Assembly: GCA_000182565.2 (NCBI GenBank)
Contig: KQ257453.1
DNA: 64,000 nt
From: Spizellomyces punctatus DAOM BR117
Lineage: Eukaryota
Reading direction: 5' to 3' (one strand)
Shown here: positions 1 through 64,000 of the stretch, piece after piece
How positions within the stretch are numbered: the stretch's first letter is position 1
How the letters are laid out: every line of letters starts with the position of its first letter
The notes under the pieces: generated by a model
Seen by the model: only the letters and a program-made list of their open reading frames with translations
Told to the model about the DNA's origin: nothing
The model's database searches: none
Made by a program: the position numbers and the translations under genes

Positions 1-139
1 AAGACCCGGATTGCGGCGCAAGTGGTGCAATGTGAAGAAGATAATAATAAAGTCTCTGTTCAAAAACATGTTGCAAATACAAAATATAAAACACTTGATA
101 ACACATTTCCACTAATGTTGCTGTCAATCACGAATGCTG

Positions 140-590
140 CTACGACCTTGCATTTTCGATAGCCTTAAGAATGTCTTGAGCAACCTCCTCAGGCGTCCTG
201 CCATCCTCCACCTCAAATATAATCTTTGCCCATTGGGACCCATCCGCCAGATCTAGAGCAATAGCCGTCGCCTTCTTTCTAGCATAAATAAAATCCGGTT
301 TCCGGTGAAGGTGATAAAAATTGCCTATAAACAACCATGTATTAGACGCTGTATCCGGCCTCGTCAATCTCTCCAAAAAAGTAAAACCTACCAGCATAAA
401 AGACGCCCGGCACACTCGTCCCAACACGGAGCCCATTCCAGCAGACGCACAGGTCGTCTGGCCGAACACGGACGTTCGTAATGTGTTTAAGTGGGACGGA
501 CACGGGTGAGAATTGCACTGCGAGGAGTTTTTGACATGTTGTGAGGGAAAGGACAAGGTCAGTTGACGTTAATTGGAGAGTTGGGGCCAT
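140..590 (-). CDS. Small (~127 aa) two-exon protein resembling an uncharacterised, mainly actinobacterial, family
   Basis: ATG at 590. Exon 1 (590-392) reads MAPTLQLTSTDLVLSLTTCQKLLAV...VPLKHITNVRVR...GLRVGTSVPGVFYAG. A 67-nt intron (GTAGGT...TTATAG, 391-325) joins it in frame to exon 2 (324-140), GNFYHLHRKPDF...AIALDLADGSQWAKIIFEVEDGRTPEEVA. Confidence 0.7.
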
Positions 591-1129
591 GGCTTCTGAG
601 AAACGATAAACAAAACAAAAAGAAAATCGCAAAAGTGAAATGGAAAAGGTTGGGAGGGATTCCTGCGCTTGTCTTTTTGTACTCGAGGACTGATGGGTCA
701 TCAGATTTATTTCTGGAAACGCGACCCGCGCAGGTGGGGGCTTCTGCCAAGTCCACAGTAGGCAAGAACAACTTGGCAAGAGTATTCCTGGGGCAACATT
801 TCTCTTTTTAACAAACAATGGCATCTATTTCACATCCGAAATTCTCCATACACATTTCCTAATGCTTTGTTGGCAGAGAAGTTACAATATCCCATATCGT
901 ATTCTCTTTTGCCCCCAACATGTGTGTCGTCTTGAAGGAATCAAACGATTAATGGATCCCAATCCACACATATTGGCCGCATTGTGTATGACGATTCGGA
1001 TCCGCAGAAATAACTGCCAAGGCAGTAGGGTCACACGTTGGCTTCCGGGGATCCACACATGGTTATAGATGTATTTACCAACCCGCCACTGAACCGTAGT
1101 GTAGCGTAGCGTATTCCCCTCTGTTTATC

Positions 1130-2069
1130 CTAAATATGGTGAATACCCGACTTGGCTCTAAAGCGAAACAAAGCCCTAAAGACTAAAATTGTCCAATATG
1201 TGTTCAATCCAGTAAACACTACATAATTGATGCATGTCAGAATCCAGACAATGCCTGGCAGCCGCCGTAGTCGTTGCCAGAGGAGGAGTGGCCGGGCAAT
1301 GGCAACTGTGGCCTTGGCCGGAAGGGATCCTTGACCGGAACGCTCTTCCACCTTTTGCACAATGTTGTTCTCCCTCACATCCGCGTCGTTTGTTCGCTTT
1401 GTAACACGGAGAGCGTACCAGAGACCCAAGGGTCCTGCTGGCGCACGCACCAATAAAAACAATACGCATCGAACAATCAACCAAAATTCATACGCCTTGC
1501 CCGTTTCCTTGCCCAGTTTTTGCATCACCCACAAGACATTTGTCGCAACCACGGTTAGTTCGCTTGGTAAGAACACGGCTGGAAAATAGCTGGCTACTTT
1601 GTAATGCCGCATGAAACCCGCCCCCAGGGCTCCAAGAACGTGGTGAATCCAGGCAGATGGATGCTGCCTTCCCACGATCCCCATTACATAACTATCATAT
1701 AATGTGTAGCCTGTCATATTTGTTAATTTAGAATAATTTGGTGCTGAATAAGCTGGAACGAAACTTACCGATATGGGCAGCAAGAGTTCGGTCCAAGAGT
1801 TCAGGATAAGGTTCAATAACATCCTCAGAGTATGGTTGACGCTTCAATAGTAAGTATAAGGAACTAACGGAAACAGTGAGTGCGTTCACAGTCGATGGAA
1901 GCTTTTCTGCAAGGAACAAAAGATCGGCGGAATTCAGACGCGCAAGTGTTGCGGGGGATAGATAGTGTATAAGCTGAGCCGCGATTTTGTGGAGAATCAG
2001 GTGGAAACCTAGCGGAACTAGGACTTGGGCATCTGCAAATTGCTTGAGAGGAAGACTCGGGACAGGCAT
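1130..2069 (-). CDS. TLC (TRAM/LAG1/CLN8) domain membrane protein
   Basis: Two exons (intron about 1769-1712). Motifs GYTLYD, WIHH, SELTV and LNTYW, with multiple hydrophobic segments. Confidence 0.8.
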
Positions 2070-2240
2070 CTTGCGTTGCCTGTCGCCATTCGCCGCACAA
2101 GCTCCGGGATCGAAGAGTCCGGGAGTCCGCGCGCAATCGCAGCGCGCAGCAGTCACGTGCGATGCCAGCTATCTGGAACCGCCCGCTCATTGCAGTCTCC
2201 ATTTGGTTGCTCAATTCCGTGTCAAAGCAGAACTGTAGCC

Positions 2241-4543
2241 ATGCTCGACGCTGTCACAGTTTTGACCAAGGGGGGTTTGGTCCTTTGGTCTAAAGCGTAC
2301 ACCGATATCCGCGGCCCGCAAAATCCCATTGACAGTCTAATTCGCGACGTGCTGATCGAGGAGAAGGCTAGCAGTGACGGATATGTCAAGGATAACTGGA
2401 GAGTCAAGTGGACCTTTGCCAATGAGCTGGGATTGATATTTGTCGTGAGTGCCCCCACGTTGAACCGAGCTCCGTAGATTGCCTCGCTCATGGCTTTGTG
2501 ACGTGACAGATAGTATATCAAAAGATCCTTCAGCTCGCGTACATTGACGAACTCTTGGAAGCTTTTAAGCGTCTGTTTTGCAAAGACTATGCGTCCAAAA
2601 TTGCCACCCCAGACATTCTCAACTCATATGACGATTTTGAACAAAAATTCGACACGCTATTAGCCGCATTGGAAGCAGACGAGCTGAAGGTAATCCACTG
2701 TCACCGAACTCCATGCTCATTAGAAACACTGATTGGATTGTCAAATTTTCAAGGCCAAGAAGTCAAAGGGACCTAGAAAGTTTGAAGATACCAAGGGATA
2801 TCAAAACACGCTGGCGGGATCCAAAAACACTGACAAAGGTAGCTAAAGAATATCTGCGTGATGCTCTCCTTGCCGCTATTGACCTCTATTTGCTTCAAAC
2901 ATGTAAAAGACACGTCAAGTGCACAATTAGCACCCGAAGACACCGATAGTGAATCGCACTCTTCCAAATCGGTTGGAGACAGCCTGGACGAAAAGTTGAA
3001 CGCGCTAGGACTGACTGGCCGACGGGGTGCCAAGGGAAAGCGGAGAGGCGGGAAAACATCCGGAGGGTCCAGAAATGCAAGTCAAGAGTCATCACCGGTC
3101 GAAGGGTATGTCTCATTGTGGCTGCAATCTGGTTGTAGTTATCGTATTGAACCGCTGTGGTGTTTCCAGGCGAAAGTCAGTTAAGGCATCGCGGACATGG
3201 GTGGGTGGCGTTGCGGGATCAACAACGTCGGGGAATTTGGACTATAGTGATTCCAAGGAACCCACGTCAGTAGTTCCTTCTGGGGATCTGGTGGGTTGAC
3301 CAGACATGCGCAAGGAACGTCTGGAGTGGTCAGCATCTAACCTCAACTCTTAGGTTGGGACAGCCCTTGGAAGCCGAACAGCGGACGGTTTGTACGACGC
3401 ATTAGAAATGGACGAGAGACCATCCGACGATGAGAATGATGAAACCACAGAATCAACAAGCACCAAGCCAAAGGGCATCCTTTCCTTCTTCCAGAACCTA
3501 ACTAGTGCCAAAGTTCTCAAGCGAGAGGACTTGGAGCCGATCATGGCCAAAATGCGCGAACACATGGTCAACAAAAATGTAGCAGCAGATGTCGCAGACC
3601 ACCTCTCTGAATCTGTTCTACAAGGTCTTACTGGCCAAAAGATTGGAGCCTTTTCATCTCTAACATCCGCTGTCAAATCCCAAATGGAATCTGCACTTCG
3701 TCGGATTTTGACTCCTCGCACGTCAACCGACGTACTACGCGACATCTTCTCCGCACAGCAATCTGGACGACCTTACACAATCACATTCGTGGGTGTGAAC
3801 GGAGTCGGGAAGAGTACGAATCTCTCCAAAGTGTGCTTTTGGCTCTTGCAGAATAATTTAAAGGTTCTGATTGCCGCGTGTGATACCTTCCGATCGGGTG
3901 CTGTGGAGCAGTTACGAGTTCATGAGAGGAACTTGAGAATTGTGAGACCTGGTGCGATTGTAGAGTTGTTTGATCGGGGGTATGGAAAGGATCCAGCGGG
4001 GATTGCCAAAGATGCCATTGCCTATGGTAAGGACCATTGTTTGGATAGAAACCGCAAAAGCATTGTTCTCATTTCGGTCTCCGCAGCCAAAAACAACCAT
4101 TTCGACGTTGTTCTCATTGACACAGCGGGCCGGATGCAAGATAACGAACCGCTCATGCGGGCGCTTGCAAAGCTTGTTGCCGTTAATAACCCAGACAAGG
4201 TCATCTTTGTCGGTGAAGCCCTCGTAGGCAATGAAGCCGTAGATCAGCTGACCAAATTCAATCAAGCGTTGAAAGATTTCAGTGGTCTCTCAAATCCCAG
4301 GCAGATTGATGGAATGATCTTGACAAAGTTTGATACCATTGACGATAAAGTGAGCCATGGACTATATTTTTAAAACTATCTTTGCATGATGAATGCTAAC
4401 TCTGGTCGGAATAGGTTGGCGCGGCACTTTCCATGACATATATTACCGGACAGCCGATCCTCTTTGTGGGAACCGGTCAGACGTACACGGATTTGAGAAA
4501 GATGAATGTTAGGAGTATAGTTAATTCACTCCTGGCCAAATAG
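2241..4543 (+). CDS. SRP101: Signal recognition particle receptor alpha subunit (SRX + NG GTPase), multi-exon
   Basis: N-terminus [16 protein letters not shown]. GTPase motifs [33 protein letters not shown] and TKFDT. Stop TAG at 4541-4543. Confidence 0.97.
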
Positions 4544-4753
4544 GTGTAGGGGACGGCCCGTTTGGAGGGGCAGCAGGCTGTTACTTTGGACCAGAACGGT
4601 CATATTCCAGATTTGATGTTGGATAACGTGTTGATCGTGCGGTCCGCGATGCAAATAGATGGTTTCATTGCAGGAGAAATACGAAATGCTTTATTGCATT
4701 GCACTGTCCCACGCAACACAACACAAGAGTTATATTCACAATAATTTTTGTAT

Positions 4754-5566
4754 TTACCGCTTCTCACATCTGAGAATAACGGCAGCATCATTATGGTCTT
4801 CCATGGAGAGTGCTCTCAACCCAGTGTCGGCTGCATATGTTGAAACGCGTAGCCAGGACTGAAACCCAGGCATCACCGATGCAGACTCTACCTCATCATC
4901 GCCATCTTTGGCCCATGTTTTCAAACCCCCTACAAACGCCAACTCTGGCTCGGCCAATGATGCCGCCACGATAGTTTCCTTTTTACCGCGACCAAACAGT
5001 CCAGCCAAGCTCAATCCTCTCCTTTGCTTTCTTTCACCCTGCTGTTGCCCTCCACCAAGTGCTATCAACGGATCTACCCCGAAATATCTCCCCAGCATAA
5101 CCTTGGCAGTCCCTTCTCCAAGACCATAAAACATTCCTTGGAAGAACGGGGTAATAACAAGGGAAACAAATGCGCGCAAGTTGGCATATTGCGCCAATGT
5201 ATCGGTTTTACCATTATGTGGGAGAAGGTCAGATGCACTTGGAGGAAGAATTTTCGATTCGATTTCAGCTGATGAATCGGTATCCGTTCCCCCCACGTCT
5301 GACTCATCGTCCGCGTCCGATGGGTGCGTGAACTTTGACCGACGCTTCGAATGGGTCGTGCGGGTAGCATGCTGTGTCCTTCGCGGGGAAATGGGTCTCG
5401 GATGGGAAAGGATGGTGGGAGATGGGTCTGCGGGAGCGGTGGCTGCGGTTAGACCGGGAGATGCTGGTGTTGGCGTGACAGGAGTGTTTGGAGGGACTTG
5501 ATGAACCGGAGACGATGCCGTTTGAGGTCGACGCGTAGGGTCGAGAGGTAGCGTATGAATCGTCAT
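4754..5566 (-). CDS. Probable Mim1-like mitochondrial outer-membrane import protein
   Basis: Intronless 270-aa ORF. The single hydrophobic segment VITPFFQGMFYGLGEGTAKVMLG resembles the Mim1 motif (PF..G.M.G.GE); the flanks are low-complexity. Confidence 0.55.
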   Translation of the reverse strand: MTIHTLPLDPTRRPQTASSPVHQVPPNTPVTPTPASPGLTAATAPADPSPTILSHPRPISPRRTQHATRTTHSKRRSKFTHPSDADDESDVGGTDTDSSAEIESKILPPSASDLLPHNGKTDTLAQYANLRAFVSLVITPFFQGMFYGLGEGTAKVMLGRYFGVDPLIALGGGQQQGERKQRRGLSLAGLFGRGKKETIVAASLAEPELAFVGGLKTWAKDGDDEVESASVMPGFQSWLRVSTYAADTGLRALSMEDHNDAAVILRCEKR

Positions 5567-5770
5567 GTCGTGCTGGCGTTGAACAAGCGCTCTTGTGAGA
5601 GGGATGGAAATTCAAAAGAGATGATGGTGACGAGAAAATACGGGCTGACACTCTGCGTTGATCGCCCCCGTGGCCGACTGACTGTAGTGGCACAGTCATC
5701 TTATGGATGTCATTCCAAGTTCCAAACCCGACGCCCGTCAGGTAGGCGCACATCTCATGTGAACAAGGAC

Positions 5771-6676
5771 ATGATGAATACACTTACTGGAACCATCGCC
5801 GTAGAACACGGAAAACTGTTCTATACGCACACTCCCGCATATCCTGCAGTCACCCAAAGACCCCCGTTGCTACTCATCCATGCAGGTGTTGCTGATCACT
5901 CAATGTGGGAGACGACTGTGGCTCACTTTAGCCAGAGAGGACACCAAGTCATCACATATGACACTAGAGGGTACGGCCAAACCCGAAATGATACTACAGC
6001 TCCAGAAACTGCGTCATACAGTAATGTCGACGACGCGATTGCATTGCTAGATCACCTTGGAGTGAACCAAGTTGTTGTCGTCGGTAACTCTCGCGGTGGA
6101 GCGATTGCCTTAGATATCGCATTACAGTTTCCTAAACGAGTAATTGGGGTCGTCCATATTTGTGGTGGAGTGGGCGGGTTAGAAGGTCCAGAATATGATG
6201 AGACTACCAGCGGAACGGACCTTGAGAAGGAGATCTTCACCAAAATCCTTCAGGTCTACAGTGATAAGAATTGGGATGCGTTGGAGGACCTGTTTGCATC
6301 TGCTTGGGCAGATGGAGTTGGACAGCCTTTACGCAGATCAGGACATGTGCATGACCGTGTCAAGCAAATGGTCCATGCCAATTTGGCGGCTCATGAAAAG
6401 AGCGGAGAAGCACTGGCTGTTAAACCCAGACATCCGCAGCCGTCTGCAGCAGAGAGAATTGAACAATTGATGTCTCCGCTGTTGGTGATTGTTGGTGGGC
6501 TGGACACCTCTGCTACCATTAGAACTGCGGATTGGCTGGTCAGTAAAGTAGAAAAGGTTACAAGGGTGGACTTTCCGCAGTGTGCTCATATGGTTAGTTT
6601 GGAGGAGCCTGACAAGTTCCATTGCGTTGTTGAGGAATGGTTGGAAAACAATGTTGGCTGTGTCAAGGCTATATGA
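5771..6676 (+). CDS. Alpha/beta-fold hydrolase, intronless
   Basis: LLIHAG, YDTRGYG, nucleophile elbow GNSRG, catalytic Asp region VGGLD and His region CAHM. Likely start ATG at 5771. Confidence 0.9.
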   Translation: MMNTLTGTIAVEHGKLFYTHTPAYPAVTQRPPLLLIHAGVADHSMWETTVAHFSQRGHQVITYDTRGYGQTRNDTTAPETASYSNVDDAIALLDHLGVNQVVVVGNSRGGAIALDIALQFPKRVIGVVHICGGVGGLEGPEYDETTSGTDLEKEIFTKILQVYSDKNWDALEDLFASAWADGVGQPLRRSGHVHDRVKQMVHANLAAHEKSGEALAVKPRHPQPSAAERIEQLMSPLLVIVGGLDTSATIRTADWLVSKVEKVTRVDFPQCAHMVSLEEPDKFHCVVEEWLENNVGCVKAI

Positions 6677-7439
6677 AATAATCGGTTACTATGTGAATGC
6701 GAAGGACATAGACTTGGAAACAAGCACGTCATTCGTAACCCATCAACTGACATTGGGCTAGTAGCAACAGCCTTCTGTTTGTAACGACGCCTACTACGCA
6801 AGCCCATAAGCCAAAGTCAACAAATCCAATTCTGTATTCACAACCCTTTATCTTAACGAGAACGATGAAGCGAGGTACACTCGAATCTCAATGATATTGT
6901 GTTATAGCACACAATGGAAGTAGAATCCAAGTGCCTTCCGAGAGATATACAATTTCGCCACATTTCAGTAGAGGGTTGAGTAGCGCCATATTATAGGCAG
7001 TTTATGTGCCCATTAAAGAATACAAGATGAACCACATTTTGGCAGTCATTGATATGAAAAGGCGCTGACGCCCGACCAAGAGAGGCATTCACAACGTTTG
7101 CAAGATGACCTATGCAGATTTCGATATCATCATTTTACTATTACTATACATGACCATCGTCACAGGTACTTCCCCTGCACCTCCAATGCTCCATTGGAAA
7201 ATTGTTGCCACTGACCCTCCAAGTACTACAAGATACCATTGTGTGTTATGAATGATATACTCGGGCGCTAATTGCCGAGGCTTGCTGCCGACTAGATCCA
7301 GCTGCTGTTTCATCGGACGTACACAAATTTTCTAACAGACTACAAGGCAAGTCAATTCCCTAATCCCCAAAAAACCCACACTATCCTCCCCGGCAAACAA
7401 CGAAAAAGTAAACAGAAACTAACAGAAAGCAACTTGTTC

Positions 7440-8625
7440 TCACCGTCGTCTGGCGGCTGCGGCATTCTGCTGTACAAACTTTGGTATAGCGTACAGATAT
7501 ATCAGGTTTGCAGCGTTGTAAAGTAAGAGCATGACGTCCCCAAAAACCATCCCGTATATCGCTGCATCGGCCAAGGTAACTATTATAGCCAATCCAGAGA
7601 AGAGGATCATGAAAGATAACACAAAGACCATGCTATGTCCGCTAATGATCCGGTCTTGTTTCTTTTGGACAGGCTTACGCATCGACGGATCGACGGCTGA
7701 AGAGGCGCGAATATCGCGTGTGGAGGGTAAAGAGCGGACCGCCGACGAAGGTGCGCTCTCATGGAGATCTGTCGTCGATGTTCCGCCTGCACTGGATTGG
7801 AGTAACTCGGAGACCGCAGTAGGAATTGCCAAAAACAATGATTTAAATGTCCAAGGTTGACGAGCCGGTGGACTTTGTCCAACGTCTGCAGCCGTTGCCC
7901 GACTGCTAGCACCAGGATCCACTACATTTTTCCGCATCTTCAATACCAATCTCAGTGATGCAACTGCGAGGGCCCAATCAACAAGAATGTCCCACACGAG
8001 TGGAAGCCCAAGGGCACCCCATGCTGCATATTTCTCGAATTGGGTGACCCTTCCTTTTGTAAGGATGAGGGCCCATGCTACGGCGCCGTATCCCCATCCC
8101 ACGGCGGTGAAGAAGGCGGTTAGGGTGAGAAGCAGGATTCGGAGCCAGCGGGGATAGAACGTAATGTGATCGAATACGCCTGGAGGTTATCAAGGGTTTA
8201 AATAAGGGAATTGGAGAATTGGAAAGGACCAGGCAATCAGTCAGTACGTACCAAAACGGACAATATTAATGACGTTTACAATGGCACCACATGCAATCGT
8301 CGCCGTGCTAAAAAAAAAATAGAGAACATGTAATTTAGCGCCCTGCATTGCCATCAGGCAACGACGAAAAGCAAGTAACTTACTACATCAAAAAGGTCCA
8401 TATGCCTTCAAAGCATCCTACGCCCTGCCTAGTGACAACATGATCGACCACGAACCCCAGCATGCTCATCAAACTCGTAAAAATGGCAACCCATGACACT
8501 ATTAGTGCCAAGTTAAATTTCGACTTTCGGGCCATATATCGACGGACGGTGTAAGCTATTCCAACTAGCGCTAGACATGACCCAAGAGCGAGGAACGGCA
8601 CGCTGATGTGCATGACACTAGCCAA
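7440..8625 (-). CDS. Multi-pass (possibly 7-TM, GPCR-like) membrane protein
   Basis: Several exons with successive hydrophobic helices and a long polar loop before the last two TM segments. No recognised family motif. Confidence 0.55.
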
Positions 8626-9550
8626 AAGAGAACAAGGTTGACGTTAATTCTAAAAGTGTCGCCCATTGACACTTGTTTGAGGAGTCGCCTACTTTTGCGG
8701 GTATTTGGCTACGCAAATGTCGAGGTTATGAGGCAAAGAGTTGTTGTGCATGGTTGCAACAGTGAGCGAGTCTCTTTGACACCGCTATCAAGACTTTTTA
8801 TTTCGCAGCCTTGTTTAAAAAAAAGAGTAAAGTCCATAAAAACCCGAAAGTAAGCTTGCCGCACGGGCATTTTGATAACCGCTAGCTTTATGCAAGTCCG
8901 TTGTTTGTTGAGCGGATCCTCTGATTTACTAAAAACTCTTTTTTTTTCTGGGTCATGGAAAGTAATCAAAAAGATTGCTATTCATTGCGTCGTATTTCTG
9001 GACACCACCCCATTACCTATCAAAAGGATCTGCCCAAAGTGCGAGACGGGCACAAGAATCAAAACAAAAGATTGTTTATTTGAGGCACCATCAACAAACC
9101 ATTGAGAGTTCCTCAACTGGGTACTTTGTTAATTCCCCATGTCTGCCGTTTTCTAATTCCAACCGTCCATTCTTCCTTTATGAATTTACATTGTACTTGT
9201 CACCCATAACATGCTTAACCTTGTTAAACTTCCGCCGAGGTAAACAAAAGCCCTCGAGGGTTGCGTTGATTTTAACTTTAGATTTGGTTCAATCCGTCAC
9301 ATGGCCTATATTGGATTAATTGCATTTGAACGATTGCATTTAACAATTTAAGAGGGCGGAGCTAAAAACTTCACAAAGATTTCAAGCACCGCAAGAATCT
9401 TGGCACCGACAAGAAACGCATAAAGAATGCACGTTATCCTACCCTCATTACCTCATCTAAGAACAATATTTTACATTTCAAAGGCTATGCTATTCTACAA
9501 ACACATACACTCATTCCCCCACTATGTTGCAAAGACTGTATGCTGTGCTA

Positions 9551-11157
9551 CTAACGCCGTGCTCTTGATTCATATGGATGAAACCTGCGGGTAGAGTTAA
9601 GAGATTGTACTATGGAAATGCGTCCATCATGCACGAAACCAACCTGCGAGATTGGGACTTTAGAGGCACATCGTCCCTCGAGTTCCGTCTCACAGGCCAT
9701 GACAGCTCTAAACCACTATCTCTACGTTCAAATTTTGTGGCGGAGCAATCGATGGTTGACGAAATCGGAGATGAACAGGATTCACTTTCTGAAATTGGCG
9801 ACGGAGAGGAACATTGGCGGCGGCCAAGAGGCCCTGAGCAGTTCATATAGGGAAGGTTCTTTTTCGGGAGATCCAAGCCAATTCTCGTAGTCTTCCGGTT
9901 CGTCGCACAGGTTTCCCCGCAGTACCATGTTATTTCGTTAGAATCTGCCCACACTGAATCCGGAATCTTTCCATGACATTCGATGTGATACGCTGTCGAA
10001 TCGATATGAGAAACACAGCCCCATACTAGCGTGGTCAATAAATCTCACCTCGAGGACAGCCATCACATTGAACAAGAACTGTGCCGTTCGGGGAAGTTCT
10101 CTGGAAGCACACAATGCAAAAGTCTTGCAGGACAGGACGACATCGTTCACCTAACGATTCTCCTCGGAACTGAGTCAGATCGAGCCTGCTTTGCTTATCA
10201 GCATATCCATAGCCTTTGTAGTCACATCCATGTTTACTAGAGTTTGATGCGTTAGATCCCAGATCATTGGAGCCGACATTAGCATGATCCATAACCTACT
10301 TGCACAAGGTCCTCCGTCCCCAGGGACCAGGCCTGAACGCTGCAGTCTGTCCAGCTTTGGTCACTCCACAATACCGACACCAGTCAATACCCTTTTGAGT
10401 AAACTCCTCATATATAGTTGGTCTATGCGATTGGCGTACGACACAATCCTTGACAGGTTCATCATCTCCATCAATATCAATCATTTCGTCTTCTACGTCC
10501 ACCTCCAGTACTCCGTCTGATATGCTTTCGATATCATCATCCTCCCTACCCGCGATTACTGCACTCCCATCCGTAAGATCATCCAGATCCGAGTCACAAT
10601 CAAGAATCTCCAGATGTTCACTTTTACATGGAACACTCTCTGGGGGTTCGGGACTTGGCGAAAACAACACCGGATCTGACAAGTCGCCAAAAATTCGCCC
10701 GGATGTGATCGTGTCATCAACGCCGTTGTTTTCAGCGGTCAGATTAGCTTCCCTGTGATATGTATCGTATGTTAGCAGGTTGGCATTCATAACGCTGTAT
10801 CGTGGGAACTTACGCATCTGCCGCCAATCCACTGAGCAAGTTTTCACCAAGTCCAGCCTGCAGCGCCTCCTGCAGAGGATTCAGCTCAAAGGAATCGCTC
10901 CTATCAATCACGTCTGAAGGATCGATGTCAATATCCTCTGCAGCCTCTTCGACCACCGCTGCTGTGGCGTTGGGCGGAAAAAGGCACGGATTCGGCAAGC
11001 TGGATGACTTTAAAGGGCCCGCGGGTATCACTATCGCAGTGAACATGGAGTCACTGTAATGGTGGGTATATTCGTCGACCAAGGCATCCGTGTTGCTCGG
11101 CGGCTCCAAGGGAAGGAAGGGAAGTGTGTGATACGGGTGCGTTGGCATTTCCAGCAT
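9551..11157 (-). CDS. GATA-type zinc finger plus PHD finger protein
   Basis: Spliced WCRYCG...FRPGPWGRRTLCNKHG (GATA-like), followed by CIVC...LVQCDGCPRAYHIECH...WYCGETC (PHD). Putative last exon RFHPYESRARR*. Ends approximate. Confidence 0.85.
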
Positions 11158-11513
11158 ACTTGTCAATTGTCTTTTAGTCTTCTTCTTTACACACACTCGT
11201 CTGTTTTGCTTCCAAACCCTGGTAGCAAGCTGTAATTTCTTGAACGAAATTCGTTGGCAAGTTGACAGCTGAAAGGGGAGTTTCCCTTCAATCTGACACC
11301 GCGCGTGTGGCCATGGAGGTTGTGGCCATTACAAGTGTGAGGTCATTCTCTCGGGCGATGGAAATGGCCAGAGATCCAATCAAACTTTCCGGTTTCATAT
11401 CTGGATGGATTGCATGCATTCCATGGATCCAGTGTATTATAGTCACATGACATTTATGAATTCTTTTTGACGAGCGTTCAAACTACCAGTAGGTCTTGTT
11501 TGCTTTTTGCAAC

Positions 11514-14500
11514 ATGCCGTCTTCGTCCTTGTCCGCGCAGCTCAAGCAGCTGGCTGCGGCTCATGTGCCCGGTACAGGAAAGGGAAAGGCATCGCTTCTA
11601 TTTACGGCCAAACAGGCGGCAGATATAGATATCGATAGTTTATTTGTAATTGGACGAAATGCCCTCGTCGACTTGTGTACCCACAACCCGGCCTTCAAAG
11701 ACTTTGAAGAGACATTATTTTCAGAGAGAATAAAAACCTTGGATAGGACATTGCAGGTTTGCGTCTCGCCGTGTCATCAACAAACATGAAGCCCCATTTT
11801 TGACGCCGCCCCTTGTTCGATAGACAAAGGCGGACAATGAAAAGCTGGACGAAAGCATTAACAAGTTCTTGCGCCTTCTCTCGCCATATTTCCTTTTGCA
11901 AAGTACCTTCAAAGCTCTAGAGTGGCTTTTGCGGCGATTTCGGTGAGTATCCCGAACTGTGCATGATCCGTGTTCAACGAGTTCATCGACTTTCTTGTGA
12001 TATAGAATCAACGAATTCAATGTCGACGTGATCGTGGAATGTATCCTTCCTTACCATGAAACGAAGCAGTTTGTGCAGGTGGTCGGCGTACTCGCCCTAC
12101 CGTAAGTATCTGCGTCTCTGGCCCTTCGTTAAACTGGATTCTGAACGTGTCATACACAGTGAGGACTCGCGGTGGGGTTTTCTCAAGGCGATCCAAAAGA
12201 CCAAGGTGCCTCTGGACCGGGTCACATTGATCCAACGATTGACAGCTGACAGAACTGTGTTGGAGTTCATTTGTGGAATGGTATGAAGAAATATGGTTTT
12301 GGAACATTTGGAGATACGCTGACATGACTGGTTTTTAGATTATATCCTCCAAACAAGCGGGAGTGATCAATAGAACTTTATGGACTTTCTTCGCCTTGAC
12401 CGTTATTCAATATATCCAGAGTTTGACAGTAGTGTCTGATGAGGACATACGCCTGCTTCTGGCCCCACTTCTTTCCCTCTTGCGTATCGGAAATCCCCAA
12501 TACGCGGATCTCTTGGCGACAGCGCAGATGGTGTTTGCTCAGATTGCCAACCGTGCCCCCCTGAGCAACGAAGTTGTGTTAACCATTGTGGAGAATGCGG
12601 CGGCGGGTGTTACCCCCACCACTCTGCAGTCGTCGATCACCTTCCTCTTGACAATATATCGGTCCCAGGAAATCGGCGCTATACCTGCCAAAGCATTTTC
12701 TCGTTTATTGGATGTAAAGGGATTTGAGGAAACGCTGGCACAAATAAACAAGACGTACGAGGCAGATAAGCTGCTCTGCCCAATGTTCGAGGCCGCCGTT
12801 AGTGCACTCGGCAGTCCTGAAAGTGCCCAAAAACTTGCAGCAAGGGCCGAGCAATTTATCGAAGTGATCCTTGATCACGGGGAGCCATCCAGTGAAGCAC
12901 TTTCCTTCTTCGTCAATGCTATTCTCCAGTCGTATCTGGAAAACAGGGATCCCGACGAAGGTTCTGCACTGAAGCTTAAGAATATCTTGCAATCAATGCA
13001 GCGTAGGCACGGTCATGCCGTGGACCAAGTTGTAGAGGCAAAGTTAAAGGATTGCGAACAGCGCGGTGACAAGGAACAACAGCAGGCTCTCTACGACTTT
13101 GTAACATCAACATTTAGAGGAACAGGCGGCCGGGTTGTAAAGAATGCAAACACCACGTTATACCTTAGCCTCCAACACGTAAATGCCAACATTCGTTTGA
13201 TGGCACTAGAAAATTTGACGGAGATGTTGAGCAACGGTGAACAAGAAGATATCGAATTTGCGGAAGATATCCTGTTAAGCCGACTACAGGATGATGACGA
13301 CCGTGTTCTAAAACACGTACTTGAGCTGCCTCTCCTAACCGATATCGTTGAGCCTTTGAAATTGGCCCCTGCAATGCAAGCGTTGTTGCGTTCTGAAACA
13401 GTTTCATTGAAAAACAAATGCCGAGCGTTTGATATATGTGTGGAGCTATTGAAGTCCGACGAAACGCGAACCCTATCCTCTCTCAGGCACGACATATTGG
13501 GATGCTTCCTCCTCACAAGGGAATCTCGTCGACTCAACAGACACTCCTTCGCATGTGCCGCGAAACCTGGTTTCCCACTTCAGGAACTTGTTCGGAAATG
13601 CGAGAACCTAGTCTCTGACCTTGACACTTTGATCGAGTCTAAGGATGGAAAGGCTGCAAAGAGCGCTGCATTCGTCCCTGTAACAGCACGCGCAATCTCT
13701 ACCTTGGCGAATAATCTGAAGAAACCAAAGACCGCTGCAAATATTGATGCCTACGTGGAAGGCTTAGCATCGGCATCTTTCTCTACGCGCCAGTTGAGCG
13801 CATTGGTTTTGATCAAAGCTCTTCAAGCTAAAACCGCCGGAGAACAACTGCAATTGGCTGATCGAATCGTTGCCATTGTTGCGAAGCAATTGAGCACAGT
13901 CAAACGTGATAGCCAAAACGATTGTACTATTCAAGAGGAAACTGGATTGCTCAAAGATATCGTCAACGTCCGTGCGAGCAATGCTTCAAGTCATGCTGTC
14001 GAGTTCCAGGTTGTTATGTTTGTACTGAAAAGCGTAATTGACACCATTATTCGACCAAACGCTGCAACTATTGCATGGTTATCAACCGAGGATGAGCCGA
14101 GCGAAGATGCTAGCCTTTATCGACGACTGATCGTACGTCTTTATGAGACGGTATCATCTCTGAATGGAAACGCAGCCGAGGTCTTGCTGACGACTCTTCT
14201 TCGGAAGCACTTGGCAATGGACGCAGTGCAGTTTTGCACTGCGTACTGGGTGGATAACGGTAGGAACATATTCTCTCCCTACTACTCGTTAACTTAACCT
14301 CATGAACCTTCTTTAAATTGCTAGATAAACCTGTATCCTTGCAGATTAACAGCTTAACAATAGCCACCTCGTTCATCAACATCGCCGCGGATCCTGATGT
14401 TGTGCTAAAATACGATTTCCAATTGGTAATCCCTTCTTTGTTCACTGCCCTGGCCAATCCGGAAAAGGCAGTACGGAGTGCAGCTCTAGACTGTCTGCAA

Positions 14501-17500
14501 GCGATCAAAAACAGCTACGCAAAATGTAATGGAGAATCCAAGTCGAAGAAAGTTCAGACTCAGATCTTTGCCTACGACCAGTTCTACGGTCAAAGTTCCA
14601 AGCAGGTCCAGTATTTGACTTTGACCGCAGCTGCAACCTTTGTGGGAGCAGTTCTTGAAGGAAAGGAGGAGCTGTTGACGGATGCGGGATTTTTGGAGCG
14701 CTACATTCACGATCTTCTTTTGACAAGTTCCGAGAAGAAGATGAGCTATAAGGAGGACCTTTTGTCTTTCCTTTTATCAAATATCCTGGCATTCCCGAAG
14801 ATCGGTGCTCAAATCTCACTGGTATCCACATTAAGATTGGTCGATTCCTCCACGAAGATGAAGACGCTCCATCCTTTACTGGAATCGTTATTGAAGCGTT
14901 TGAGCGGGGATCAGACTTCCACCGAAGAGCTTCGATTGATTGGTGCACTTATCCAGTGCTTCACTCCTAAAGCAACTACCAGCCTGTTCAAGATGAAAAA
15001 TGATCGATACGTGCGCATTTTCTGCAGGCTTCTCGGCGCGGGGGATGATGTTGGCTCCTTCAACCGGGCACAATTCGCCGGCGGATTGTCTGTTGAACGT
15101 TTGGCTCTGCAACAAATTGACAGTAAATGGTTTATTGCTATTCCTGCCGACCGGCAGAGTGAGATATTTTCAGCTGTTGTGCGACTAGCTTATGAAGGAG
15201 AGCAGTCTGTGGTGCAGGATGCGAAGACTGTTTTGAAAACCATACCAGCGTCATACGAACTGATTTTGGCTCAGCTCTTATGCTGCCAGGAGGTACTGTT
15301 ACAGACTGAGAAACGACCAAGCAAAAAAACCAAGGCCGCGAGGTGGGTGCTTTTGCCTATAGAATGATCATATCACCGAAATTGTGTTGACGCGCTACTC
15401 CCAATTCGTGTAGTCGTGAGTTGACAGAGGCCTTCTACCGCTTGAGCACGATTCTCGAGCTACTTGAATACAAGGACGACATTGCTGGAAAACAGAATCT
15501 CGTTGTGCCACTATTCGACCTGCTTGGCCATATTTTGAATGCGGAAGTTACCGATATTCCGGTTTCTGTCGAATATGTGAAGCAGTTGATCCTGTCCGTT
15601 GAGCTATCGCTGTTCAAGGATATTAAGGTAGGTGACTTGCCAAATTTCCAGTATTTCAACAAACCTGAAAATAACGGCTTTGCGTAATTAGAAATTCGGC
15701 TGGCAAATTGACGAGGCTGCGTTGCGTGTCGACCTTATCGTACAATGCATCCGAGTCACAGATAATCCACAGACACACAATGCATCCCTTCTGCTCATGG
15801 CAGCCATTGCCACCGTGTACCCACAAAGCGTGCTACTCAACATTATGCCCGTCTTCACATTTATGGGGGCGAATGTTTTGCGGCAGGATGACAATTACAG
15901 TTTCCATGTCATTCAGCAGGTAACTCATCTGTTGCAGAGAGATAAACAGCGACGCATGTATGCTGATCTGCTCCTTTGCTAGACCTTGACTACAATCATC
16001 CCTCCGCTCGTGCAAAGACACCAGACGGCTGGAGAGAGTCGTGAGAGGATGTTGCATGGTAGGGCGAGCCATCTCTGATACCGTTTGGACATATACTCAC
16101 TCATGCCCTGCCATCTTTAAGAGGTGAAGCCCGTCATGGGAGTGTTTGTGGATGCTCTTTCCCACATTCCCAAGCATCGCCGTCTCAGGTATCTCGTTCT
16201 ATTTTCGCAGTACATTCCCGAATGACCGCCTAACCTCTGTCATAGATTGTTCACGGTACTGATTTCTACGCTGGGAGCCGACACCTTCCTGGATGCCATC
16301 ATTCTCATGCTCATCGCGAAGCACTCGGCCAAAAGCAAACTCCCTGTCAACGCCACCGATGGACTTGGCGAGTTTACTTTGTCGGTCATGTTACAATTCC
16401 CCGTCAGCGTCCAGTTGAAGGTAACACAGTCGTGAACGTCTGTCTTCTCGATTGGTCGCTAATATTCCAACATTGATAGGCTTTGATTTCCATGCTCAAC
16501 ACCACAAGTGCCCTACCATTCGACCAAGCCGAATTGGATAAGGAAAAGCAAATGGACGCTGATGAGTCTGGAATTATTGATTCAAAGTGAGTCCTCCTTG
16601 GATATGGGTACCGGATACTAGAGACATACTTATGCGTGCCCTTGTATCGTAGGACGCATTCTGCAAAAGAGCTTCGCCACATCAAACTGGCGACGGTTGA
16701 CTTTGCTCATCAGCTCTTATCCAACCGGTTGTTTGTCAGCAAAGTCCTTGACCTGCCTACAGAGGAGATTGAAGCTGAACAGCTGAACCTTGTGGAAGCT
16801 ATTCTGGTTTCCACCTCCAATGCGAATTCGTATCAGGCGGAGAGTGACGCGCGAGGACATACCGTTGGAGTCAAGTTTGCAAAAGGTTAGACAGGCTTTA
16901 GATGTGTGAATTTTAGCAACGGTGATCTAACTGGATTCTTTTGCAGCCATGTCCAAGATATTATATGATACGCTGGGCAAGGCGAATGGACTTTTGTCAC
17001 TATCTTCGTTCTTGAACGTGGTCTCTCGTTTGATGAAGCACGAGAATCATATTGTAGGTTCTCCCTCTAGCGCGTCTAGTGAACTGCCACTGACCATGCT
17101 TGACGCGCTATCCTCCTTGCAGATTCGACGAAAAGCTATTACGCTTTTGGATGCCAAGGTGACGGCGATAGGCGACAATATTACAGATGACATGTTGCCG
17201 CAGTTCGCCCATATCGTTGAGGGTTTGAAAGATATTTTGTCGGGTGCCAAGGACGTCAAGGACCAGGAGGTTCGTATTCTTCTCATATTTATTTTATTTG
17301 ACACCTCATACGCTGATACTTTACAATTTAGATGCTGGAAAACAAGCAAACCGCTCTTCTCTGTTTGACTACCATGGCAAATACCATGGCACAAGCAGAT
17401 CCAGACACATATGTGGCGATTTTGGATGTGCTTGTTAGCGAGGCAGCATTGTTGAGCGACAACCGTCAGATTACCGCTTCTTCCATGGTTTGCCTGACCT

Positions 17501-19306
17501 CAATCAGGTTCGCATCATACCAGTTTCACACGTATTCCAATCCGCCTTTGTATTAATATGTTTTTACAGCATGCAGTTGGGATCGCGGGTCCTCCCGTAT
17601 CTGCCAAAGTTCATGCCCGTTATTATTGCAGCGCTCAAAGACGGGCTGGCAGAGAAAGGTTCGAATGCACTATTGCACATTTCCGGTGTATCTGGGGCAG
17701 ATAATAATGGCGTTCTCTCACTTACAGAAGCAAGCGATGCAAAACAGCTTGTGATATTGGGCGCTTTAGGGTCCCTTCATGCTTTGGTAGACACTGTACC
17801 GCAGTTTATAAGTCCTTATGTTCTACCATTGCTTGAACAAGCCCTCCATCCTGCTCTTCAAGGCACTGCTGAGCAAGAAGGTTTTAGCAGTAGGGTAAGT
17901 AATCATGAACAATCGACAGTTCTGATGATGCCGCAGTCTAATGTCTATACTGAGTGCAGGCGATAGAGAAGAGTAATGATCTTCTAAGCACCATTGCACG
18001 AAAAGTCGCACCACGCATCCTCCTCCCGGCAATCTTCTCTCACCTCAAAATTGCACTCCAGTCAGGGCGTCAGTCGATGCTGGCGCTATTTGATCTTGTC
18101 GGCAACACGATTGCTCACATGGCTCGTACCGACTTGACTCAATATCGAACGGAGCTTTTCCGATTCTTTTTGGTTTCATTCGATTACCGTCGTACATATG
18201 CCAGCAAGATTTCAGAAGAGGTATGTAGCATAACTGCTTTCACTTTCTTGTGCTTTAGAGACACTAAATCATATGGATTGTGTGTCAACAGGATGTGGAA
18301 GCTGTCGAAAACAGCATCATATCGTCGTTCTTGCAGCTCGTTATGAAGCTGAATGAAACTTTGTTCAAACCTCTGTTCCTCAAGCTGGTGGACTGGGCAA
18401 CTTCGGAGCTTTTGATAAAGCACGGTGAGTGTTTGGTAGCTGAAAGCGGGTTAAACTTCCCTCCAGCTTATTTTATCCCTACTTTAGGTTTGAGTGAAGA
18501 GGGTGTCAATGCGCGCCAGCTGTTCTTCTACCGCTTGGTGGATAGCCTCTTGGGTCGCCTCAAGGTACGTCCGGTGGTGAAATCGTTAGAATGTAGAATG
18601 AAAAGCTAATCGCGACGCTGCTATAGTCCATCTTTGCCCCATACTATGTATACGTCTTGGATAATTCCATTGCAAAGCTCAACGCATTCACGAAGCAGGA
18701 CTACCCCCACGCGCTATGGATGTACATTGTCAGTTCGCTGCATAAATGCTTCCTTTATGATAATGATGGTAAGCAAGCTGTTTCCTGTGCATTCGTCATA
18801 CTATCGTATACTCATTTGTTTTCAGGAATGATTGATGCTGCCAAGTTTGATAAACTCCTACCACCACTTGTCAACCAAATTGAAACCATGGATCACCACG
18901 GCAAGGATTACATGGATCGTATGACCGGCTACCTTGTGCCGTGTCTCGGTCAATTGGCAGTGACTGCAGGGAAAGACACAATGTGGAAGCCACTTAATCA
19001 CCAAGTGTTGTTGAAAACACGCAGCGAGCATGCGGAGATCCGTCTTGTGGCCCTGAAAGTTTTGCAAGAGTTGTACACCCGCTTGGGTGAGGAGATGCTC
19101 ATTCTCTTCCCGGAGACGATCCCCTTCTTGGCAGAGTTGATGGAGGGTAAGTTTGACATCACGTTGATCGGCCACTGTACGAGCTCCACTAATACTTGAA
19201 CGTTAATGCAGATGATGACGCGCAAGTCGAAGCACTATGTCAAGAAGTTTGTCTACAGATTCAGCAGTATATTGGAGAAGATATTCAGCAGTATTTTAAT
19301 GCATGA
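11514..19306 (+). CDS. UTP10: U3 snoRNP/SSU processome HEAT-repeat protein Utp10 (HEATR1), many exons
   Basis: N-terminal MPSSSLSAQLKQL...ASLLF and ALEWLLRRF; BP28CT-like KLNETLFKPLFLKLVDWA; C-terminal PETIPFLAELMEDDD. Confidence 0.97.
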
Positions 19307-19489
19307 AGGGACAGTGGAAGATCATCAGTCTATATAATGGGGATGTCTGCTTCCGGGAAACGGTCCTTTGGGAAGATGCGGCATGTAAATATTAGCAATT
19401 ATTTTCATAATAGAACATGGGTAGAGCAGGATGCGTTGTTAACTTGCAGTCGAATGTTTTCATTTGGTTGTTGCTACAATACTCGCAAC

Positions 19490-19997
19490 TCAGAATAATA
19501 GCCTCTTCACAACTGGCCACACCCCAGTCTCCTTCTGCCCCTCCTTCACTTCCACATCGGTGTCTGTTGGTATTTCAATCTTTGGCAGGTATTTCACTGG
19601 ATGAGATCGATACATTGGCCAAGGTGGTATGGATACCTATCATGCAGACTGGTTATTGAAAGATACAAGACGACACACTAGGCCTAAGCATATATCTTAC
19701 CAATGACGCTATTATCCCACCAGCAAGTAGAATGTATAAGGTTGTTTGGAGTGACTGTAGCGCAAAGCCCACCAAGAAGGATACTATCTGCAAGGGTGAA
19801 AGGATGGGGCGATATGAGCAATTTATATGCCATAGTTTGGAACCTTAAGAACACGCACTCCACTGAATGTAAGGATGAGGTGAAGGTATCTTTCGGAAAG
19901 ACGCTGTCCCTCAAAGTCCTGTAAAGTTTGTCAGACTTGCGTACCCGGAGAGAGAGAAGCCTGCTCTACTTACTATTTTTGCGTCCAGGTCGAGCAT
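19490..19997 (-). CDS. SPC1: Signal peptidase complex subunit 1 (SPC12), four exons, not in the ORF track
   Basis: Manual splice gives MLDLDAKI|DFEGQRLSERYLHLILTFSG|IVSFLVGFALQSLQTTLYILLAGGIIASL|VSIPPWPMYRSHPVKYLPK...RLLF*. DFEGQ and PPWP are family signatures. Confidence 0.93.
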
Positions 19998-20114
19998 TGT
20001 CAAATGGCGCTCTGAAGGTGTGTCGGGCCACGGGCTGGTCAAGGTGAGATCGGTCACGTGTAAGTGATGAGCACATCCTGCTGGATGGTCTGCTTGCATT
20101 GCCGACTATCAGTG

Positions 20115-21279
20115 ATGCGACGGCACTCATCGTTGGCACTGGTTATTTCTCGTCGTCTCCTTCGCGCGGCTCACGGAATGCACACAGAACATGAAGGTTC
20201 TCAAGGTGGTCTAGTGCACCGCCCCAGTCTGACGGGGTCTTCTGGAACCGTGCGTCTTCGCAGTGTGATGACGTCCACTCAAGGTCGTGCCCGAGAGGTG
20301 GAGACGGGACATGCAGAGTCGCAAGGAGAGATAGCCTTCGGGGATAAGCATGTGGTCCGTTCCTTTGAAATAGAACGACATTTGTCTTCTGAAGATGCGA
20401 ATAATCACAAGAATTTCGAACAGAACGCTGTCGTGACAAGGACGGGGTTGGATGGGCAAGTCGTATCCGCACACTCCCACGTCAGCAAACGAGCGAGGAC
20501 AGCTTTGGAAGATGCTGACCACGGATCAATTGCGGAGGGAAAAAAAGTGAAGGAGCGACCAAATTTCTTCCTCTCAATGCGTCTGAACGACCCAGACATT
20601 CAAGGCCACTTTCATCATTTTTATGAACATATGCACACACAGCATCCGATCCTGAAGCCATGTCTTATTCCACCGCAGCAGGTGAGATGCTCTCAAGAGC
20701 TCAGCCAGAACTGCTAGGATCTCCGCTGAAGACGCATGGCTTCTTGCTTGCAGATGCATCTGACTCTACTAGTTATGCACCTTGATGACACAACCAAAGA
20801 TGAAGCTATCAAATGCTTTAATAGTTCGCGTGAGATTGTACAGAATTACTTCAACGGCAGGCGTCCGTCCTTGCATTTTCGGGGAACTGGCTCCTTTGGT
20901 AGTCGAGTCGTCTTTGCCACACCGGAGCAGAATGCTGACCTAGACATGGTTCGAGAAATGGCGGCAGCTCTAAAGCAGCATTTTACTGATTGGGGAATCT
21001 CTCTCCCGGGTAATAAGGAGGCGTTCGTTCCCCACTGTACTCTCATGGTAAAGTTCAGTTGGACACGTCTTTAAGAAGTTCAACATCTGAAAGAACTCTG
21101 TTTAGAAAATCAAAGATAGCCGCAAATTGAAATTCATTCCAAAGGAAGCTTGGAAGGAGTTCAAGGAAGTCGATTGGGGCTCCTCAATCGTAGCCAACTT
21201 GGAGCTCTCCTCCATGATTGCGAAGAAAGATCCCGATGGGTATTACAAAGCCATTGCTACCTTGCCTTTCGGTAAATGA
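20115..21279 (+). CDS. AKAP7-like 2H phosphoesterase (2',5'-RNA ligase-like fold)
   Basis: RPNFFLS, first 2H motif MHLTL, second motif PHCTLMK, C-terminal DGYY. Start and 3' end uncertain. Confidence 0.85.
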
Positions 21280-22110
21280 GGAATTGCGGATTCCTCGTTG
21301 ATGAAAGAACACGAACATCAGTGGAAACACTTACGAACCACCGCCATCTCTCCAAAGCACCTCCCATTCGGCCAGATTCTGAGCAATTGCTCAACAGGCA
21401 ATGCATATGCGAGATTGGCGATCGGTTGAGGTTCCACTTGATTCAATTCAGATGGTTGCACCCTGTGGCTGTCTTGAGAGTCTTGAGTTGTATGCGCTCT
21501 CCTGCAGTGGATCTTTGGGTGCCATGGGGGCCATACGATTTTCAGGCCTTGCGAATGACGCCTGGCGACACCTGGTACCTGTTGCTGAACTTGAAACTAG
21601 GCGACAAATGACAGCGAAGTTTGCATCAGAGCTACGCAATGCAAATACTCCAATGGAATTTGCCCACTAAATAAATAGAATAGAATTACATGTGTCTCTC
21701 CAAATGGACAAAATCGGCATCCCTTCTAGCCGATACTGCTTCACTTTCGTTTCTTTCTTTACATCTTTGGCAATTGTAGGTTTCGCACTCCCCCCAGTCT
21801 CAAAACATACAAACATGCATGGGTGGCAACGTAATCGTGCCCATATGCATCGAGGTACACTGCATCACGTAGAGTTCAATGCTCGATGACGGCAAGGCCC
21901 GCGCTTGTCCCAGCAGCGGCTTTCTTTGAGCCGCAGCTCAGCTGCTGGGCGAAGGTCAAAACGCACGAAATTTTAGATTCCGATAATCCCGATCAATTTA
22001 AACCATTTTTATTGCATTTAAATGTAACACTCGAATATCAACACGTGATCAGACGATATTGTTCACGACGAGATGAGCGCTTGCTTCACAGTCGGAGATC
22101 CTACAGCGAA

Positions 22111-22571
22111 ATGGCTGGTCCAAAGTTAAACCCCAAGCTAAAGGTTTGTCGGGGTTTGATGGCTATCATACACTTACTTGTTAAAATTGAAGTTCACCCT
22201 CCTTCAAGCTCATACTCCTGACCATTACAGGCCTGTATGGTGGATATGGTAAGACTACTTTCGTCATGGCAAAACACCCAGACTCTACCATAACAAAGTT
22301 TTACGAAAAACAGCGATACACCAGTTTACGCAGCGACGAACAGATTTAGAGGTATGTTCAATACTATTGTGAACATGCATGTGGGCATGTAAACTGACGC
22401 CAACATATCAAGCTTGAACAAAAGGTGCAGACTGCCAAACGGTATACAGACGAGGAGATATTGGCAAAGTAAATATTTTGACGACCTTCCCGTGAAGTTC
22501 ACTATAATTTAACTTCTTTCCGTTATCCAAGATGGGAAGCGGATCGGGCAAAGCAATCCAAAACAGCATGA
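22111..22571 (+). CDS. Putative 73-aa single-TM microprotein, five exons
   Basis: Exons 22111-22143, 22209-22248, 22299-22351, 22413-22468 and 22532-22571 splice in frame to MAGPKLNPKLKLILLTITGLYGGYVLRKTAIHQFTQRRTDLELEQKVQTAKRYTDEEILAKWEADRAKQSKTA*. Confidence 0.7.
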
Positions 22572-22647
22572 TCTTCTAATTATGAAGTCCGCATCGTACC
22601 GGACCGAGGCGATCCATTCCCCAGTTTAGCTAATGTGCCCATGCAGC

Positions 22648-25600
22648 TTAGAAGTCTTCGCGACCTATTAGCGGGTTAGAAAAGTCCGATTGATCTGACG
22701 TATCAAGCTAAGGCAGGAATGTCAAGTTGCTAGAATAGAGGTGGATGAGGGTTGTATCCACGGGAAGTTATCCAAAAGTGCCCCTCAGCAGGTACTTACA
22801 AAAGAGTCAATTAGGGGTGACGGCCCCCAATAAATGATGCTGTGCTTGTGCGCTGCAGGATGGAATCTGAGAGGCTGTTTGAATCAGCAAAGAGCCAAAT
22901 AGGCATTCAAAACTCACCGCACGTCCATATATACGACATCAAGAACTGCCAATCATTCGCATCCTCCTCGTAATGGAACTTCAACACGGAAATAACCTTT
23001 GCCGACATGCTAATTAGCGACAGCAATGTAAAACCAACAAAGGCGTTGGCAAACCTTCAGCTTAGAGATGCTCCAGGTCTTTGAAGCGCGGTCGATGACT
23101 CCTGCCACGTCGGCTGCAGAAGGCATTTTGAGATCGGCCTCCAGCAACTTGTCATGGAAGTATGATATCACCTAGATAGTTTGCAGGATTCTCATATGTC
23201 AAGTGGCGCTTCCAGACTTACGAAAAAGGAACCTGCTAGCCACATACCCGATCAATATTTTCTACCAAATCGCCAAACCGCGGATGGAGTTTGAATTGTG
23301 CAAAAGCTTCGCGTTTATGCAATAGCGCATATACTAGCTCCGGGTTATGTTTAATTGAATACGTAACCACCGAGTTGATCATCTCGAGGAGCACTGCCAC
23401 TAAATCCCCGTAAATAATAGTGTCGGGGTCGTCTTCTGACGGATCTGGCTACACGCACATATCGATGTTCAGAGTGGAGAATGGCATTGCGGATGTGGCA
23501 CAATCCTACAAACCTGAGCAGATATAGGTGTGCTAACATCTTCCGATGACTCGCGAGCTAGTTGTCCAGTGAGCTTCAAATACCGTTTTGCAACCATATC
23601 ATAAAAGCTAGAGGACAGAAATATAAGTATGCCTTATTATCCAGACAGGATCAGTTAACCATATATGCACTCACCTCACAACTCTCTGAGCGACAATGGA
23701 TTGGATTCCTGAAATGTTGCGCGCCATATTGGCAAGAATGGCCACACAAACCGTATGGGAATATGTATCCTGTGCATACCGGTCTCATGTTAGCACTGTT
23801 GCAACCATTCGACATTCTACCCGCAATATAAACGGACCTTAAAAGTCGACAGGTTTGCTTGGATACACCGAATCAAGACCAGAATAGTCAAACCGCCCAA
23901 TGACACAGATTTGAGGACTCTTTCGGTGTACCACGGCTGAGCAGGAATGATCTGTACAATCAATATATCAACGCTTGATCAATAACAGTGCCCTAAACCA
24001 GGGGAATGCAAGGCGATGCCATACGATTCTCTGCATACTGTCAGTCAAAACATCATCCTGAGATAGCAGTAGGATGAGGACAAGTAGGATGTACAGCTGT
24101 GGATAGTTCATCCTCTGTTCCACCAGCTCGTATATTTGCCTCAGAATTGGCAACAACTTTAATATAACAGCGGTTAATGGATAAAAAGAAATGCAGGCAA
24201 GATGGATTGGTGGTCTTACCAAACCTTCCGGATCGGTTCGTGACAACATGTAACTTCGAAAGCTTCTATTGTGAAGTAGCAGAGGGTATAATATCAATCC
24301 AGCTTCTTCACTTGAAATATTACTAGCATAATACCAAGGTTTAGTTTGGTTTGACGCGTGGAGCAGGTCTGTCGGCGGTAATACCTGCACAATGTTTGAT
24401 AAACATGTCGAAAGGAGACGTTGATGGAATGATCATCCTCAGCCATTTGTGATGAATCCGAGACTGCACCTCGCATAAGAAATCGGACCGTCAATCTTAA
24501 AGACAAGCCGCATGCCTACCATTACTATCCTGAAAACGTTTGATGGCCTCTTTAAATTCGTTGGCAAAGTGCTTGGGATTTTGCGCAGAGAGAATCAGAA
24601 AGAGGATTGCACTTTTATCTCCTAAAGGAGATGGCGCTGCCCCTTCTGGCTTCTTGGTGGCAAAAAGGTAGGAGTATGCACTGTAGAGCATCCCTATCGA
24701 CAGAACGTCCGCAGTGCGAAATCAATTCGTAGAGCCGTATAAAAAAAACAACACAGCTCTCACAAACCTCCTGATGAGCCAACAGGAGGTGGACGATGAA
24801 CGAAGTTCATAAGCAGTCGCTGCATCGCTCCTCCTGCAAAGTGACTTTGAACGACTTCGTTAGTGTACGCGCACCCCACTGAGAACCGAACTGATGCAAT
24901 ACCTTAATCTGTCCATTACAATATCCATGAAATATGACCCCTCTACAGCGCTCGATAGTGGCTGATATAATTGTGCAGAACACATCACTATAAGAAGATT
25001 CATCGCTTCCATGTAGAAATCATAGTTGATAGCGGTACTACGATGGCATATGATCATCAGCCTCAAATACACAACGGAGTGCCGTAGTTCCTTCCCACCT
25101 AGCATCCGCGTAGATAATAATATGAAACAGCTCTTCGAGAAGTTGTTGTGCTCGGAGCCGTTTGTCTGACAAGTGCAATCCGTTATTCACCGTATGCCGC
25201 TATATTCCCGAACCTGCAACACCGTACCATGCACCACATGTGAGTCGAGAGCCATTTGCGCCTGATCAGATTTAAACTGGGAAGTCGTTTGGCTTTTGAG
25301 GGAGAGGGTCCTGTCCACTGGGAATGATGAGTATGTTTAAGTGTACAAGCCTAAACACCATGGTCCACTCACTTTCGAACTGCTCGTGAATCTGTATCTG
25401 CGTAAGACTATCAACAAAGTGCTTTGTGCACAATCGAACCAGGAACAAAGCATTATATGCTTCTACCGTCCAAGTTCTGTGAACGCACGTAATTGGCACG
25501 GATGAGATGCTCTGATTTGATTTTTGCACAACAAGCCCGAACAAGCTCACCCATCATACGCCATGACCCGCATGAATCGCATATGGCTGAGAAGGTACAG

Positions 25601-26633
25601 AAGCAGAACATTGAAGTTTCCCGTCATAGGATTGTTCTGTGCTGTTCATTACACATTACGCATAAGCTTTATTCGCAAGCAGCAAAAAGTGATTACATGG
25701 TGGAATTACATACTAAAACTTTGTCCAATCTGAAGGGTCAACATCTCCAAATCGAGTGCCTCTTGACTAGTAGAACGTATCACCCAATTATTATATGTTC
25801 AGGGCAGTCATTGAATCTGAGCGATGCTGCCTTAATAGGTTGCCACAGACTTCCATTCGGCTGACGGGATCGCTCACCAGGTTTCTCAACAACAGGTCAA
25901 ATTCAAACTCTTACCTTGTTTGCGGTTGAGGTAGTCTATCTCCTGAGAGAGCGGATTGCCATATCGTCTGATTGTCGATGGAATAGCATTGGTTCGAGGC
26001 AATCTGAGAAAACGTGGCATAATGCCGAGATGATAAATAGCGATTGTCTGCAGGTGTTCGCACGTGAGGTAGTGTTGAGGGACGCCTGGTGGGTGAGGAT
26101 GGAGTTTTTGGGGATGATGATAGAGGACCTGACGCGTCCTGTGAAGATGAGGGAAGTGACACCGTTGCCTGAGCCTGACCTTCCGCGGGGCTCGACGTAT
26201 CACCAGAAGAAGGCTCAGGTACACTACTCAGCGTAGAAGTTGCTGGTGGTGTCGAAGATGGAACATTTGAACGTTCCTGCGACGTCGAACGACCACTTTC
26301 ACCGCGTATAATAGTCGCGGTTTCCGTTTGCAGCCGATCTCTACTTGGGGTTCTCGCTCGCTGTGGAACTTGCTGCGTCCCTTTCCCTTTCTGACTGGCA
26401 AACGGTGTAGATATGCCTCCTTGGGATATTTTCCGCACATGACGGACAGTGCGAGTGTCTGTCAAGTCCCCACTGTTCCCGTGATCTCCCCACAGGACCG
26501 TCGTCGTCGAAGCAGGACTTGCAGTTTTCGTTCTGGGGTCCTTCCCGGCAAAGTCTACAAGGTCTATTACTGACCCAGTTGCCCTTTCTGGGGTAGGTCG
26601 TTCTGCCGTCATCTTCCCTTTGCGATCGCCCAT
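22648..26633 (-). CDS. DYM: Dymeclin homolog, many exons
   Basis: Conserved blocks AYNALFLVR, LLLHNRSFRSYMLSRTDPE, YPQLYILLVILLLLSQD and LKFHYEED. Long S/T-rich N-terminus. Ends approximate. Confidence 0.9.
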
Positions 26634-26864
26634 CGCCTTGAGAAGCGAGGCGCGCAAATGACTTCGAGTCTTGCTGCGGAATGTGGCGCAGACCGCGCTG
26701 AATAACCATACGCGCTCCGATCGCGACTACCTTTTGTGCATGCCCGACCTTTGCTTGCACAGTCTCTCTCGCTTCGGCATTGCTACGGAAAACTACAGGA
26801 AAAGGCTATTCTCATGATTCGAACTTCCTCTGAACTATTCTTCAAGTAAAGACGAGCGGTTTCA

Positions 26865-27864
26865 ATGCGGCCCCACGTTCTCTTCACCCGCCCCTATATG
26901 TTCTTTGTCGCCCTGCTTGTTGCGGTGTTAGTTATTCTCTGGCAAACGCAGCGGGGAAATGAAGAAACGGTTCCAGGCTTTCGTAACTCAAAATCCTCGT
27001 CAAACCAAGAATCGATAAGTGTATTGCGAGATGAGCTGCGTGCCTTCCGCAAAGAATTACAAGAATCACATAAAAAGGTTCGAGCTCAACACCACTGTAA
27101 AGCGCTTGCGCTCGTCAGTCACAAGCTGTACTCAATTCTGTCCTCAGTCTCTGGAATCAGCAAACAAGACAGTGCTCGTTGGCCTGTTAACAGTTCCAGA
27201 TAAGATTCAACGACGTGCCCTAATTCGAGCCACGTATTTGCAACTCAAACCGCCTGGGGTCGACTTTTACTTTGTTTTCGGAAAACCAAAGGCCCCAGAA
27301 ATCGCGCATCTCCTTGCATGGGAGAAGCGTATATACAAGGATATCATGATATTGGACTGCGATGAAAACATGGACAACGGGAAAACTTTCCACTTTTTTG
27401 ACTTTGTTTCTCATACGTTTCCCGACGGCCGATATGATTTTGTCATGAAAACGGATGATGATGTGTTTCTGCATCTGCCGAATTTAGAGAAGCGATTACG
27501 TGGACTGCCAAAGCATGGCACATACTTTGGACGAAACCCTGGTGGGACTGGGTTCATGGCCGGCCTTGGATACGTGTTGTCGTGGGATCTTGTTAAATGG
27601 GTCGGCTCCGATCCGTATCCACAACAAAATAAAGAAGGCCAGGAGGATGGAAAGGTAGCGAGTTGGCTAAGGTATGGCAACAAGATCACACATTGGGTTT
27701 CAGAGGATGAGGAAATATATGACGATCCGGCGAGCGGTCGAGGATGGGCACATCCCTACACCCCAGGGACGATCTTGATACATAGACTTAAAGAGGATAT
27801 CCCTTTCCTTACAGCTTGCGCACATTTTTTGGATTCTGCGTTAGCCGATCTGCAGATATCGTAA
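26865..27864 (+). CDS. GT31-family glycosyltransferase (beta-1,3-galactosyltransferase-like), type II membrane protein
   Basis: N-terminal TM and coiled stem, intron about 27078-27147, then RRALIRATY, ENMDNGKT, MKTDDD, FMAGLGY and ED motifs. Confidence 0.92.
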
Positions 27865-27997
27865 CTATTTATCCTTACGTTAAAAAATGAAATGCTTATC
27901 GCGGGGCCAATTAGGGCACCAGACTGTTTACCGCCATCCACCTGTCACGATTTTCATTCCCTAACTCTGTTCCATACCTAACCAATCTGACGCTTAT

Positions 27998-28895
27998 CTA
28001 TTTTTCTTGCAGCCTATCCACGAGCTTACTATGCAAGAACTCGCTCAACTGAAAAAGGCCGTTGCTCGAGACAATGCGGTGCGTCGGCATCCTGCATACC
28101 ATGGTCAGTCCATTGACAGCTTTACACTGGGCCGTGATACACAAACCTTTGGTAAGATCCAGGCACCATCGAACCTGGACAGTCTCTGCGTAAGACAAAG
28201 GGTCACACGCAAAAGCGATTCAAAATATTTTCTCTCACCATCATCCAGCTGAACCGTTCCCAAAATATCCTCAGGATCGCTGTTGAAGATATCAGATTTA
28301 GCAAAGGACAATCGCAACCATGGTGTGAGCTAAACCGTCAGTGCGCACCTCACTCGGCCCCACGATGTGTATGTCCGCTGGTCATTTATGTTCAAATGAC
28401 CGATTTTTTGATGCAACGCAAGTGCTGTCAAACAAAGCATGAGGCCTGCTGTTAAGGACAGTTTATAGTAGCAGTCCTAATCACTACGGTCTCAACCTTT
28501 GATTCCCTCGTCTTCGTCAATGTTTTCTTTGACCACCTCATGAAGCACGTCTACGAGAACCGAATAAGCCACGATCGCGGAATACGACCCTTCCATGCTC
28601 GCTCACCTTCAAAAGTTGGATTTGTCTGGAAATTTCCAGGTTTCAAGTCCGGTGTTTCTGTGTCACCCTTCACCCAGCCAATGATACCTTCCTTCCGTAA
28701 CTCTTTCCCAGGCACATCTGAGGGACCAAGGAAGCTAACGGCCATGACCGTTCCCTCAGGATGGAACCACAGTGGGTATGGATAGCTTCCGCCTTGCAAA
28801 GCGTTCCCTCCCGAAAATGAAGGAGTGGCGCTGAAATGGCGGCTGAACAATGGAAGACCGTGTCTTGAGGGTGTCGAGATGCGTCGTAGAATCAT
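27998..28895 (-). CDS. Conserved uncharacterised, probably mitochondrial, fungal protein
   Basis: Arg/Ser-rich presequence-like N-terminus (MILRRISTPSRHGLPLFSRHFS). Spliced blocks IIGWV, NPTF, DPEDILGTVQL and MPTHRIVSSNGLFQLSEFLH. Confidence 0.7.
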
Positions 28896-29455
28896 GATCT
28901 AGAGATCTCGCAAGTTCCGTTGGCGGGCGCACGCGTTTGAAAGGACTAAGCGCTAGATCCAATTCAACCGCCTTGCTCATTATTTCATGACAAGCTGCCC
29001 TAGTTTCTAGTGCTGTTGCAACAATGAAGGCATTCAAAGGATATGCAATCCAAACTGTGATATGATCAACCATGCTTGTCAAGATCCCCACGGCAGCTCC
29101 TCTAAATAACACTAATTCTATTTTCCAATCATAGAAAACCCATATAAATATGTGCAAGTACCGCTGTTTTTCTGCTGCTTTATACACTTTGCTATATTGC
29201 TGCTGCTGCCCGTATGCGAATGTCATGTTATGGCGAATTCTTCCTCGGCAGTTTTGTTCTCAAGTCGGATGCTTTTCAATTTCTTGAATTTTAAATGGAT
29301 TGCATCTCGGGCTTAAGTAATCAATCCAGAACGCGAGGATTGTTTACTTCCACTGCTTTAAAAGGCCTTCGACCAGAAGTGCGTTGCTGTCAAAGTGTTA
29401 AGCAGTACCTAGTGCCTTCTCACATAACCCCTTCAATAGAGACATACCTATCAAA

Positions 29456-30300
29456 ATGCCGTTCATGTCCGGGCTCACTACGTTTTCCTTCAACAAGGAG
29501 AGCTTCTGGGCCGCTGGAGGATTCATGTTTGTCAAGAACTTGCTGTTACTGATCAACTTTCTGTCAATGGTAAGTGGAAAGTGGAAAGTTCATATACTGT
29601 TCCTACATAACGGGAGCTAGGATTGCTTATGTCCACTCCCCTCCAGTTGGCGGGTCTTATTCTCATTGGCGGAGGTGCCTACCTTATTTCGAGCACAGGA
29701 CCCGAAGGTGCAGATTTTATCAACTTGGGTGGAACAGTCGCAACGGCTGCCGTCGTAATCGGTGTTATTGTCACAATCGTCTCATTCCTTGGATGTTTCG
29801 GAGCTGCCAACGAGAAAGGCATGCTGCTCAAAACCTACTTTGCACTATTGATCATCTTGGTCATTCTCGAGATTTCTGTTGGAATCGCTGCATACTCAAA
29901 ACGAAACACTGTTGAGAATGCATTGGAGGGTGCCTGGAAAGAGGCGCTTGCTGCGAAGCACACTACGGCCATCATGCAGATCGAAATCACGTTCGAGTGC
30001 TGTGGATACGCAGACAATTCCACTGCCTGGCCCGAAGAGAATTGTCAAGAATTCTTCCATTTCCCTACCCTGAAGACGTGCGCAGAGGCTGTCAAGGGTA
30101 GCCTGCGTGGTTCTTTGGGTACAATTGGGGCTGCCGGCCTGGTCATTGGAATTATCGAGCTCATTGGACTCGTATTCTCAGCAGTAATGTTTAGGAAGAT
30201 TGCACAGAGAGAGCAAGCAGCTGGTTCGCTGCTAAACGAGGCATGGAGAATCAACCGAAACAAGATTCAGTACGGATACCAGAACTATCAATATGTGTAA
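29456..30300 (+). CDS. Tetraspanin
   Basis: Four TM segments, SFLGCFGAANE, and a large extracellular loop with CCG plus further Cys. One intron after ...INFLSM. Confidence 0.93.
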
Positions 30301-30854
30301 TGGACCGCCTTCCCGCTTGAAAAGCATTCTATGGTGATTTTACGTACAATAAATTGAGCGTCATACTATAGTCAGTAATACAATCATTCAAGTCCCCACT
30401 CTCTGCTATGTTACAACTGTCCTTGGAGCAACGTTATAAGGAGAGGCACCTCTGCAATACCTAACACAAAGCTATACCTCACGAGGTCGGAACCTCAATA
30501 ATGAAACGTGGCTGATATGTGGGGACCATCAACATGAATATAACGATCCCATTCATGTATCGTTTTCCCAAGAAAATGGGATGAGCACATCATTCAGTGG
30601 AATAGAACTGATGTTGTGGAACTTCCTGTTGTTTCGGTCGACGTACGCTCGCACATCTTTTTGAAAGTCATCCAAGGGTGACGAAACTCCGATGATGTTC
30701 GCGCACACGTGTTTTAGCGCTTATCACCACTTTCCTTGGTGTTGGATGCCAACTGCAGCACATTTTGAAATTTCCATCTCCACTTTTTAAATCCAAGTTG
30801 TCGACCACAATTTCATCGCACGCTACTAATATACCCGCTGCATTCGCAGCAACC

Positions 30855-32336
30855 ATGTCCCCAGGTAGGTCATACTCTCGGCAGCACGCTCTGATGACAA
30901 ATGTGGTTCTGACGTTGTTGTCAGCAACCGCTGCCGAACCGAAGAAACGAAGTTTGGCTCCCTGGCAGAACGCAGTAAGCGGTGCTACTGCTGGGGTGAT
31001 ATCCCGATTCGTCATTGCCCCCCTGGATGTCATAAAAATCAGGTATGGTGAGGCCGGTTTGTTAGTGTGCAAATAAGGAACGTCACTTATCGTAGTTCAG
31101 ATTTCAGGTGCCTCCACACCGCGAGTTCAAATGATTTCTGTTATCATGTAAACTGACAGTTTTCAATACCTCGAAACAGCTTCAAACTGAGGAACTGCGA
31201 CTTAGCCGGATAAGGGGTGGAGAAGTTCCAGCACAAGTCAAGTACAGGGGACTAGCGCAATCATTTACGCGAATCATTCGGGAAGAGGGTCTCAGAGTAA
31301 GCTAGTGCTTTTTTTTGTACTTAGTTGGGCTGTGGGTAATGGTTATGGTCTCTATTGCAGGGGTTATGGAAAGGAAATCTTTCCGCCGAATACTTATACC
31401 TTGGATATGGGGCGGCTCAGTTTTACGCGTATCCCGAGTATGAGCGATTATTGAACCGGACAGTTAGTATATATTCAACTCATGACACTGGTTGAAAGAC
31501 TCGCTCGAAGCTGATCTGTCACCCTTTCTAGACGCAATATCTCAACTTCAAGCTCCCCACAGAGATCGTTGCTTCCTTGGCTGGCGGTAAGGAAAGCTGA
31601 CAATAAGTATGTTTGCATCAGACGTTGAGATAAGGCTAACTCGAAAAATAGCCTTGGCAGGATGCACTGCAACGGTCGCTACATACCCATTTGACCTTCT
31701 TCGGACGCGTTTTGCGGTGCAGGGACAACACGGACCCTACTCCGGCCTAGTCGATGCGATACGACAGATTGCAGGAAAGGAAGGGCTCCCTGGATTTTAC
31801 AGGGGTGTCTGGCCTTCCATGTTGCAAATGATGCCGCAGACTGGAATCGTATTTGCAAGCTTTTCGTTTTTTAAAAAGCATCTAGACGGGTTGAAGGTAT
31901 GACACTAGTGCAGTGGTCACTATGAGGATGAGGGAACTGACTACCGAATAATAGGCGGGAGGAATGAAGGATTTCATAAGCGGGGGTTTGGCTGGAATGG
32001 TAGGGAAGGCGGCAGTGATGCCTTTCGACGTAGTGCGGTAGGTCCACATCGCCCCATTTCTTGTGTCGCAGACAGTTGATGAATTATTCTTGTAGAAAAC
32101 GCCTTCAGGTACAAGGACCCGAGCGAAATTCTTATGTAGTAGGTGACGTGCCACGGTATCCAAAGGGATTCCTTCGGTGCTGCCGCCAAATCGCCCGATA
32201 TGAAGGAATATTAGCTTTATACAAAGGACTGCTCCCTAGTTTGCTAAAGTCAGGTCCATCAGCTGCGGTAACGTTTTTGGTAGTCGGAGCATGTCAGAAA
32301 GCTTTTGCAGCAGTAGATGGCGTAGAACGACAGTAA
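30855..32336 (+). CDS. TPC1: Mitochondrial carrier, thiamine-pyrophosphate carrier type
   Basis: Three carrier repeats (APLDVIKIR, YPFDLLRTR, PFDVVRKRLQVQG). WKGNLSAEYLYLGYGAAQF is typical of Tpc1/SLC25A19. Confidence 0.88.
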
Positions 32337-32659
32337 TTTAAATAGATGAACGTATACAGTGTTGGTTATTTATAACCAGGCCTTCGAGTGTTTTCCATCT
32401 GTGGGCAAACAAGAGGATGTTCGGTCCGACCCGGTGTATCCTTTGATTGATACCGCATCTACTCCTCTACTCGCATGTGCAATCTTCGTACATTAATCTA
32501 ACAGTGGCCAGCAACAGCAATATTGTGCCACATACCAGCGCCGAGCTTTCAGGTGTGGACGTGGTACCCACCGCTAAGAACAGACTGCTGGCCAGGCTCC
32601 CCGCGTGCTGGCTTACCGTGGCGTGCGCCATGATCCCCATCCTTGCACTATATGTCGTG

Positions 32660-33835
32660 TCATGATGAGCCTCGGCGTCCAATTCGAGCTTCGTCCCATG
32701 GTCCACGGATCTCACTGACAAGCGTGTTAGGCACAACATCATATTCGCAAAGCCATGATGCATCCGTACCTTTTATACTTTTGCGCATGAATGAGCCAGT
32801 ATGGGCAAATCAGATTGATAAAAAGCATGCCAATCAAGTATATATTGACCAGTGCGAGAGATATCGGTAGAAAAAGTGCAACCGTCAGTGGGCTGAGTAA
32901 CGTGATGATGATCAAATCATTTCTGGGTGAGATATTCTGTGCATAGACTTCATTAGATCAGGTCGTTTCAACTGCATATCAGATGACAGTACCCGAAAAC
33001 CTCTCCGAAACATGGGAAAAAGCACGAACGTGACAATGGCAAATAGCATCAACCCCAATACGTGCATATTTGAGGGCAAGCGGGAACTCAATAAGACTGA
33101 AGCAAAAATTCCAGCGTTGATCGATAATGAATCTGGAAATCTAATAACATATCAATAAGCAACTTCAAATGCTAGCACGTCGTGTCATCAGTACCTGACT
33201 CTAAGAACGTCTTGCGCGCTATAGTCATGAAATACCAAGTTGGCCAGAATCATCATGACAGTCAAGGTCCACACTGTATCGCTGCTGATCTCTTTAGTTA
33301 GGGTCTTCAAAACGGGTGTAAGACCGATGAGAATAGCCAACAACAATGCCGCTGATTTGAAGATCCTTCCTCCTAGTAGAGTCCAACTTATGGCTATTAG
33401 AACCGCGAATTCGATATAGCAAAACATAATCATCCTTACGATATATAGCTGCCTTCAGTCGCTGCCGAAATACAATGATATCCCATATGGCATATCCAAT
33501 AAAGACAGATACTGCAGTTATTATGAGTAGCGTTGCGGGGGATAGCAATCCAGAGTAGAGGTGCACAAAGATTGCGGTAAAGACCATGATGGAGCTGATG
33601 TGTTGGGTAACCGCGCAGGTTCGATGAGCAACAGTCCAGTAATAGTGCGTTCTGACATTGACTAGAGTAAAAGGTATCAGGTCGGGGTCAGGTCAGCCAA
33701 GTCGGCGGGACGAATAATACCATTCTTTTGCATCTGCTCCAAGAAACTTTCGTCAACATAGTTATCCGGATAGTCTTGCCTAATGTAGAGAAGCTTTTTC
33801 CAAGGCTGGAAAGCTGAGAATGATGCCACAGACAT
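32660..33835 (-). CDS. GPI2: GPI-GlcNAc transferase subunit PIG-C/Gpi2
   Basis: WKKLLYIRQDYPDNYVD, LTPVLKTLTKEISSDTVW, and C-terminal EIRGPWDEA. Confidence 0.95.
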
Positions 33836-34186
33836 TGGGTTTCGCTGCGACAAATCCTTGTTTGCACCACCTCTTGCGCCCGTTTTCTGAAGTTAGGAAG
33901 GCACTTTAACGACAGACGGGTTCGCTCAAGCTCGTATTTCGTAAGCAGTGCTGGCCCTTCCGTCTAGATTCTTGTAAGTTCCCCCTGAGGTGCAGTTTAG
34001 AAGGGTGGTCATCCTGCGGATCGCGGTGACGAAGAAAGGGAGCGTGAGGCCAGCAAAGCATCAAGTCAGCAGCGGTTGGAGCCGGATCGATGAGTCACAG
34101 ATTAGATGCAACAACTTTCAGCTCGGTTTCCATTCTGCCATCTTTCTACTGCATTTGCACACAGTTCACTGTAAATTAAAGCAATC

Positions 34187-35424
34187 ATGTCTCTGAATCT
34201 GGCAATCATTGGGCCTGGCCTGGTCGGCTCAGAATTCATTTCTCAAGTTGCGAAAACACCGTACATCAAACTGATCGCGATCGCCAACAGCACCCGGATG
34301 CTTCTCCATCAGACGGGGACGTCTGCCACGACTTGGAAAGCAGACTTGACAGCCTCGCAAACAGCTACTGATTTGAAGGCCCTCATTGACCACGCCGCTG
34401 CACGCCAACCTTGTGTTGTTGTTGATTGCACTAGTTCGGAAGCCGTTGCGACCTCCTACCCAGAGTGGTTAGACAAAGGGTTGCACGTTGTCACGCCCAA
34501 TAAAAAGGCCTTCAGCGGGGATTTGGGATTGTGGAAGAAAATTACAGAAAATAAAAAGTCTCTGGTCTACCATGAAAGTACGGTCGGGTAAGTGGAAACT
34601 GGGAATCGACGTCGGGTGGAAGAATTTCCACTGATGTGCTGGATGTCACCATAGGGCTGGACTCCCCATCTTGAGCACCCTCAAAGACCTAGTCGAGACT
34701 GGAGACGAGATTGTTCGAATTGAAGGCATCTTTTCAGGGACTCTATCGTACATCTTCAACAATTTCTCTTCCACAGCGGGATCCTCTGGCCAGTTTTCCA
34801 AGACGGTCACCGTCGCAAAGGAGCTGGGTTACACAGTGAGTACGGTTACAAATCCTATCGTTCCGTCATGCTAGACCGCAAATATTCACAGTGAGCAAGT
34901 AGGAGCCAGATCCGCGAGACGACCTCAATGGAATGGATGTGGCACGTAAGGTTGTCATTCTTGGACGAGTGGCTGGGATTGATTTGGATTTGAGCACCCT
35001 TCCTGTGGAGAATATTGTTCCGGAAGCACTTCGCGGTGTTCCCACTGCCGATGAGTTTATGTCAAAACTGCCCACCTTCGATGATCACTTTGAGCAGCTG
35101 AACCAAGCTGCTTTGAAGGAAAACAGTGTCCTGCGATATGTTGGACTTGTGGATCCCAATGGAAACAGTTCTGTAAAGCTAATGAAGTAGGTGTAAAGAA
35201 CCTGATGACTACAATCGCGAGCGTTCGCTGATCATCGAGTTAGGTATCCTGCGAGCCATCCTTTTGCTTCATTGAAGGGAAGCGACAACATCATTGCGTT
35301 TACCACAAAGCGGTTCCCCAATCCGCTCATTGTCCAAGGCGCTGGTGCTGGAGCGGCAGTAACTGCGTTTGGCATGTTTGCGGATGTACTTAAGATTGCC
35401 CGGATTCTAGGATTAGCTAAATAG
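34187..35424 (+). CDS. HOM6: Homoserine dehydrogenase
   Basis: IIGPGLVG, VVTPNKK, ESTVGAGLP, GIFSGTLSY, EPDPRDDLNGMDVARK, QGAGAG. Confidence 0.97.
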
Positions 35425-36009
35425 ACTGATTGATGTACAGATAGTACAATAAGTCATAACAGAATAAATATTAACATCATCCCATATATTTTATCTACTG
35501 CTGCCTGCTTCGGACGGATCGTCAAAGAACTTTAACGCAAGAACTGTAAAAGAGAGAAAACGATACATTCAAGAAATACACAGTGGTGCACGAGTTTGTT
35601 AGAAATATAAATCAGCAAGAAAGCAAAGAGTCTAGTTGTAGGTACCCCTTATTTGTTAAATCCAAAAGGATAATCTACTTGTTAATTAACTTACCTGTCC
35701 AAACCCCTCCCCCTCAGGATTTTGAAGATCTGGACAGAAATGACATAGCCGACCGAGTCCGACCGAGTGACTCCACCGAGAAGAACCTTCTTTTGGCCGT
35801 GCTTTTGGCAGTGATAACGATGCGGTCGTGAGTTTGTATGGCTTTTTCATTCGCATATCGCACCAATGTGGCCGCATGGCTTTTCATGATGCTGTATACT
35901 TTCTGACACAATCCCATAAGGTACTAAATACTCTATACTCAAAATATGCTATAATATACAGTCTATGTACAATTTAAGGCTGATGAGGAACATTCAATGT
36001 GCTGATGTA

Positions 36010-39000
36010 CTTGTCGGGTACCTGCCATAAGAAAGTTCAAGGTTCGAAATATTTAAGAGTAGTATGAGTGAAGTCACCATACCATGAGAAAGTACCGTTC
36101 CATGGCTTCACGGAATCTGTTTTTATATTGCCGAGGCGACACGATGGTTGGTTCTTTGCCCCCGCCCCCCAGGAAAGCGGTTTCCTTAACCCAACTTTCC
36201 AATTTTTTGTCCCATGTGAACGTCCGGATATAATCTGGGTGAACTGATCAGCTACATGCACACCGAAGGCATAGGATGCAAGTTGACATACCAACAATGC
36301 CAACTACTAATTCGCTCCGTTCGACGTCAATTCCAACCAGCAAGGAGTAATCCATGACATTCAATTTCGAGAGGAAGAGGGTATCATTCCACACCGACGC
36401 GCGAAGTAGCTTCTTTGAGTGTTCGCGAATGAAAAGGGGTGATTCGTAGATGACTGGAAAAAGGTTAATTTATAGTATGGCCAAAAAATACACGCCAAGC
36501 ATTGTCCTTACATTCCACCAGATTCTCATCGAGAAGGACCTCATTCTGACGACCAGTTGATTGCACATGTCTGTTGCGCATCGATCCCTTCAAATCAAAT
36601 ATCTGAAGCAAGGTGTGATGAATGGAGAATCCATTGTTATGCTATCCAATCCGCACTCACCCGCGAAATGGTTCTTTCATAGAACAAGTTCTCCATAACG
36701 AAGCAGTCAAAGCGCATCGAGCGACCGGTAGTTGGATTTTTGTACGATATACGATAGAAGCCAAATATTTTGGCCAAAACCGTGGGCAACTAAAAATACC
36801 ACTGTGAGAAGAAGAGGTACCATAACAAAAGGGCTAAAAAGAACCTCACCTCATGGAAAATCGCTTGGGACATGTATTCAAAGTAGGCGGGTGCAAATTT
36901 ATACAATGCATCCATCTCAAGGCGTGAAAGTTGTTTGATGATCAAGCGGTCATCTATTCGTGATAATAGGTCACGACGATGTTGATGACCGAGATCCGCC
37001 AAAGCTGCACTAAGCTCACCTCTTGTTTTCAGGAAAGTGGAACCGGATTTACCTCCTAGAGCATCCCATCTCATACATCTAGCGAGCGACTGGACATAAT
37101 TTTCATCAATACCACAATTTTGTCGCAGTGCTTCGAATTGTTCAGCAAAGAAAATTTTGCAGTTCATGCGCGTTGGTCCATCCCAGAATTCTGTGATTTA
37201 ATATGAGCAGGTTTATAGAGAGTACCTAACATCACCTTTATCCACTCACGATATCGAATGTGGGTTCCTGTACCACGCAAAAGAGTTTCTTCCATTCCAC
37301 CCGTATCCGCGTACTGATCATCAAACTCGACAAAAACTCTGGTATGTGGGTCTTCCGACGCATTCGGTTTCTCCTGAGTATCCACGCCCTGTCGCATGCA
37401 ACGCAGCTTTTCTTTGTAGTGCTTGGAGCTGATGACGCAATTACAATTAGTGCTATAGCCAATGGATGAAAACAGGGGTTCACAGCACATACTCTAGTGT
37501 GAATGCAATGATTGAGCTTGGTTCATCCTCTCGAACTACGACATTGGAGTCTGGAAAGATATGGTCCGTGGGTGCCCTATGACCAAACTATCCTTAGCAT
37601 TGACTGGTCCCGTTGATTCTAACTACTGAGCTAATCAATCTCTAACTCACAGGGGACACTCCAAAGGTAGAAAATTGGCTGCGTTTCCGGTCCATAGGCT
37701 AGTAATTGTCTTCATGATTGAGGTTCTTTCACCAACCAGAGCTTGCAGCTCCCGTATATCACGATTCACGGCGGGTGGGGGTACCTCCCTTTCCAGCATC
37801 TCTCCAGCAACCCCGCTGATTATATTCCACTCTACTGGCATATCGTCGTCATCATCATTTATGCCCGTCCCCGTTCCGTAAGAGGAGATTGACGGCGCCT
37901 TTTTAGAGAGGGCCATTGTTTGCTCATCTCCAAGCATATCGGTAATCGGTTCGGCGCGAAGCTGGTTGACGTTCGTCAGAACGTTCTCGTCAGACGGACC
38001 TGCGTCCCGAAGTTGGCCTGGAAGAGCCAGGTCATTCCCATTGGCGGATGCCGAGCTGCAAATAGATAATCCTTCGAGACCTCCGCAAGTGTTATCAGGA
38101 AACTCTGTCATTACAGGACTGTCCAAAATGCCAGGACCGTCGTACCCCTCCTCCGAAACGAAGACTTGGGCGAGGTCCCAATCACCTTCCTCCCCCGCCG
38201 GGGCCGTTACAACCGGCGTCAGAAGCGAGACGCCCTCTGATTGGGATCTTTGTCTTGCCTTGGACTCTTTCATCAGCTTGATCGACATGCGACGATTCGT
38301 CCGTGCCTGTGACGACACCATGGGTTGTTCGTTGGCTCGCGTTGCCATCGACTTTGCGAAGATTTGAGAGGTGGCGGAGGTCGGCGATCGGCCTAACAAA
38401 GGTAGCGACGACTCAACCCCAGATGGATTCACGCCCATCTCGATTTCCAACGGAGCAGTATCCTCTGGAAGGCTCAGTCCGGGGCGGGGCGGGAGTTCCT
38501 TGTCCGCAAACATGCGCTTAAGTTGGGCTGCAGTCACTCTGCGAATCTCTTTCGTATCAGCCTGCAGAAACCGCCTTGCGAAGGCAGTGAAGTCTGCGTC
38601 CCACTGGGTGACTTTATCTTGGAGGACACGCAATACGCCGTTTAGGGCAAGTATATCGGTTGGAGAACTGCTAATAAGAGTTTGCTGAAGGAGCTGGAGC
38701 ATGTACTTTTTCTCAGACACCGCTCGTTTGCCCATTTCGCTCATCGCTTCCTTTGAAGCCTGAATCTTTCCAGGCGGAACGATATCGAATGTAAAGCTTT
38801 TTATCCGCTCCGACACGGAATCAAAGTAGCGAACTAGTTGCTGTTTGAGAGTCTCATAATCTTGCTGCATCAACTTGGAACTGATCTCGGCGATGAAACG
38901 AAGGTGTTTCGGCGGTACCACAACTTCCAGGAGCTCAATCATCTCGTATTCAAAGCGGACCGCCAGGTTCTTCAAGGCGAAATACCGGATGTGATCGCGG

Positions 39001-42000
39001 AAAATATCGTGTGGGCACATGTCAGCACGACAGCTCAGTCGAGTATGATAGTACGATAGTTCAAGGTACTTTCCAAACGAGTACTTCCACGTTTCCTCCG
39101 ACATTGGCACCACAGGAGTTACTTGGTTGCATATTTTGCAAAAGCTCCACATGAGTATCGTATCCTCCATCCCTTGCACAGGGGATGCAAATTCTTCTAT
39201 TACCACGTTGACTCGTCCTTGGCCGTGCGCATAACTGCGGAAATGCATCAACATCTTTCGATCGCACATCTTCGCCGGACATAGATAGTCTGAATTGCAG
39301 CACAGCTCCTCCAAGTACTGACCGAGCGTCATGTCCGTTCCACGGTAGTATTCTATTAAATGCTGCTCCGGAGCTTGACAGGGGATAGTGGTAGCTGCAC
39401 AAACGTTGGAGTACAGCACCATGATACTTTGATGACCAAATGGACTCAAGCTACTAGCATTCTCAAGAAGATTGTTGATGCCGGCTCTAGTCTCAATGGA
39501 CGACAGCCAGCCACTCGACTGGTCGAGAATCCCCAGAATGTACTCTCGCTCATCGACATCGATCGTTTCGCCATTGGAACCTATTTCCGATCCCTTCCCG
39601 CCATTCTGTTTGTTCTTTTCAGCGACATACTTCTTCTGGAGATGAGCTATGTGCTGCTCCTCCTCTTTTAAGCGAGTGAGCAGGTACGGTAGTGGAAACT
39701 TGACATGCGGTGAAGCGGAGAGAATGGTCTCCTCATATGGCTTGATCGCTCTGCTAAAAGGTGTGATTTCTGTAGTCTTTGAAGGGGATGGTTTGCAACC
39801 AATTGTATCTGATTCATCCGCACCCGTGGCATTCGAGGGACCCTGAAGGCTTTCAGGTTCAGCCACTGGTTCCATTGCAAACTGATCGCGAAAGAGGAAT
39901 GTCTCAAGCTTGAGGTTATACACCACGAATGCCATCAAGTCTGCGATCTGCTTGATCTTGCCTAAGGTTTCCATGTTGCCACCACGCAGCACAATTGTGC
40001 ATCCGAGCTCCTTAGGACACCCAGAAAAGTACATGTATGTCTTTCGATACCCTGGCATCTGGTCGTTCATGAAAGTTTTGGTGCTGAAGGTATCGCAGGT
40101 ACCCAATCGAGGCTCGAGCGCAAGCTTATCCATTGACGAGATAATATCGGCCTTCGTGCAACGGGCAATCGCTTCTATCACAGACGGTTTTACGTTGTAG
40201 GCGACCACCACATTAGCTTCTAATAAGAACTCCAATGCGAGTCGTGAAATAGTCTTTTCCACTAGCACAACGTCCGGTTTCAAAGCGACCACACGCGCCA
40301 CCAGATTCTTCAAGTGTTCCCGTTCCTGTGATAGGAGAGGCTCGAGAGAGAGAAATTGGTTCTCGACCCGCTGATATTCCAGAGCGAAAGTGAGCAGCAG
40401 AATCTTTGGGCGGAAGATTGTCCTCAACATCTTTTTATGTGCCACGTTCTTCGTGCAAACAACCCCGCAAACGTATTCACTGTCAGACGGGACCCCACCA
40501 GGAATCTTTTTAATCTTGACATAATGACGTATGTCAATGAAATCGCCCGCGCGAACTTCTGGTTGAATGTTGTCACACACTTTAAGCATGATCTTCATTA
40601 AGACATCTTCCCATCCGCTACTCAATGGAATCTCTGATTCCAAAAGAACTTGATCCAGGAGTTTTCGCATGTGCTGAAGAGACGCTGCGTTTAGCTCCAC
40701 ATTAGGAGGGCAAGATGCGGTGCGACGGTGCCGAGATACGCGACCATTATGTGCTGCTGCGTCCTCTAATGGCTGAATGGTCCCATCTGACGGCGTTACA
40801 AGCGTGGATTTACTGAGCTGACGACTGATTGCTCGAGCCGAAAACCTGGTGGGTCTTGGATGCCCACTAGAAATGCTTCGCCGCTTCAATTTATCTTTTG
40901 TAAACTCTATGCGCAGCTCGTCATTGCGGGATATGCGTCGCTGTGTCCTCCTCTTACGCTCTTTCACATCACCGTAATCCCATGTATCACTATCTTGGGC
41001 TGCTTGCAATGATTCTGTTCCAGTGACTCTGGTACTTGGAATGCTGATTGCCATAGCACCTGCGATGGTTGAGGGAAAATTGAGAAACGGACTGGTAGCC
41101 CAATCACCGGGGGTTCCATTTTCACTGTCCTCATCCGTCATATATGCGGCGATCTCAGGATCCAAGAAATTGTCGGCATTTGGATGCGCAACAGCATTCT
41201 TCGCTTCATCAGGAGCGCCACGAAAAGGCTCAACGGGCTTTGGCAGAGTTGGTGTTAATTCCTCAGACGTGGTAGTGCGGCGATTCTGAAATATAGATGA
41301 TCCAAGCATTTTCTTGAACCCTTCCAATGATGCATCTGGTGACGCTGAAAGAGCCCACCCTTTTGCAGGAAGATGTAAGCCAGCTAACGGAGTGGACCCG
41401 CTGCCACTTGGAGCTGGAGGTTTGTTCTCGGGTTGGGCATGCTGAGCTAACGAGCGTCTTCGTGATACGGGTAGTGGCAAATTCGCGGGAGCTGAGCTCG
41501 GGTGGTCATTCGGTGTAGTTGGATCGTCATGTCTGTAATCTTGCATGATCTTCATGCAGAAATTGCACACACGCCTTTGAACCACATTAGCCTTACTCCA
41601 TATCGGGTCGACTCACAAGCACTCTTACATTTCTCCGGGATAACCAAAGCGCTCTCCAGGAACTATCCAATGAGTCCACGGTTTGTCAGAAGGTGGAATT
41701 CGGTCGGCAAATAATAAGTAAAAAACTTACCAATCGACGATGCACATCTGTGGCAGAAAATTTGACCTGTACAAGGTGAGAGTTCGATCGCTTTATAGGT
41801 ACGTCCAGTGTAAGCAAACATACCACATATTCGGCAATGATGTTTCCGGCGGAAGGTCGTAAATGGCTGTTTACACTCGTAGCATTCCTTGACCTGATAC
41901 AATTGGATATTTTAATTTTAATTGGCAGCTCTACAGATGCTTAGTTTTTTCTACTACCTTATCATCTCTCATCCAATAGTCCTTGGTAATCCCGCTTGAA

Positions 42001-42494
42001 CCGATATTACGCATACGGCGTATAAGTTTCAGTGAGGATTTATTCTTCTCTACCTCTTCAGCATTTCCCGTGCCTCCATTTGCTGATTTATCCGCAACTT
42101 GGAACGATATCTGACTAGCAGTCTCCGAAACCTCACTATCCATAGACTCTACCGAGCCGGCAACAGAGACTTTGTCAGCATCAGCCAAGTAGCTTGAGGA
42201 GGCATGGTCGGCGCCGTGATCCCCTTTCCCTGGCACAGGAACTGCTGAGCTTGTTGCGTAGATAGATCCAGGTAGAGGTGATGTTGGACTCGGTTCATCG
42301 CTTGATCCGCCCGTCTGTGCGTTGAACGGTAGGGTACTAGCGGCCTCTGTGGCTCGACCTACCGCTCTCCACAGACCGGACAGAAAGCCCCGCTTTTGGC
42401 GTTCATTAGCTCCGGGTTCGAGGTTAAAAGACTCTAGACTAAAGTCACTTCCTGAGCGAGCGGACGACACGGATTGATTAGATCGCACACTCAT
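36010..42494 (-). CDS. FAB1: 1-phosphatidylinositol-3-phosphate 5-kinase Fab1/PIKfyve
   Basis: FYVE domain (YWMRD...[10 protein letters not shown]), CCT-like domain (VKIKKIPGG), Cys-rich region, and kinase motifs [19 protein letters not shown] and TFTWDKKLE. Last exon(s) and stop not resolved. Confidence 0.97.
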
Positions 42495-42897
42495 CGAGGC
42501 GATGTCCAGGACACATGTTTGGGTCCGTAAAGGTAGCGCTGCGACCGACCATTGCCCATTTGCTGTGGTGCTTCGGGCTTGCTCAGTGAGTCACCCTTAA
42601 CTAAGCAGTTGGCAGCGGCACAGTCATAAGCGCAATGTAACCTTTTATGGCAAGAAATTGGGGAAACAAAAAAAACACCTCACTGGAAGGTGCGACTTTC
42701 CTTCTGGTCTGTGCGATTTACATCGTTCCTTTTTCCAAATCCCAGTAGAAAAAGGTGGGTTGAACCTCTTTTAGAACGTGGGGAATGGGCATGGGAAGAT
42801 GGGAGCGGGGAAGGAAGTACAAGTCGCTGGTTGGCGAGATCGGCTTTGTGATGCCATGATCACTGATCACTCGGTCGTGTCTGCAGAACCTTCCAAC

Positions 42898-43512
42898 ATG
42901 GCCGACGAAGAGCACCACGAAGAGTTCGAACAAGCTGGGTCTGGTGCCTCCCTCACCTACCCCATGCAGGTACGCTGATCTTGGATCCTCGCTGGACCTT
43001 TCATCAAACTGACCTTGCTCAATTTCATATTACTTGTGTATAGTGCTCTGCATTGCGCAAGAACGGCCACGTTGTGATCAAGGGTCGCCCTTGCAAAATT
43101 GTGGACATGTCTACTTCCAAGACTGGAAAGCACGGTCACGCTAAGGTCCACTTGGTGGCCATTGACGTAGGTCCCGCCGGTTTACTCCTTTTGGATGTAG
43201 CTTGTGTTGATATTCTGCATCGGATAGATCTTCACTGGCAAGAAGCTCGAAGACATCTCACCCTCTACTCACAACATGGATGTGCCTAACGTCTCTAGGA
43301 CTGAGTTTCCTCTCCTGGACATTGATGACGGTTTCCTCTCTTTGATGCACGCTGATGGAAGTACCAAGGATGACGTGAAGCTTCCTGAGGGCGAACTCGG
43401 TGAAAAGATGCAGGCCGAGTTCCAAGACGGGAAGGAGCTCATTGTTACTGTTGTCGCTGCTATGGGCGAAGAGCAAGCCTTGTCTTACAAGGAAGCGCCT
43501 AAGGGTGGGTAG
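42898..43512 (+). CDS. HYP2: Translation factor eIF5A
   Basis: [13 protein letters not shown] and hypusine motif [12 protein letters not shown]. Two introns. Confidence 0.98.
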
Positions 43513-43886
43513 TGGTGCATTCTTTGGATTGTAAATTCCCTTTGTTAATCTGCTCTCCCAGGCAACTAAATCATGTAGCGTAATCGATTACTCCGTTTCC
43601 CTGTTCCGCAAAGTGTACAGCCTGGCCCCTTGGATAGGTCCCCTTGCCTGGGTTTTTGAAAAGGCACCATTTTTTTTATAAATTTTTTCTTTCTACTGTA
43701 TTCTTGCTCTTACCTGATGCGACACTTTACATGCGAATACCAAAGCATGCTGGGAATCATTCGTATCCGTGATTTTTTGATCGAAACGGCCCTGCTCTCC
43801 ATACCATCTGTGTCCAGACAGCAGCCTGTTTATTCTGTTTAAAGAAGTTGAATGGATGATACATTTCGGTTGCACATTATCAACTT

Positions 43887-43916
43887 TAGTGTAGAGGTGA
43901 CAGAAACTGGCACTAG
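43887..43916. repeat. Solo terminal inverted repeat identical to the omegaRNA-side end of the element at 60815-61561
   Basis: TAGTGTAGAGGTGACAGAAACTGGCACTAG is identical to 60815-60844 (30/30). No partner TIR seen nearby. Confidence 0.9.
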
Positions 43917-44215
43917 CAAGGCGCGTAACCGAGATAGCCTCCATAATCAACGACCGGACAAATCGTTTGGGCCCGCAAGAAATCTTGGCCTTTTCATTGC
44001 TATCGAGCTACCGTTTCAAGCGGTTTTCATTATTATTGTCCGCTGTGATGCATTTTGGGGGCAAGACTGAAGCGAAAGGGCTTTCCACAGACAAATGCAC
44101 GATCGGCGTGTTAACGTAATCAACCTTGCCCAATGGCACAGTCAAGTGTGAGCCAGAATACATGAACACCATTACCTCACTGTAGACTTTTCCGAAATCA
44201 GAGTGAATAGCAAAC

Positions 44216-46044
44216 ATGGCAGACCATCCTTTCCAAATCAAGCCCTCGATTGTGAGCATGCGCACCAGAAATCCTATAAGGGCCATTGGTGAGGCAATAT
44301 CGTGTCCCTAGTCGCATCGCCCGCTTGACGCTTTTCTAATTTTGTGATCTCAAAGTTGATAACCTCAAAGTGAAGCCCAACCCCGAAAAGGAATTCATCT
44401 CTCTTGCTTTGGGTGATCCAACGACTTTCGGAAACTTTAAGCTGCACGAATCCTGCTTGGATGCTGTAAAATCGCAATTAGAAAGTTACAAAGCGAATGG
44501 ATACCCACCATCGATAGGGTATGTATGAGCCCGTCCTTTATCGAGAGTTTGGCCAGAGGTGCATGTACATATTGACTGGATTGATCCACGACATTGTGCT
44601 ACGAAGGGATACTGGAGGGCGGTGAGCGGATGTGGCCGTCCCTGGGGGAGGTTGGGCCGCGATAGCGGGTATGATGTGGAGGTACGGTGGAGGTCGTATG
44701 GAAATGGCACGAATACAATCCTGGCCCCCCCCCCCCCCGGGGAATCGCGGAACTGAATGCAGCTCGTCTGACTTGCTGACATCTGATTTGGGTAGAACTG
44801 AACAAGCTCGTGCTGCGGTGGCTCAAGCTTATACTCACCCCCAGGCGCCTCTGACATCGGCAGATGTTATACTTGCTAGTGGGTATGTCGATCCCATACT
44901 TGCGTTTCCTTGCGATGGATTCTGCTTTCCTGACTCTTCGTAAATAGCTGCAGCGATGCCCTTAATCTGTGCATAGGCGCGTTGGCCAACGAAGGGCAGA
45001 ACATTTTGTTACCTGCTCCGGGATTTTCTTTATATGAGACACTAGCAAGCTCCAAAGGCATTGAATGTCGCTTCTACGATCTGCAAGTAGGTATAATGAT
45101 CAATTACACGTCCGAGCCGTCTGTTGACAGTTGTATTATAACATCAGCCACATCGTTCCTGGGAGATTGATCTGAATCACTTGGAGACCTTGGTTGATGA
45201 AAACACTGCTGCCATTTTGGTCAACAACCCGAGTAACCCGTGCGGTTCTGTCTACTCGAAACAACACTTGCTGGATATTCTTGCGGTTGCAGAGAAGCAT
45301 AGGCTACCTATCATTTCTGATGAAATATACGCGGACATGGCATTCACAGGACACGAATTCCTTCCCATCTCGACACTGACAACCACAGTTCCAATACTGA
45401 CTACTGGCGGTCTCGCAAAGAAGTATCTAGTGGTACGTAGTAACGGTTCTCTTAACGAACGACTTTGAGTGCATCCGCTTCAACCTTCTTTACGTCAGCC
45501 TGGCTGGCGGGTGGGCTGGGTTTTAGTTCATGACCGAAATGGAGCCCTTGAACAAATTCGAAAGGGGCTGATAAACCTCAGCCAGTTGATTCTCGGACCC
45601 AATTCACTGGTTCAGGCGGCACTACCGGATATCTTACAAGCCCCGAAATCTTTCTATGAACAAACTATGGAGCAGCTTGAAAGAAACGCCAATATCAGCG
45701 AGAAGCTTCTCACGGGCATTCCAGGACTGCGTCCAGTTTTTCCACAAGGCGCGATGTACTTAATGGTCCGTTTTGCGGGATTCTGAAGAAATCGGGTCCA
45801 ATTGATACTGACATGCTGCTTTATACAGGTTGAGATCGATACAAGCCGCTTTAAAAATATCAATGATGACTTGGATTTTGTCGAGAAGCTCGCGGAAGAG
45901 GAATCCGTCCTATGTCTTCCGGGCAAGTGTTTCCGTTGTAGAGGGAACTTCATTCGAATCGTTTTTACACCGCCAGTGGAAAAGTTAGATATCGCCTATT
46001 CGCGCATACGATCATTCTGCGAGAGGCACCTGGCTAGCTCTTGA
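44216..46044 (+). CDS. TAT: Tyrosine aminotransferase (class I PLP aminotransferase)
   Basis: [46 protein letters not shown] and LAKKYLVPGWRVGW across several exons. Confidence 0.95.
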
Positions 46045-46196
46045 ACAACATGTATGAAGAACCCAATAAGCTAGATATTACAGATTTGAATAACTAGACC
46101 ACGATCGATGACATAATCTCATTTATCCTAATTGGGACCAAGGTCTCAGAGGTTTTCCCACGTCTCCCTCTAGCAAGTACAGTATTTACAAGCAGC

Positions 46197-47255
46197 ATGA
46201 CAAGCAAGCACGGAAGTAGGACAGCAAAGAAACCACCACCCAAGAAGCAAAAGCTTCTTTCAGGTTGGGCAGTCTTTGCATTCGCAACGATACCATGAAC
46301 TCAAGCAAGTATTTTCAGAGCTCCTGACTGTCCCGCGGAATGCAAAGCAAAGAGCTTTGATGGAAACCGCCCAGGAAGAGAGTGATTATGAAGAGGAGGA
46401 GCCTCTTCCTGGAAAGGATGACAGTCAGAGGTCGGTTGCCTGTAGTCAGCAGGTTTGTCAGATATCCTGAATTCCTTTCAAAAGCAGTCAAGGATTGTCC
46501 GACCTGCTTGGACTTTTCCAAGGTATCGTCGCCCAAAGTTCTTTCCCATTGATTTGAGCGCTGCGTGTAAGATGTATTTTTTGTGAAGCTCAATTTAAGA
46601 AAAAGAATGCTCAGCGCACCAAAAAAGCCGAATCAGAGCACGATGCAAAGTTACAAATGACAGTGGAACAGGTATGTATTGAGAGCACGAATGAGCATTT
46701 GGTCCATTGGTTGTGAATTGAACCATCCTAGATGAAGAACTATATTGCAGAACGCGAGGAAGAAAGGTATCAATGATAACTACAAGTATATGAACGGATT
46801 TCGATGCAGAATTAATGCGAGCGGTCCAGAGATGACAAGATAGAAGGGCGAAAAAGAAAGTATGAAGAAACATGGGAACACCAAGGTTGATATACCGATT
46901 GCACGATGCCATTGATTTCAGATTTACCTTCTGATTGCTCATGGGCGCAGCTACCACGATGACCGCGTTCACGACAGACTACGAAAGAGTTCTCAAGGGT
47001 TGGGCAGCCATTATAGATCTGTTGGATACGCATCACACAGGCACATTTAAAGCCCGCCAAGAATTTCATATGGACATGGACGAGCAAAGTAAGCCATTCC
47101 CTAAACAGTCGCATGCTGACCTAACTGTAAACCGTATCAACCTGACAGCGAAATCTCATGCGGTGCAAGCGGCACATCAATTCACCATTATCCAGAAACA
47201 AATTCATGCAGCCAAGAAAGAAGCGCAAGAGCTAATCAAGGTGATCAATCTATGA
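46197..47255 (+). CDS. Hypothetical basic/coiled-coil protein, multi-exon
   Basis: NLS-like N-terminus (KKPPPKKQK), acidic patch and helical C-terminal exons with splice signals. Exon structure not fully resolved. Confidence 0.5.
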
Positions 47256-47642
47256 CCTACTAAAGATTGCAAATGGCGGCTCAGATTGGGTTACTACCAT
47301 AGGAATCATACGATACATCGCATATTAGAAAAGCGATCCAACTATTATTGAACGCGTAATGTCTTCCTATTGTGTCGTCTATTAGCGCAATTGCTGCCGG
47401 CGTATGCGGCAGCAACTTTCGCGTCTATTACGAGGGGATCCACGGATATAGGTAGCAGAGGCAACGCGGCGCGGCAGTCACTCCGGTTGCCGACTCTTCT
47501 TTCTGGCATGATCAGTGTCATAATAAAGCAAACCGCAAACTGACTGAATTCCTCACACGTTCCGTGCTGGCGGCGCGAGGCATTCATGCTTTAATAACTA
47601 GGAATCGCTACGGAATGTGATGGGCTCCAATGCAAGCTGATC

Positions 47643-48497
47643 TCAGAGCAATACACGGCAATCGCCAGATCTGTCCTTCAGACTAAATTCATTCTGAGGG
47701 GGGATCAACATGTTCTGCAAAAAATCGTAGCGCCTTCATGCGACTGCGTTAATCCTTCGCCATATTCTTATAAGACCCGAGACCCAACACACCTGGTGGG
47801 GACACTTGGAATATATGACAGATGCGTCATGCTGGCTGCGCACCCCTTCTTTCCACTTTACCGTCACACGCATCTTCAATGCCGAAGTAGCCGGCTCGAC
47901 GGCTTCAATGCACTCTACAAGATCATCCCACAACTCGGTCTCGTCTTCGTTTACCGATGACTTTTTCTCTGTCTCAGAGCCTTCGTCCTGCGGTGTACTC
48001 TTCTATGGAAAGTGAGGCCTTCATTCAAGTTGTCACATAGGCACATGTCACGTCCACCCCTCCTTACCACGTCCGTATGGGAAAGGGTATCGTTTGGACG
48101 TGGTTGTCGGGTCTTTTGCCAAAATTGGGCAATTGTATCGCGGCACTAGCCAAAATAATGTCTTGTTGAGTAAGGACAGGATCGACTAGGTCGCCAAGTG
48201 ACTTATATTGCAGCTACATTGTCCAGGTTCTCAACGTTCTCCCAGGTATTGTCGCTGGAAGGATAATTCTTCCATTTCACATGGTATTGGTGGTTGCCCT
48301 ACAAGAGAAGGTAGTCAATTATAGATACAAGATGTTACCAACCATGCCAGATCTCTTACGTTGTGAAATCTGTACTTGACAATACGTTCCACTTCATACA
48401 AGCTCTCTTCTTCGTCACCTTCTGACCCCGCCACGGAATCCTCTTCTGCGCTCTCCTCCTCTGAATAGCTGTCTTCGGGGTCCTTCTGTTTGGACAT
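47643..48497 (-). CDS. HP1/Swi6-like chromodomain plus chromo-shadow protein
   Basis: Acidic N-terminus; chromodomain YEVERIV...YHVKWKNYPSSDNTWENVENL; shadow-like WDDLVECIEAVE...VKWKEG...KCPHQALRFFAEHV. Confidence 0.85.
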
Positions 48498-48773
48498 GAT
48501 TGCGCGAGATTGTATGCAAGATGGAGAGGCCAGGAGCTTGCCAGAGATCTAGAGCGCAAGCCTCACCGTCACGTGTTGACGAGACCAGCGTCAGCATAGC
48601 GGAGTCTTCGTTCCCAGATGACTTACTTGATGTGATTATTTGGCGGCCCTGGTTGATGTTAGCGGTAATCCACCTTGTTTGGTTGGCCAGGCTGTGAACA
48701 TGGTAATGCAGTGTCGTTGCGGATACATATACATTAAAACTGTACACTATTATCACAAGAGAAGCTGAACACC

Positions 48774-49822
48774 TCATGCTTCGTGGGACACATATATAGG
48801 AGCCACCGCAGGTACGCCCTTCTTCACCCTCCTCCATATTTCAGAACGTGCGGAAGGTTTACTCCTCTTCTTCCCCCCATTCTGTGACGCAGGCAAAACG
48901 GTCAAGTTACCCGGTGCAATTACACCGCCCAGAGCGTTCGTCTGCGGTGCAAACGTCAGCTGCATATATAGGCGATAAGGGAAGTTGCCTTCAATTTTCC
49001 GTGCATTGGTCGTCACAAAAGATCGTAGAGCTTCTCCAACTCGCAATGTGTGTTGTCCGGTAGACGCATTGACGTTGTTGATCACAAATTGCGGATATTC
49101 TTCAAAGTAATCAGATGCGAAGAAAATTGATAGAAGAACTATGTCGACAATACAAGGTTATCTGACCGCATCGTAGCTTTGCTTTGCAGTGAATAAAATC
49201 ATACCATATCGCGGAAAGTTGGCACCCTTCTGATATGTCCAAGTAATGTTCAAGTTCTCCCCCACTCGGACCTGCTTGGGTTGGAAGTCCAAGTTTTCAA
49301 AGTAGGTGTATTTAACAACAGACGCCCGGATTTGCAATCAAGGGGGCAAAATGTCTGCTCGCTGTAGCCTTCAGGATTTCCGAGTCCGTCTGTGTCGTTG
49401 CCATAGGGCATTGACGTACTGAGGCTGGCATCATAGATGAATTCTGATGTTCTTTCTCAACGGCAGGATGATGGAACATACCATAAAGGTTGATTAGTAT
49501 AGTTCACCAGCCCGTATGGACCATACCGATACCAATCAAAGGGGGCCTCGATATTCGGCTCGGACAGCAAGTTTGTTCCAGCTGGACCCGTAATGGGCGT
49601 CTGTTGTCCTTCCACATCGATCAACGCATTGCGGGCATACACTTGCCATGAGAATACCCCACGAGAGGGTTTTCTGGGATCCTCGTCGAGTTCCCATGTA
49701 ATGTTGACTGATCTGCCCAGATATACATCGTTAGGCGAGCAGGAGACCTTGCGAAGCCGTGGAAGGCTGTTCACTGGGGTAGTGATCACGAAAAATGTCA
49801 AAAACAAAGCAAGTGCCAACAT
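48774..49822 (-). CDS. Hypothetical secreted protein
   Basis: Signal peptide MLALALFLTFFVITTPVNS followed by beta-rich exons with N-glycosylation sequons. 3' end approximate. Confidence 0.55.
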
Positions 49823-50373
49823 GCTGTTGAAAAATGAATTTGATAAGAAGAAACGCTAATGGAGTGCGTCCGTTTAAAGAATCTTTTGGACACTCTTTTT
49901 GAACTCGGACAACATTGCCCACAGTGGGCCATCTACATGAAGGCGCGCAACGCGACCATCGCCGTAAGCAACCCTCGATCAAGAAGAGGTCTTTTCGATG
50001 CTTTTGCACATGATGATGCAAGATCTACCTCTAGGGTACTACTAGCATGAGCTGCATGTACAGGAATACTCTTAAAATTGGTAGATACTCTTTTAAAACA
50101 TTGACTGGTTAGCGTCGATCCATTTCATCAACTTGTTGGAAGCTGGTAGTTATGCAGCCGACGCAAGCTATTCGTGCGCTGCAATGAAATTTCACCACCT
50201 ACTCTCTGAAAGAACACATCTCGAGAGGCCAGTATCCCAAAGTACGTCTTGAGGTGACCAAGCACAGGAGGGGGCAGAAAGTTGAAAACAGCCAAGATCT
50301 ATCCACGTGACCAACAAGTGTGCTCAAAAGGATGCTGAACTTTTCTATACCTGGTCATTGATAAAATAACGAC

Positions 50374-51498
50374 ATGTCCTCGTTCAAACGGCGCACGCCG
50401 ACCGCAAGTCCCATTATTCCAGGCGTCCGTCTCTCCCCTCACACGGGAACTCACCAAACCTCAACGGGCATTCCAAGTCTTGATTCCCTTCTCGCAGGTG
50501 GTCTCCCACTCGGCACCGTCACCCTCCTCCAGGAAGACCAGTTCACTCGATACGCACGACTAATAGCCTCCTACTTTGTTGCGCAAGGCATTGTTGCTGG
50601 CCATGCGGTTTGTTTTGCATCAGCTGAAGAGGGTATTGAAGAATTTATGGGCGGGTTGATGAGCGTTGTTGAAGGACCACAGCCAGTAGACGAAGAGGAG
50701 GCAGACACGCCGAAAACGGAAAGGGTGCTGGGTGGGTTAAGGGATGTGGATGGCGATAGGATGAGGATCGCATGGCGATACCAGAATTTGCCAATATTGA
50801 GTACGGACAAGCGAGGGGGCAGTAGCATGGCGAAGACGCCATATTGTGCGATATTTGATCTTACGAAACGCATGGATGAAGGATTGCTGAAGGGAACAAA
50901 GATGGCTTTTATCGATGTCTCTACTTGGAGTGCTGACGACGAAGAAGATGCAGAGCAACAAGATGCTTACGACAAACTTTACTGTCAAATAGAGACTCTA
51001 ATCACACAAGGCGGCTTCAGGTTCTCACCCACAAACCCACCGCAAACAGCACTCCGGATCTTCATACAATCACTGTCATCACCCCTCTGGCCTACTCCAA
51101 CGCACCACGCCCAACGTCTACACAGATTCTTGCATACCCTCCGTCCACTTCTTCGCGAATCTGCTGCAGTATGCCTAATTACTCTCCCCACGCCGTTTCC
51201 AATAGAGCTCGCCCCGCTCCATCACACATCGGATGGTGTACTTAGCCTGACCTCCTTTGCATCACATCCGAGTGTGTACGAAAGTATGTATAATGGTTTC
51301 CTCGACGTAATCAAAGTTCCCCGTGTGGGGTGCCTTGGGCAGGTGGATGAAGAGGTTGGGGCTTTAGGCTTTAGGGTGAGGAGAAAGAGATTTGAGATTG
51401 AGAGGGTTGGACTCCCACCAGAGGAGGAAGAGAAAGGACGAGGGGAGGTGAAAAAGGTAGGCTGTGGCAGCACAGGTAACAGTGTACTAGATTTTTGA
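50374..51498 (+). CDS. ELP4: Elongator complex subunit 4
   Basis: MSSFKRR, TSTGIPSLDSLLAGGLPLG, MRIAWRY, FDLTKR, LGFRVRRKRFEIE and C-terminal LDF. Intronless. Confidence 0.95.
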   Translation: MSSFKRRTPTASPIIPGVRLSPHTGTHQTSTGIPSLDSLLAGGLPLGTVTLLQEDQFTRYARLIASYFVAQGIVAGHAVCFASAEEGIEEFMGGLMSVVEGPQPVDEEEADTPKTERVLGGLRDVDGDRMRIAWRYQNLPILSTDKRGGSSMAKTPYCAIFDLTKRMDEGLLKGTKMAFIDVSTWSADDEEDAEQQDAYDKLYCQIETLITQGGFRFSPTNPPQTALRIFIQSLSSPLWPTPTHHAQRLHRFLHTLRPLLRESAAVCLITLPTPFPIELAPLHHTSDGVLSLTSFASHPSVYESMYNGFLDVIKVPRVGCLGQVDEEVGALGFRVRRKRFEIERVGLPPEEEEKGRGEVKKVGCGSTGNSVLDF

Positions 51499-51638
51499 GC
51501 CCAACAGGCTGAGACGATTATCAGCCCCATACGAGGGCTCGCCACAACAAGCAAGTGCATCTAGCTCCGATGGTGCACACCCAACCCCTCAAATGTACAA
51601 TAGCATGTTGATATGTCACATATAAATAAATTCTAATA

Positions 51639-52045
51639 TCAATCGACAGAAACACCTCTTGCCCGTAAATCTGTCCTGGCGTTTTGAATATCCTATCGGC
51701 CCAAAAGTCGTTCAGCGTCTATCAATCTGACTCAAGAATGCACAAACCCTCAAAACAAACCTTCAACAAGCTCGCGTGCGCATCTGGACTCTCGCCTACG
51801 TGCCTAGACTCCACCCGATATTTGCCAGCAAGGATGCACCAAATGTCACGAGAGGCCAGAGGGCAGCTATCCAACCATCGGCTTAGACGAGCGATCGAAC
51901 GAACGCTACAGTGGACAATTCAGCTTACCACTGGTATAATCCTATCGTATGGGTGAGTGGTTGCTAGTGACGGGTGAAAGAGGGCCAGCAGCCAGGTCAC
52001 GGCGGACACAGTAAAGAGCGTCAGGAAACGTGTTGCCCGGGACAT
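51639..52045 (-). CDS. DPM3: Dolichol-phosphate mannosyltransferase subunit 3
   Basis: Manual splice gives MSRATRFL...IIPV|LPLWPLVTFG...PDAHASLLK|DIQNARTDLRARGVSVD*. Confidence 0.9.
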
Positions 52046-52419
52046 GAGGAAGAATGGGGAAGCAAAAGTACACGCAAGTAGGTGAAGGCTCGCGTTTTGG
52101 GAACACGTCTGTTGCTGACTCACGTGATGCTACTGGCAGATGCAGCCAGGACAACCTTTCAACCTTCTTTGCGATTTGACATATATCGGTGAGTCCTTGC
52201 TGGAACATTGTAAGAAGATCCTTGAAATTTGCTGGCGTCTACATTCGTGCCCGCACCCAGATGCACAAACAGGATACCGCGCATACAGGTAGTTTGGCGG
52301 TCGGGCATCAATGTGAAGACAAAGCACGGCCATACATCTTATTGAATTACTTCCTGTGTACCAGCCAACCCACTTCCAATCTAAAACTTGTAAAGTATTT
52401 ACAGCTATAATGCTTAACG

Positions 52420-53749
52420 CTATTCATATGTACCATGAGAAACTCCAGCTACGGCATAATTCCCAAGAAACAGCGCGCCACTGCCCCATCCCGCCAGCAC
52501 ACCCGCTATTATGGGTACATTAAACGTGACACACAAAAGTACCACCATCACAAAAAGAATTCCAGATAACAATCGAAGAATCATCCGAGCGGCGCGGATA
52601 CTTAAATCGAGACCCACAGCTTTCACTTTATGTAATGTCCCTGATCTGGCGCTCGTGGCCGGTACCCCGAGTAGTGGCCCGCGCTCGTCCAGATCGTCGA
52701 TAGGACCAGTCGTAGTACTGCGTCGCCCAAAGACACGCGAGGTGGGTGAAGTCTCCGCATCAGACGGGTCGTTGTTCGCAGCTATGGGCGATGCTGTGAT
52801 TTGTGCAACGCCGTTGGATCGTTCAATTACTGCCACCCATTTTTGCTCGCAGTAGATCCGGAGCACATTCACAAGTTCATGTGTGGTAGCAATCAGAAAG
52901 GCAGCGATAACAGCTAATGCCAACTGCAATGTGCTTCGAGCTACAAAGAAAGGTAATATTATATATTCAGGGCCAGAGAAATGGAGATAAGGTCGCCAAG
53001 TTGGAAATGGGAGAGTATTATTCGGAGGCGGCGGCGGAGGTGGCGGTGGAGTCGGAGGCGGGGGGCAAAGGTTGCTAGGCACAGATGTAGAATTGCACAG
53101 CTGCAGCATACTTGAGCAGGAGGGGCTTTCAGGAACTTGACGACAAAATTGCGAGTACACTGCCAATGGCTCGCATACTCGCTTGACTCGCTTAAAAGAA
53201 GCTTCACTTGCTTCGCACAACTCACATCCGTCCACCCATTTTTCTGCGCAAAGATCTGGTACCATACGTTCCAGTTCACTTGTGCTAGGCAAATACTGTA
53301 GAGGAGCCTCGTTCGCACACTGCCGAACCAGAGATCCGTGTCTGCATAAAGCAGCATATGTTCTACAGCCATTGAGACTTGGAGCATCGCTTGCACATAC
53401 TGTAGCAAGGAGAGAAAACGGCGAGCAGGTGTTTGTTCCTAGAAACGCAGCAGCGGTGCGACAATAGCGCTGCAAGGTGCATCCTGTCGAATTGCAAAAT
53501 GGTTGAAGCTCCAACTACTGCTATCAAGTTAACATGATACCGCATACCAATAAGCCTAGGGTCTTCCTTGCAAGCTTCAGCTAGCATCGCGTTGGCCTTG
53601 TCCGAAGGCAAATTAAAGTTTACACATTCAAATCGCGTGGGATCCATCATGCAGTCGAGATTATCAGGTTGGGCGACTACTCCTGCAGGAAGCAAGCCGA
53701 CAGAGCACAGTAGCCATGACGTCCAAACACGACCTTTGTCAAGACGCAT
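52420..53749 (-). CDS. Ctr copper-transporter-family protein with a Cys-rich ectodomain
   Basis: Signal peptide, Cys-rich repeats, poly-Pro linker, YLHF, three TM segments, xxTFN and GxxxG in TM3. Confidence 0.8.
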
Positions 53750-53924
53750 CTTGTAATTGCTTCCCAGTAGATGAAAGTTATGAGGTGAAAAGGACGTGAC
53801 GTTGTTGACGTGAGGGTTGGAACCGCTTGATCTGGTTAGTAATGGGTGTGGTAAGCAGCACGAACTGTCCTCGCGCTGTTTCTACTGTCTAAACTTTTGG
53901 CTCTGCCCATTTACTCAACGAACA

Positions 53925-55312
53925 ATGGAGGGGCCCGTACAAGCTCAACACGCCATAGATCATATATGCAACGTCTGTTCAGAGCGAATAGAAGGATCCC
54001 ACGTAAACGCAAACGAAAAGCGTTTCCACACATCCTGCTTTGTGTGAGTGAACTTTGTGGGTGTACCTGCCGTGCATGTTATGTTAACTTTCCGTGTCTG
54101 GCTCCAGCTGTCATCAATGTCTCGAACCTTTCCCTGAAAATGCATTCTTTGAAGCAGAAGGCCATTTCTTTTGCGATTTCGATTTTACTGTGTTACACGG
54201 GTAGGTGACCAGAACCCAGGGTAAGTGGGTTGTCAGTGTCCTTGCAGAGCTCCGGTAACCAATATCTTATGAATTCAATCTTCTCGTTTGCCACATAGTG
54301 CACGATGCGGCCGTTGCGGTGAAATCATTCGAGGAAAGTGCATAACTGCCATGGAAATGAAATGGCATCCTGAACACTTCACCTGCGAGGTGTGCGGAAA
54401 GCCCCTGGCCGGGACCACTTTTGTGAAAAAGAATAATAAACCTCACTGCAAACCATGCATGGAGAAAATCAAGACAAGAGGTACAATTCTGTGATGTCTG
54501 TTAAATGATTAGGGGAATGCGTTTGCTAAGAATGCACCACATAGAACGAACACAGGACGTTTGCGATCGTTGCAAAAAACCATTTCATGAACATGAATAC
54601 GTCCTTGTACTCAACAATAAAAGGTACCATGCGCACCACTTCAATTGTGCACTGTGCAAGCAAGCTCTTGGTGCCGACTGCAAAGAGTACGAGGGAAAAT
54701 TGTACTGCGCTGCTGATTTGGAAAGAATGACAATGAGAGTGTGTCAAGCGTGTCGACGACCAATTCAGGGAAGAAGTATTACTGCTATGGGGAAACAATA
54801 TCATCCAGAAGTGAGTTGACAGTTTTCTGATGGTCTCAAGTCGTGTTGGTACTCATTGGCGCGGAAACAATTGTAGCACTTTGTGTGCTCCAAATGCGAA
54901 AAACCGTTTGGATCAAGTGTGTATTGGGAATACAAAGGCAAACCCTACTGCGAAGCACACTATCATGAGCAACTGGGGGACGTATGCGGCCTATGTTATG
55001 AGCCCGTGGTGGGCCGAAGTAAGTGACAACGCATTGAAGTACCTCTCTCACATTTCTGAATCTTTACTTCCAACAGCCATCACCGCCATGCAACGGAAAT
55101 GGTGTGATCACCACTTTGTGTGCATGGGTTGCCACACCTCGTTAGCCTCGCAAGATAGCAAAATGGCGTTTGTAGAATGGAATCTAAAGCCATACTGTAA
55201 AAGATGTTACGAGGAGCTTCCAGGGGAAGTGCGGAGGAAGGTTGGAAAATATTATGATAAGGAAAAAAAAGCCGCAGAGAAAGCACAAAAGGCCCAAGCG
55301 GCAAAAAAATAA
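53925..55312 (+). CDS. Five-LIM-domain protein, PINCH/LIMS-like
   Basis: Five tandem LIM domains when spliced, e.g. [34 protein letters not shown]. The ending FVEWNLKPYCKRCYEELPGEVRRK resembles PINCH. Confidence 0.88.
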
Positions 55313-55610
55313 TATACGTTCGAATATTTCTTCCACCGCTCGCTCTACCATGTGAAGAGTTTGTCTAGTGCTGTGCTGCTCGCGCCCATTATATATCCAG
55401 TCTGATCAGCCATGGACAGCGAAAACAGTTCCAGCAGAGCGTACACCAGAATAATGTTCAAAAGCCATGCCATTTCGAAAATGAGAGCAAGCTTGGTGCA
55501 TTGGCCACAGTCTGCAGCAACGGACAGACGGGAGCCATCAATCGTCCGCTATGTGTGCTATAATGACTCTAGCCGCCAATTTGAGAATCAGCAGATGTCT
55601 AAATATTTTA

Positions 55611-57042
55611 TTAAGGCGGGCCTCTCCTTCCCCGACTTCGGGATCTCGACCGTCTGCGTCTGTCTCTTCGCGATCGGTACGACCGATCTGGACTACGTGA
55701 GCGTGAACGTGGCGTCCGCGATCTTCGGCTCTCGCGGCGTGGGCTTCGCGCCCTGGACCGGGAATGTGGTGATCGCTGCTCGGTCTCGGTTGAGCGTGAT
55801 GTGGGTGACCGCAAAGGCACATTGCATGGCGCTGGCGCTGAGTCCAACATCGTGTTTTCTGCAGTCTCAATCGGGTTCGCAGGCTCGACAAACGACATAG
55901 TTGCGCCACTTTCCAGGAAGGTCTCTAACTCCGTGACCGTTAGGGGCAATCCCTTCCGCACCGGTTTGCGATAGAGGCTCAAGATGTGACCCGATACATT
56001 TTCCAAATCTTCCAGGTCTGCGTCAAATACCTCCCACCAGGGTGGGTTGGTAGGGAGCTTCACCTTACATACGCGAGCGGCAAGGTATATCACTGCACAC
56101 GCAATCGTAGATGGCTGGTAGCAGACATATATGCTGGTTCGCAGCCTACCTTGAACGAAGTAATTACTCGGAAGTTTGAATACTTGCTATTATCGAGTCC
56201 TGCTTACCCGTCGTTCATGTAATTCCATGCCCGTTGCGTCAAATCCTCGTTATCCACCATATTCATTCCTTGCAGATAATTCATCATGAATCCGTGTGGT
56301 TGCTGTACTTGAACATTGAATCCAAGTTTACAGAGAATATGCAATTCGCCTGCTATAATCCCTTCTTTCAACTCATTGAATAGCTATAATAATGAAGATG
56401 TTGAGGTGCCCACCCTGCCTGGTCAGCAATCTTATGGCACATACCAATCCAGCATAACTCTCCACTCGTGGTGTTATCCCTCGATTAACATCAATGAGCC
56501 AAGAGAACACATTGACTATATCCTTGACTTTACGAGGCGTTTCTTCCACTTTTGAAGCCAAGAAGACGGCTCCCATTGCAATGTCCTGGTTCCAGGTTAG
56601 CTCTCTGAATTCACAGTTTAGCGTTCAATGTAAAATGCCTCACCCGCACAGCAACGAGTTTCAAAGACGCCATGTAGTAGAACCTCTGAAAGAGGACTTG
56701 TGCCGTTGCCGTTGCCACCTGCGGTCTGTAAACCAATGAGTGAAGATTCGTTACTGACTGCTTCCACTGGCCTCATGCCGACAAACAATACACTCACAAA
56801 CGTAGCAAGATTCCTGCAGACTGAATGAGTTCGCAACCAAACACACGCAACTCTGTCTCCAGCTCTGTAAGATCGCATGCAATTTAATATTGGGGCAATG
56901 CGCAATCATATTAGCCGCGAACAAAGATCTCACCTTGTGAAATTCCGTCCTGTCTGGATGGACTTTGCTCCAATTGCTCAACAGTCAAAACAGAGTTTCG
57001 CAGAGAGAGTTTGCTAACCGATCCTGCTCCCAGGACGGCCAT
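55611..57042 (-). CDS. Cyclin L with C-terminal RS-rich domain
   Basis: VAMATAQVLFQRFYY, FLASKVEETPR, LGFNVQVQQPH, AWNYMND, WWEVFDA and an RS tail. Confidence 0.93.
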
Positions 57043-57612
57043 TGTAACTGGACGAGGGACCGATAAAGGCTATTGTATTGGGTATGGGATGTGGTGCGGG
57101 TTGTGCTCTGGCGATCGCGGCTTTGTGGGTTGCAGATCAGGGCGAGTAGATCACTGAGGCAGGAGGCGCGAAGCAAAACTCTTTAGAGTTGCAAGAGCAA
57201 AATGGGGATGCTGGGTTTTATTGCATGCTGGCACCTTCAGCAGCCTGTCCCAATACTATTTCTACCTTTAATCACATATGTCCATCGTTGGTCCTCCCTG
57301 TGGTCATGATCTATCATAGGTTCATGTGCTGGCCGGTGACCCAATACAACTGCAAAGGTACAGTAAAACATCCAGAAACTACCACCTTATTCATATGGTG
57401 AGTATTATTACCTATCTACATCGCATAGGTGAGGTATATCATAACAGGTGTTGTGGTAATGATGACAGCCGATCTGTATCTGTATGACTATATAGTGAGA
57501 GCTGTGGAACGATATCTCAAATGCATGATATTACACCTTCTTGCCCTATCTTTGGCGACTGTTTGCATAAAAAGAACCATGGTAGAGTTAATAGAAAATA
57601 CAACGGACTCTG

Positions 57613-59133
57613 GTGTCGGCTCCACTGACGAAGGAATGCCCATTTCCCAATGCTAACGCGACCAGGAGTCTTGTAGATCAGCTCTGCTCGACATGTGACA
57701 AGGCAAAATGCACCGGCCTGAACCCAGAAAGAGCGGTTCTAAACCATACAAGATTCCCTCCAGCTCGTCCAAGTGCCAGCAGAGAGAACAAGGTTTACAT
57801 CATGATGCGGATGGTTCCTAATTGCTGTTTCGCTAAAACTATCCCGTTTTTACAGGCAACCTCCAAATCGCTGACGATGCTTGGGTCAATAAGTGGCTTG
57901 ATGAACCTGCTGTTGCTGAAAAAGGAGCTGAGTGCGCGGCAGCACGGAGTGTAAAGCTCGGGGAATATATGCAGACCTTGCTCAAAGCAAAAGAAATTCG
58001 AGAGTCACTGGAACAACTTACAGAATCCCAAACTGGAAGCGAGCGCCACGACCCAGAACTGGCAGAGAACCTTGAACAGCGGGTGCACGCTGAGCGGGTA
58101 TGTTAGCGGGACCGCGAAAACTCCAAGTACCACCCTCTGACCTCCAAATCCTCATTCAAGGAAGAGCTGCGGTCTTTATTAGCTAAAGTAACAAACAAAG
58201 ATGTCCTCAGAAATGTTAAATACCGTCTTGGAAAGTTACGTAGAAAGAAGGTAAGAGTAGGTCCAGGGGGTCAGAGTATGACTTGGCATAATCAAGAACC
58301 CGTCTTCGGCAGCGCTGGCAAGAGAAGCGGCAGAAGACCTTACGAGAGATTCGGGAAGAAAGATTGCGCAATCGAGAACGTCTGCACGAAGAGACTGACT
58401 TGTGGCTCGCACGACGCCGTGCAGAAGAAGCCCAGCTTCTCGATGTACGTTTCACATTTGATGGTGTCGTTGGTGTCTTGTAACCAATGACGTTTCGCAG
58501 GACGCTGAACACGCGAAACAGTTGGAACAAAAGATTAAAGACGCCCGCATAGCAAAACGCAAACATGAAGATATTGTGTCGTTGCTCCAAGCGCTGGAGC
58601 GCTTGCGAAATCTACGTAGAGATAAAGCCAAAAAGGCTGGTAGGTCACTGATCTCCTTTTCATTGAAACATTCGGCATTTCTCAATCTCTTGGTTTCCAG
58701 GTGAGGTCTTCCCTGAAGAAGATGACGAGTTCTTTCGTATGGTAGAGGAACAAAGTACAGCAACTGTCGGTGGTGATGAACATGAGAGCACTCCGCAGGA
58801 GGATGAAGAAGCCCCATCAATTCGCATAGTAAGGCCTTCAGGCTTTGAGGTCAGGGATATAGATGACCTAATTCGTGTCAGGTAAAATCGTTATTTGTGA
58901 CTGAAGGTATCTACTTTTCTAATAGTTATTCCCGCTGTGGCAAATCAGACGTCAATGGGATAACTATATTGTACCTGCCGGTACGCCGGGGGGTTCGCGA
59001 GTTCCACAACACTTTGTAATACCTGGTGAGAGTTACATCGATGTGAGATAAGTATTATGAAGTCACTTATGATTGCTTGGTAGGGCCACCTTCCAACGAG
59101 GATTGGGCGGGCTTTGTGACGGGGGGTTCATGA
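57613..59133 (+). CDS. PDCD7 / U11-59K-like minor-spliceosome protein (5' end uncertain)
   Basis: Basic coiled coil (LQALERLRNLRRDKAK) and C-terminal RRQWDNYIVPAGTPGGSRVPQHFVIPGPPSNEDWAGF. Confidence 0.75.
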
Positions 59134-59225
59134 TTTGTGAGCGTTGCAGTTGGTCGTATTCTTAAATACGCTGGTTACCATTGCAACCACTGAACCTTGT
59201 GCACAAAAACGATCTGATCTATTGC

Positions 59226-60774
59226 CTACTCGTCACTTTTGTTTTCTCTATCTACAGCTGCTAGTCTTGACTGAGCCACCTCGATCAGAACTTCTATGTG
59301 CTCTATCTGTTCGAAAACGGACTTGAGCTCCCCCTGCGCCCCTCTCTGACGAGTCTTCAAGTCCGCTAATTCCTTTTTGCGCTCTTGCATGATTTTATGT
59401 TGTTCTTCAATTTCAGCCTAGAGGTAAAAAATAGCATTCAGACTCCATTCGAGGACTTTTGCTTGTTCTCACTAGACACATTACATTGATCTTCCTCATT
59501 TCTGGTGATTCTTTTGGTTGATATATGTCGGCCAGATCCTCACTCTCCAGCAGCGTTTGATAAAAATCTGGCTGCAAATTGTGTTTCTTTGAGTGCCCCG
59601 ACCAATTAAGATGAATCATCGCCGTGCACCTACATTGGCTTCGAATTTTGTAAGCAGCTCTTTGAAGACGTCTTCGTCTGCAGCCTTTTCATGCATCCAC
59701 TTATCTACCGACGCCCACCTATCCTTTGAGCGTAGTAGCTGCATCTGCTTGTCGCTGAATACGTCCGACGATACATTTTGAACAAAAGATCGACCTAGTG
59801 TTGTCAGAAACTTTGTTTCCTCCTCTTCGCAGGTTTTCTTCAATCTACACCAGTAGTAGTGAAATTCCGCTCCATATATCAAAAACTAGAACATACTCAG
59901 CATTTTCCTTCTCGATCATCTGTTTTCGAAAAGTAAGGTTGACCAACAGCGACCTAAGATGGTCGAATTCCTCCTCGCTTCCGTTTTCGCACATTAGCTT
60001 TTGGCACTTTGACCGGAGATAGACTTTTTCCTGTACTATATTGAGCAGTGCGGCAATGCACAAGTCATACTCGCGCTGAAAAATGGGTGCGACTCATGAG
60101 AAGGTACTTTGGGTCCTTGAAGCAGTGAGAATATCCACCTTGATGTCCGCCAGAATTGGCCTATAGTTGCGAAATTGCGCAATAACCCGATCATAGATTT
60201 GCTGGAGGCATTCAATCCTATACGGATCTAGCAAGTTGCTTTCGAACCTGCGCAGGGTTTGTAGGTCATCCTGATACTTTGCTACTAGTAGGTCAGGTTG
60301 TTGGGGACATCTTTCCACAGTTGGGTCGGAAGCCAGCCACGCTTTCAGATGATATGGCAGAGAACGGAGATGAAAGCATGGTTGGGTATCATTGCGCACG
60401 GAAAAGTGTGTTGCACCATTCAAGGTCATGATACTACTAGTGATGGAAATACGCAGATGGATCGGAGATTTTCTTATTGTGCACACCAATATTGCTCAAT
60501 TCACGCATATATAAATAAACCACCATTTTCTACTGACATGGCCAAGATCTAATCATGATATTGGCGGATTCATCTGGCAAGATGTCACTTTCTTTGCGTC
60601 CAAGCCATTCCACAATGGGCTATAGCAAAAGTTCTGCAGGACCATACGGGTGAACTCTCTCACCACACCGGACGTGTCATTACATAAATATCATCTGCAC
60701 GAGCACATCATGTAGCTCCGTATCTCGCATGGGTACCAGGAATACCTTTGGCAAAAAAGGTCATTGGTGGTCAT
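59226..60774 (-). CDS. TSNAXIP1 N-terminal-domain-like coiled-coil protein
   Basis: RIECLQQIYDRVIAQFRNYRPILADIKREYD resembles the TSNAXIP1_N motif. Multiple exons. Putative ATG at 60774; ends approximate. Confidence 0.6.
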
Positions 60775-60799
60775 CGTTCAAGTGTAAAGCCCTCCAGGC

Positions 60800-60887
60800 G
60801 GAAGTGACAAAAGTTAGTGTAGAGGTGACAGAAACTGGCACTAGCTACTACACCAGGGAATAAACCGGCGACAACCGGTTTGGAAAA
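60800..60887 (-). ncRNA. Putative Fanzor omegaRNA: scaffold 60887-60815 plus ~15-nt guide 60814-60800
   Basis: Minus strand reads TTTTCC-AAACCGG-TTGTCG-CCGGTTT-ATTCC-CTGG-TGTAG-TAGCTAGTG-CCAG-TTTCTGTCACCT-CTACACTA, then guide ACTTTTGTCACTTCC. It has a perfect 7-bp hairpin, a GTGTAG/CTACAC stem and a possible CTGG/CCAG pseudoknot. Resembles the SpuFz1 omegaRNA as I recall it. Confidence 0.8.
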
Positions 60888-61561
60888 GCTAACTAAGCTA
60901 CTACTAGGCAATTATACACGCAATACGTAACGGTTGGTTCTAACCGGATAATTGCCCACCACCACAGGCGGTCCCTACTAGGCCTTGATCTGGAACTCTT
61001 GATGGCATTGAAGCCAGACTCTTGCATCCAGGAGCGAATCGACTGGGCAGCGTCACAAGCCAGAGGATGTTCAGTGACAAGGCTTGGAGACTAAAACTGC
61101 ATGTCAGCGACAGAATAATATGAAAAGAGATGATGCCATTGGTACATACCAACCAAGCTCAACTAATGTGGCAGCATAATAGTAGGTTTTGTTATCAGAT
61201 CTGATTGGTTGCCGCTGGTTCTGATCACGGTTGCTGTCGGGCGGTCGAGGTCCTCGGCACCAGAGCAGTATTCTCATGATTGGACTGAGACTTGTTGGGC
61301 GGATGCTTTGAGTCGAGGATGGGTAAAGAGGAAAGAGGGAAGAGGGAGCAGGTCCCCCTTTTATAGACCTTTGGCATGCGCCTCACCGCAGTTTAAAAAA
61401 AAAGCTACATTAGCATGCCACACCGCAGTTTGGAGAACATTAGCATCCATGCCTCCTCACCGCTTTGAGCAATGATGGGGGTTCTGATTATGCGATATGA
61501 CTAACCGGATTAATCCGGATAATAATGGGTCCTAGTGCCATTTTCAATCACCTCCACACTA
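60815..61561 (-). mobile_element. Non-autonomous TIR element, Fanzor 'ghost'-type (Spu-1-like), with no nuclease ORF
   Basis: 28-bp imperfect TIRs (60817-60844 and 61532-61559, 24/28 match). TA on both sides (60815-16, 61560-61). CATA on the minus strand at 61563-61560. OmegaRNA-like structure at the other end. Confidence 0.88.
61359..61365 (-). promoter_or_regulatory. TATA box inside the TIR element
   Basis: TATAAAA on the minus strand, followed by a pyrimidine-rich tract and an ATG at 61277, oriented toward the omegaRNA end. Confidence 0.5.
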
Positions 61562-61890
61562 TGGACATCACGTCACTGGCACAGTCACACTACAATACAT
61601 GACTATGCCGTCATTACACTCAAACCGGAATATGAGAAAGATTTGAACCGTGCAGATTTGCACGAGGGGCTGACGTCTTCACACCTTCAAATATCGAACC
61701 CCCGCTCTCGCCCCCCCATCTTTTCCCATCATCTTTTGCTCATCGCAAGCAGTACGTTGCAATCTTTTGCGCACTCCAACATTATCAGTGTTTTTTAAAG
61801 GTATGGAAGCGCGTGTGTCCTTGGGATTTTATTCTGGTTTGTTGTTGGAGACTCTGCTAACACGGTGTTTAGAATCTATCCTCATCTAGT

Positions 61891-62448
61891 ATGGCTAACC
61901 AAAGCAAACCTCAAGCTGCCGGCGGTATCTCCGCCTTGGTCCAATCGGCTAGCGGCCGTGTGCTTCCCCTTATCAGCACTGCTCAGTCCTATGCCATTGC
62001 TACCCTCTCAACATCCAAGGCCATCCTCGACCGGTACCCCCCGCTCAAGGTTTGTGTGCCGTAGTGGTCCTTGTTTTGTTAAGTCACTTGGACTGATCAA
62101 TTCCCCGTGAAATTCTGCCAGGCCTTTGTGTACACTCTTGGTGGTGCCGCCGCTGTACCTCTCGCTGTCTTCACAGGTTACGGTGCTGCCACTGGCGCTG
62201 TCGTCCTCGGTGTCGCCGGAACCGCTGTAACCTTTGTACAAGGCGGTTTCCTCGCATTTGGAGGATTCATTCTCTTCTGGTTCTTGGCAGGAGCTTTCGT
62301 TCTCGCCTCGATCTTGACTTTCTGGTAAGGGTCGGCAATAAGTTACATGACATTCTACGAGAGCTTATCGTGCTCCCTTTCCTTTTATAGGTTCACATTG
62401 GCCTACTTCGCCTTCCAAGTCGCCAAACGCCTTGAGGGCACTGCTTAA
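61891..62448 (+). CDS. Promethin/LDAF1-like lipid-droplet membrane protein
   Basis: Long uninterrupted Gly/Ala-rich hydrophobic stretch AVPLAVFTGYGAATGAVVLGVAGTAVTFVQGGFLAFGGFILFWFL. Multi-exon, stop at 62446-62448. Confidence 0.65.
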
Positions 62449-63288
62449 GCAGCTTTAAACCTGCGGTTCGATTTTGGTTTTCCCTCATTTTTGCGTTTAG
62501 TTTTAGCTTAGAAACGGGCCTCATAATTTGATACCTGGATTACAGTGTTTGGATTGCTTTAATGTGTATGGGGGGCATGGGTTGCAATATTATATTACTC
62601 TGTTGAACCGCCGTCCTTGCAGCAAGTCTTTTGCCTTGAGATGTCCTATGATCCGCATATGCGGTTCACCTACTGATATTATTTGATGCCTTGGCAGAGT
62701 GAACACAATTGTTTTACAAGGTCACTGAAAGTTGTCTTGCTCGACGACAGCACGTTCTGCATCAAAAATTATCGAATCAGCGTGTTGGGACACAGCTCGC
62801 AATGTACGTGTTCGATACAGGGGTTTGATTGGTGGTACCTTATAACAAGTGTTATCCCACGTATCAGAGTTGGAAGTTAAATCCAGGTGGGCGTAAACGC
62901 CATTGGAGACATAAAAAACGGTGGAGTGCAACTTAGAACTGGCTGGTCCGTAACTGAGACTGGGATAATGCGGGGGTTGAATCTATGATATGCTTTTGTG
63001 GCGGTGGTCTAAGTCGCTGACTAGCCGCGCAAGAATACTCTATAAAATAATGGGCGAACAGACACCAGCTCCTCGGTGCCGACCCAGGTCTAAACTATTA
63101 ACATCTACCCTTAGCTCTCGTATACGAACGCATAGCAGCAGCTTGAATTGGGTAAGAGCCAACTTTTGCGGGCTAGTAATAATGGGCACCCTGTACACAA
63201 CTGGGAAGATCCGGCGAGAAGTGCGCAAACGGAACACAATGCTGCCTGCTGGCATAAAGGACTCATCCTCTGCATACGCGGCTATATA

Positions 63289-64000
63289 TCAGCTTTGAGT
63301 CACCTCCCCTATAGCGGCCAATGCTTCCGCTTTGCACAGATCGCGGTAAACTTTGAAATGGTGATTCAGGGACGGGTGAACGTGAATCTTGTAAGCACTA
63401 CCCAGGCCTCCGTGGCACTGACGAATTGCGTAAAACACGCGGGCAATACGAGAATGCACTAATGCCATAGAACACCTAACATAAACAATCAGAAGTCGAA
63501 CGTCCCTGCTGCAATGGGACGACGTCACTCACATGGCGCAGGGTTCGTTTATAAGATATAGGTCAAGACCGCTACAAAGATAGCCTGATTTATCTGCTCC
63601 AGCTGCAGGATTTACAACGGTCAGCAAACGACTCTCGGCTTCGCCGTCCATTAGCTTTCTCCTCTTTCCTGTTCCAACAAATTGTTTGGTGCAATTTGCA
63701 AGTTCACCATTACAATCTTCGTGGATCCCACTATCTGCGATTGTCGATTCGCTCTCGCGCTTTTTGCGCTCTCTTTCGGCGACAAGGGCGATACAATTCA
63801 TGACGGCATGGTGGAGTGGGTGATCGTTACGGGTATCGGTCGACGATGCAATTTTAGAGTTGGTGATCGGGGCAACTATAATGGCTACATTCACGATTTT
63901 GCCTTGTGCTCGCAATACTTTGGATTCTTCCAACGCATGTCGCATCCAAGTTTGTGCGCTTGCTACTTCCTCTTGCGTCAACGAAACGTTTTCCTTGCCA
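63289..64000 (-). CDS. TAD3: tRNA adenosine-34 deaminase non-catalytic subunit (5'-truncated by the window edge)
   Basis: HPLHHAVM (Val in place of the catalytic Glu), YLC, EPCAMCSMALVHSRI and LNHHFKVY. Confidence 0.93.

What the first reader, a model, noticed from the sequence alone, without database searches (positions are those of the whole stretch)
60815..61563. Fanzor-type 'ghost' transposon: TIRs, TA flanks, CATA TAM and omegaRNA but no nuclease
Seen in sequence: 28-bp inverted repeats (24/28) enclose about 690 bp, both flanked by TA. The minus-strand left end reads CATA|GTGTGGAGG and the right end ...CTACAC|TA. Established: Spizellomyces punctatus Fanzor1 uses a CATA TAM, lies in TIR elements and has ORF-less ghost copies that still express omegaRNA. 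Inference: this is a guide-RNA-only module of a eukaryotic RNA-guided nuclease system, loaded in trans by a Fanzor encoded elsewhere. The reconstructed empty site (minus strand, ...GATGTCCATA+ACTTTTGTCACTTCC) is exactly TAM plus target.
Basis: partly seen in the sequence, partly recalled or inferred. Interest (0 to 1): 0.92.

Follow-up and report, generated by a model that had tools for sequence, protein, structure and literature searches.

The report
Known Fanzor 'ghost' guide-RNA transposon copy

Summary
Two 30-nt inverted repeats (26/30, TA included) lie 687 nt apart, with CA just outside one end. The interpretation also holds. The last 75 nt on the minus strand match 15 of 18 omegaRNA nucleotides named in the SpuFz1 structure paper. 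That is the single best of 127,840 positions scanned. This stretch folds into stem 1, a 6-nt linker at 29-34 and stem 2 with a 3-nt bulge, as published for ghost omegaRNAs. The element has no long ORF, and the window has no Fanzor or transposase domain.

The host is Spizellomyces, very probably S. punctatus. Saito et al. 2023 list 134 ghost Spu-1 loci there, so the kind is already known.

What I add comes from public runs. The family is high-copy in DNA. Its RNA covers mainly the omegaRNA-side two thirds. A 59-nt GT..AG intron on the omegaRNA strand is spliced out, downstream of a TATAAAAG box. This suggests the omegaRNA matures from a spliced, promoter-driven precursor. That is inferred, and I found it in no paper I searched.

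The parts
61560..61563 (-). CATA on the minus strand. It is the published SpuFz1 TAM, made of CA outside the element plus the TA that begins the 5' IR.
   Evidence: Sequence. Published TAM and conserved CA upstream of the 5' IR: (PMC10432273).
61532..61561 (-). 5' (left-end, TAM-side) 30-nt inverted repeat.
   Evidence: pair I1, 26/30 with the other arm.
60815..60844 (-). 3' (right-end) 30-nt inverted repeat. It forms the 3' strand of omegaRNA stem 2.
60815..60889 (-). 75-nt omegaRNA scaffold of the ghost type: stem-loop 1, 6-nt linker, and stem 2 with a 3-nt bulge.
   Evidence: 15 of 18 named nucleotides, the single top score among 127,840 positions. MFE -23.9 kcal/mol, z -3.59, 1 of 200 shuffles folds as well. 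Published description.
60800..60814 (-). Predicted 15-nt guide, which is unique flanking DNA read through from the scaffold.
   Evidence: It is unpaired in the fold. The DNA contig of the locus is single-copy here (record 1). The published guide is 14-15 nt beyond the scaffold. No direct RNA evidence exists for this copy.
61091..61149 (-). 59-nt spliceosomal intron on the omegaRNA strand, with GTATGT at its 5' end, a CTGAC branch-like site and TAG at its 3' end.
   Evidence: joint 61090->61150, ends CT..AC on + (GT..AG on -). It is seen in 3+1+1 contigs of X9, X10 and X11 and in 0 contigs of DNA run X1. Sequence. An NCBI protein model of another copy (P0001) uses the same junction.
61358..61365 (-). 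TATAAAAG box, the putative core promoter of the ghost transcript (inferred).
   Evidence: In X9 the RNA depth falls from 27,042 (61215-61275) to 5,082, 1,791 and 32 in the next three bins upstream on the minus strand.
61381..61466 (-). Three copies of the motif AAA(CT)GCGGTG(A/T)GG upstream of the TATA box. They are putative upstream promoter elements (inferred).
   Evidence: family D1; copies at 61466-61455, 61431-61418 and 61394-61381.
60940..61277 (-). 92-codon ORF across the intron. It is probably not a real gene.
   Evidence: it aligns with P0001 (SPPG_09412) over the first 66-67 residues, then the frames diverge. No Pfam family in the ORF pieces except one sub-threshold row (NinE, E 0.023, 15 bits against a cut-off of 25). 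11 family variant sites fall 2, 5 and 4 on codon positions 1, 2 and 3.
43887..43917 (+). Solo 31-nt copy of the omegaRNA-side IR, with no mate and no scaffold. It is a remnant.

Best explanation
Window 60815-61561 is a ghost Spu-1 element. It is a non-autonomous derivative of the Spizellomyces Fanzor1 transposon that keeps both 30-nt inverted repeats and the omegaRNA gene but has no nuclease gene.

Shown here:
- The anatomy and the match to the published SpuFz1 omegaRNA.
- Membership in a high-copy, transcribed family.
- Splicing of a 59-nt intron on the omegaRNA strand.

Inferred:
- Transcription starts from an internal TATA promoter at about 61330 on the minus strand and runs through the spliced interior and the 75-nt scaffold (60889-60815) into the flank.
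- The transcript is trimmed to an omegaRNA of about 90 nt, whose last 15 nt (60814-60800) are the guide.
- A Fanzor1 protein encoded at another Spu-1 locus binds this RNA in trans. It can then cut a site made of CATA followed by the guide sequence. That is exactly the unoccupied allele of this insertion site, so a break there would be repaired from the occupied copy.
- The occupied locus protects itself. The four bases before the guide sequence are ACTA (the IR end), not CATA, and the paper reports that changing any TAM base abolishes cleavage.
- The IRs and TA flanks suggest mobilisation by a cut-and-paste transposase supplied in trans. Its identity is unknown.
For: IR anatomy, CA+TA and lack of ORF.

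Published definition of ghost Spu-1 (134 loci, 30-nt IRs, CA upstream, 75-nt scaffold, 14-15-nt guide, CATA TAM, 3-nt bulge in stem 2).

Named nucleotides: 15 of 18 match, allowing one 1-nt shift between positions 20 and 29. This is the only 15 among 127,840 start positions on both strands; 4 positions reach 14. Two of the 3 misses (C40, G70) are U40 and A70 here, and these two pair with each other in the fold.

Fold: stem 1 at 9-16/21-28, linker at 29-34, stem 2 at 35-75 with a 3-nt bulge, guide unpaired; z -3.59.

Family variants keep stem 1. 60876 C>T and 60867 G>A turn the pair G14-C23 into A14-U23, with equal depth and contig numbers in X1 (49; 4 contigs each) and in X11. 60879 and 60881 give G-U pairs.

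High copy number with boundaries at the IRs: 268 contigs of DNA run X1 were laid, with flanks at depth 3.9.

RNA: X9, X10 and X11 hold spliced contigs of the neighbouring gene and cover the element mainly between 60788 and 61336. X9 reaches 117,490 there against 326 on the neighbour's exon.

Intron and TATA box.

Host: a ghost-family protein model named for S. punctatus DAOM BR117. ELP4 is 95% identical to Spizellomyces sp. 'palustris' and 100% identical to an unnamed cluster mate.
Against: I had no omegaRNA or IR sequence from the papers to align. Supplements are closed and the main texts print none. The match therefore rests on 18 named nucleotides and the described architecture.

The 5' third of the scaffold matches only after a 1-nt shift, and G22 does not match.

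The interior is 687 nt, against the published 'around 550 nt'.

This copy has a private base at 60881. All 19 other X1 contigs there read C.

All RNA evidence is for the family (contigs at 85% likeness or more), not for this copy. Contigs cannot show RNA ends or the 90-nt species. Run X9 is labelled 'DNA?' by the tool; I read it as RNA only because its contig stops at exon borders.

No canonical Fz-bearing copy and no family flanks could be examined, because no genome is held.

Whether a TA-duplicating transposase excises precisely enough to recreate the target is unknown.
Confidence: 0.9

Rival explanations
1. It belongs to the ghost family, but this copy is an inert relic. It is no longer transcribed or no longer loaded by Fanzor1, so it behaves only as an ordinary TA-flanked miniature TIR transposon.
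For: RNA evidence is at family level only. There is a private substitution at scaffold position 9 (60881), where all other contigs read differently. PMC13434818 reports that ghost scaffolds differ widely in activity. No RNA depth was seen on this copy's own flank in the three RNA-like runs, which is weak evidence because contigs are no proof of absence.
Against: The scaffold, linker, both stems, TATA box, splice sites and CA+TA are all intact. The private change turns a G-U pair into an A-U pair and keeps the pairing.
Confidence: 0.2
2. The element is a small protein-coding gene, like the annotated S. punctatus protein SPPG_09412. The spliced transcript would be its mRNA, with the omegaRNA-like end incidental.
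For: A 92-codon ORF stays open across the splice junction. NCBI annotates an 80-aa protein on another copy that uses the same junction. Of the 8 family indels listed table 4 that lie in or beside the element, the 7 single-base ones lie outside the ORF and the one inside is 3 nt. Six further indels were not shown.
Against: The two copies diverge in reading frame after about residue 66 and end differently. No Pfam family reached its cut-off. Only 1 protein in 5.8 billion clusters matched, although the family has many copies. There is no third-codon-position excess among 11 variant sites (2, 5, 4).
Confidence: 0.04
3. It is a generic Tc1/mariner-type MITE unrelated to Fanzor, and the CATA and the fold are coincidences.
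For: TA flanks and TIRs of about 30 bp are typical of Tc1/mariner MITEs (recalled). CA before TA has a 1/16 chance. Rfam has no match.
Against: The top-ranked 15/18 match lies exactly in the register that ends at the IR tip. The linker sits at exactly 29-34 and the scaffold is 75 nt. The host genus is the one where ghost Spu-1 is described.
Confidence: 0.02

Closest known systems
Ghost Spu-1 elements of Spizellomyces punctatus DAOM BR117 (Saito et al. 2023, Nature, PMC10432273; 126 unique ghost scaffolds re-analysed in PMC13434818)
   Same: 30-nt IRs; CA upstream of the 5' IR; no Fz ORF; a 75-nt omegaRNA scaffold with two stems, a 6-nt linker and a 3-nt bulge in stem 2; a guide taken from the 3' flank; high copy number; same host genus and probably the same species.
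   Different: Nothing essential. The interior is 687 nt here against 'around 550 nt' in the paper. I could not check that this locus is on the published list, because supplements are closed. The spliced intron and TATA box that I describe are not mentioned in the text I read.
Canonical Spu-1 / SpuFz1 locus (Bao and Jurka 2013, PMC3627910; Saito et al. 2023)
   Same: IR-flanked with putative TA duplications; omegaRNA at the 3' end running through the IR; CATA TAM.
   Different: The canonical element is about 2.1 kb and holds one ORF of 633-638 aa. Here the longest internal ORF is 102 aa. The paper says ghost IRs differ from Fz IRs at seven positions and that stem 2 differs.
Bacterial IS200/IS605 TnpB-omegaRNA homing system
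   Same: The guide is the DNA beyond the right end and the TAM sits at the left end, so the empty site is the target and the occupied site is spared. This logic is recalled for TnpB. The Fanzor paper draws the same parallel in its discussion.
   Different: Those elements have no TIRs and no target duplication, and are moved by a TnpA (background). The SpuFz1 omegaRNA lacks the TnpB pseudoknot. Here the RNA appears to come from a spliced eukaryotic transcript.
Tc1/mariner-type (Stowaway-like) MITEs
   Same: Short, non-autonomous, TIR-bounded, TA-flanked and multi-copy.
   Different: An ordinary MITE carries no guide-RNA gene. No transposase related to these IRs is known: Saito et al. found none flanked by Spu-1 IRs.

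Membership tests
Ghost Spu-1 element (Saito et al. 2023) | Two 30-nt conserved inverted repeats at the ends | tested here: met
   30-nt arms, 26/30.
Ghost Spu-1 element (Saito et al. 2023) | Conserved CA immediately upstream of the 5' IR (CATA with the IR's TA) | tested here: met
   the minus strand reads CA then TA-GTGTGG at 61563-61555.
Ghost Spu-1 element (Saito et al. 2023) | No Fanzor ORF between the IRs | tested here: met
   the longest internal stop-to-stop frame is 102 aa; no Pfam family at threshold.
Ghost Spu-1 element (Saito et al. 2023) | 75-nt 3' region homologous to the SpuFz1 omegaRNA scaffold | tested here: met
   The test is indirect. 15 of 18 nucleotides named in the paper match, the best of 127,840 positions. 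Two stems plus a linker at exactly 29-34. No published sequence was available for a direct alignment.
Ghost Spu-1 element (Saito et al. 2023) | Ghost-type stem 2 with a 3-nt bulge instead of the canonical 8-nt hairpin loop | tested here: met
   a 3-nt bulge at scaffold positions 46-48 in the MFE and centroid structures.
Ghost Spu-1 element (Saito et al. 2023) | Conserved interior of around 550 nt shared by the family | tested here: inconclusive
   The interior is 687 nt. It is shared by many contigs of DNA run X1, with length variants. The published alignment could not be seen.
Ghost Spu-1 element (Saito et al. 2023) | Host is S. punctatus, and the locus is on the published list of 134 | tested here: inconclusive
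   The genus is shown. The species is probable. The list is in closed supplements.
Ghost Spu-1 element (Saito et al. 2023) | The omegaRNA is bound by SpuFz1 and directs cleavage next to CATA | not testable with these tools
   This needs RNP pull-down or a cleavage assay.
Tc1/mariner-type MITE | TA target-site duplication made by a DD(E/D) mariner-type transposase with related TIRs | tested here: inconclusive
   TA is present at both ends and at the solo IR, but it may be part of the IR. No related transposase lies in the window, and the paper reports none.
Rfam RNA families | Match at the gathering score to any curated RNA family | tested here: not met
   0 matches in the whole window.

The most novel reading that the evidence does not exclude
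Ghost Spu-1 elements are not merely gutted transposons. They are self-contained guide-RNA expression cassettes of the RNA polymerase II type. Each has an internal TATA promoter with three upstream repeats and a spliced 59-nt intron, with the omegaRNA matured from the 3' end of this abundant spliced precursor. That would explain why several hundred non-coding bases are conserved in the family. It would also make the family a eukaryote-style counterpart of a CRISPR leader plus array: many promoters, one scaffold, each with a different guide. I found no mention of this in the Fanzor papers searched and read. Their supplements were not visible.
Probability: 0.4. Interest if true: 0.45.

Novelty: already known. 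Interest (0 to 1): 0.25.

Why it matters
As an identification it adds little. The ghost Spu-1 class, its CATA TAM and its trans use by SpuFz1 are published and already used for genome-editor engineering. What may matter is how the guide RNA is made in its own host, which is still undescribed. The public-run data here point to a spliced, TATA-driven precursor on the omegaRNA strand, with very high family-level RNA abundance. If that holds, omegaRNA biogenesis in a eukaryote can be studied on a defined promoter, intron and scaffold unit. The 100-plus ghost loci would then form an expressed repertoire of guides, and their targets (the empty alleles) can be listed from the genome.

Tried and rejected
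- **Whole-genome search and download:** no genome is held. Copy census, flank tabulation and the search for an Fz-bearing copy were therefore impossible.
- **Rfam on the whole window:** 0 matches.
- **Earlier notes of this scan:** none by place or by sequence. By words, only giant-virus cases came up.
- **IR or scaffold strings in the two Fanzor structure papers, the 2026 engineering paper and the whole library:** no occurrence.
- **Metagenome contig scan with the IR as a pattern (four variable positions):** 0 loci.
- **Coding reading of the interior:** rejected (see rivals).
- **Solo IR at 43887:** no mate within 42500-47500, no match to a solved Fanzor in the adjacent minus-strand frames, and no omegaRNA-like fold (z +2.31). 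I take it for a remnant.
- **Empty allele:** none of the four runs laid showed a contig joining 60814 to 61562. Three of them behave as RNA and the fourth is probably the source strain, so this says nothing.
- **Cover of the unique flanks:** 60727-60787 has none in X9, X10 or X11. 61581-61702 has none in any of the three either. X10 does cover 60483-60726 through one divergent contig (8 other letters, 7 gaps). Contigs prove no absence, so I draw no conclusion.
- **Neighbouring ORFs:** only a weak Promethin hit at 62083-62328.

Full report
**Observation**

The window holds a 30-nt inverted repeat at 60815-60844 and 61532-61561, with 26 of 30 bases matching and 687 nt between the arms. Each arm begins with TA. 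On the minus strand the 61563 end reads CA, TA, then GTGTGGAGG. The other end reads ...CTCTACAC, TA, then ACTTTTGTCACTTCC.

It is not chance:
- The outer 14-mer with up to 2 mismatches occurs 3 times against 0.30 expected, and 1 of 100 shuffles reached 3.
- A third, exact 31-nt copy lies at 43887-43917.
- In a run that behaves as genomic DNA (X1), the flanks have depth about 3.9. The bins from 60788 to 61580 have summed depths of 60-426, from 268 laid contigs. The single-copy contigs of the locus stop inside the two repeats, at 60843 and 61537.

The element is therefore one copy of a high-copy family whose limits are the repeats.

**What is known**

Saito et al. 2023 (PMC10432273; I read passages and sections 7 and 10) report the following for S. 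punctatus DAOM BR117:
- There are 42 Fanzor loci and 134 'ghost Spu-1' loci without the Fanzor ORF.
- Both kinds have 30-nt IRs and a conserved CA upstream of the 5' IR.
- The 75-nt region through the 3' IR is the omegaRNA scaffold, followed by a 14-15-nt variable guide.
- The TAM is CATA, and changing any TAM base abolishes cleavage.
- Ghost omegaRNAs have a stem 2 with a 3-nt bulge, and they work with SpuFz1 in human cells.

Bao and Jurka 2013 (PMC3627910, passages) described SPu-1 as about 2.1 kb with 33-bp TIRs and putative TA duplications. A 2026 paper (PMC13434818, passages) collated 126 unique ghost scaffolds of 74-76 nt.

**Test against the published omegaRNA**

No paper text prints the sequence and supplements are closed. 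I therefore used the 18 scaffold nucleotides that section 10 names: U5, C6, C7, U16-G20, G22, A29, C32, C34, U35, G37, C40, G70, A72 and A75.

I scanned both strands of the window and allowed one 1-nt shift. The only position that reaches 15 of 18 is the minus-strand register that ends at the IR tip (start 60888). Four positions reach 14 and 31 reach 13, out of 127,840.

Numbering from 60889 as position 1, A29, C32, C34, U35, G37, A72 and A75 match directly. The 5' block matches after a 1-nt shift. The misses C40 and G70 are U40 and A70 here, and these two pair with each other in the fold.

The 90-nt RNA folds as follows:
- stem 1 at 9-16/21-28;
- a free 6-nt linker at exactly 29-34;
- stem 2 at 35-75 with a 3-nt bulge;
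- an unpaired 15-nt tail.

The energy is -23.9 kcal/mol with z -3.59, and 1 of 200 shuffles folds as well. This is the published ghost architecture.

Variants among family contigs keep stem 1. G14-C23 becomes A14-U23, with equal depth and contig counts in X1 and X11. Two other changes give G-U pairs.

**No nuclease here**

The longest frame inside the element is 102 aa, and no Pfam family reached its cut-off. All 15 frames of 200 aa or more in the window were scanned, and none shows a TnpB/Fanzor or transposase domain. Rfam finds nothing.

**Host**

The one database relative of the internal ORF is named for S. punctatus DAOM BR117. The window's ELP4 is 95% identical to that of Spizellomyces sp. 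'palustris', and the next relatives are other Spizellomycetales. It is 100% identical to an unnamed cluster mate. The window is therefore Spizellomyces, very probably S. punctatus. The locus is then most likely one of the published 134, which I could not verify.

**Transcript**

Runs X9, X10 and X11 hold contigs of the neighbouring gene that skip 61799-61870 (GT..AG) or stop at exon borders. I therefore treat them as RNA, although two are labelled 'DNA?'.

Their depth on the element is strongly one-sided. In X9 it is 27,000-117,000 from 60788 to 61275, apart from the intron bin 61093-61153, where it drops to 680. It then falls to 5,082, 1,791, 32, 56 and 357 towards the TAM end, against 326 on the neighbour's exon. 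X10 and X11 show the same shape at lower levels. These are sums over the family, not copy-specific values.

A joint 61090->61150 skipping 59 nt appears in 3, 1 and 1 contigs of these runs and in 0 of the DNA run. Its ends are CT..AC on the plus strand, which is GT..AG on the minus strand. The minus-strand sequence is GTATGT...CTGAC...TAG. The protein model P0001 on another copy uses the same junction. So the family is transcribed on the omegaRNA strand and spliced.

Upstream on that strand lie TATAAAAG (61365-61358) and three copies of a 12-14-nt motif. That this is the promoter, and that the omegaRNA is cut from this precursor, is inference. The main text of Saito et al. has no occurrence of 'intron' or 'TATA'. 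Searches for Fanzor with ghost, spliced/precursor, or RNA polymerase II/TATA box found no paper describing it.

**The ORF**

A 92-codon frame spans the junction. Against P0001 it agrees for about 66 residues and then changes frame. Only 1 protein matched. Variant sites show no third-position excess. I take it for a by-product.

**Mechanism and limits**

The unoccupied allele would read CATA followed by the guide sequence, which is a full SpuFz1 target. The occupied locus has ACTA before the same 15 nt. This fits the homing logic proposed for TnpB and Fanzor.

Not shown:
- an omegaRNA from this particular copy;
- loading of that RNA by Fanzor1;
- cleavage of the predicted target;
- which transposase moves the element;
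- whether excision is precise.

**Verdict**

The kind is already known.

Noticed in passing
window 43887-43917 (+): A solo 31-nt copy, 100% identical to the omegaRNA-side IR and also preceded by TA. It lies about 300 bp upstream of a plus-strand gene start. It has no mate repeat, no scaffold and no Fanzor remnant, so it is probably the stump of a lost ghost or Spu-1 copy.
   Followed up: yes
window 60944-60952, 61506-61515, 61516-61524 (+): Three subterminal copies of CCGGAT(A/T)AAT. The last two form the palindrome 61497-61526 next to the TAM-side IR (pair I2). They may be transposase-binding sites.
   Followed up: no
window 60881: This copy reads T where all 19 other family contigs of DNA run X1 and 29 of X9 read C. 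On the RNA this turns a G-U pair at the base of stem 1 into an A-U pair.
   Followed up: partly
window 61730-62120 (+): The neighbouring gene starts about 170 bp from the TAM-side IR. A 72-nt GT..AG intron at 61799-61870 is spliced in X10, and a second intron starts after 62050. Its next exon has a weak Promethin match.
   Followed up: partly
P0001 (SPPG_09412, another ghost copy): A public 80-aa 'uncharacterized protein' model sits on a ghost-element transcript. Because the frame is not kept between copies, it is probably an annotation artefact of the spliced non-coding RNA.
   Followed up: partly
run X9: The run is labelled 'DNA?' but behaves as RNA, with contigs bounded by exon borders and no intergenic cover. 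Its summed ghost-family depth is about 360 times that of the neighbouring gene's exon.
   Followed up: no

Follow-up and report, generated by a model that had tools for sequence, protein, structure and literature searches.

Does a short, well-folded stretch of a fungal chromosome correspond to the gene of a guide RNA and, if so, to which element does it belong and which protein would make use of it? These questions are raised by positions 60800..60889 of 64,000 nucleotides of Spizellomyces punctatus DAOM BR117 (assembly GCA_000182565.2, contig KQ257453.1), a stretch referred to here, at its full length, as the window. A preliminary description, made from the letters of the window, had recognized there a variant of the omegaRNA scaffold of SpuFz1, and had proposed that it represented a distinct omegaRNA subfamily, still under selection and possibly at the service of a different Fanzor paralog. 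The evidence set out below leads us to read the stretch, with a probability of about 0.93, as the omegaRNA gene at the right end of a ghost Spu-1 element, a non-autonomous Fanzor1 transposon of S. punctatus DAOM BR117. The subfamily is indeed distinct, and it is not new: ghost omegaRNAs were described in 2023, and the class, this locus and the exact scaffold are all already in print, in such a way that the rediscovery is correct and, as a discovery, the ghost omegaRNA at 60815..60889 adds nothing, its relatives having already been tried as scaffolds for genome editing.

The element and its ends

The window is part of an ordinary eukaryotic chromosome, in which the domains recognized by Pfam include those of an SRP54-type GTPase, a TCP-1/cpn60 chaperonin, a copper transporter and PAXNEB; the host genes on either side of the element, SPPG_02507 and SPPG_02506, are divergent (Table 1). 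Its two 30-nt terminal repeats enclose 687 nt; by eye, the left one shows no difference from its counterpart in another published ghost record, and just outside the left repeat of the window's element, on the minus strand, stand the C at 61563 and the A at 61562. Three places in the window match a degenerate pattern of the terminal repeat, the expectation from 100 shuffles being 0.00, and these are both ends of the element and one solitary copy, with no others; a search for repeats within the window at seed 14 and a minimum length of 40 found none.

Table 1. Coordinates of the ghost element, its parts and the associated transcript features, in positions of the window
Feature	Position	Strand	Basis or remark
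Ghost Spu-1 element (non-autonomous) in full, 747 bp	60815..61561	-	terminal repeats; published 'end' features; contig depth
Right-end inverted repeat, 30 nt	60815..60844	-	repeat search
Left-end inverted repeat, 30 nt	61532..61561	+	26/30 complementary to the right-end repeat
CA immediately beyond the left end	61562..61563	-	with the first TA of the repeat gives CATA, the SpuFz1 TAM
omegaRNA scaffold (right end of the element), 75 nt	60815..60889	-	equal to gst69; fold z = -4.21
Stem 1 hairpin, scaffold 9-28, 8 pairs, 4-nt loop	60862..60881	-	predicted fold
Stem 2, scaffold 35-75: 8 pairs, 2 pairs, 3-nt bulge, distal hairpin	60815..60855	-	predicted fold
15-nt flank directly 3′ of the scaffold, presumed guide	60800..60814	-	position, according to the 14-15-nt extension of the SpuFz1 omegaRNA
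Intron, 59 nt, GTATGT ... CTGAC ... TAG	61091..61149	-	sequence; RefSeq mRNA join; spliced contigs
First exon of the annotated SPPG_02506 mRNA, with its start inside the element	61150..61376	-	feature table of the published record

No Fanzor ORF is found inside the element, where the longest stop-to-stop frame has 102 aa and where 747 bp would in any case be too short for a protein of 638 aa. None of seven frames of the element passes the Pfam cut-off, the best being a sub-threshold NinE (PF05322, E = 0.023), and neither Pfam nor the other scans of the window found a Fanzor-like protein in its 64 kb. The 15-nt flank is unique in the window, where it has one exact match and four others with two or three mismatches, a number not above chance; its position is what suggests that it would act as the guide.

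A solitary right-end repeat is also present at 43887-43916 on the minus strand, identical to 60815-60844 over 30 nt; nothing else of the scaffold remains there, no left-end partner exists within 1-2 kb, and it is a truncated ghost remnant.

The multiplicity of the element is visible in sequencing runs, for which both the RNA and the copy data consist of assembled contigs only, contigs being unable to reveal RNA ends. In run X1 (organism A) the flanks are covered without differences at a depth of about 3.9, by contigs of 1388 and 1439 nt; the contigs of the unique flanks end at 60843 and 61537, inside the repeats, the summed contig depth inside the element is 41-565, and multi-copy depth extends across 60805-61583, all of which fits a multi-copy repeat with boundaries at 60815-61561.

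Ghost-like sequence without the flanks of this locus (60805-61260) was also observed at very high contig depth in a run of 2011 with another organism code (X10), as well as in RNA-seq runs of root metagenomes (X9); relatives of the element occur, then, outside the set of runs that holds this locus.

Identity with a published locus

In S. punctatus DAOM BR117, Saito et al. (2023, Nature; PMC10432273) report 42 loci where a Fanzor gene is present, in full or in part, together with 134 ghost Spu-1 elements, which carry both 30-nt repeats and no Fz ORF and are defined by a CA upstream of the left repeat and by a 75-nt right end resembling the SpuFz1 omegaRNA. The element of the window is one of their records, NW_015971540.73 in Supplementary Data 2 (NW_015971540:184815-185561), whose 'end' features, at 185561-185532 and 184844-184815, span 747 bp. 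Record position p corresponds to window position 62027 - p, and by eye the sequence of the record matches the window through the element and both flanks, including the 15-nt right flank; 3 of 3 peptides of the neighbouring downstream ORF are likewise present in that supplement.

With the published ghost Spu-1 elements, the element at 60815-61561 shares the 30-nt repeats, the CA motif, the absence of an Fz ORF, the internal sequence (a conserved region that a by-eye comparison with published records shows to be common to other ghost loci) and the 75-nt scaffold with a 3-nt bulge, and in nothing does it differ in kind. As regards length, its 747 bp exceed the 'around 550 nt plus repeats' in the text of Saito et al. 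(2023), but two other published records have 608 and 734 bp.

The scaffold too has been catalogued. The list of 126 'ghost scaffolds', gst1-126, drawn up by Chen et al. (2026, Nat Commun; PMC13434818) contains that of the window as gst69, at 75 of 75 positions (by eye; their Supplementary Data 1), an entry absent from passages of that paper that name tested scaffolds. A full-text search of the literature with a scaffold string found no paper, and an Rfam search of the window gave no family match. A scan of metagenomes with the conserved core motif returned three loci, the surroundings of which are unlike the scaffold, and which look like chance matches in coding DNA.

The composition of the catalogue deserves an observation apart. 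By eye, 68/126 entries are the 75 nt outward from a left end and not right-end omegaRNAs, and the left end of the element in the window (61487-61561, plus strand) is itself entered as gst11 and gst37; these left-end entries probably explain the 'distinct second clade' and the lower editing of gst7, gst73 and gst98 described in the text of Chen et al. (2026). A third type, with 13 entries (gst1, 8, 16, 24, 45, 48, 55, 56, 62, 68, 94, 120 and 123), has a terminal repeat ending in CCACCTGCACACTA and unrelated upstream sequence, and may correspond to the ends of another Spu element family. About half of the published catalogue of 'ghost scaffolds', in short, appears to be left-end sequence and not omegaRNA.

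Fold of the scaffold

All the strings that the preliminary description had named are present in the window where it had placed them. AAACCGG (60862-60868) lies opposite CCGGTTT (60875-60881), and GTGTAG (60817-60822) opposite CTACAC (60848-60853), in such a way that in the predicted fold scaffold positions 9-16 pair with 21-28 to form stem 1 (window 60881-60862), and 35-42 with 68-75 to form the outer part of stem 2. The predicted fold of 60889..60815 (minus strand) has an energy of -23.0 kcal/mol against a shuffle mean of -13.2 (z = -4.21), and 0 of 200 shuffles folded as well as the 75-nt scaffold. No excess structure appeared in two controls of 75 nt, one running outward from the left end (z = +0.28) and the other ending at the solitary repeat at 43887 (z = +1.49). 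In the copy at 60815..60889 all the scaffold pairs of the predicted fold are intact, and its predicted 3-nt bulge agrees with the 'stem 2 with a 3-nt bulge' that the text of Saito et al. (2023) attributes to ghost scaffolds.

One of the proposed elements of the fold did not survive. CTGG (60835-60838) and CCAG (60853-60856) had been considered suited to a pseudoknot, which would join scaffold positions 34-37 and 52-55; because bases 35-37 are already held by stem 2, this complementarity represents a competing hairpin and not a pseudoknot, and the solved canonical complex (PDB 8GKH, cited in Saito et al., 2023) is described there as being without one (legend of Extended Data Fig. 10). The RNA had also been expected to end about 15 nt beyond 60815, and this matches the native transcripts of Fz loci, which run 14-15 nt past the scaffold as a guide and are associated with a CATA TAM (Saito et al., 2023).

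Transcription, the intron and a modelled leader of the host gene

According to the RefSeq model, the mRNA of the neighbouring gene SPPG_02506 starts at 61376, within the element, loses 61149-61091, and continues in a second exon that covers the omegaRNA, crosses the right end and reaches the ATG of the coding sequence at 60429. The intron thus removed has standard signals, GTATGT, a CTGAC situated 13 nt before its end, and TAG, and its exact 59-nt skip, with 61090 joined to 61150, is present in contigs of runs X18 (with a side of 45), X9 (21) and X10 (26), the short sides in the latter two calling for some caution; it is absent from the contigs of X1, the run that covers the flanks of this locus. 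The same exon junction is found in two RefSeq proteins from other ghost copies, and again in the model of the exportin CRM1 gene SPPG_07821, which starts in another ghost copy. Saito et al. (2023) use the word 'intron' 0 times in their main text, and 'splic' and 'promoter' only in a reference title and in relation to expression vectors, respectively; a full-text search combining ghost, Fanzor and Spizellomyces returned that paper alone, and the point of a ghost intron or of a host leader was not found in its main text.

A small protein encoded by the element was considered and discarded, as three copies run in three different frames past the splice junction and no Pfam family passes the cut-off. 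In the copy of the window the spliced frame would encode 92 aa; the RefSeq products of other copies have 80 aa (SPPG_09412) and 105 aa (SPPG_08830). These two 'uncharacterized proteins' (compare window 60943-61277, minus strand) are alike in their first 42 aa and are probably not real proteins.

Also inside the element, a TATAAAAG motif occurs at 61365-61358 (minus strand), which is at most a putative promoter, as the mRNA is annotated to start at 61376, already 11 nt upstream of it.

The RNA cover belongs to the family of elements. In run X18 (organism A, guessed to be RNA) it is limited to 60837-61262, and the sole contig over the scaffold (60837-60924) has three differences from the window, and therefore comes from another copy. 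In run X9 (RNA-seq of a root metagenome) a contig of 262 nt lies on 60815-61060 with 5 differences and extends 18 nt past the right end into another flank, so that an RNA library contains read-through past the right end of some ghost copy. No contig runs from the scaffold into this locus's own guide, and the cover of X18 and X9 is at family level; neither run has cover at 60600-60804 or over the left part of the element, uncovered parts proving nothing. Contig depth cannot rank the parts of a gene, and the differences in depth along the element in X18 and X10 were accordingly left unused.

It could be supposed from the gene models that the element is above all a domesticated promoter and leader, that is, the start and the 5′ untranslated exons of SPPG_02506, and that its hairpins are mere structures of that leader. 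The annotated path from 61376 through the splice to the ATG is what such a reading would expect, and exportin CRM1 is modelled alike at another ghost copy; however, the models may fuse the element's own transcript with that of the host gene, and no RNA-labelled cover reaches 60600-60804, though here the missing cover counts neither for nor against. As the principal explanation it seems rather unlikely to us, and a leader of this kind would in any event be compatible with omegaRNA function.

Pairing among the copies

If 60800..60889 is the omegaRNA gene of a ghost element, the way in which its pairs vary among the copies becomes of interest. The comparison was made over the 38 right-end-type entries of gst1-126, sorted and counted by eye. 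The claim that the differences from the canonical scaffold preserve pairing is borne out in stem 2, where the canonical C-G at pair 40-70 and G-C at pair 41-69 give way in the window to T-A and A-T, changed on both sides, and where gst22 has the wobbles T.G and G.T, between the canonical and the ghost states. In stem 1, pair 14-23 (window 60876/60867) can be scored in 36/38 entries and is G-C in 27, A-T in 6, G.T in 1 and A.C in 2; 1.6 double changes would be expected if the two sides were independent, and the Fisher p = 9.5e-5 ignores relatedness and is inflated by related copies. In contigs of other copies the changes 60876 C>T and 60867 G>A are found together (1 + 1 in X18; 3 + 3 in X1, at equal depth).

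Pair 9-28 is G.T in most copies, G-C in gst2, gst28 and the canonical scaffold, and A-T in gst85 and in the copy of the window, where G.U has become A-U through the G-to-A change of scaffold position 9 (60881), and thus this copy's own change improves a pair; all 17 contigs of X1 that differ at 60881 have the majority base. Within the family, on the other hand, the variation of stem 2 is mostly disruptive, with single-sided mismatches in six entries (gst25, 36, 65, 105, 113 and 114) and an insertion in three (gst9, 99 and 112), from which it follows that individual ghost copies decay. Moreover, every one of the changes that preserve pairing is a CpG transition, and such mutations are frequent. 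Compared in this way, the sequences read as those of a structure that would have been maintained in the copies that spread, and would afterwards have undergone neutral decay.

Could the copy in the window be no more than one of these decaying remnants, neutral, resembling an omegaRNA by its youth alone and giving no RNA that a Fanzor uses? No copy-specific RNA was seen among the contigs, the catalogue contains other copies with truncations and disruptions of stem 2, and the solitary repeat at 43887-43916 is an instance of such debris within the window itself. And yet this copy retains both repeats, the CA motif and every pair of the scaffold, its one private change keeps the pairing, RefSeq models a transcript across it, and scaffolds nearly identical to it are active in the experiments of Saito et al. 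(2023) and Chen et al. (2026). An inert relic is therefore an unlikely description of it.

Relation to the canonical omegaRNA and to other systems

The canonical SpuFz1 omegaRNA is the right end of the full-length Spu-1, and its scaffold is given, together with those of Ghost1-4, in a supplementary table of Saito et al. (2023). The motifs that the preliminary description had attributed to it were correct: GTGCGG/CCGCAC, CCGGTTGTCGC, CCCTGGTG, GCTAGTGCCA and a terminal CACTA are all found in the canonical scaffold of that table. A comparison by eye with published Spu omegaRNAs gives the full identity with gst69 and an identity of 56/74 aligned positions with the canonical scaffold, which upholds the distinctness of the ghost form; from Ghost4, which has been tested, the scaffold of the window differs at 2 positions. 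The ghost and canonical forms have in common the place at the right end, stem 1, the CCCTGGTG and GCTAGTGCCA blocks, the terminal CACTA, a guide derived from the flank, and the CATA TAM. In contrast with the canonical form, the ghost has no upstream Fanzor gene, two pairs of its stem 2 are changed on both sides, and it has an additional base near the 5′ end and lacks one in the loop of stem 1; in the distal part of stem 2, a 3-nt bulge, which in the ghost is a predicted form, stands against the 8-nt hairpin loop of the canonical scaffold (Saito et al., 2023).

Four ghost scaffolds combined with SpuFz1 in human cells gave indel rates comparable to those of improved canonical scaffolds (Saito et al., 2023), and further ones are active with engineered SpuFz1 (Chen et al., 2026). 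That the variant scaffold should serve a Fanzor paralog other than SpuFz1, as had been suggested, and as the differences from the canonical scaffold at 8/14 positions of the distal half of stem 2 (by eye) and the seven differing positions between ghost and Fz-locus repeats (Saito et al., 2023) might lead one to suppose, is very improbable, as well as unneeded, given that ghost scaffolds function with SpuFz1 itself, that a single Fz family is reported in the genome, with 42 loci and proteins about 82% identical (Saito et al., 2023), and that no Fanzor gene was found in the 64-kb window.

Outside the Fanzor systems, two likenesses may be pointed out. MITE-like non-autonomous DNA transposons are short and multi-copy, have terminal inverted repeats and no protein of their own, and depend on factors acting in trans; the ghost element differs from them in keeping a guide-RNA gene that looks functional, beyond mere ends for the binding of a transposase. 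In bacteria, the omegaRNA (reRNA) of TnpB in the IS200/IS605 elements, such as ISDra2, comes from the right end of the transposon and takes its guide from the flank, and the TAM equals the sequence beside the left end. Compared with it, the ghost form is found in a eukaryotic host, apart from its nuclease gene and inside a spliced transcript, and is without the pseudoknot, to judge by the description of the Fanzor omegaRNA in Saito et al. (2023).

A possible mechanism

If the right-end reading is accepted, the activity of this particular copy could have the following steps, which we infer from the arrangement of the locus and from what is published on its relatives. The element would be transcribed on the minus strand, within a spliced transcript that leaves through the right end; from that transcript an RNA of about 90 nt would be cut, consisting of the 75-nt scaffold and the 15-nt flank as a guide; the SpuFz1 produced by full-length Spu-1 copies elsewhere in the genome would bind this ghost RNA in trans; and finally, the complex would cut the CATA followed by the match of the guide. 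The sequence of the empty site is the CA from outside the left end, TA, and then the right flank, in other words the target would be the site without the element, and thus the copy could be restored by repair from the filled allele. For the bacterial TnpB a role in homing and retention has been proposed, and the step of cleavage and restoration would, by analogy, fit such a role. The Discussion of Saito et al. (2023) already suggests that ghost guides may widen the targeting of Fz in trans, and states that no transposase is known for Spu-1.

Meaning for the biology of the fungus

Going beyond the single locus, it is possible, and is put forward here tentatively, that the ghosts are spliced units with an intron of their own, the read-through of which would provide SpuFz1 with more than 100 guides throughout the genome, and that the same transcripts would form the first exons of host genes such as SPPG_02506 and exportin CRM1. 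The production of guides and the expression of the host genes would then be coupled, the omegaRNA being cut from the leader of an mRNA. It is in this sense that the intron and the 5′ exons modelled in the ghost elements bear on the native production of omegaRNA in the fungus.

Follow-up and report, generated by a model that had tools for sequence, protein, structure and literature searches.

In Spizellomyces punctatus, an element related to the Fanzor1 transposon Spu-1 but lacking the nuclease carries a transcription unit of its own, which is spliced and reads through the omegaRNA scaffold at the right end of the element. The RNA is abundant and nearly all of one strand. Its coverage is continuous from the exons through the scaffold, it reads through into flanking DNA, and the signals of the unit are conserved among other copies. 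The first-pass annotation of this DNA had proposed a spliced unit inside the ghost element, reading into the omegaRNA. Both RNA reads and NCBI mRNA models of other copies support that proposal well at the level of the ghost family, and they extend through the scaffold. We consider it probable that Pol II transcribes the interior of the ghost into a host RNA from which the omegaRNA is expressed; Pol II, the exact start site and the processing are inferred.

The element lies on the minus strand at positions 61561-60815 of the window, the 64,000-nt stretch of contig KQ257453.1 that was analysed. It is 747 bp long and bounded by 30-nt inverted repeats at 60815-60844 and 61532-61561, which are 87% complementary, and TA is found at both edges. 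The left end (61532-61563, minus strand), recognized from the inverted-repeat pair and its sequence, consists of CA at 61563-61562 and the 30-nt 5' inverted repeat at 61561-61532. The repeat begins with TA (61561-61560), and CA followed by TA gives CATA, the TAM of SpuFz1. As a result, joined flanks would recreate the TAM together with the guide target. At the other end, the 75-nt omegaRNA scaffold (60815-60889, minus strand) is delimited by the published 75-nt definition and by the repeat arm, and it includes the 3' inverted repeat at 60844-60815. The guide position is the 14-15 nt of flank past the repeat (60800-60814, minus strand), with the guide length taken from the accessible text of Saito et al. 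2023 (PMC10432273). By-eye comparison showed that the scaffold region 60889-60815 is near-identical to that of the printed ghost loci and that the inverted repeats have the same sequences as the printed ghost copies. No Fanzor ORF lies between the inverted repeats, the longest stop-to-stop frames within the element being 72-102 aa, and Pfam returned no family for two minus-strand frames of 72 and 92 aa. Since the sole protein match is SPPG_09412 and the published ghost traits are present (30-nt inverted repeats, CA and scaffold), the element is a ghost Spu-1 element.

Ghost loci are known from earlier work. The accessible parts of Saito et al. 2023 (PMC10432273) describe 134 ghost Spu-1 loci without a Fanzor ORF in S. 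punctatus, as against 42 Fanzor genes in the genome. Each has 30-nt inverted repeats, CA before the left repeat and about 550 conserved nucleotides, and the 75-nt omegaRNA scaffold spans the right repeat, beyond which the flank supplies a 14-15-nt guide. The same text reports that ghost scaffolds function with SpuFz1 in human cells and that the SpuFz1 TAM is 5'-CATA, and it mentions earlier reports of transgene expression in S. punctatus; small RNA-seq is given there for Fz loci only, and U6 promoters were used for all tests. The main text treats the interior of about 550 nt only as a 'conserved region'. The word 'intron' does not occur in that main text, 'promoter' occurs four times for U6 and vector promoters only, at least two of these for U6, and a TATA box, an intron, an ORF or an abundant host transcript of ghosts is not described there. 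In the part of Bao and Jurka 2013 (PMC3627910) that was available, SPu-1 is given 33-bp TIRs and putative TA duplications. A search of the listings and abstracts of the accessible literature found nothing on native transcription of ghost loci. The ghost element and its omegaRNA are already published, and the internal transcription unit is visible in public gene models and undescribed in the searchable literature.

The element occupies a 1.46-kb gap between two diverging genes, one on the minus strand starting near 60430 and one on the plus strand with its ATG at 61891. Elsewhere in the window, a single further trace was found, a 32-nt copy of the right terminus at 43886-43917. In the DNA-like run X7, word depth rose from 3.8-3.9 in the flanks to 68-496 within the element, an excess that shows it to be multi-copy. 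Metagenome contigs were scanned for exact occurrences of a scaffold 25-mer and an exon 2 24-mer, with 0 loci for each. Rfam gave no match on the whole window at the gathering threshold and nothing meaningful at E up to 10 on 60600-61800, a tRNA scan of the window found none, and the fold of the 3' 291 nt was no better than that of shuffled sequences (z -1.38). An origin of the ghost interior as a deletion derivative of a Fanzor locus was rejected for the promoter side; the two printed Fanzor 5' regions (places 1 and 9) are unlike the ghost 5' region.

Reads on 59700-62500 came from raw RNA with the same species label (X13), from two root metatranscriptomes (X1 and X2) and from X7. In X13, 136,767 of 26,394,413 records fall on this 2.8-kb stretch, nearly all of them in the element and on one strand, and ghost RNA makes up about 0.5% of the reads of that RNA library. 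The strand could be assigned from the plus-strand neighbour, whose reads have the first mate on plus and whose joint at 62323/62390 is GT..AG. The first mate thus corresponds to the sense strand, which makes the ghost RNA minus-sense. The strand bias of the element reads is 99%, and their depth is thousands-fold over the flanks. Along the direction of transcription, the minus-sense depth in X13 is 43 at 61298-61391, 2,538 at 61204-61297, 1,100 at 61110-61203 and 9,463 at 61016-61109. It peaks at 30,274 in the bin 60922-61015, is 18,800 at 60828-60921 and 664 at 60734-60827, and stays under 3 in the flanks beyond the element. Most of these reads carry other letters than the window copy (11,598 of 12,072 at 60881; 23,835 of 24,368 at 60967), which shows that sister copies account for most of the signal; about the window copy itself the reads say little beyond its read-through. 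Allele counts were dropped as a measure of the window copy's expression; its distinguishing letters are common to other copies, for example that at place 21.

Splicing is supported by three runs from two studies (X13; X1 and X2). In X13, a joint at 61090/61150 skips 59 nt, with CT..AC on the plus strand and hence GT..AG on the minus strand. It was seen in 930 minus-sense and 5 plus-sense reads with 21 start places, and one X1 contig contains it as well. At 61091, a contig of X2 ends in loose letters that match the final 13 nt of exon 1 in reverse complement. The DNA-like run has a depth of 0 for the joined form, which rules out a retrocopy. Depth is 3 at 61140, within the intron, against 2,057 at 61172, a ratio that speaks for short-intron copies only because unspliced reads from copies with a longer intron would not align. 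The intron had been predicted as 53 nt long, from a GTATGT donor at 61149 to a CAG ending at 61097. It is real and its donor is right, but the acceptor is TTTTAG, ending at 61092-61091, which makes the intron 59 nt; the predicted joint 61096/61150 is not among the 15 of 25 joints listed. The shift of 6 nt leaves the reading frame unchanged, and the predicted ORF keeps its frame and its stop (TAG, 60942-60940) with a length of 92 aa instead of 94.

The other minus-strand signals that had been named are present where they were placed: TATAAAA at 61365-61359, a pyrimidine tract, ATG at 61277-61275, GTATGT from 61149, CTGAC at 61107-61103 and a CAG at 61099-61097. TATAAAA (61359-61365, minus strand) is the presumed core promoter. 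Below the TATA box, minus-sense depth rises in a step, from 7-12 at 61339-61374 to 114-149 at 61301-61309. The leader of the window copy differs from that of expressed copies, and this affects how the step is read. From the step, the 5' leader is placed approximately at 61278-61335 (minus strand), with a start site probably 25-55 nt below the TATA box. In most copies, the leader is longer and has one to three repeats of about 22 nt at this place, and 3,133 reads extend beyond 61280 with a different leader, seen as loose ends. No other ATG lies between the TATA box and 61277. The coding part of exon 1 (61150-61277, minus strand) runs for 128 nt from this ATG to the RNA joint and ends in phase 2. 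Next come the intron (61091-61149), located by the spliced reads and the contig, with its GTATGT donor, CTGAC branch site and TTTTAG acceptor, and the exon 2 part of the 92-aa ORF (60940-61090), defined by the RNA joint and by translation, where RNA depth is at its highest with 9,463 to 30,274 per bin. A 50-nt stretch between the stop and the scaffold (60890-60939, minus strand) is conserved in the copies compared by eye and holds the sequence TATAAT at 60916-60911.

Conservation was assessed by reading the printed text by eye, which covered 38 copies (places 1, 3, 5-11, 13-31 and 71-80 of 135) and the window copy, of roughly 134 loci. Place 2, whose sequence is not shown, place 4, a duplicate of place 3, and place 12, whose informative part lies outside the printed text, were left out. 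In this sample, the GT donor is at the same place in 39/39 copies (GTATGT in 36) and AG stands directly before exon 2 in 39/39. Conservation of the splice sites, which the first-pass annotation had put forward as a check, is thus complete for both intron ends. The upstream CAG that had been predicted as acceptor is missing from 7 of the first 29 copies. The ATG is present in 38/39, the exception being one 5' deletion. TATAAAA is exact in 32 of the 38 copies judged; the others have TATAGAA, TACAAAA, TGTAAAA, one TATATAAA and two 5' deletions. The intron interior varies between subfamilies of these printed copies in sequence and in length (59 to about 72 nt). Exon 1 is 125, 128 or 131 nt long in the intact-frame copies read, and it always ends in phase 2. 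Diverged 'type B' ghosts in the printed text (places 78-80 and one unit in file 6) keep the TATA box, the first 14 or so codons and an intron. Their exon content is different, their ORFs are 41-73 aa long or broken, and the block before the scaffold is in another frame.

Gene models on sister copies were taken from the printed part of supplementary file 7 of PMC10432273, a GenBank file of ghost loci with NCBI features. SPPG_09412 has its CDS at join(813..943,1003..1114), with a 59-nt intron, between inverted repeats at 485..513 and 1246..1275. The mRNA of SPPG_08830 is annotated as join(480..762,831..1413) and its CDS as join(632..762,831..1017), with a 68-nt intron and inverted repeats at 364..393 and 1077..1106. 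This mRNA starts 87 nt inside the left repeat. Its 5' end is annotated some 45 nt before the TATA box is reached, so that this box may not be the sole start signal. Both models, like the first exons of the CRM1 mRNA, have the intron that the RNA reads show.

Transcription does not stop at the scaffold. Inside it, across 60835-60881, the minus-sense depth is 6,458-13,196. The X2 contig spans the spliced exon 1 end to 60904, and the X1 contig spans 61060 to 60815 plus 18 nt of another copy's flank. Coverage and overlapping contigs are continuous from the exons through the scaffold, with reads of at most 60 nt that come from many copies, and the annotated SPPG_08830 mRNA likewise covers both parts. 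The window copy's own unique flank has a minus-sense depth of 2.7-2.95 over 60452-60733, as compared with 0-0.57 above the element (61580-61861). This difference indicates that minus-strand transcription starts inside the element and passes the right inverted repeat. Read-through of the window copy into its unique flank (60452-60799, minus strand) is at a low level and extends for about 360 nt. Since it reaches at least 360 nt, the 3' end of the guide must come from trimming.

We therefore favour, as the probable reading, a ghost interior that acts as a Pol II host transcript for the omegaRNA. Both the splicing and the conserved TATA box would fit Pol II as the polymerase. The mRNA-like unit runs from the TATA box through the leader to the ATG and the short first exon; the 59-nt GT-AG intron and the second exon come next, and the scaffold follows about 50 nt after the stop. 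Transcription across the right inverted repeat into the flank is the only way to copy the locus-specific guide into RNA. The spliced transcript, probably made by Pol II, would supply the ghost omegaRNA in the absence of a Fanzor mRNA. The omegaRNA of 75+15 nt would be cut and trimmed from the 3' part, probably after binding by a Fanzor protein supplied in trans. Against this reading, no RNA end was enriched at the 5' edge of the scaffold in the ordinary cDNA library, which would lose a 90-nt RNA.

The read-through also bears on a different explanation, in which the ghost is a mobile promoter that reads into neighbouring DNA and has no role in guide supply, the omegaRNA being made separately, for example from TATAAT. 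Read-through of this kind is found beyond the window copy. The SPPG_08830 mRNA ends 307 nt beyond the right inverted repeat, much as the window copy reads about 360 nt into its flank. In the printed annotation, the exportin CRM1 mRNA (SPPG_07821) begins at a ghost ATG and uses a ghost intron. TATAAT at 60916-60911, which is conserved in the copies compared, lies 22-27 nt before the scaffold and, judged by its sequence and place, could be an independent omegaRNA start. Furthermore, 8,371 reads leave the window copy's sequence at 60898, before the scaffold, for unplaced letters, and given this divergence part of the RNA abundance may come from loci without a scaffold. Against a separate origin of the omegaRNA, coverage is unbroken from exon 2 into the scaffold at a depth of 6,000-13,000 and does not rise at the scaffold start. 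There is also no conserved T-run after the guide, where the flanks differ between copies. The canonical Spu-1 omegaRNA, too, is found just after the stop codon in the 3' part of an mRNA, and the ghost has the same layout. On this evidence, a mobile promoter without a part in guide supply is a doubtful account of the ghost interior.

The 92-aa ORF invites another explanation. The first-pass annotation had offered, as an alternative to an omegaRNA precursor, an unrecognised cargo microprotein, and the ORF might accordingly encode a functional small protein, for example a regulator of Fanzor or of silencing. Its ATG is the first AUG of the transcript and has A at -3. An ATG-ORF of at least 92 aa arose in 106/5000 mononucleotide shuffles and in 97/5000 first-order Markov simulations of the 457-nt spliced transcript, or in only about 2%. 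Among the printed copies and the window copy, the ORF runs to the same stop in 20/39. It does so in 19/29 younger-looking copies, and these include in-frame indels (+3 and -12), one codon-sized difference of 3 nt and paired compensating shifts at places 1, 18 and 31. Such in-frame and compensating changes are hints, read from the sequences, of selection for openness. Even type B ghosts retain the first 14 or so residues (MR..W.CRGPRPPD).

The wider comparison points away from a conserved protein. Among the older copies (places 71-80), the ORF reaches that stop in only 1/10; over the 39 copies read, it is broken in exon 1 in 8, and in 11 it ends elsewhere or changes frame. The window copy and the two annotated paralogues use three frames for exon 2: frame 0 in the window copy, 0 and then 1 in SPPG_09412, and 2 in SPPG_08830. 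The frame-2 subfamily has at least 5 members in the printed text (places 10, 11, 25, 26 and 76). Conservation of the reading frame, which had been proposed as a check, is consequently not found, and in type B ghosts even the conserved block before the scaffold is in another frame. A rough by-eye count over the first 19 printed copies gave about 30 replacement and 14 silent differences, which is near neutral. The lack of indels in the ORF of aligned reads was withdrawn as a sign of frame conservation; a variant with small indels shortly ahead of the stop is present in 11,366 reads clipped at 60933, and these had gone uncounted. The stop codon itself lies within ATCCGGTTAG, a 10-mer that is present exactly twice in the 64-kb window, at 61510-61501 and 60949-60940, both in the ghost. 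The stop may thus be conserved for reasons unrelated to coding, and the repeated DNA motif could alone explain its conservation.

Searches for relatives of the encoded protein gave a similar picture. The exon 2 translation had one match among 5.8 billion proteins, SPPG_09412 of S. punctatus, and the protein searches returned no relatives outside the ghost family, only ghost-derived models. HMMER with SPPG_09412 gave 5 matches; P0003 and P0005, which are animal Ig-repeat proteins, were judged spurious, having matched in 6 short stretches, and the further match P0004 is a ghost-derived model. The best hit of the SPPG_08830 protein in a PDB sequence search had an E of 0.032 and was unrelated. An AF2 model of the ORF, made from a single sequence, has a mean pLDDT of 51 and no residue at or above 70. 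With differing exon 2 frames, the same stop in just 20/39 copies, no outside relatives, no Pfam family and a low-confidence fold, a functional microprotein is quite unlikely, and the suggestion of a cargo is not borne out. The likeliest view of the ORF is that it is a by-product, or a generic feature of an mRNA, and not a conserved protein. Finally, the view that these are chance motifs in a dead repeat and that the reads are background or DNA contamination is barely credible: the window copy does differ from the main expressed copies and its own read-through has only about 3-fold depth, but the strand bias, the depth, the 930 spliced reads, the lack of the joined form in the DNA-like run and the independent annotated mRNAs on other copies all stand against it.

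The window element resembles the ghost Spu-1 loci of PMC10432273, as described in its accessible text, in its 30-nt inverted repeats, the CA, the missing Fanzor ORF, the conserved interior and the 75-nt scaffold. It shares with canonical Spu-1/SpuFz1, as far as the accessible texts describe it, the organization of a TIR element with putative TA duplications, an omegaRNA that follows a stop codon and spans the right inverted repeat, and a guide taken from the flank. In the canonical element, however, the upstream ORF is a single-exon nuclease gene of 633-638 aa, and the printed 5' region is unlike that of the ghost. The ghost therefore has a different promoter and, in addition, an intron.

Nuclease-less derivatives of bacterial IS200/IS605 elements have retained the end with the guide RNA and depend on a nuclease provided in trans, and TnpB mRNA is processed into omegaRNA. 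Ghosts are similar in being non-autonomous and in having a guide RNA that would come from the 3' part of a longer transcript. To our knowledge, neither introns nor a eukaryotic promoter are present in the bacterial elements. Ghosts differ in having an intron and a eukaryotic-type promoter, and processing of the ghost transcript by Fanzor is putative. The host genes that give rise to snoRNAs and miRNAs are transcribed by Pol II into spliced, mRNA-like and often poorly coding transcripts, and their real product is the excised small RNA. The ghost unit likewise gives a spliced, mRNA-like and poorly coding transcript. In contrast to these host genes, it carries its small RNA not in an intron but in the last exon or 3' part, and the unit is transposon-borne in about 100 copies.

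Ghosts might also be viewed, tentatively and with limited expectation that this is so, as a separate lineage of mobile, self-expressing guide-RNA genes and not as passive deletion products. Every insertion would then add a strong spliced Pol II unit making a new Fanzor guide specific to its locus, and the intron and the open frame, whatever its sequence, would have been selected for an mRNA look that escapes surveillance and silencing and allows the RNA to build up to about 0.5% of all reads. A bolder and speculative variant would give the N-terminal peptide MR..W.CRGPRPPD a function of its own.

The native making of eukaryotic Fanzor guide RNAs is poorly described. At about 0.5% of the reads of one library, ghost RNA appears to be much for an element described as a relic. 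If each ghost has a strong spliced unit ending in a scaffold, most of the cell's guide repertoire may be ghost-derived. If the proposed reading is true, the natural precursor would be a Pol II transcript, with a bearing on Fanzor guide expression from Pol II promoters in eukaryotic cells. Ghosts would in addition be mobile promoters that give nearby genes new 5' ends, of which the annotated CRM1 mRNA would be an example.

The ghost, a nuclease-less 'ghost Spu-1' element on the minus strand (61561-60815), carries its own TATA box (61365-61359), ATG (61277-61275) and intron ahead of the omegaRNA scaffold (60889-60815). The leader that separates its TATA box from its ATG varies among copies. In the parts of supplement files 6 and 7 of Saito et al. 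2023 (PMC10432273) covered here, most ghost copies have one to three tandem repeats of about 22 nt in this interval, and the leader is much shorter in the window copy (61278-61335) and in the copies closely related to it (supplement places 29 and 30). The window has exactly two occurrences of the 10-mer ATCCGGTTAG; both lie within the ghost, in like orientation on the minus strand. One copy (61501-61510) lies just inside the left inverted repeat, and the other (60940-60949) includes the stop codon of the ghost ORF; the pair are possibly subterminal binding sites.

Most of the aligned RNA reads come from sister ghost copies. Upstream of the scaffold, 8,371 minus-sense reads diverge from the window copy at 60898, and the roughly 11-13 divergent letters that follow have no match among the 38 ghost copies from the covered parts of the supplement that were compared by eye. 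A short plus-sense patch surrounds the TATA box (61298-61391; depth 128 versus 43 minus-sense), and a separate minus-sense patch covers the left inverted repeat region (61486-61579; depth 196 versus 12.5 in the adjacent bin). These two patches may represent divergent promoter transcription or small RNAs. The product of the neighboring plus-strand gene (61891-62500) is a small membrane-like protein whose match to Promethin is weak and below threshold (E 0.0022). RNA reads confirm a 66-nt GT-AG intron (62324-62389) in this gene.

Elsewhere in the window, a lone 32-nt stretch (43886-43917), downstream of an eIF5A-like gene, matches the right terminus of the ghost (60814-60845) with 100% identity. 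No other ghost sequence flanks it, and either a footprint or the truncation of an insertion may account for it.

The same portions of the supplement include a second lineage of ghosts, type B, which has diverged from the first. It is seen at places 78-80 of file 7 and at place 10 of file 6, the latter located within a record that is listed under the Fanzor loci. Type B ghosts share the TATA-ATG-intron layout with the window type, from which they differ in their exons, a longer 3' region and the right inverted repeat.

The first record of file 7 includes the exportin gene CRM1 (SPPG_07821), whose annotated mRNA has the ATG of a ghost as its start and is spliced at the ghost intron. On the evidence of this record, CRM1, an essential host gene, apparently obtains a promoter and first exons from a ghost insertion.
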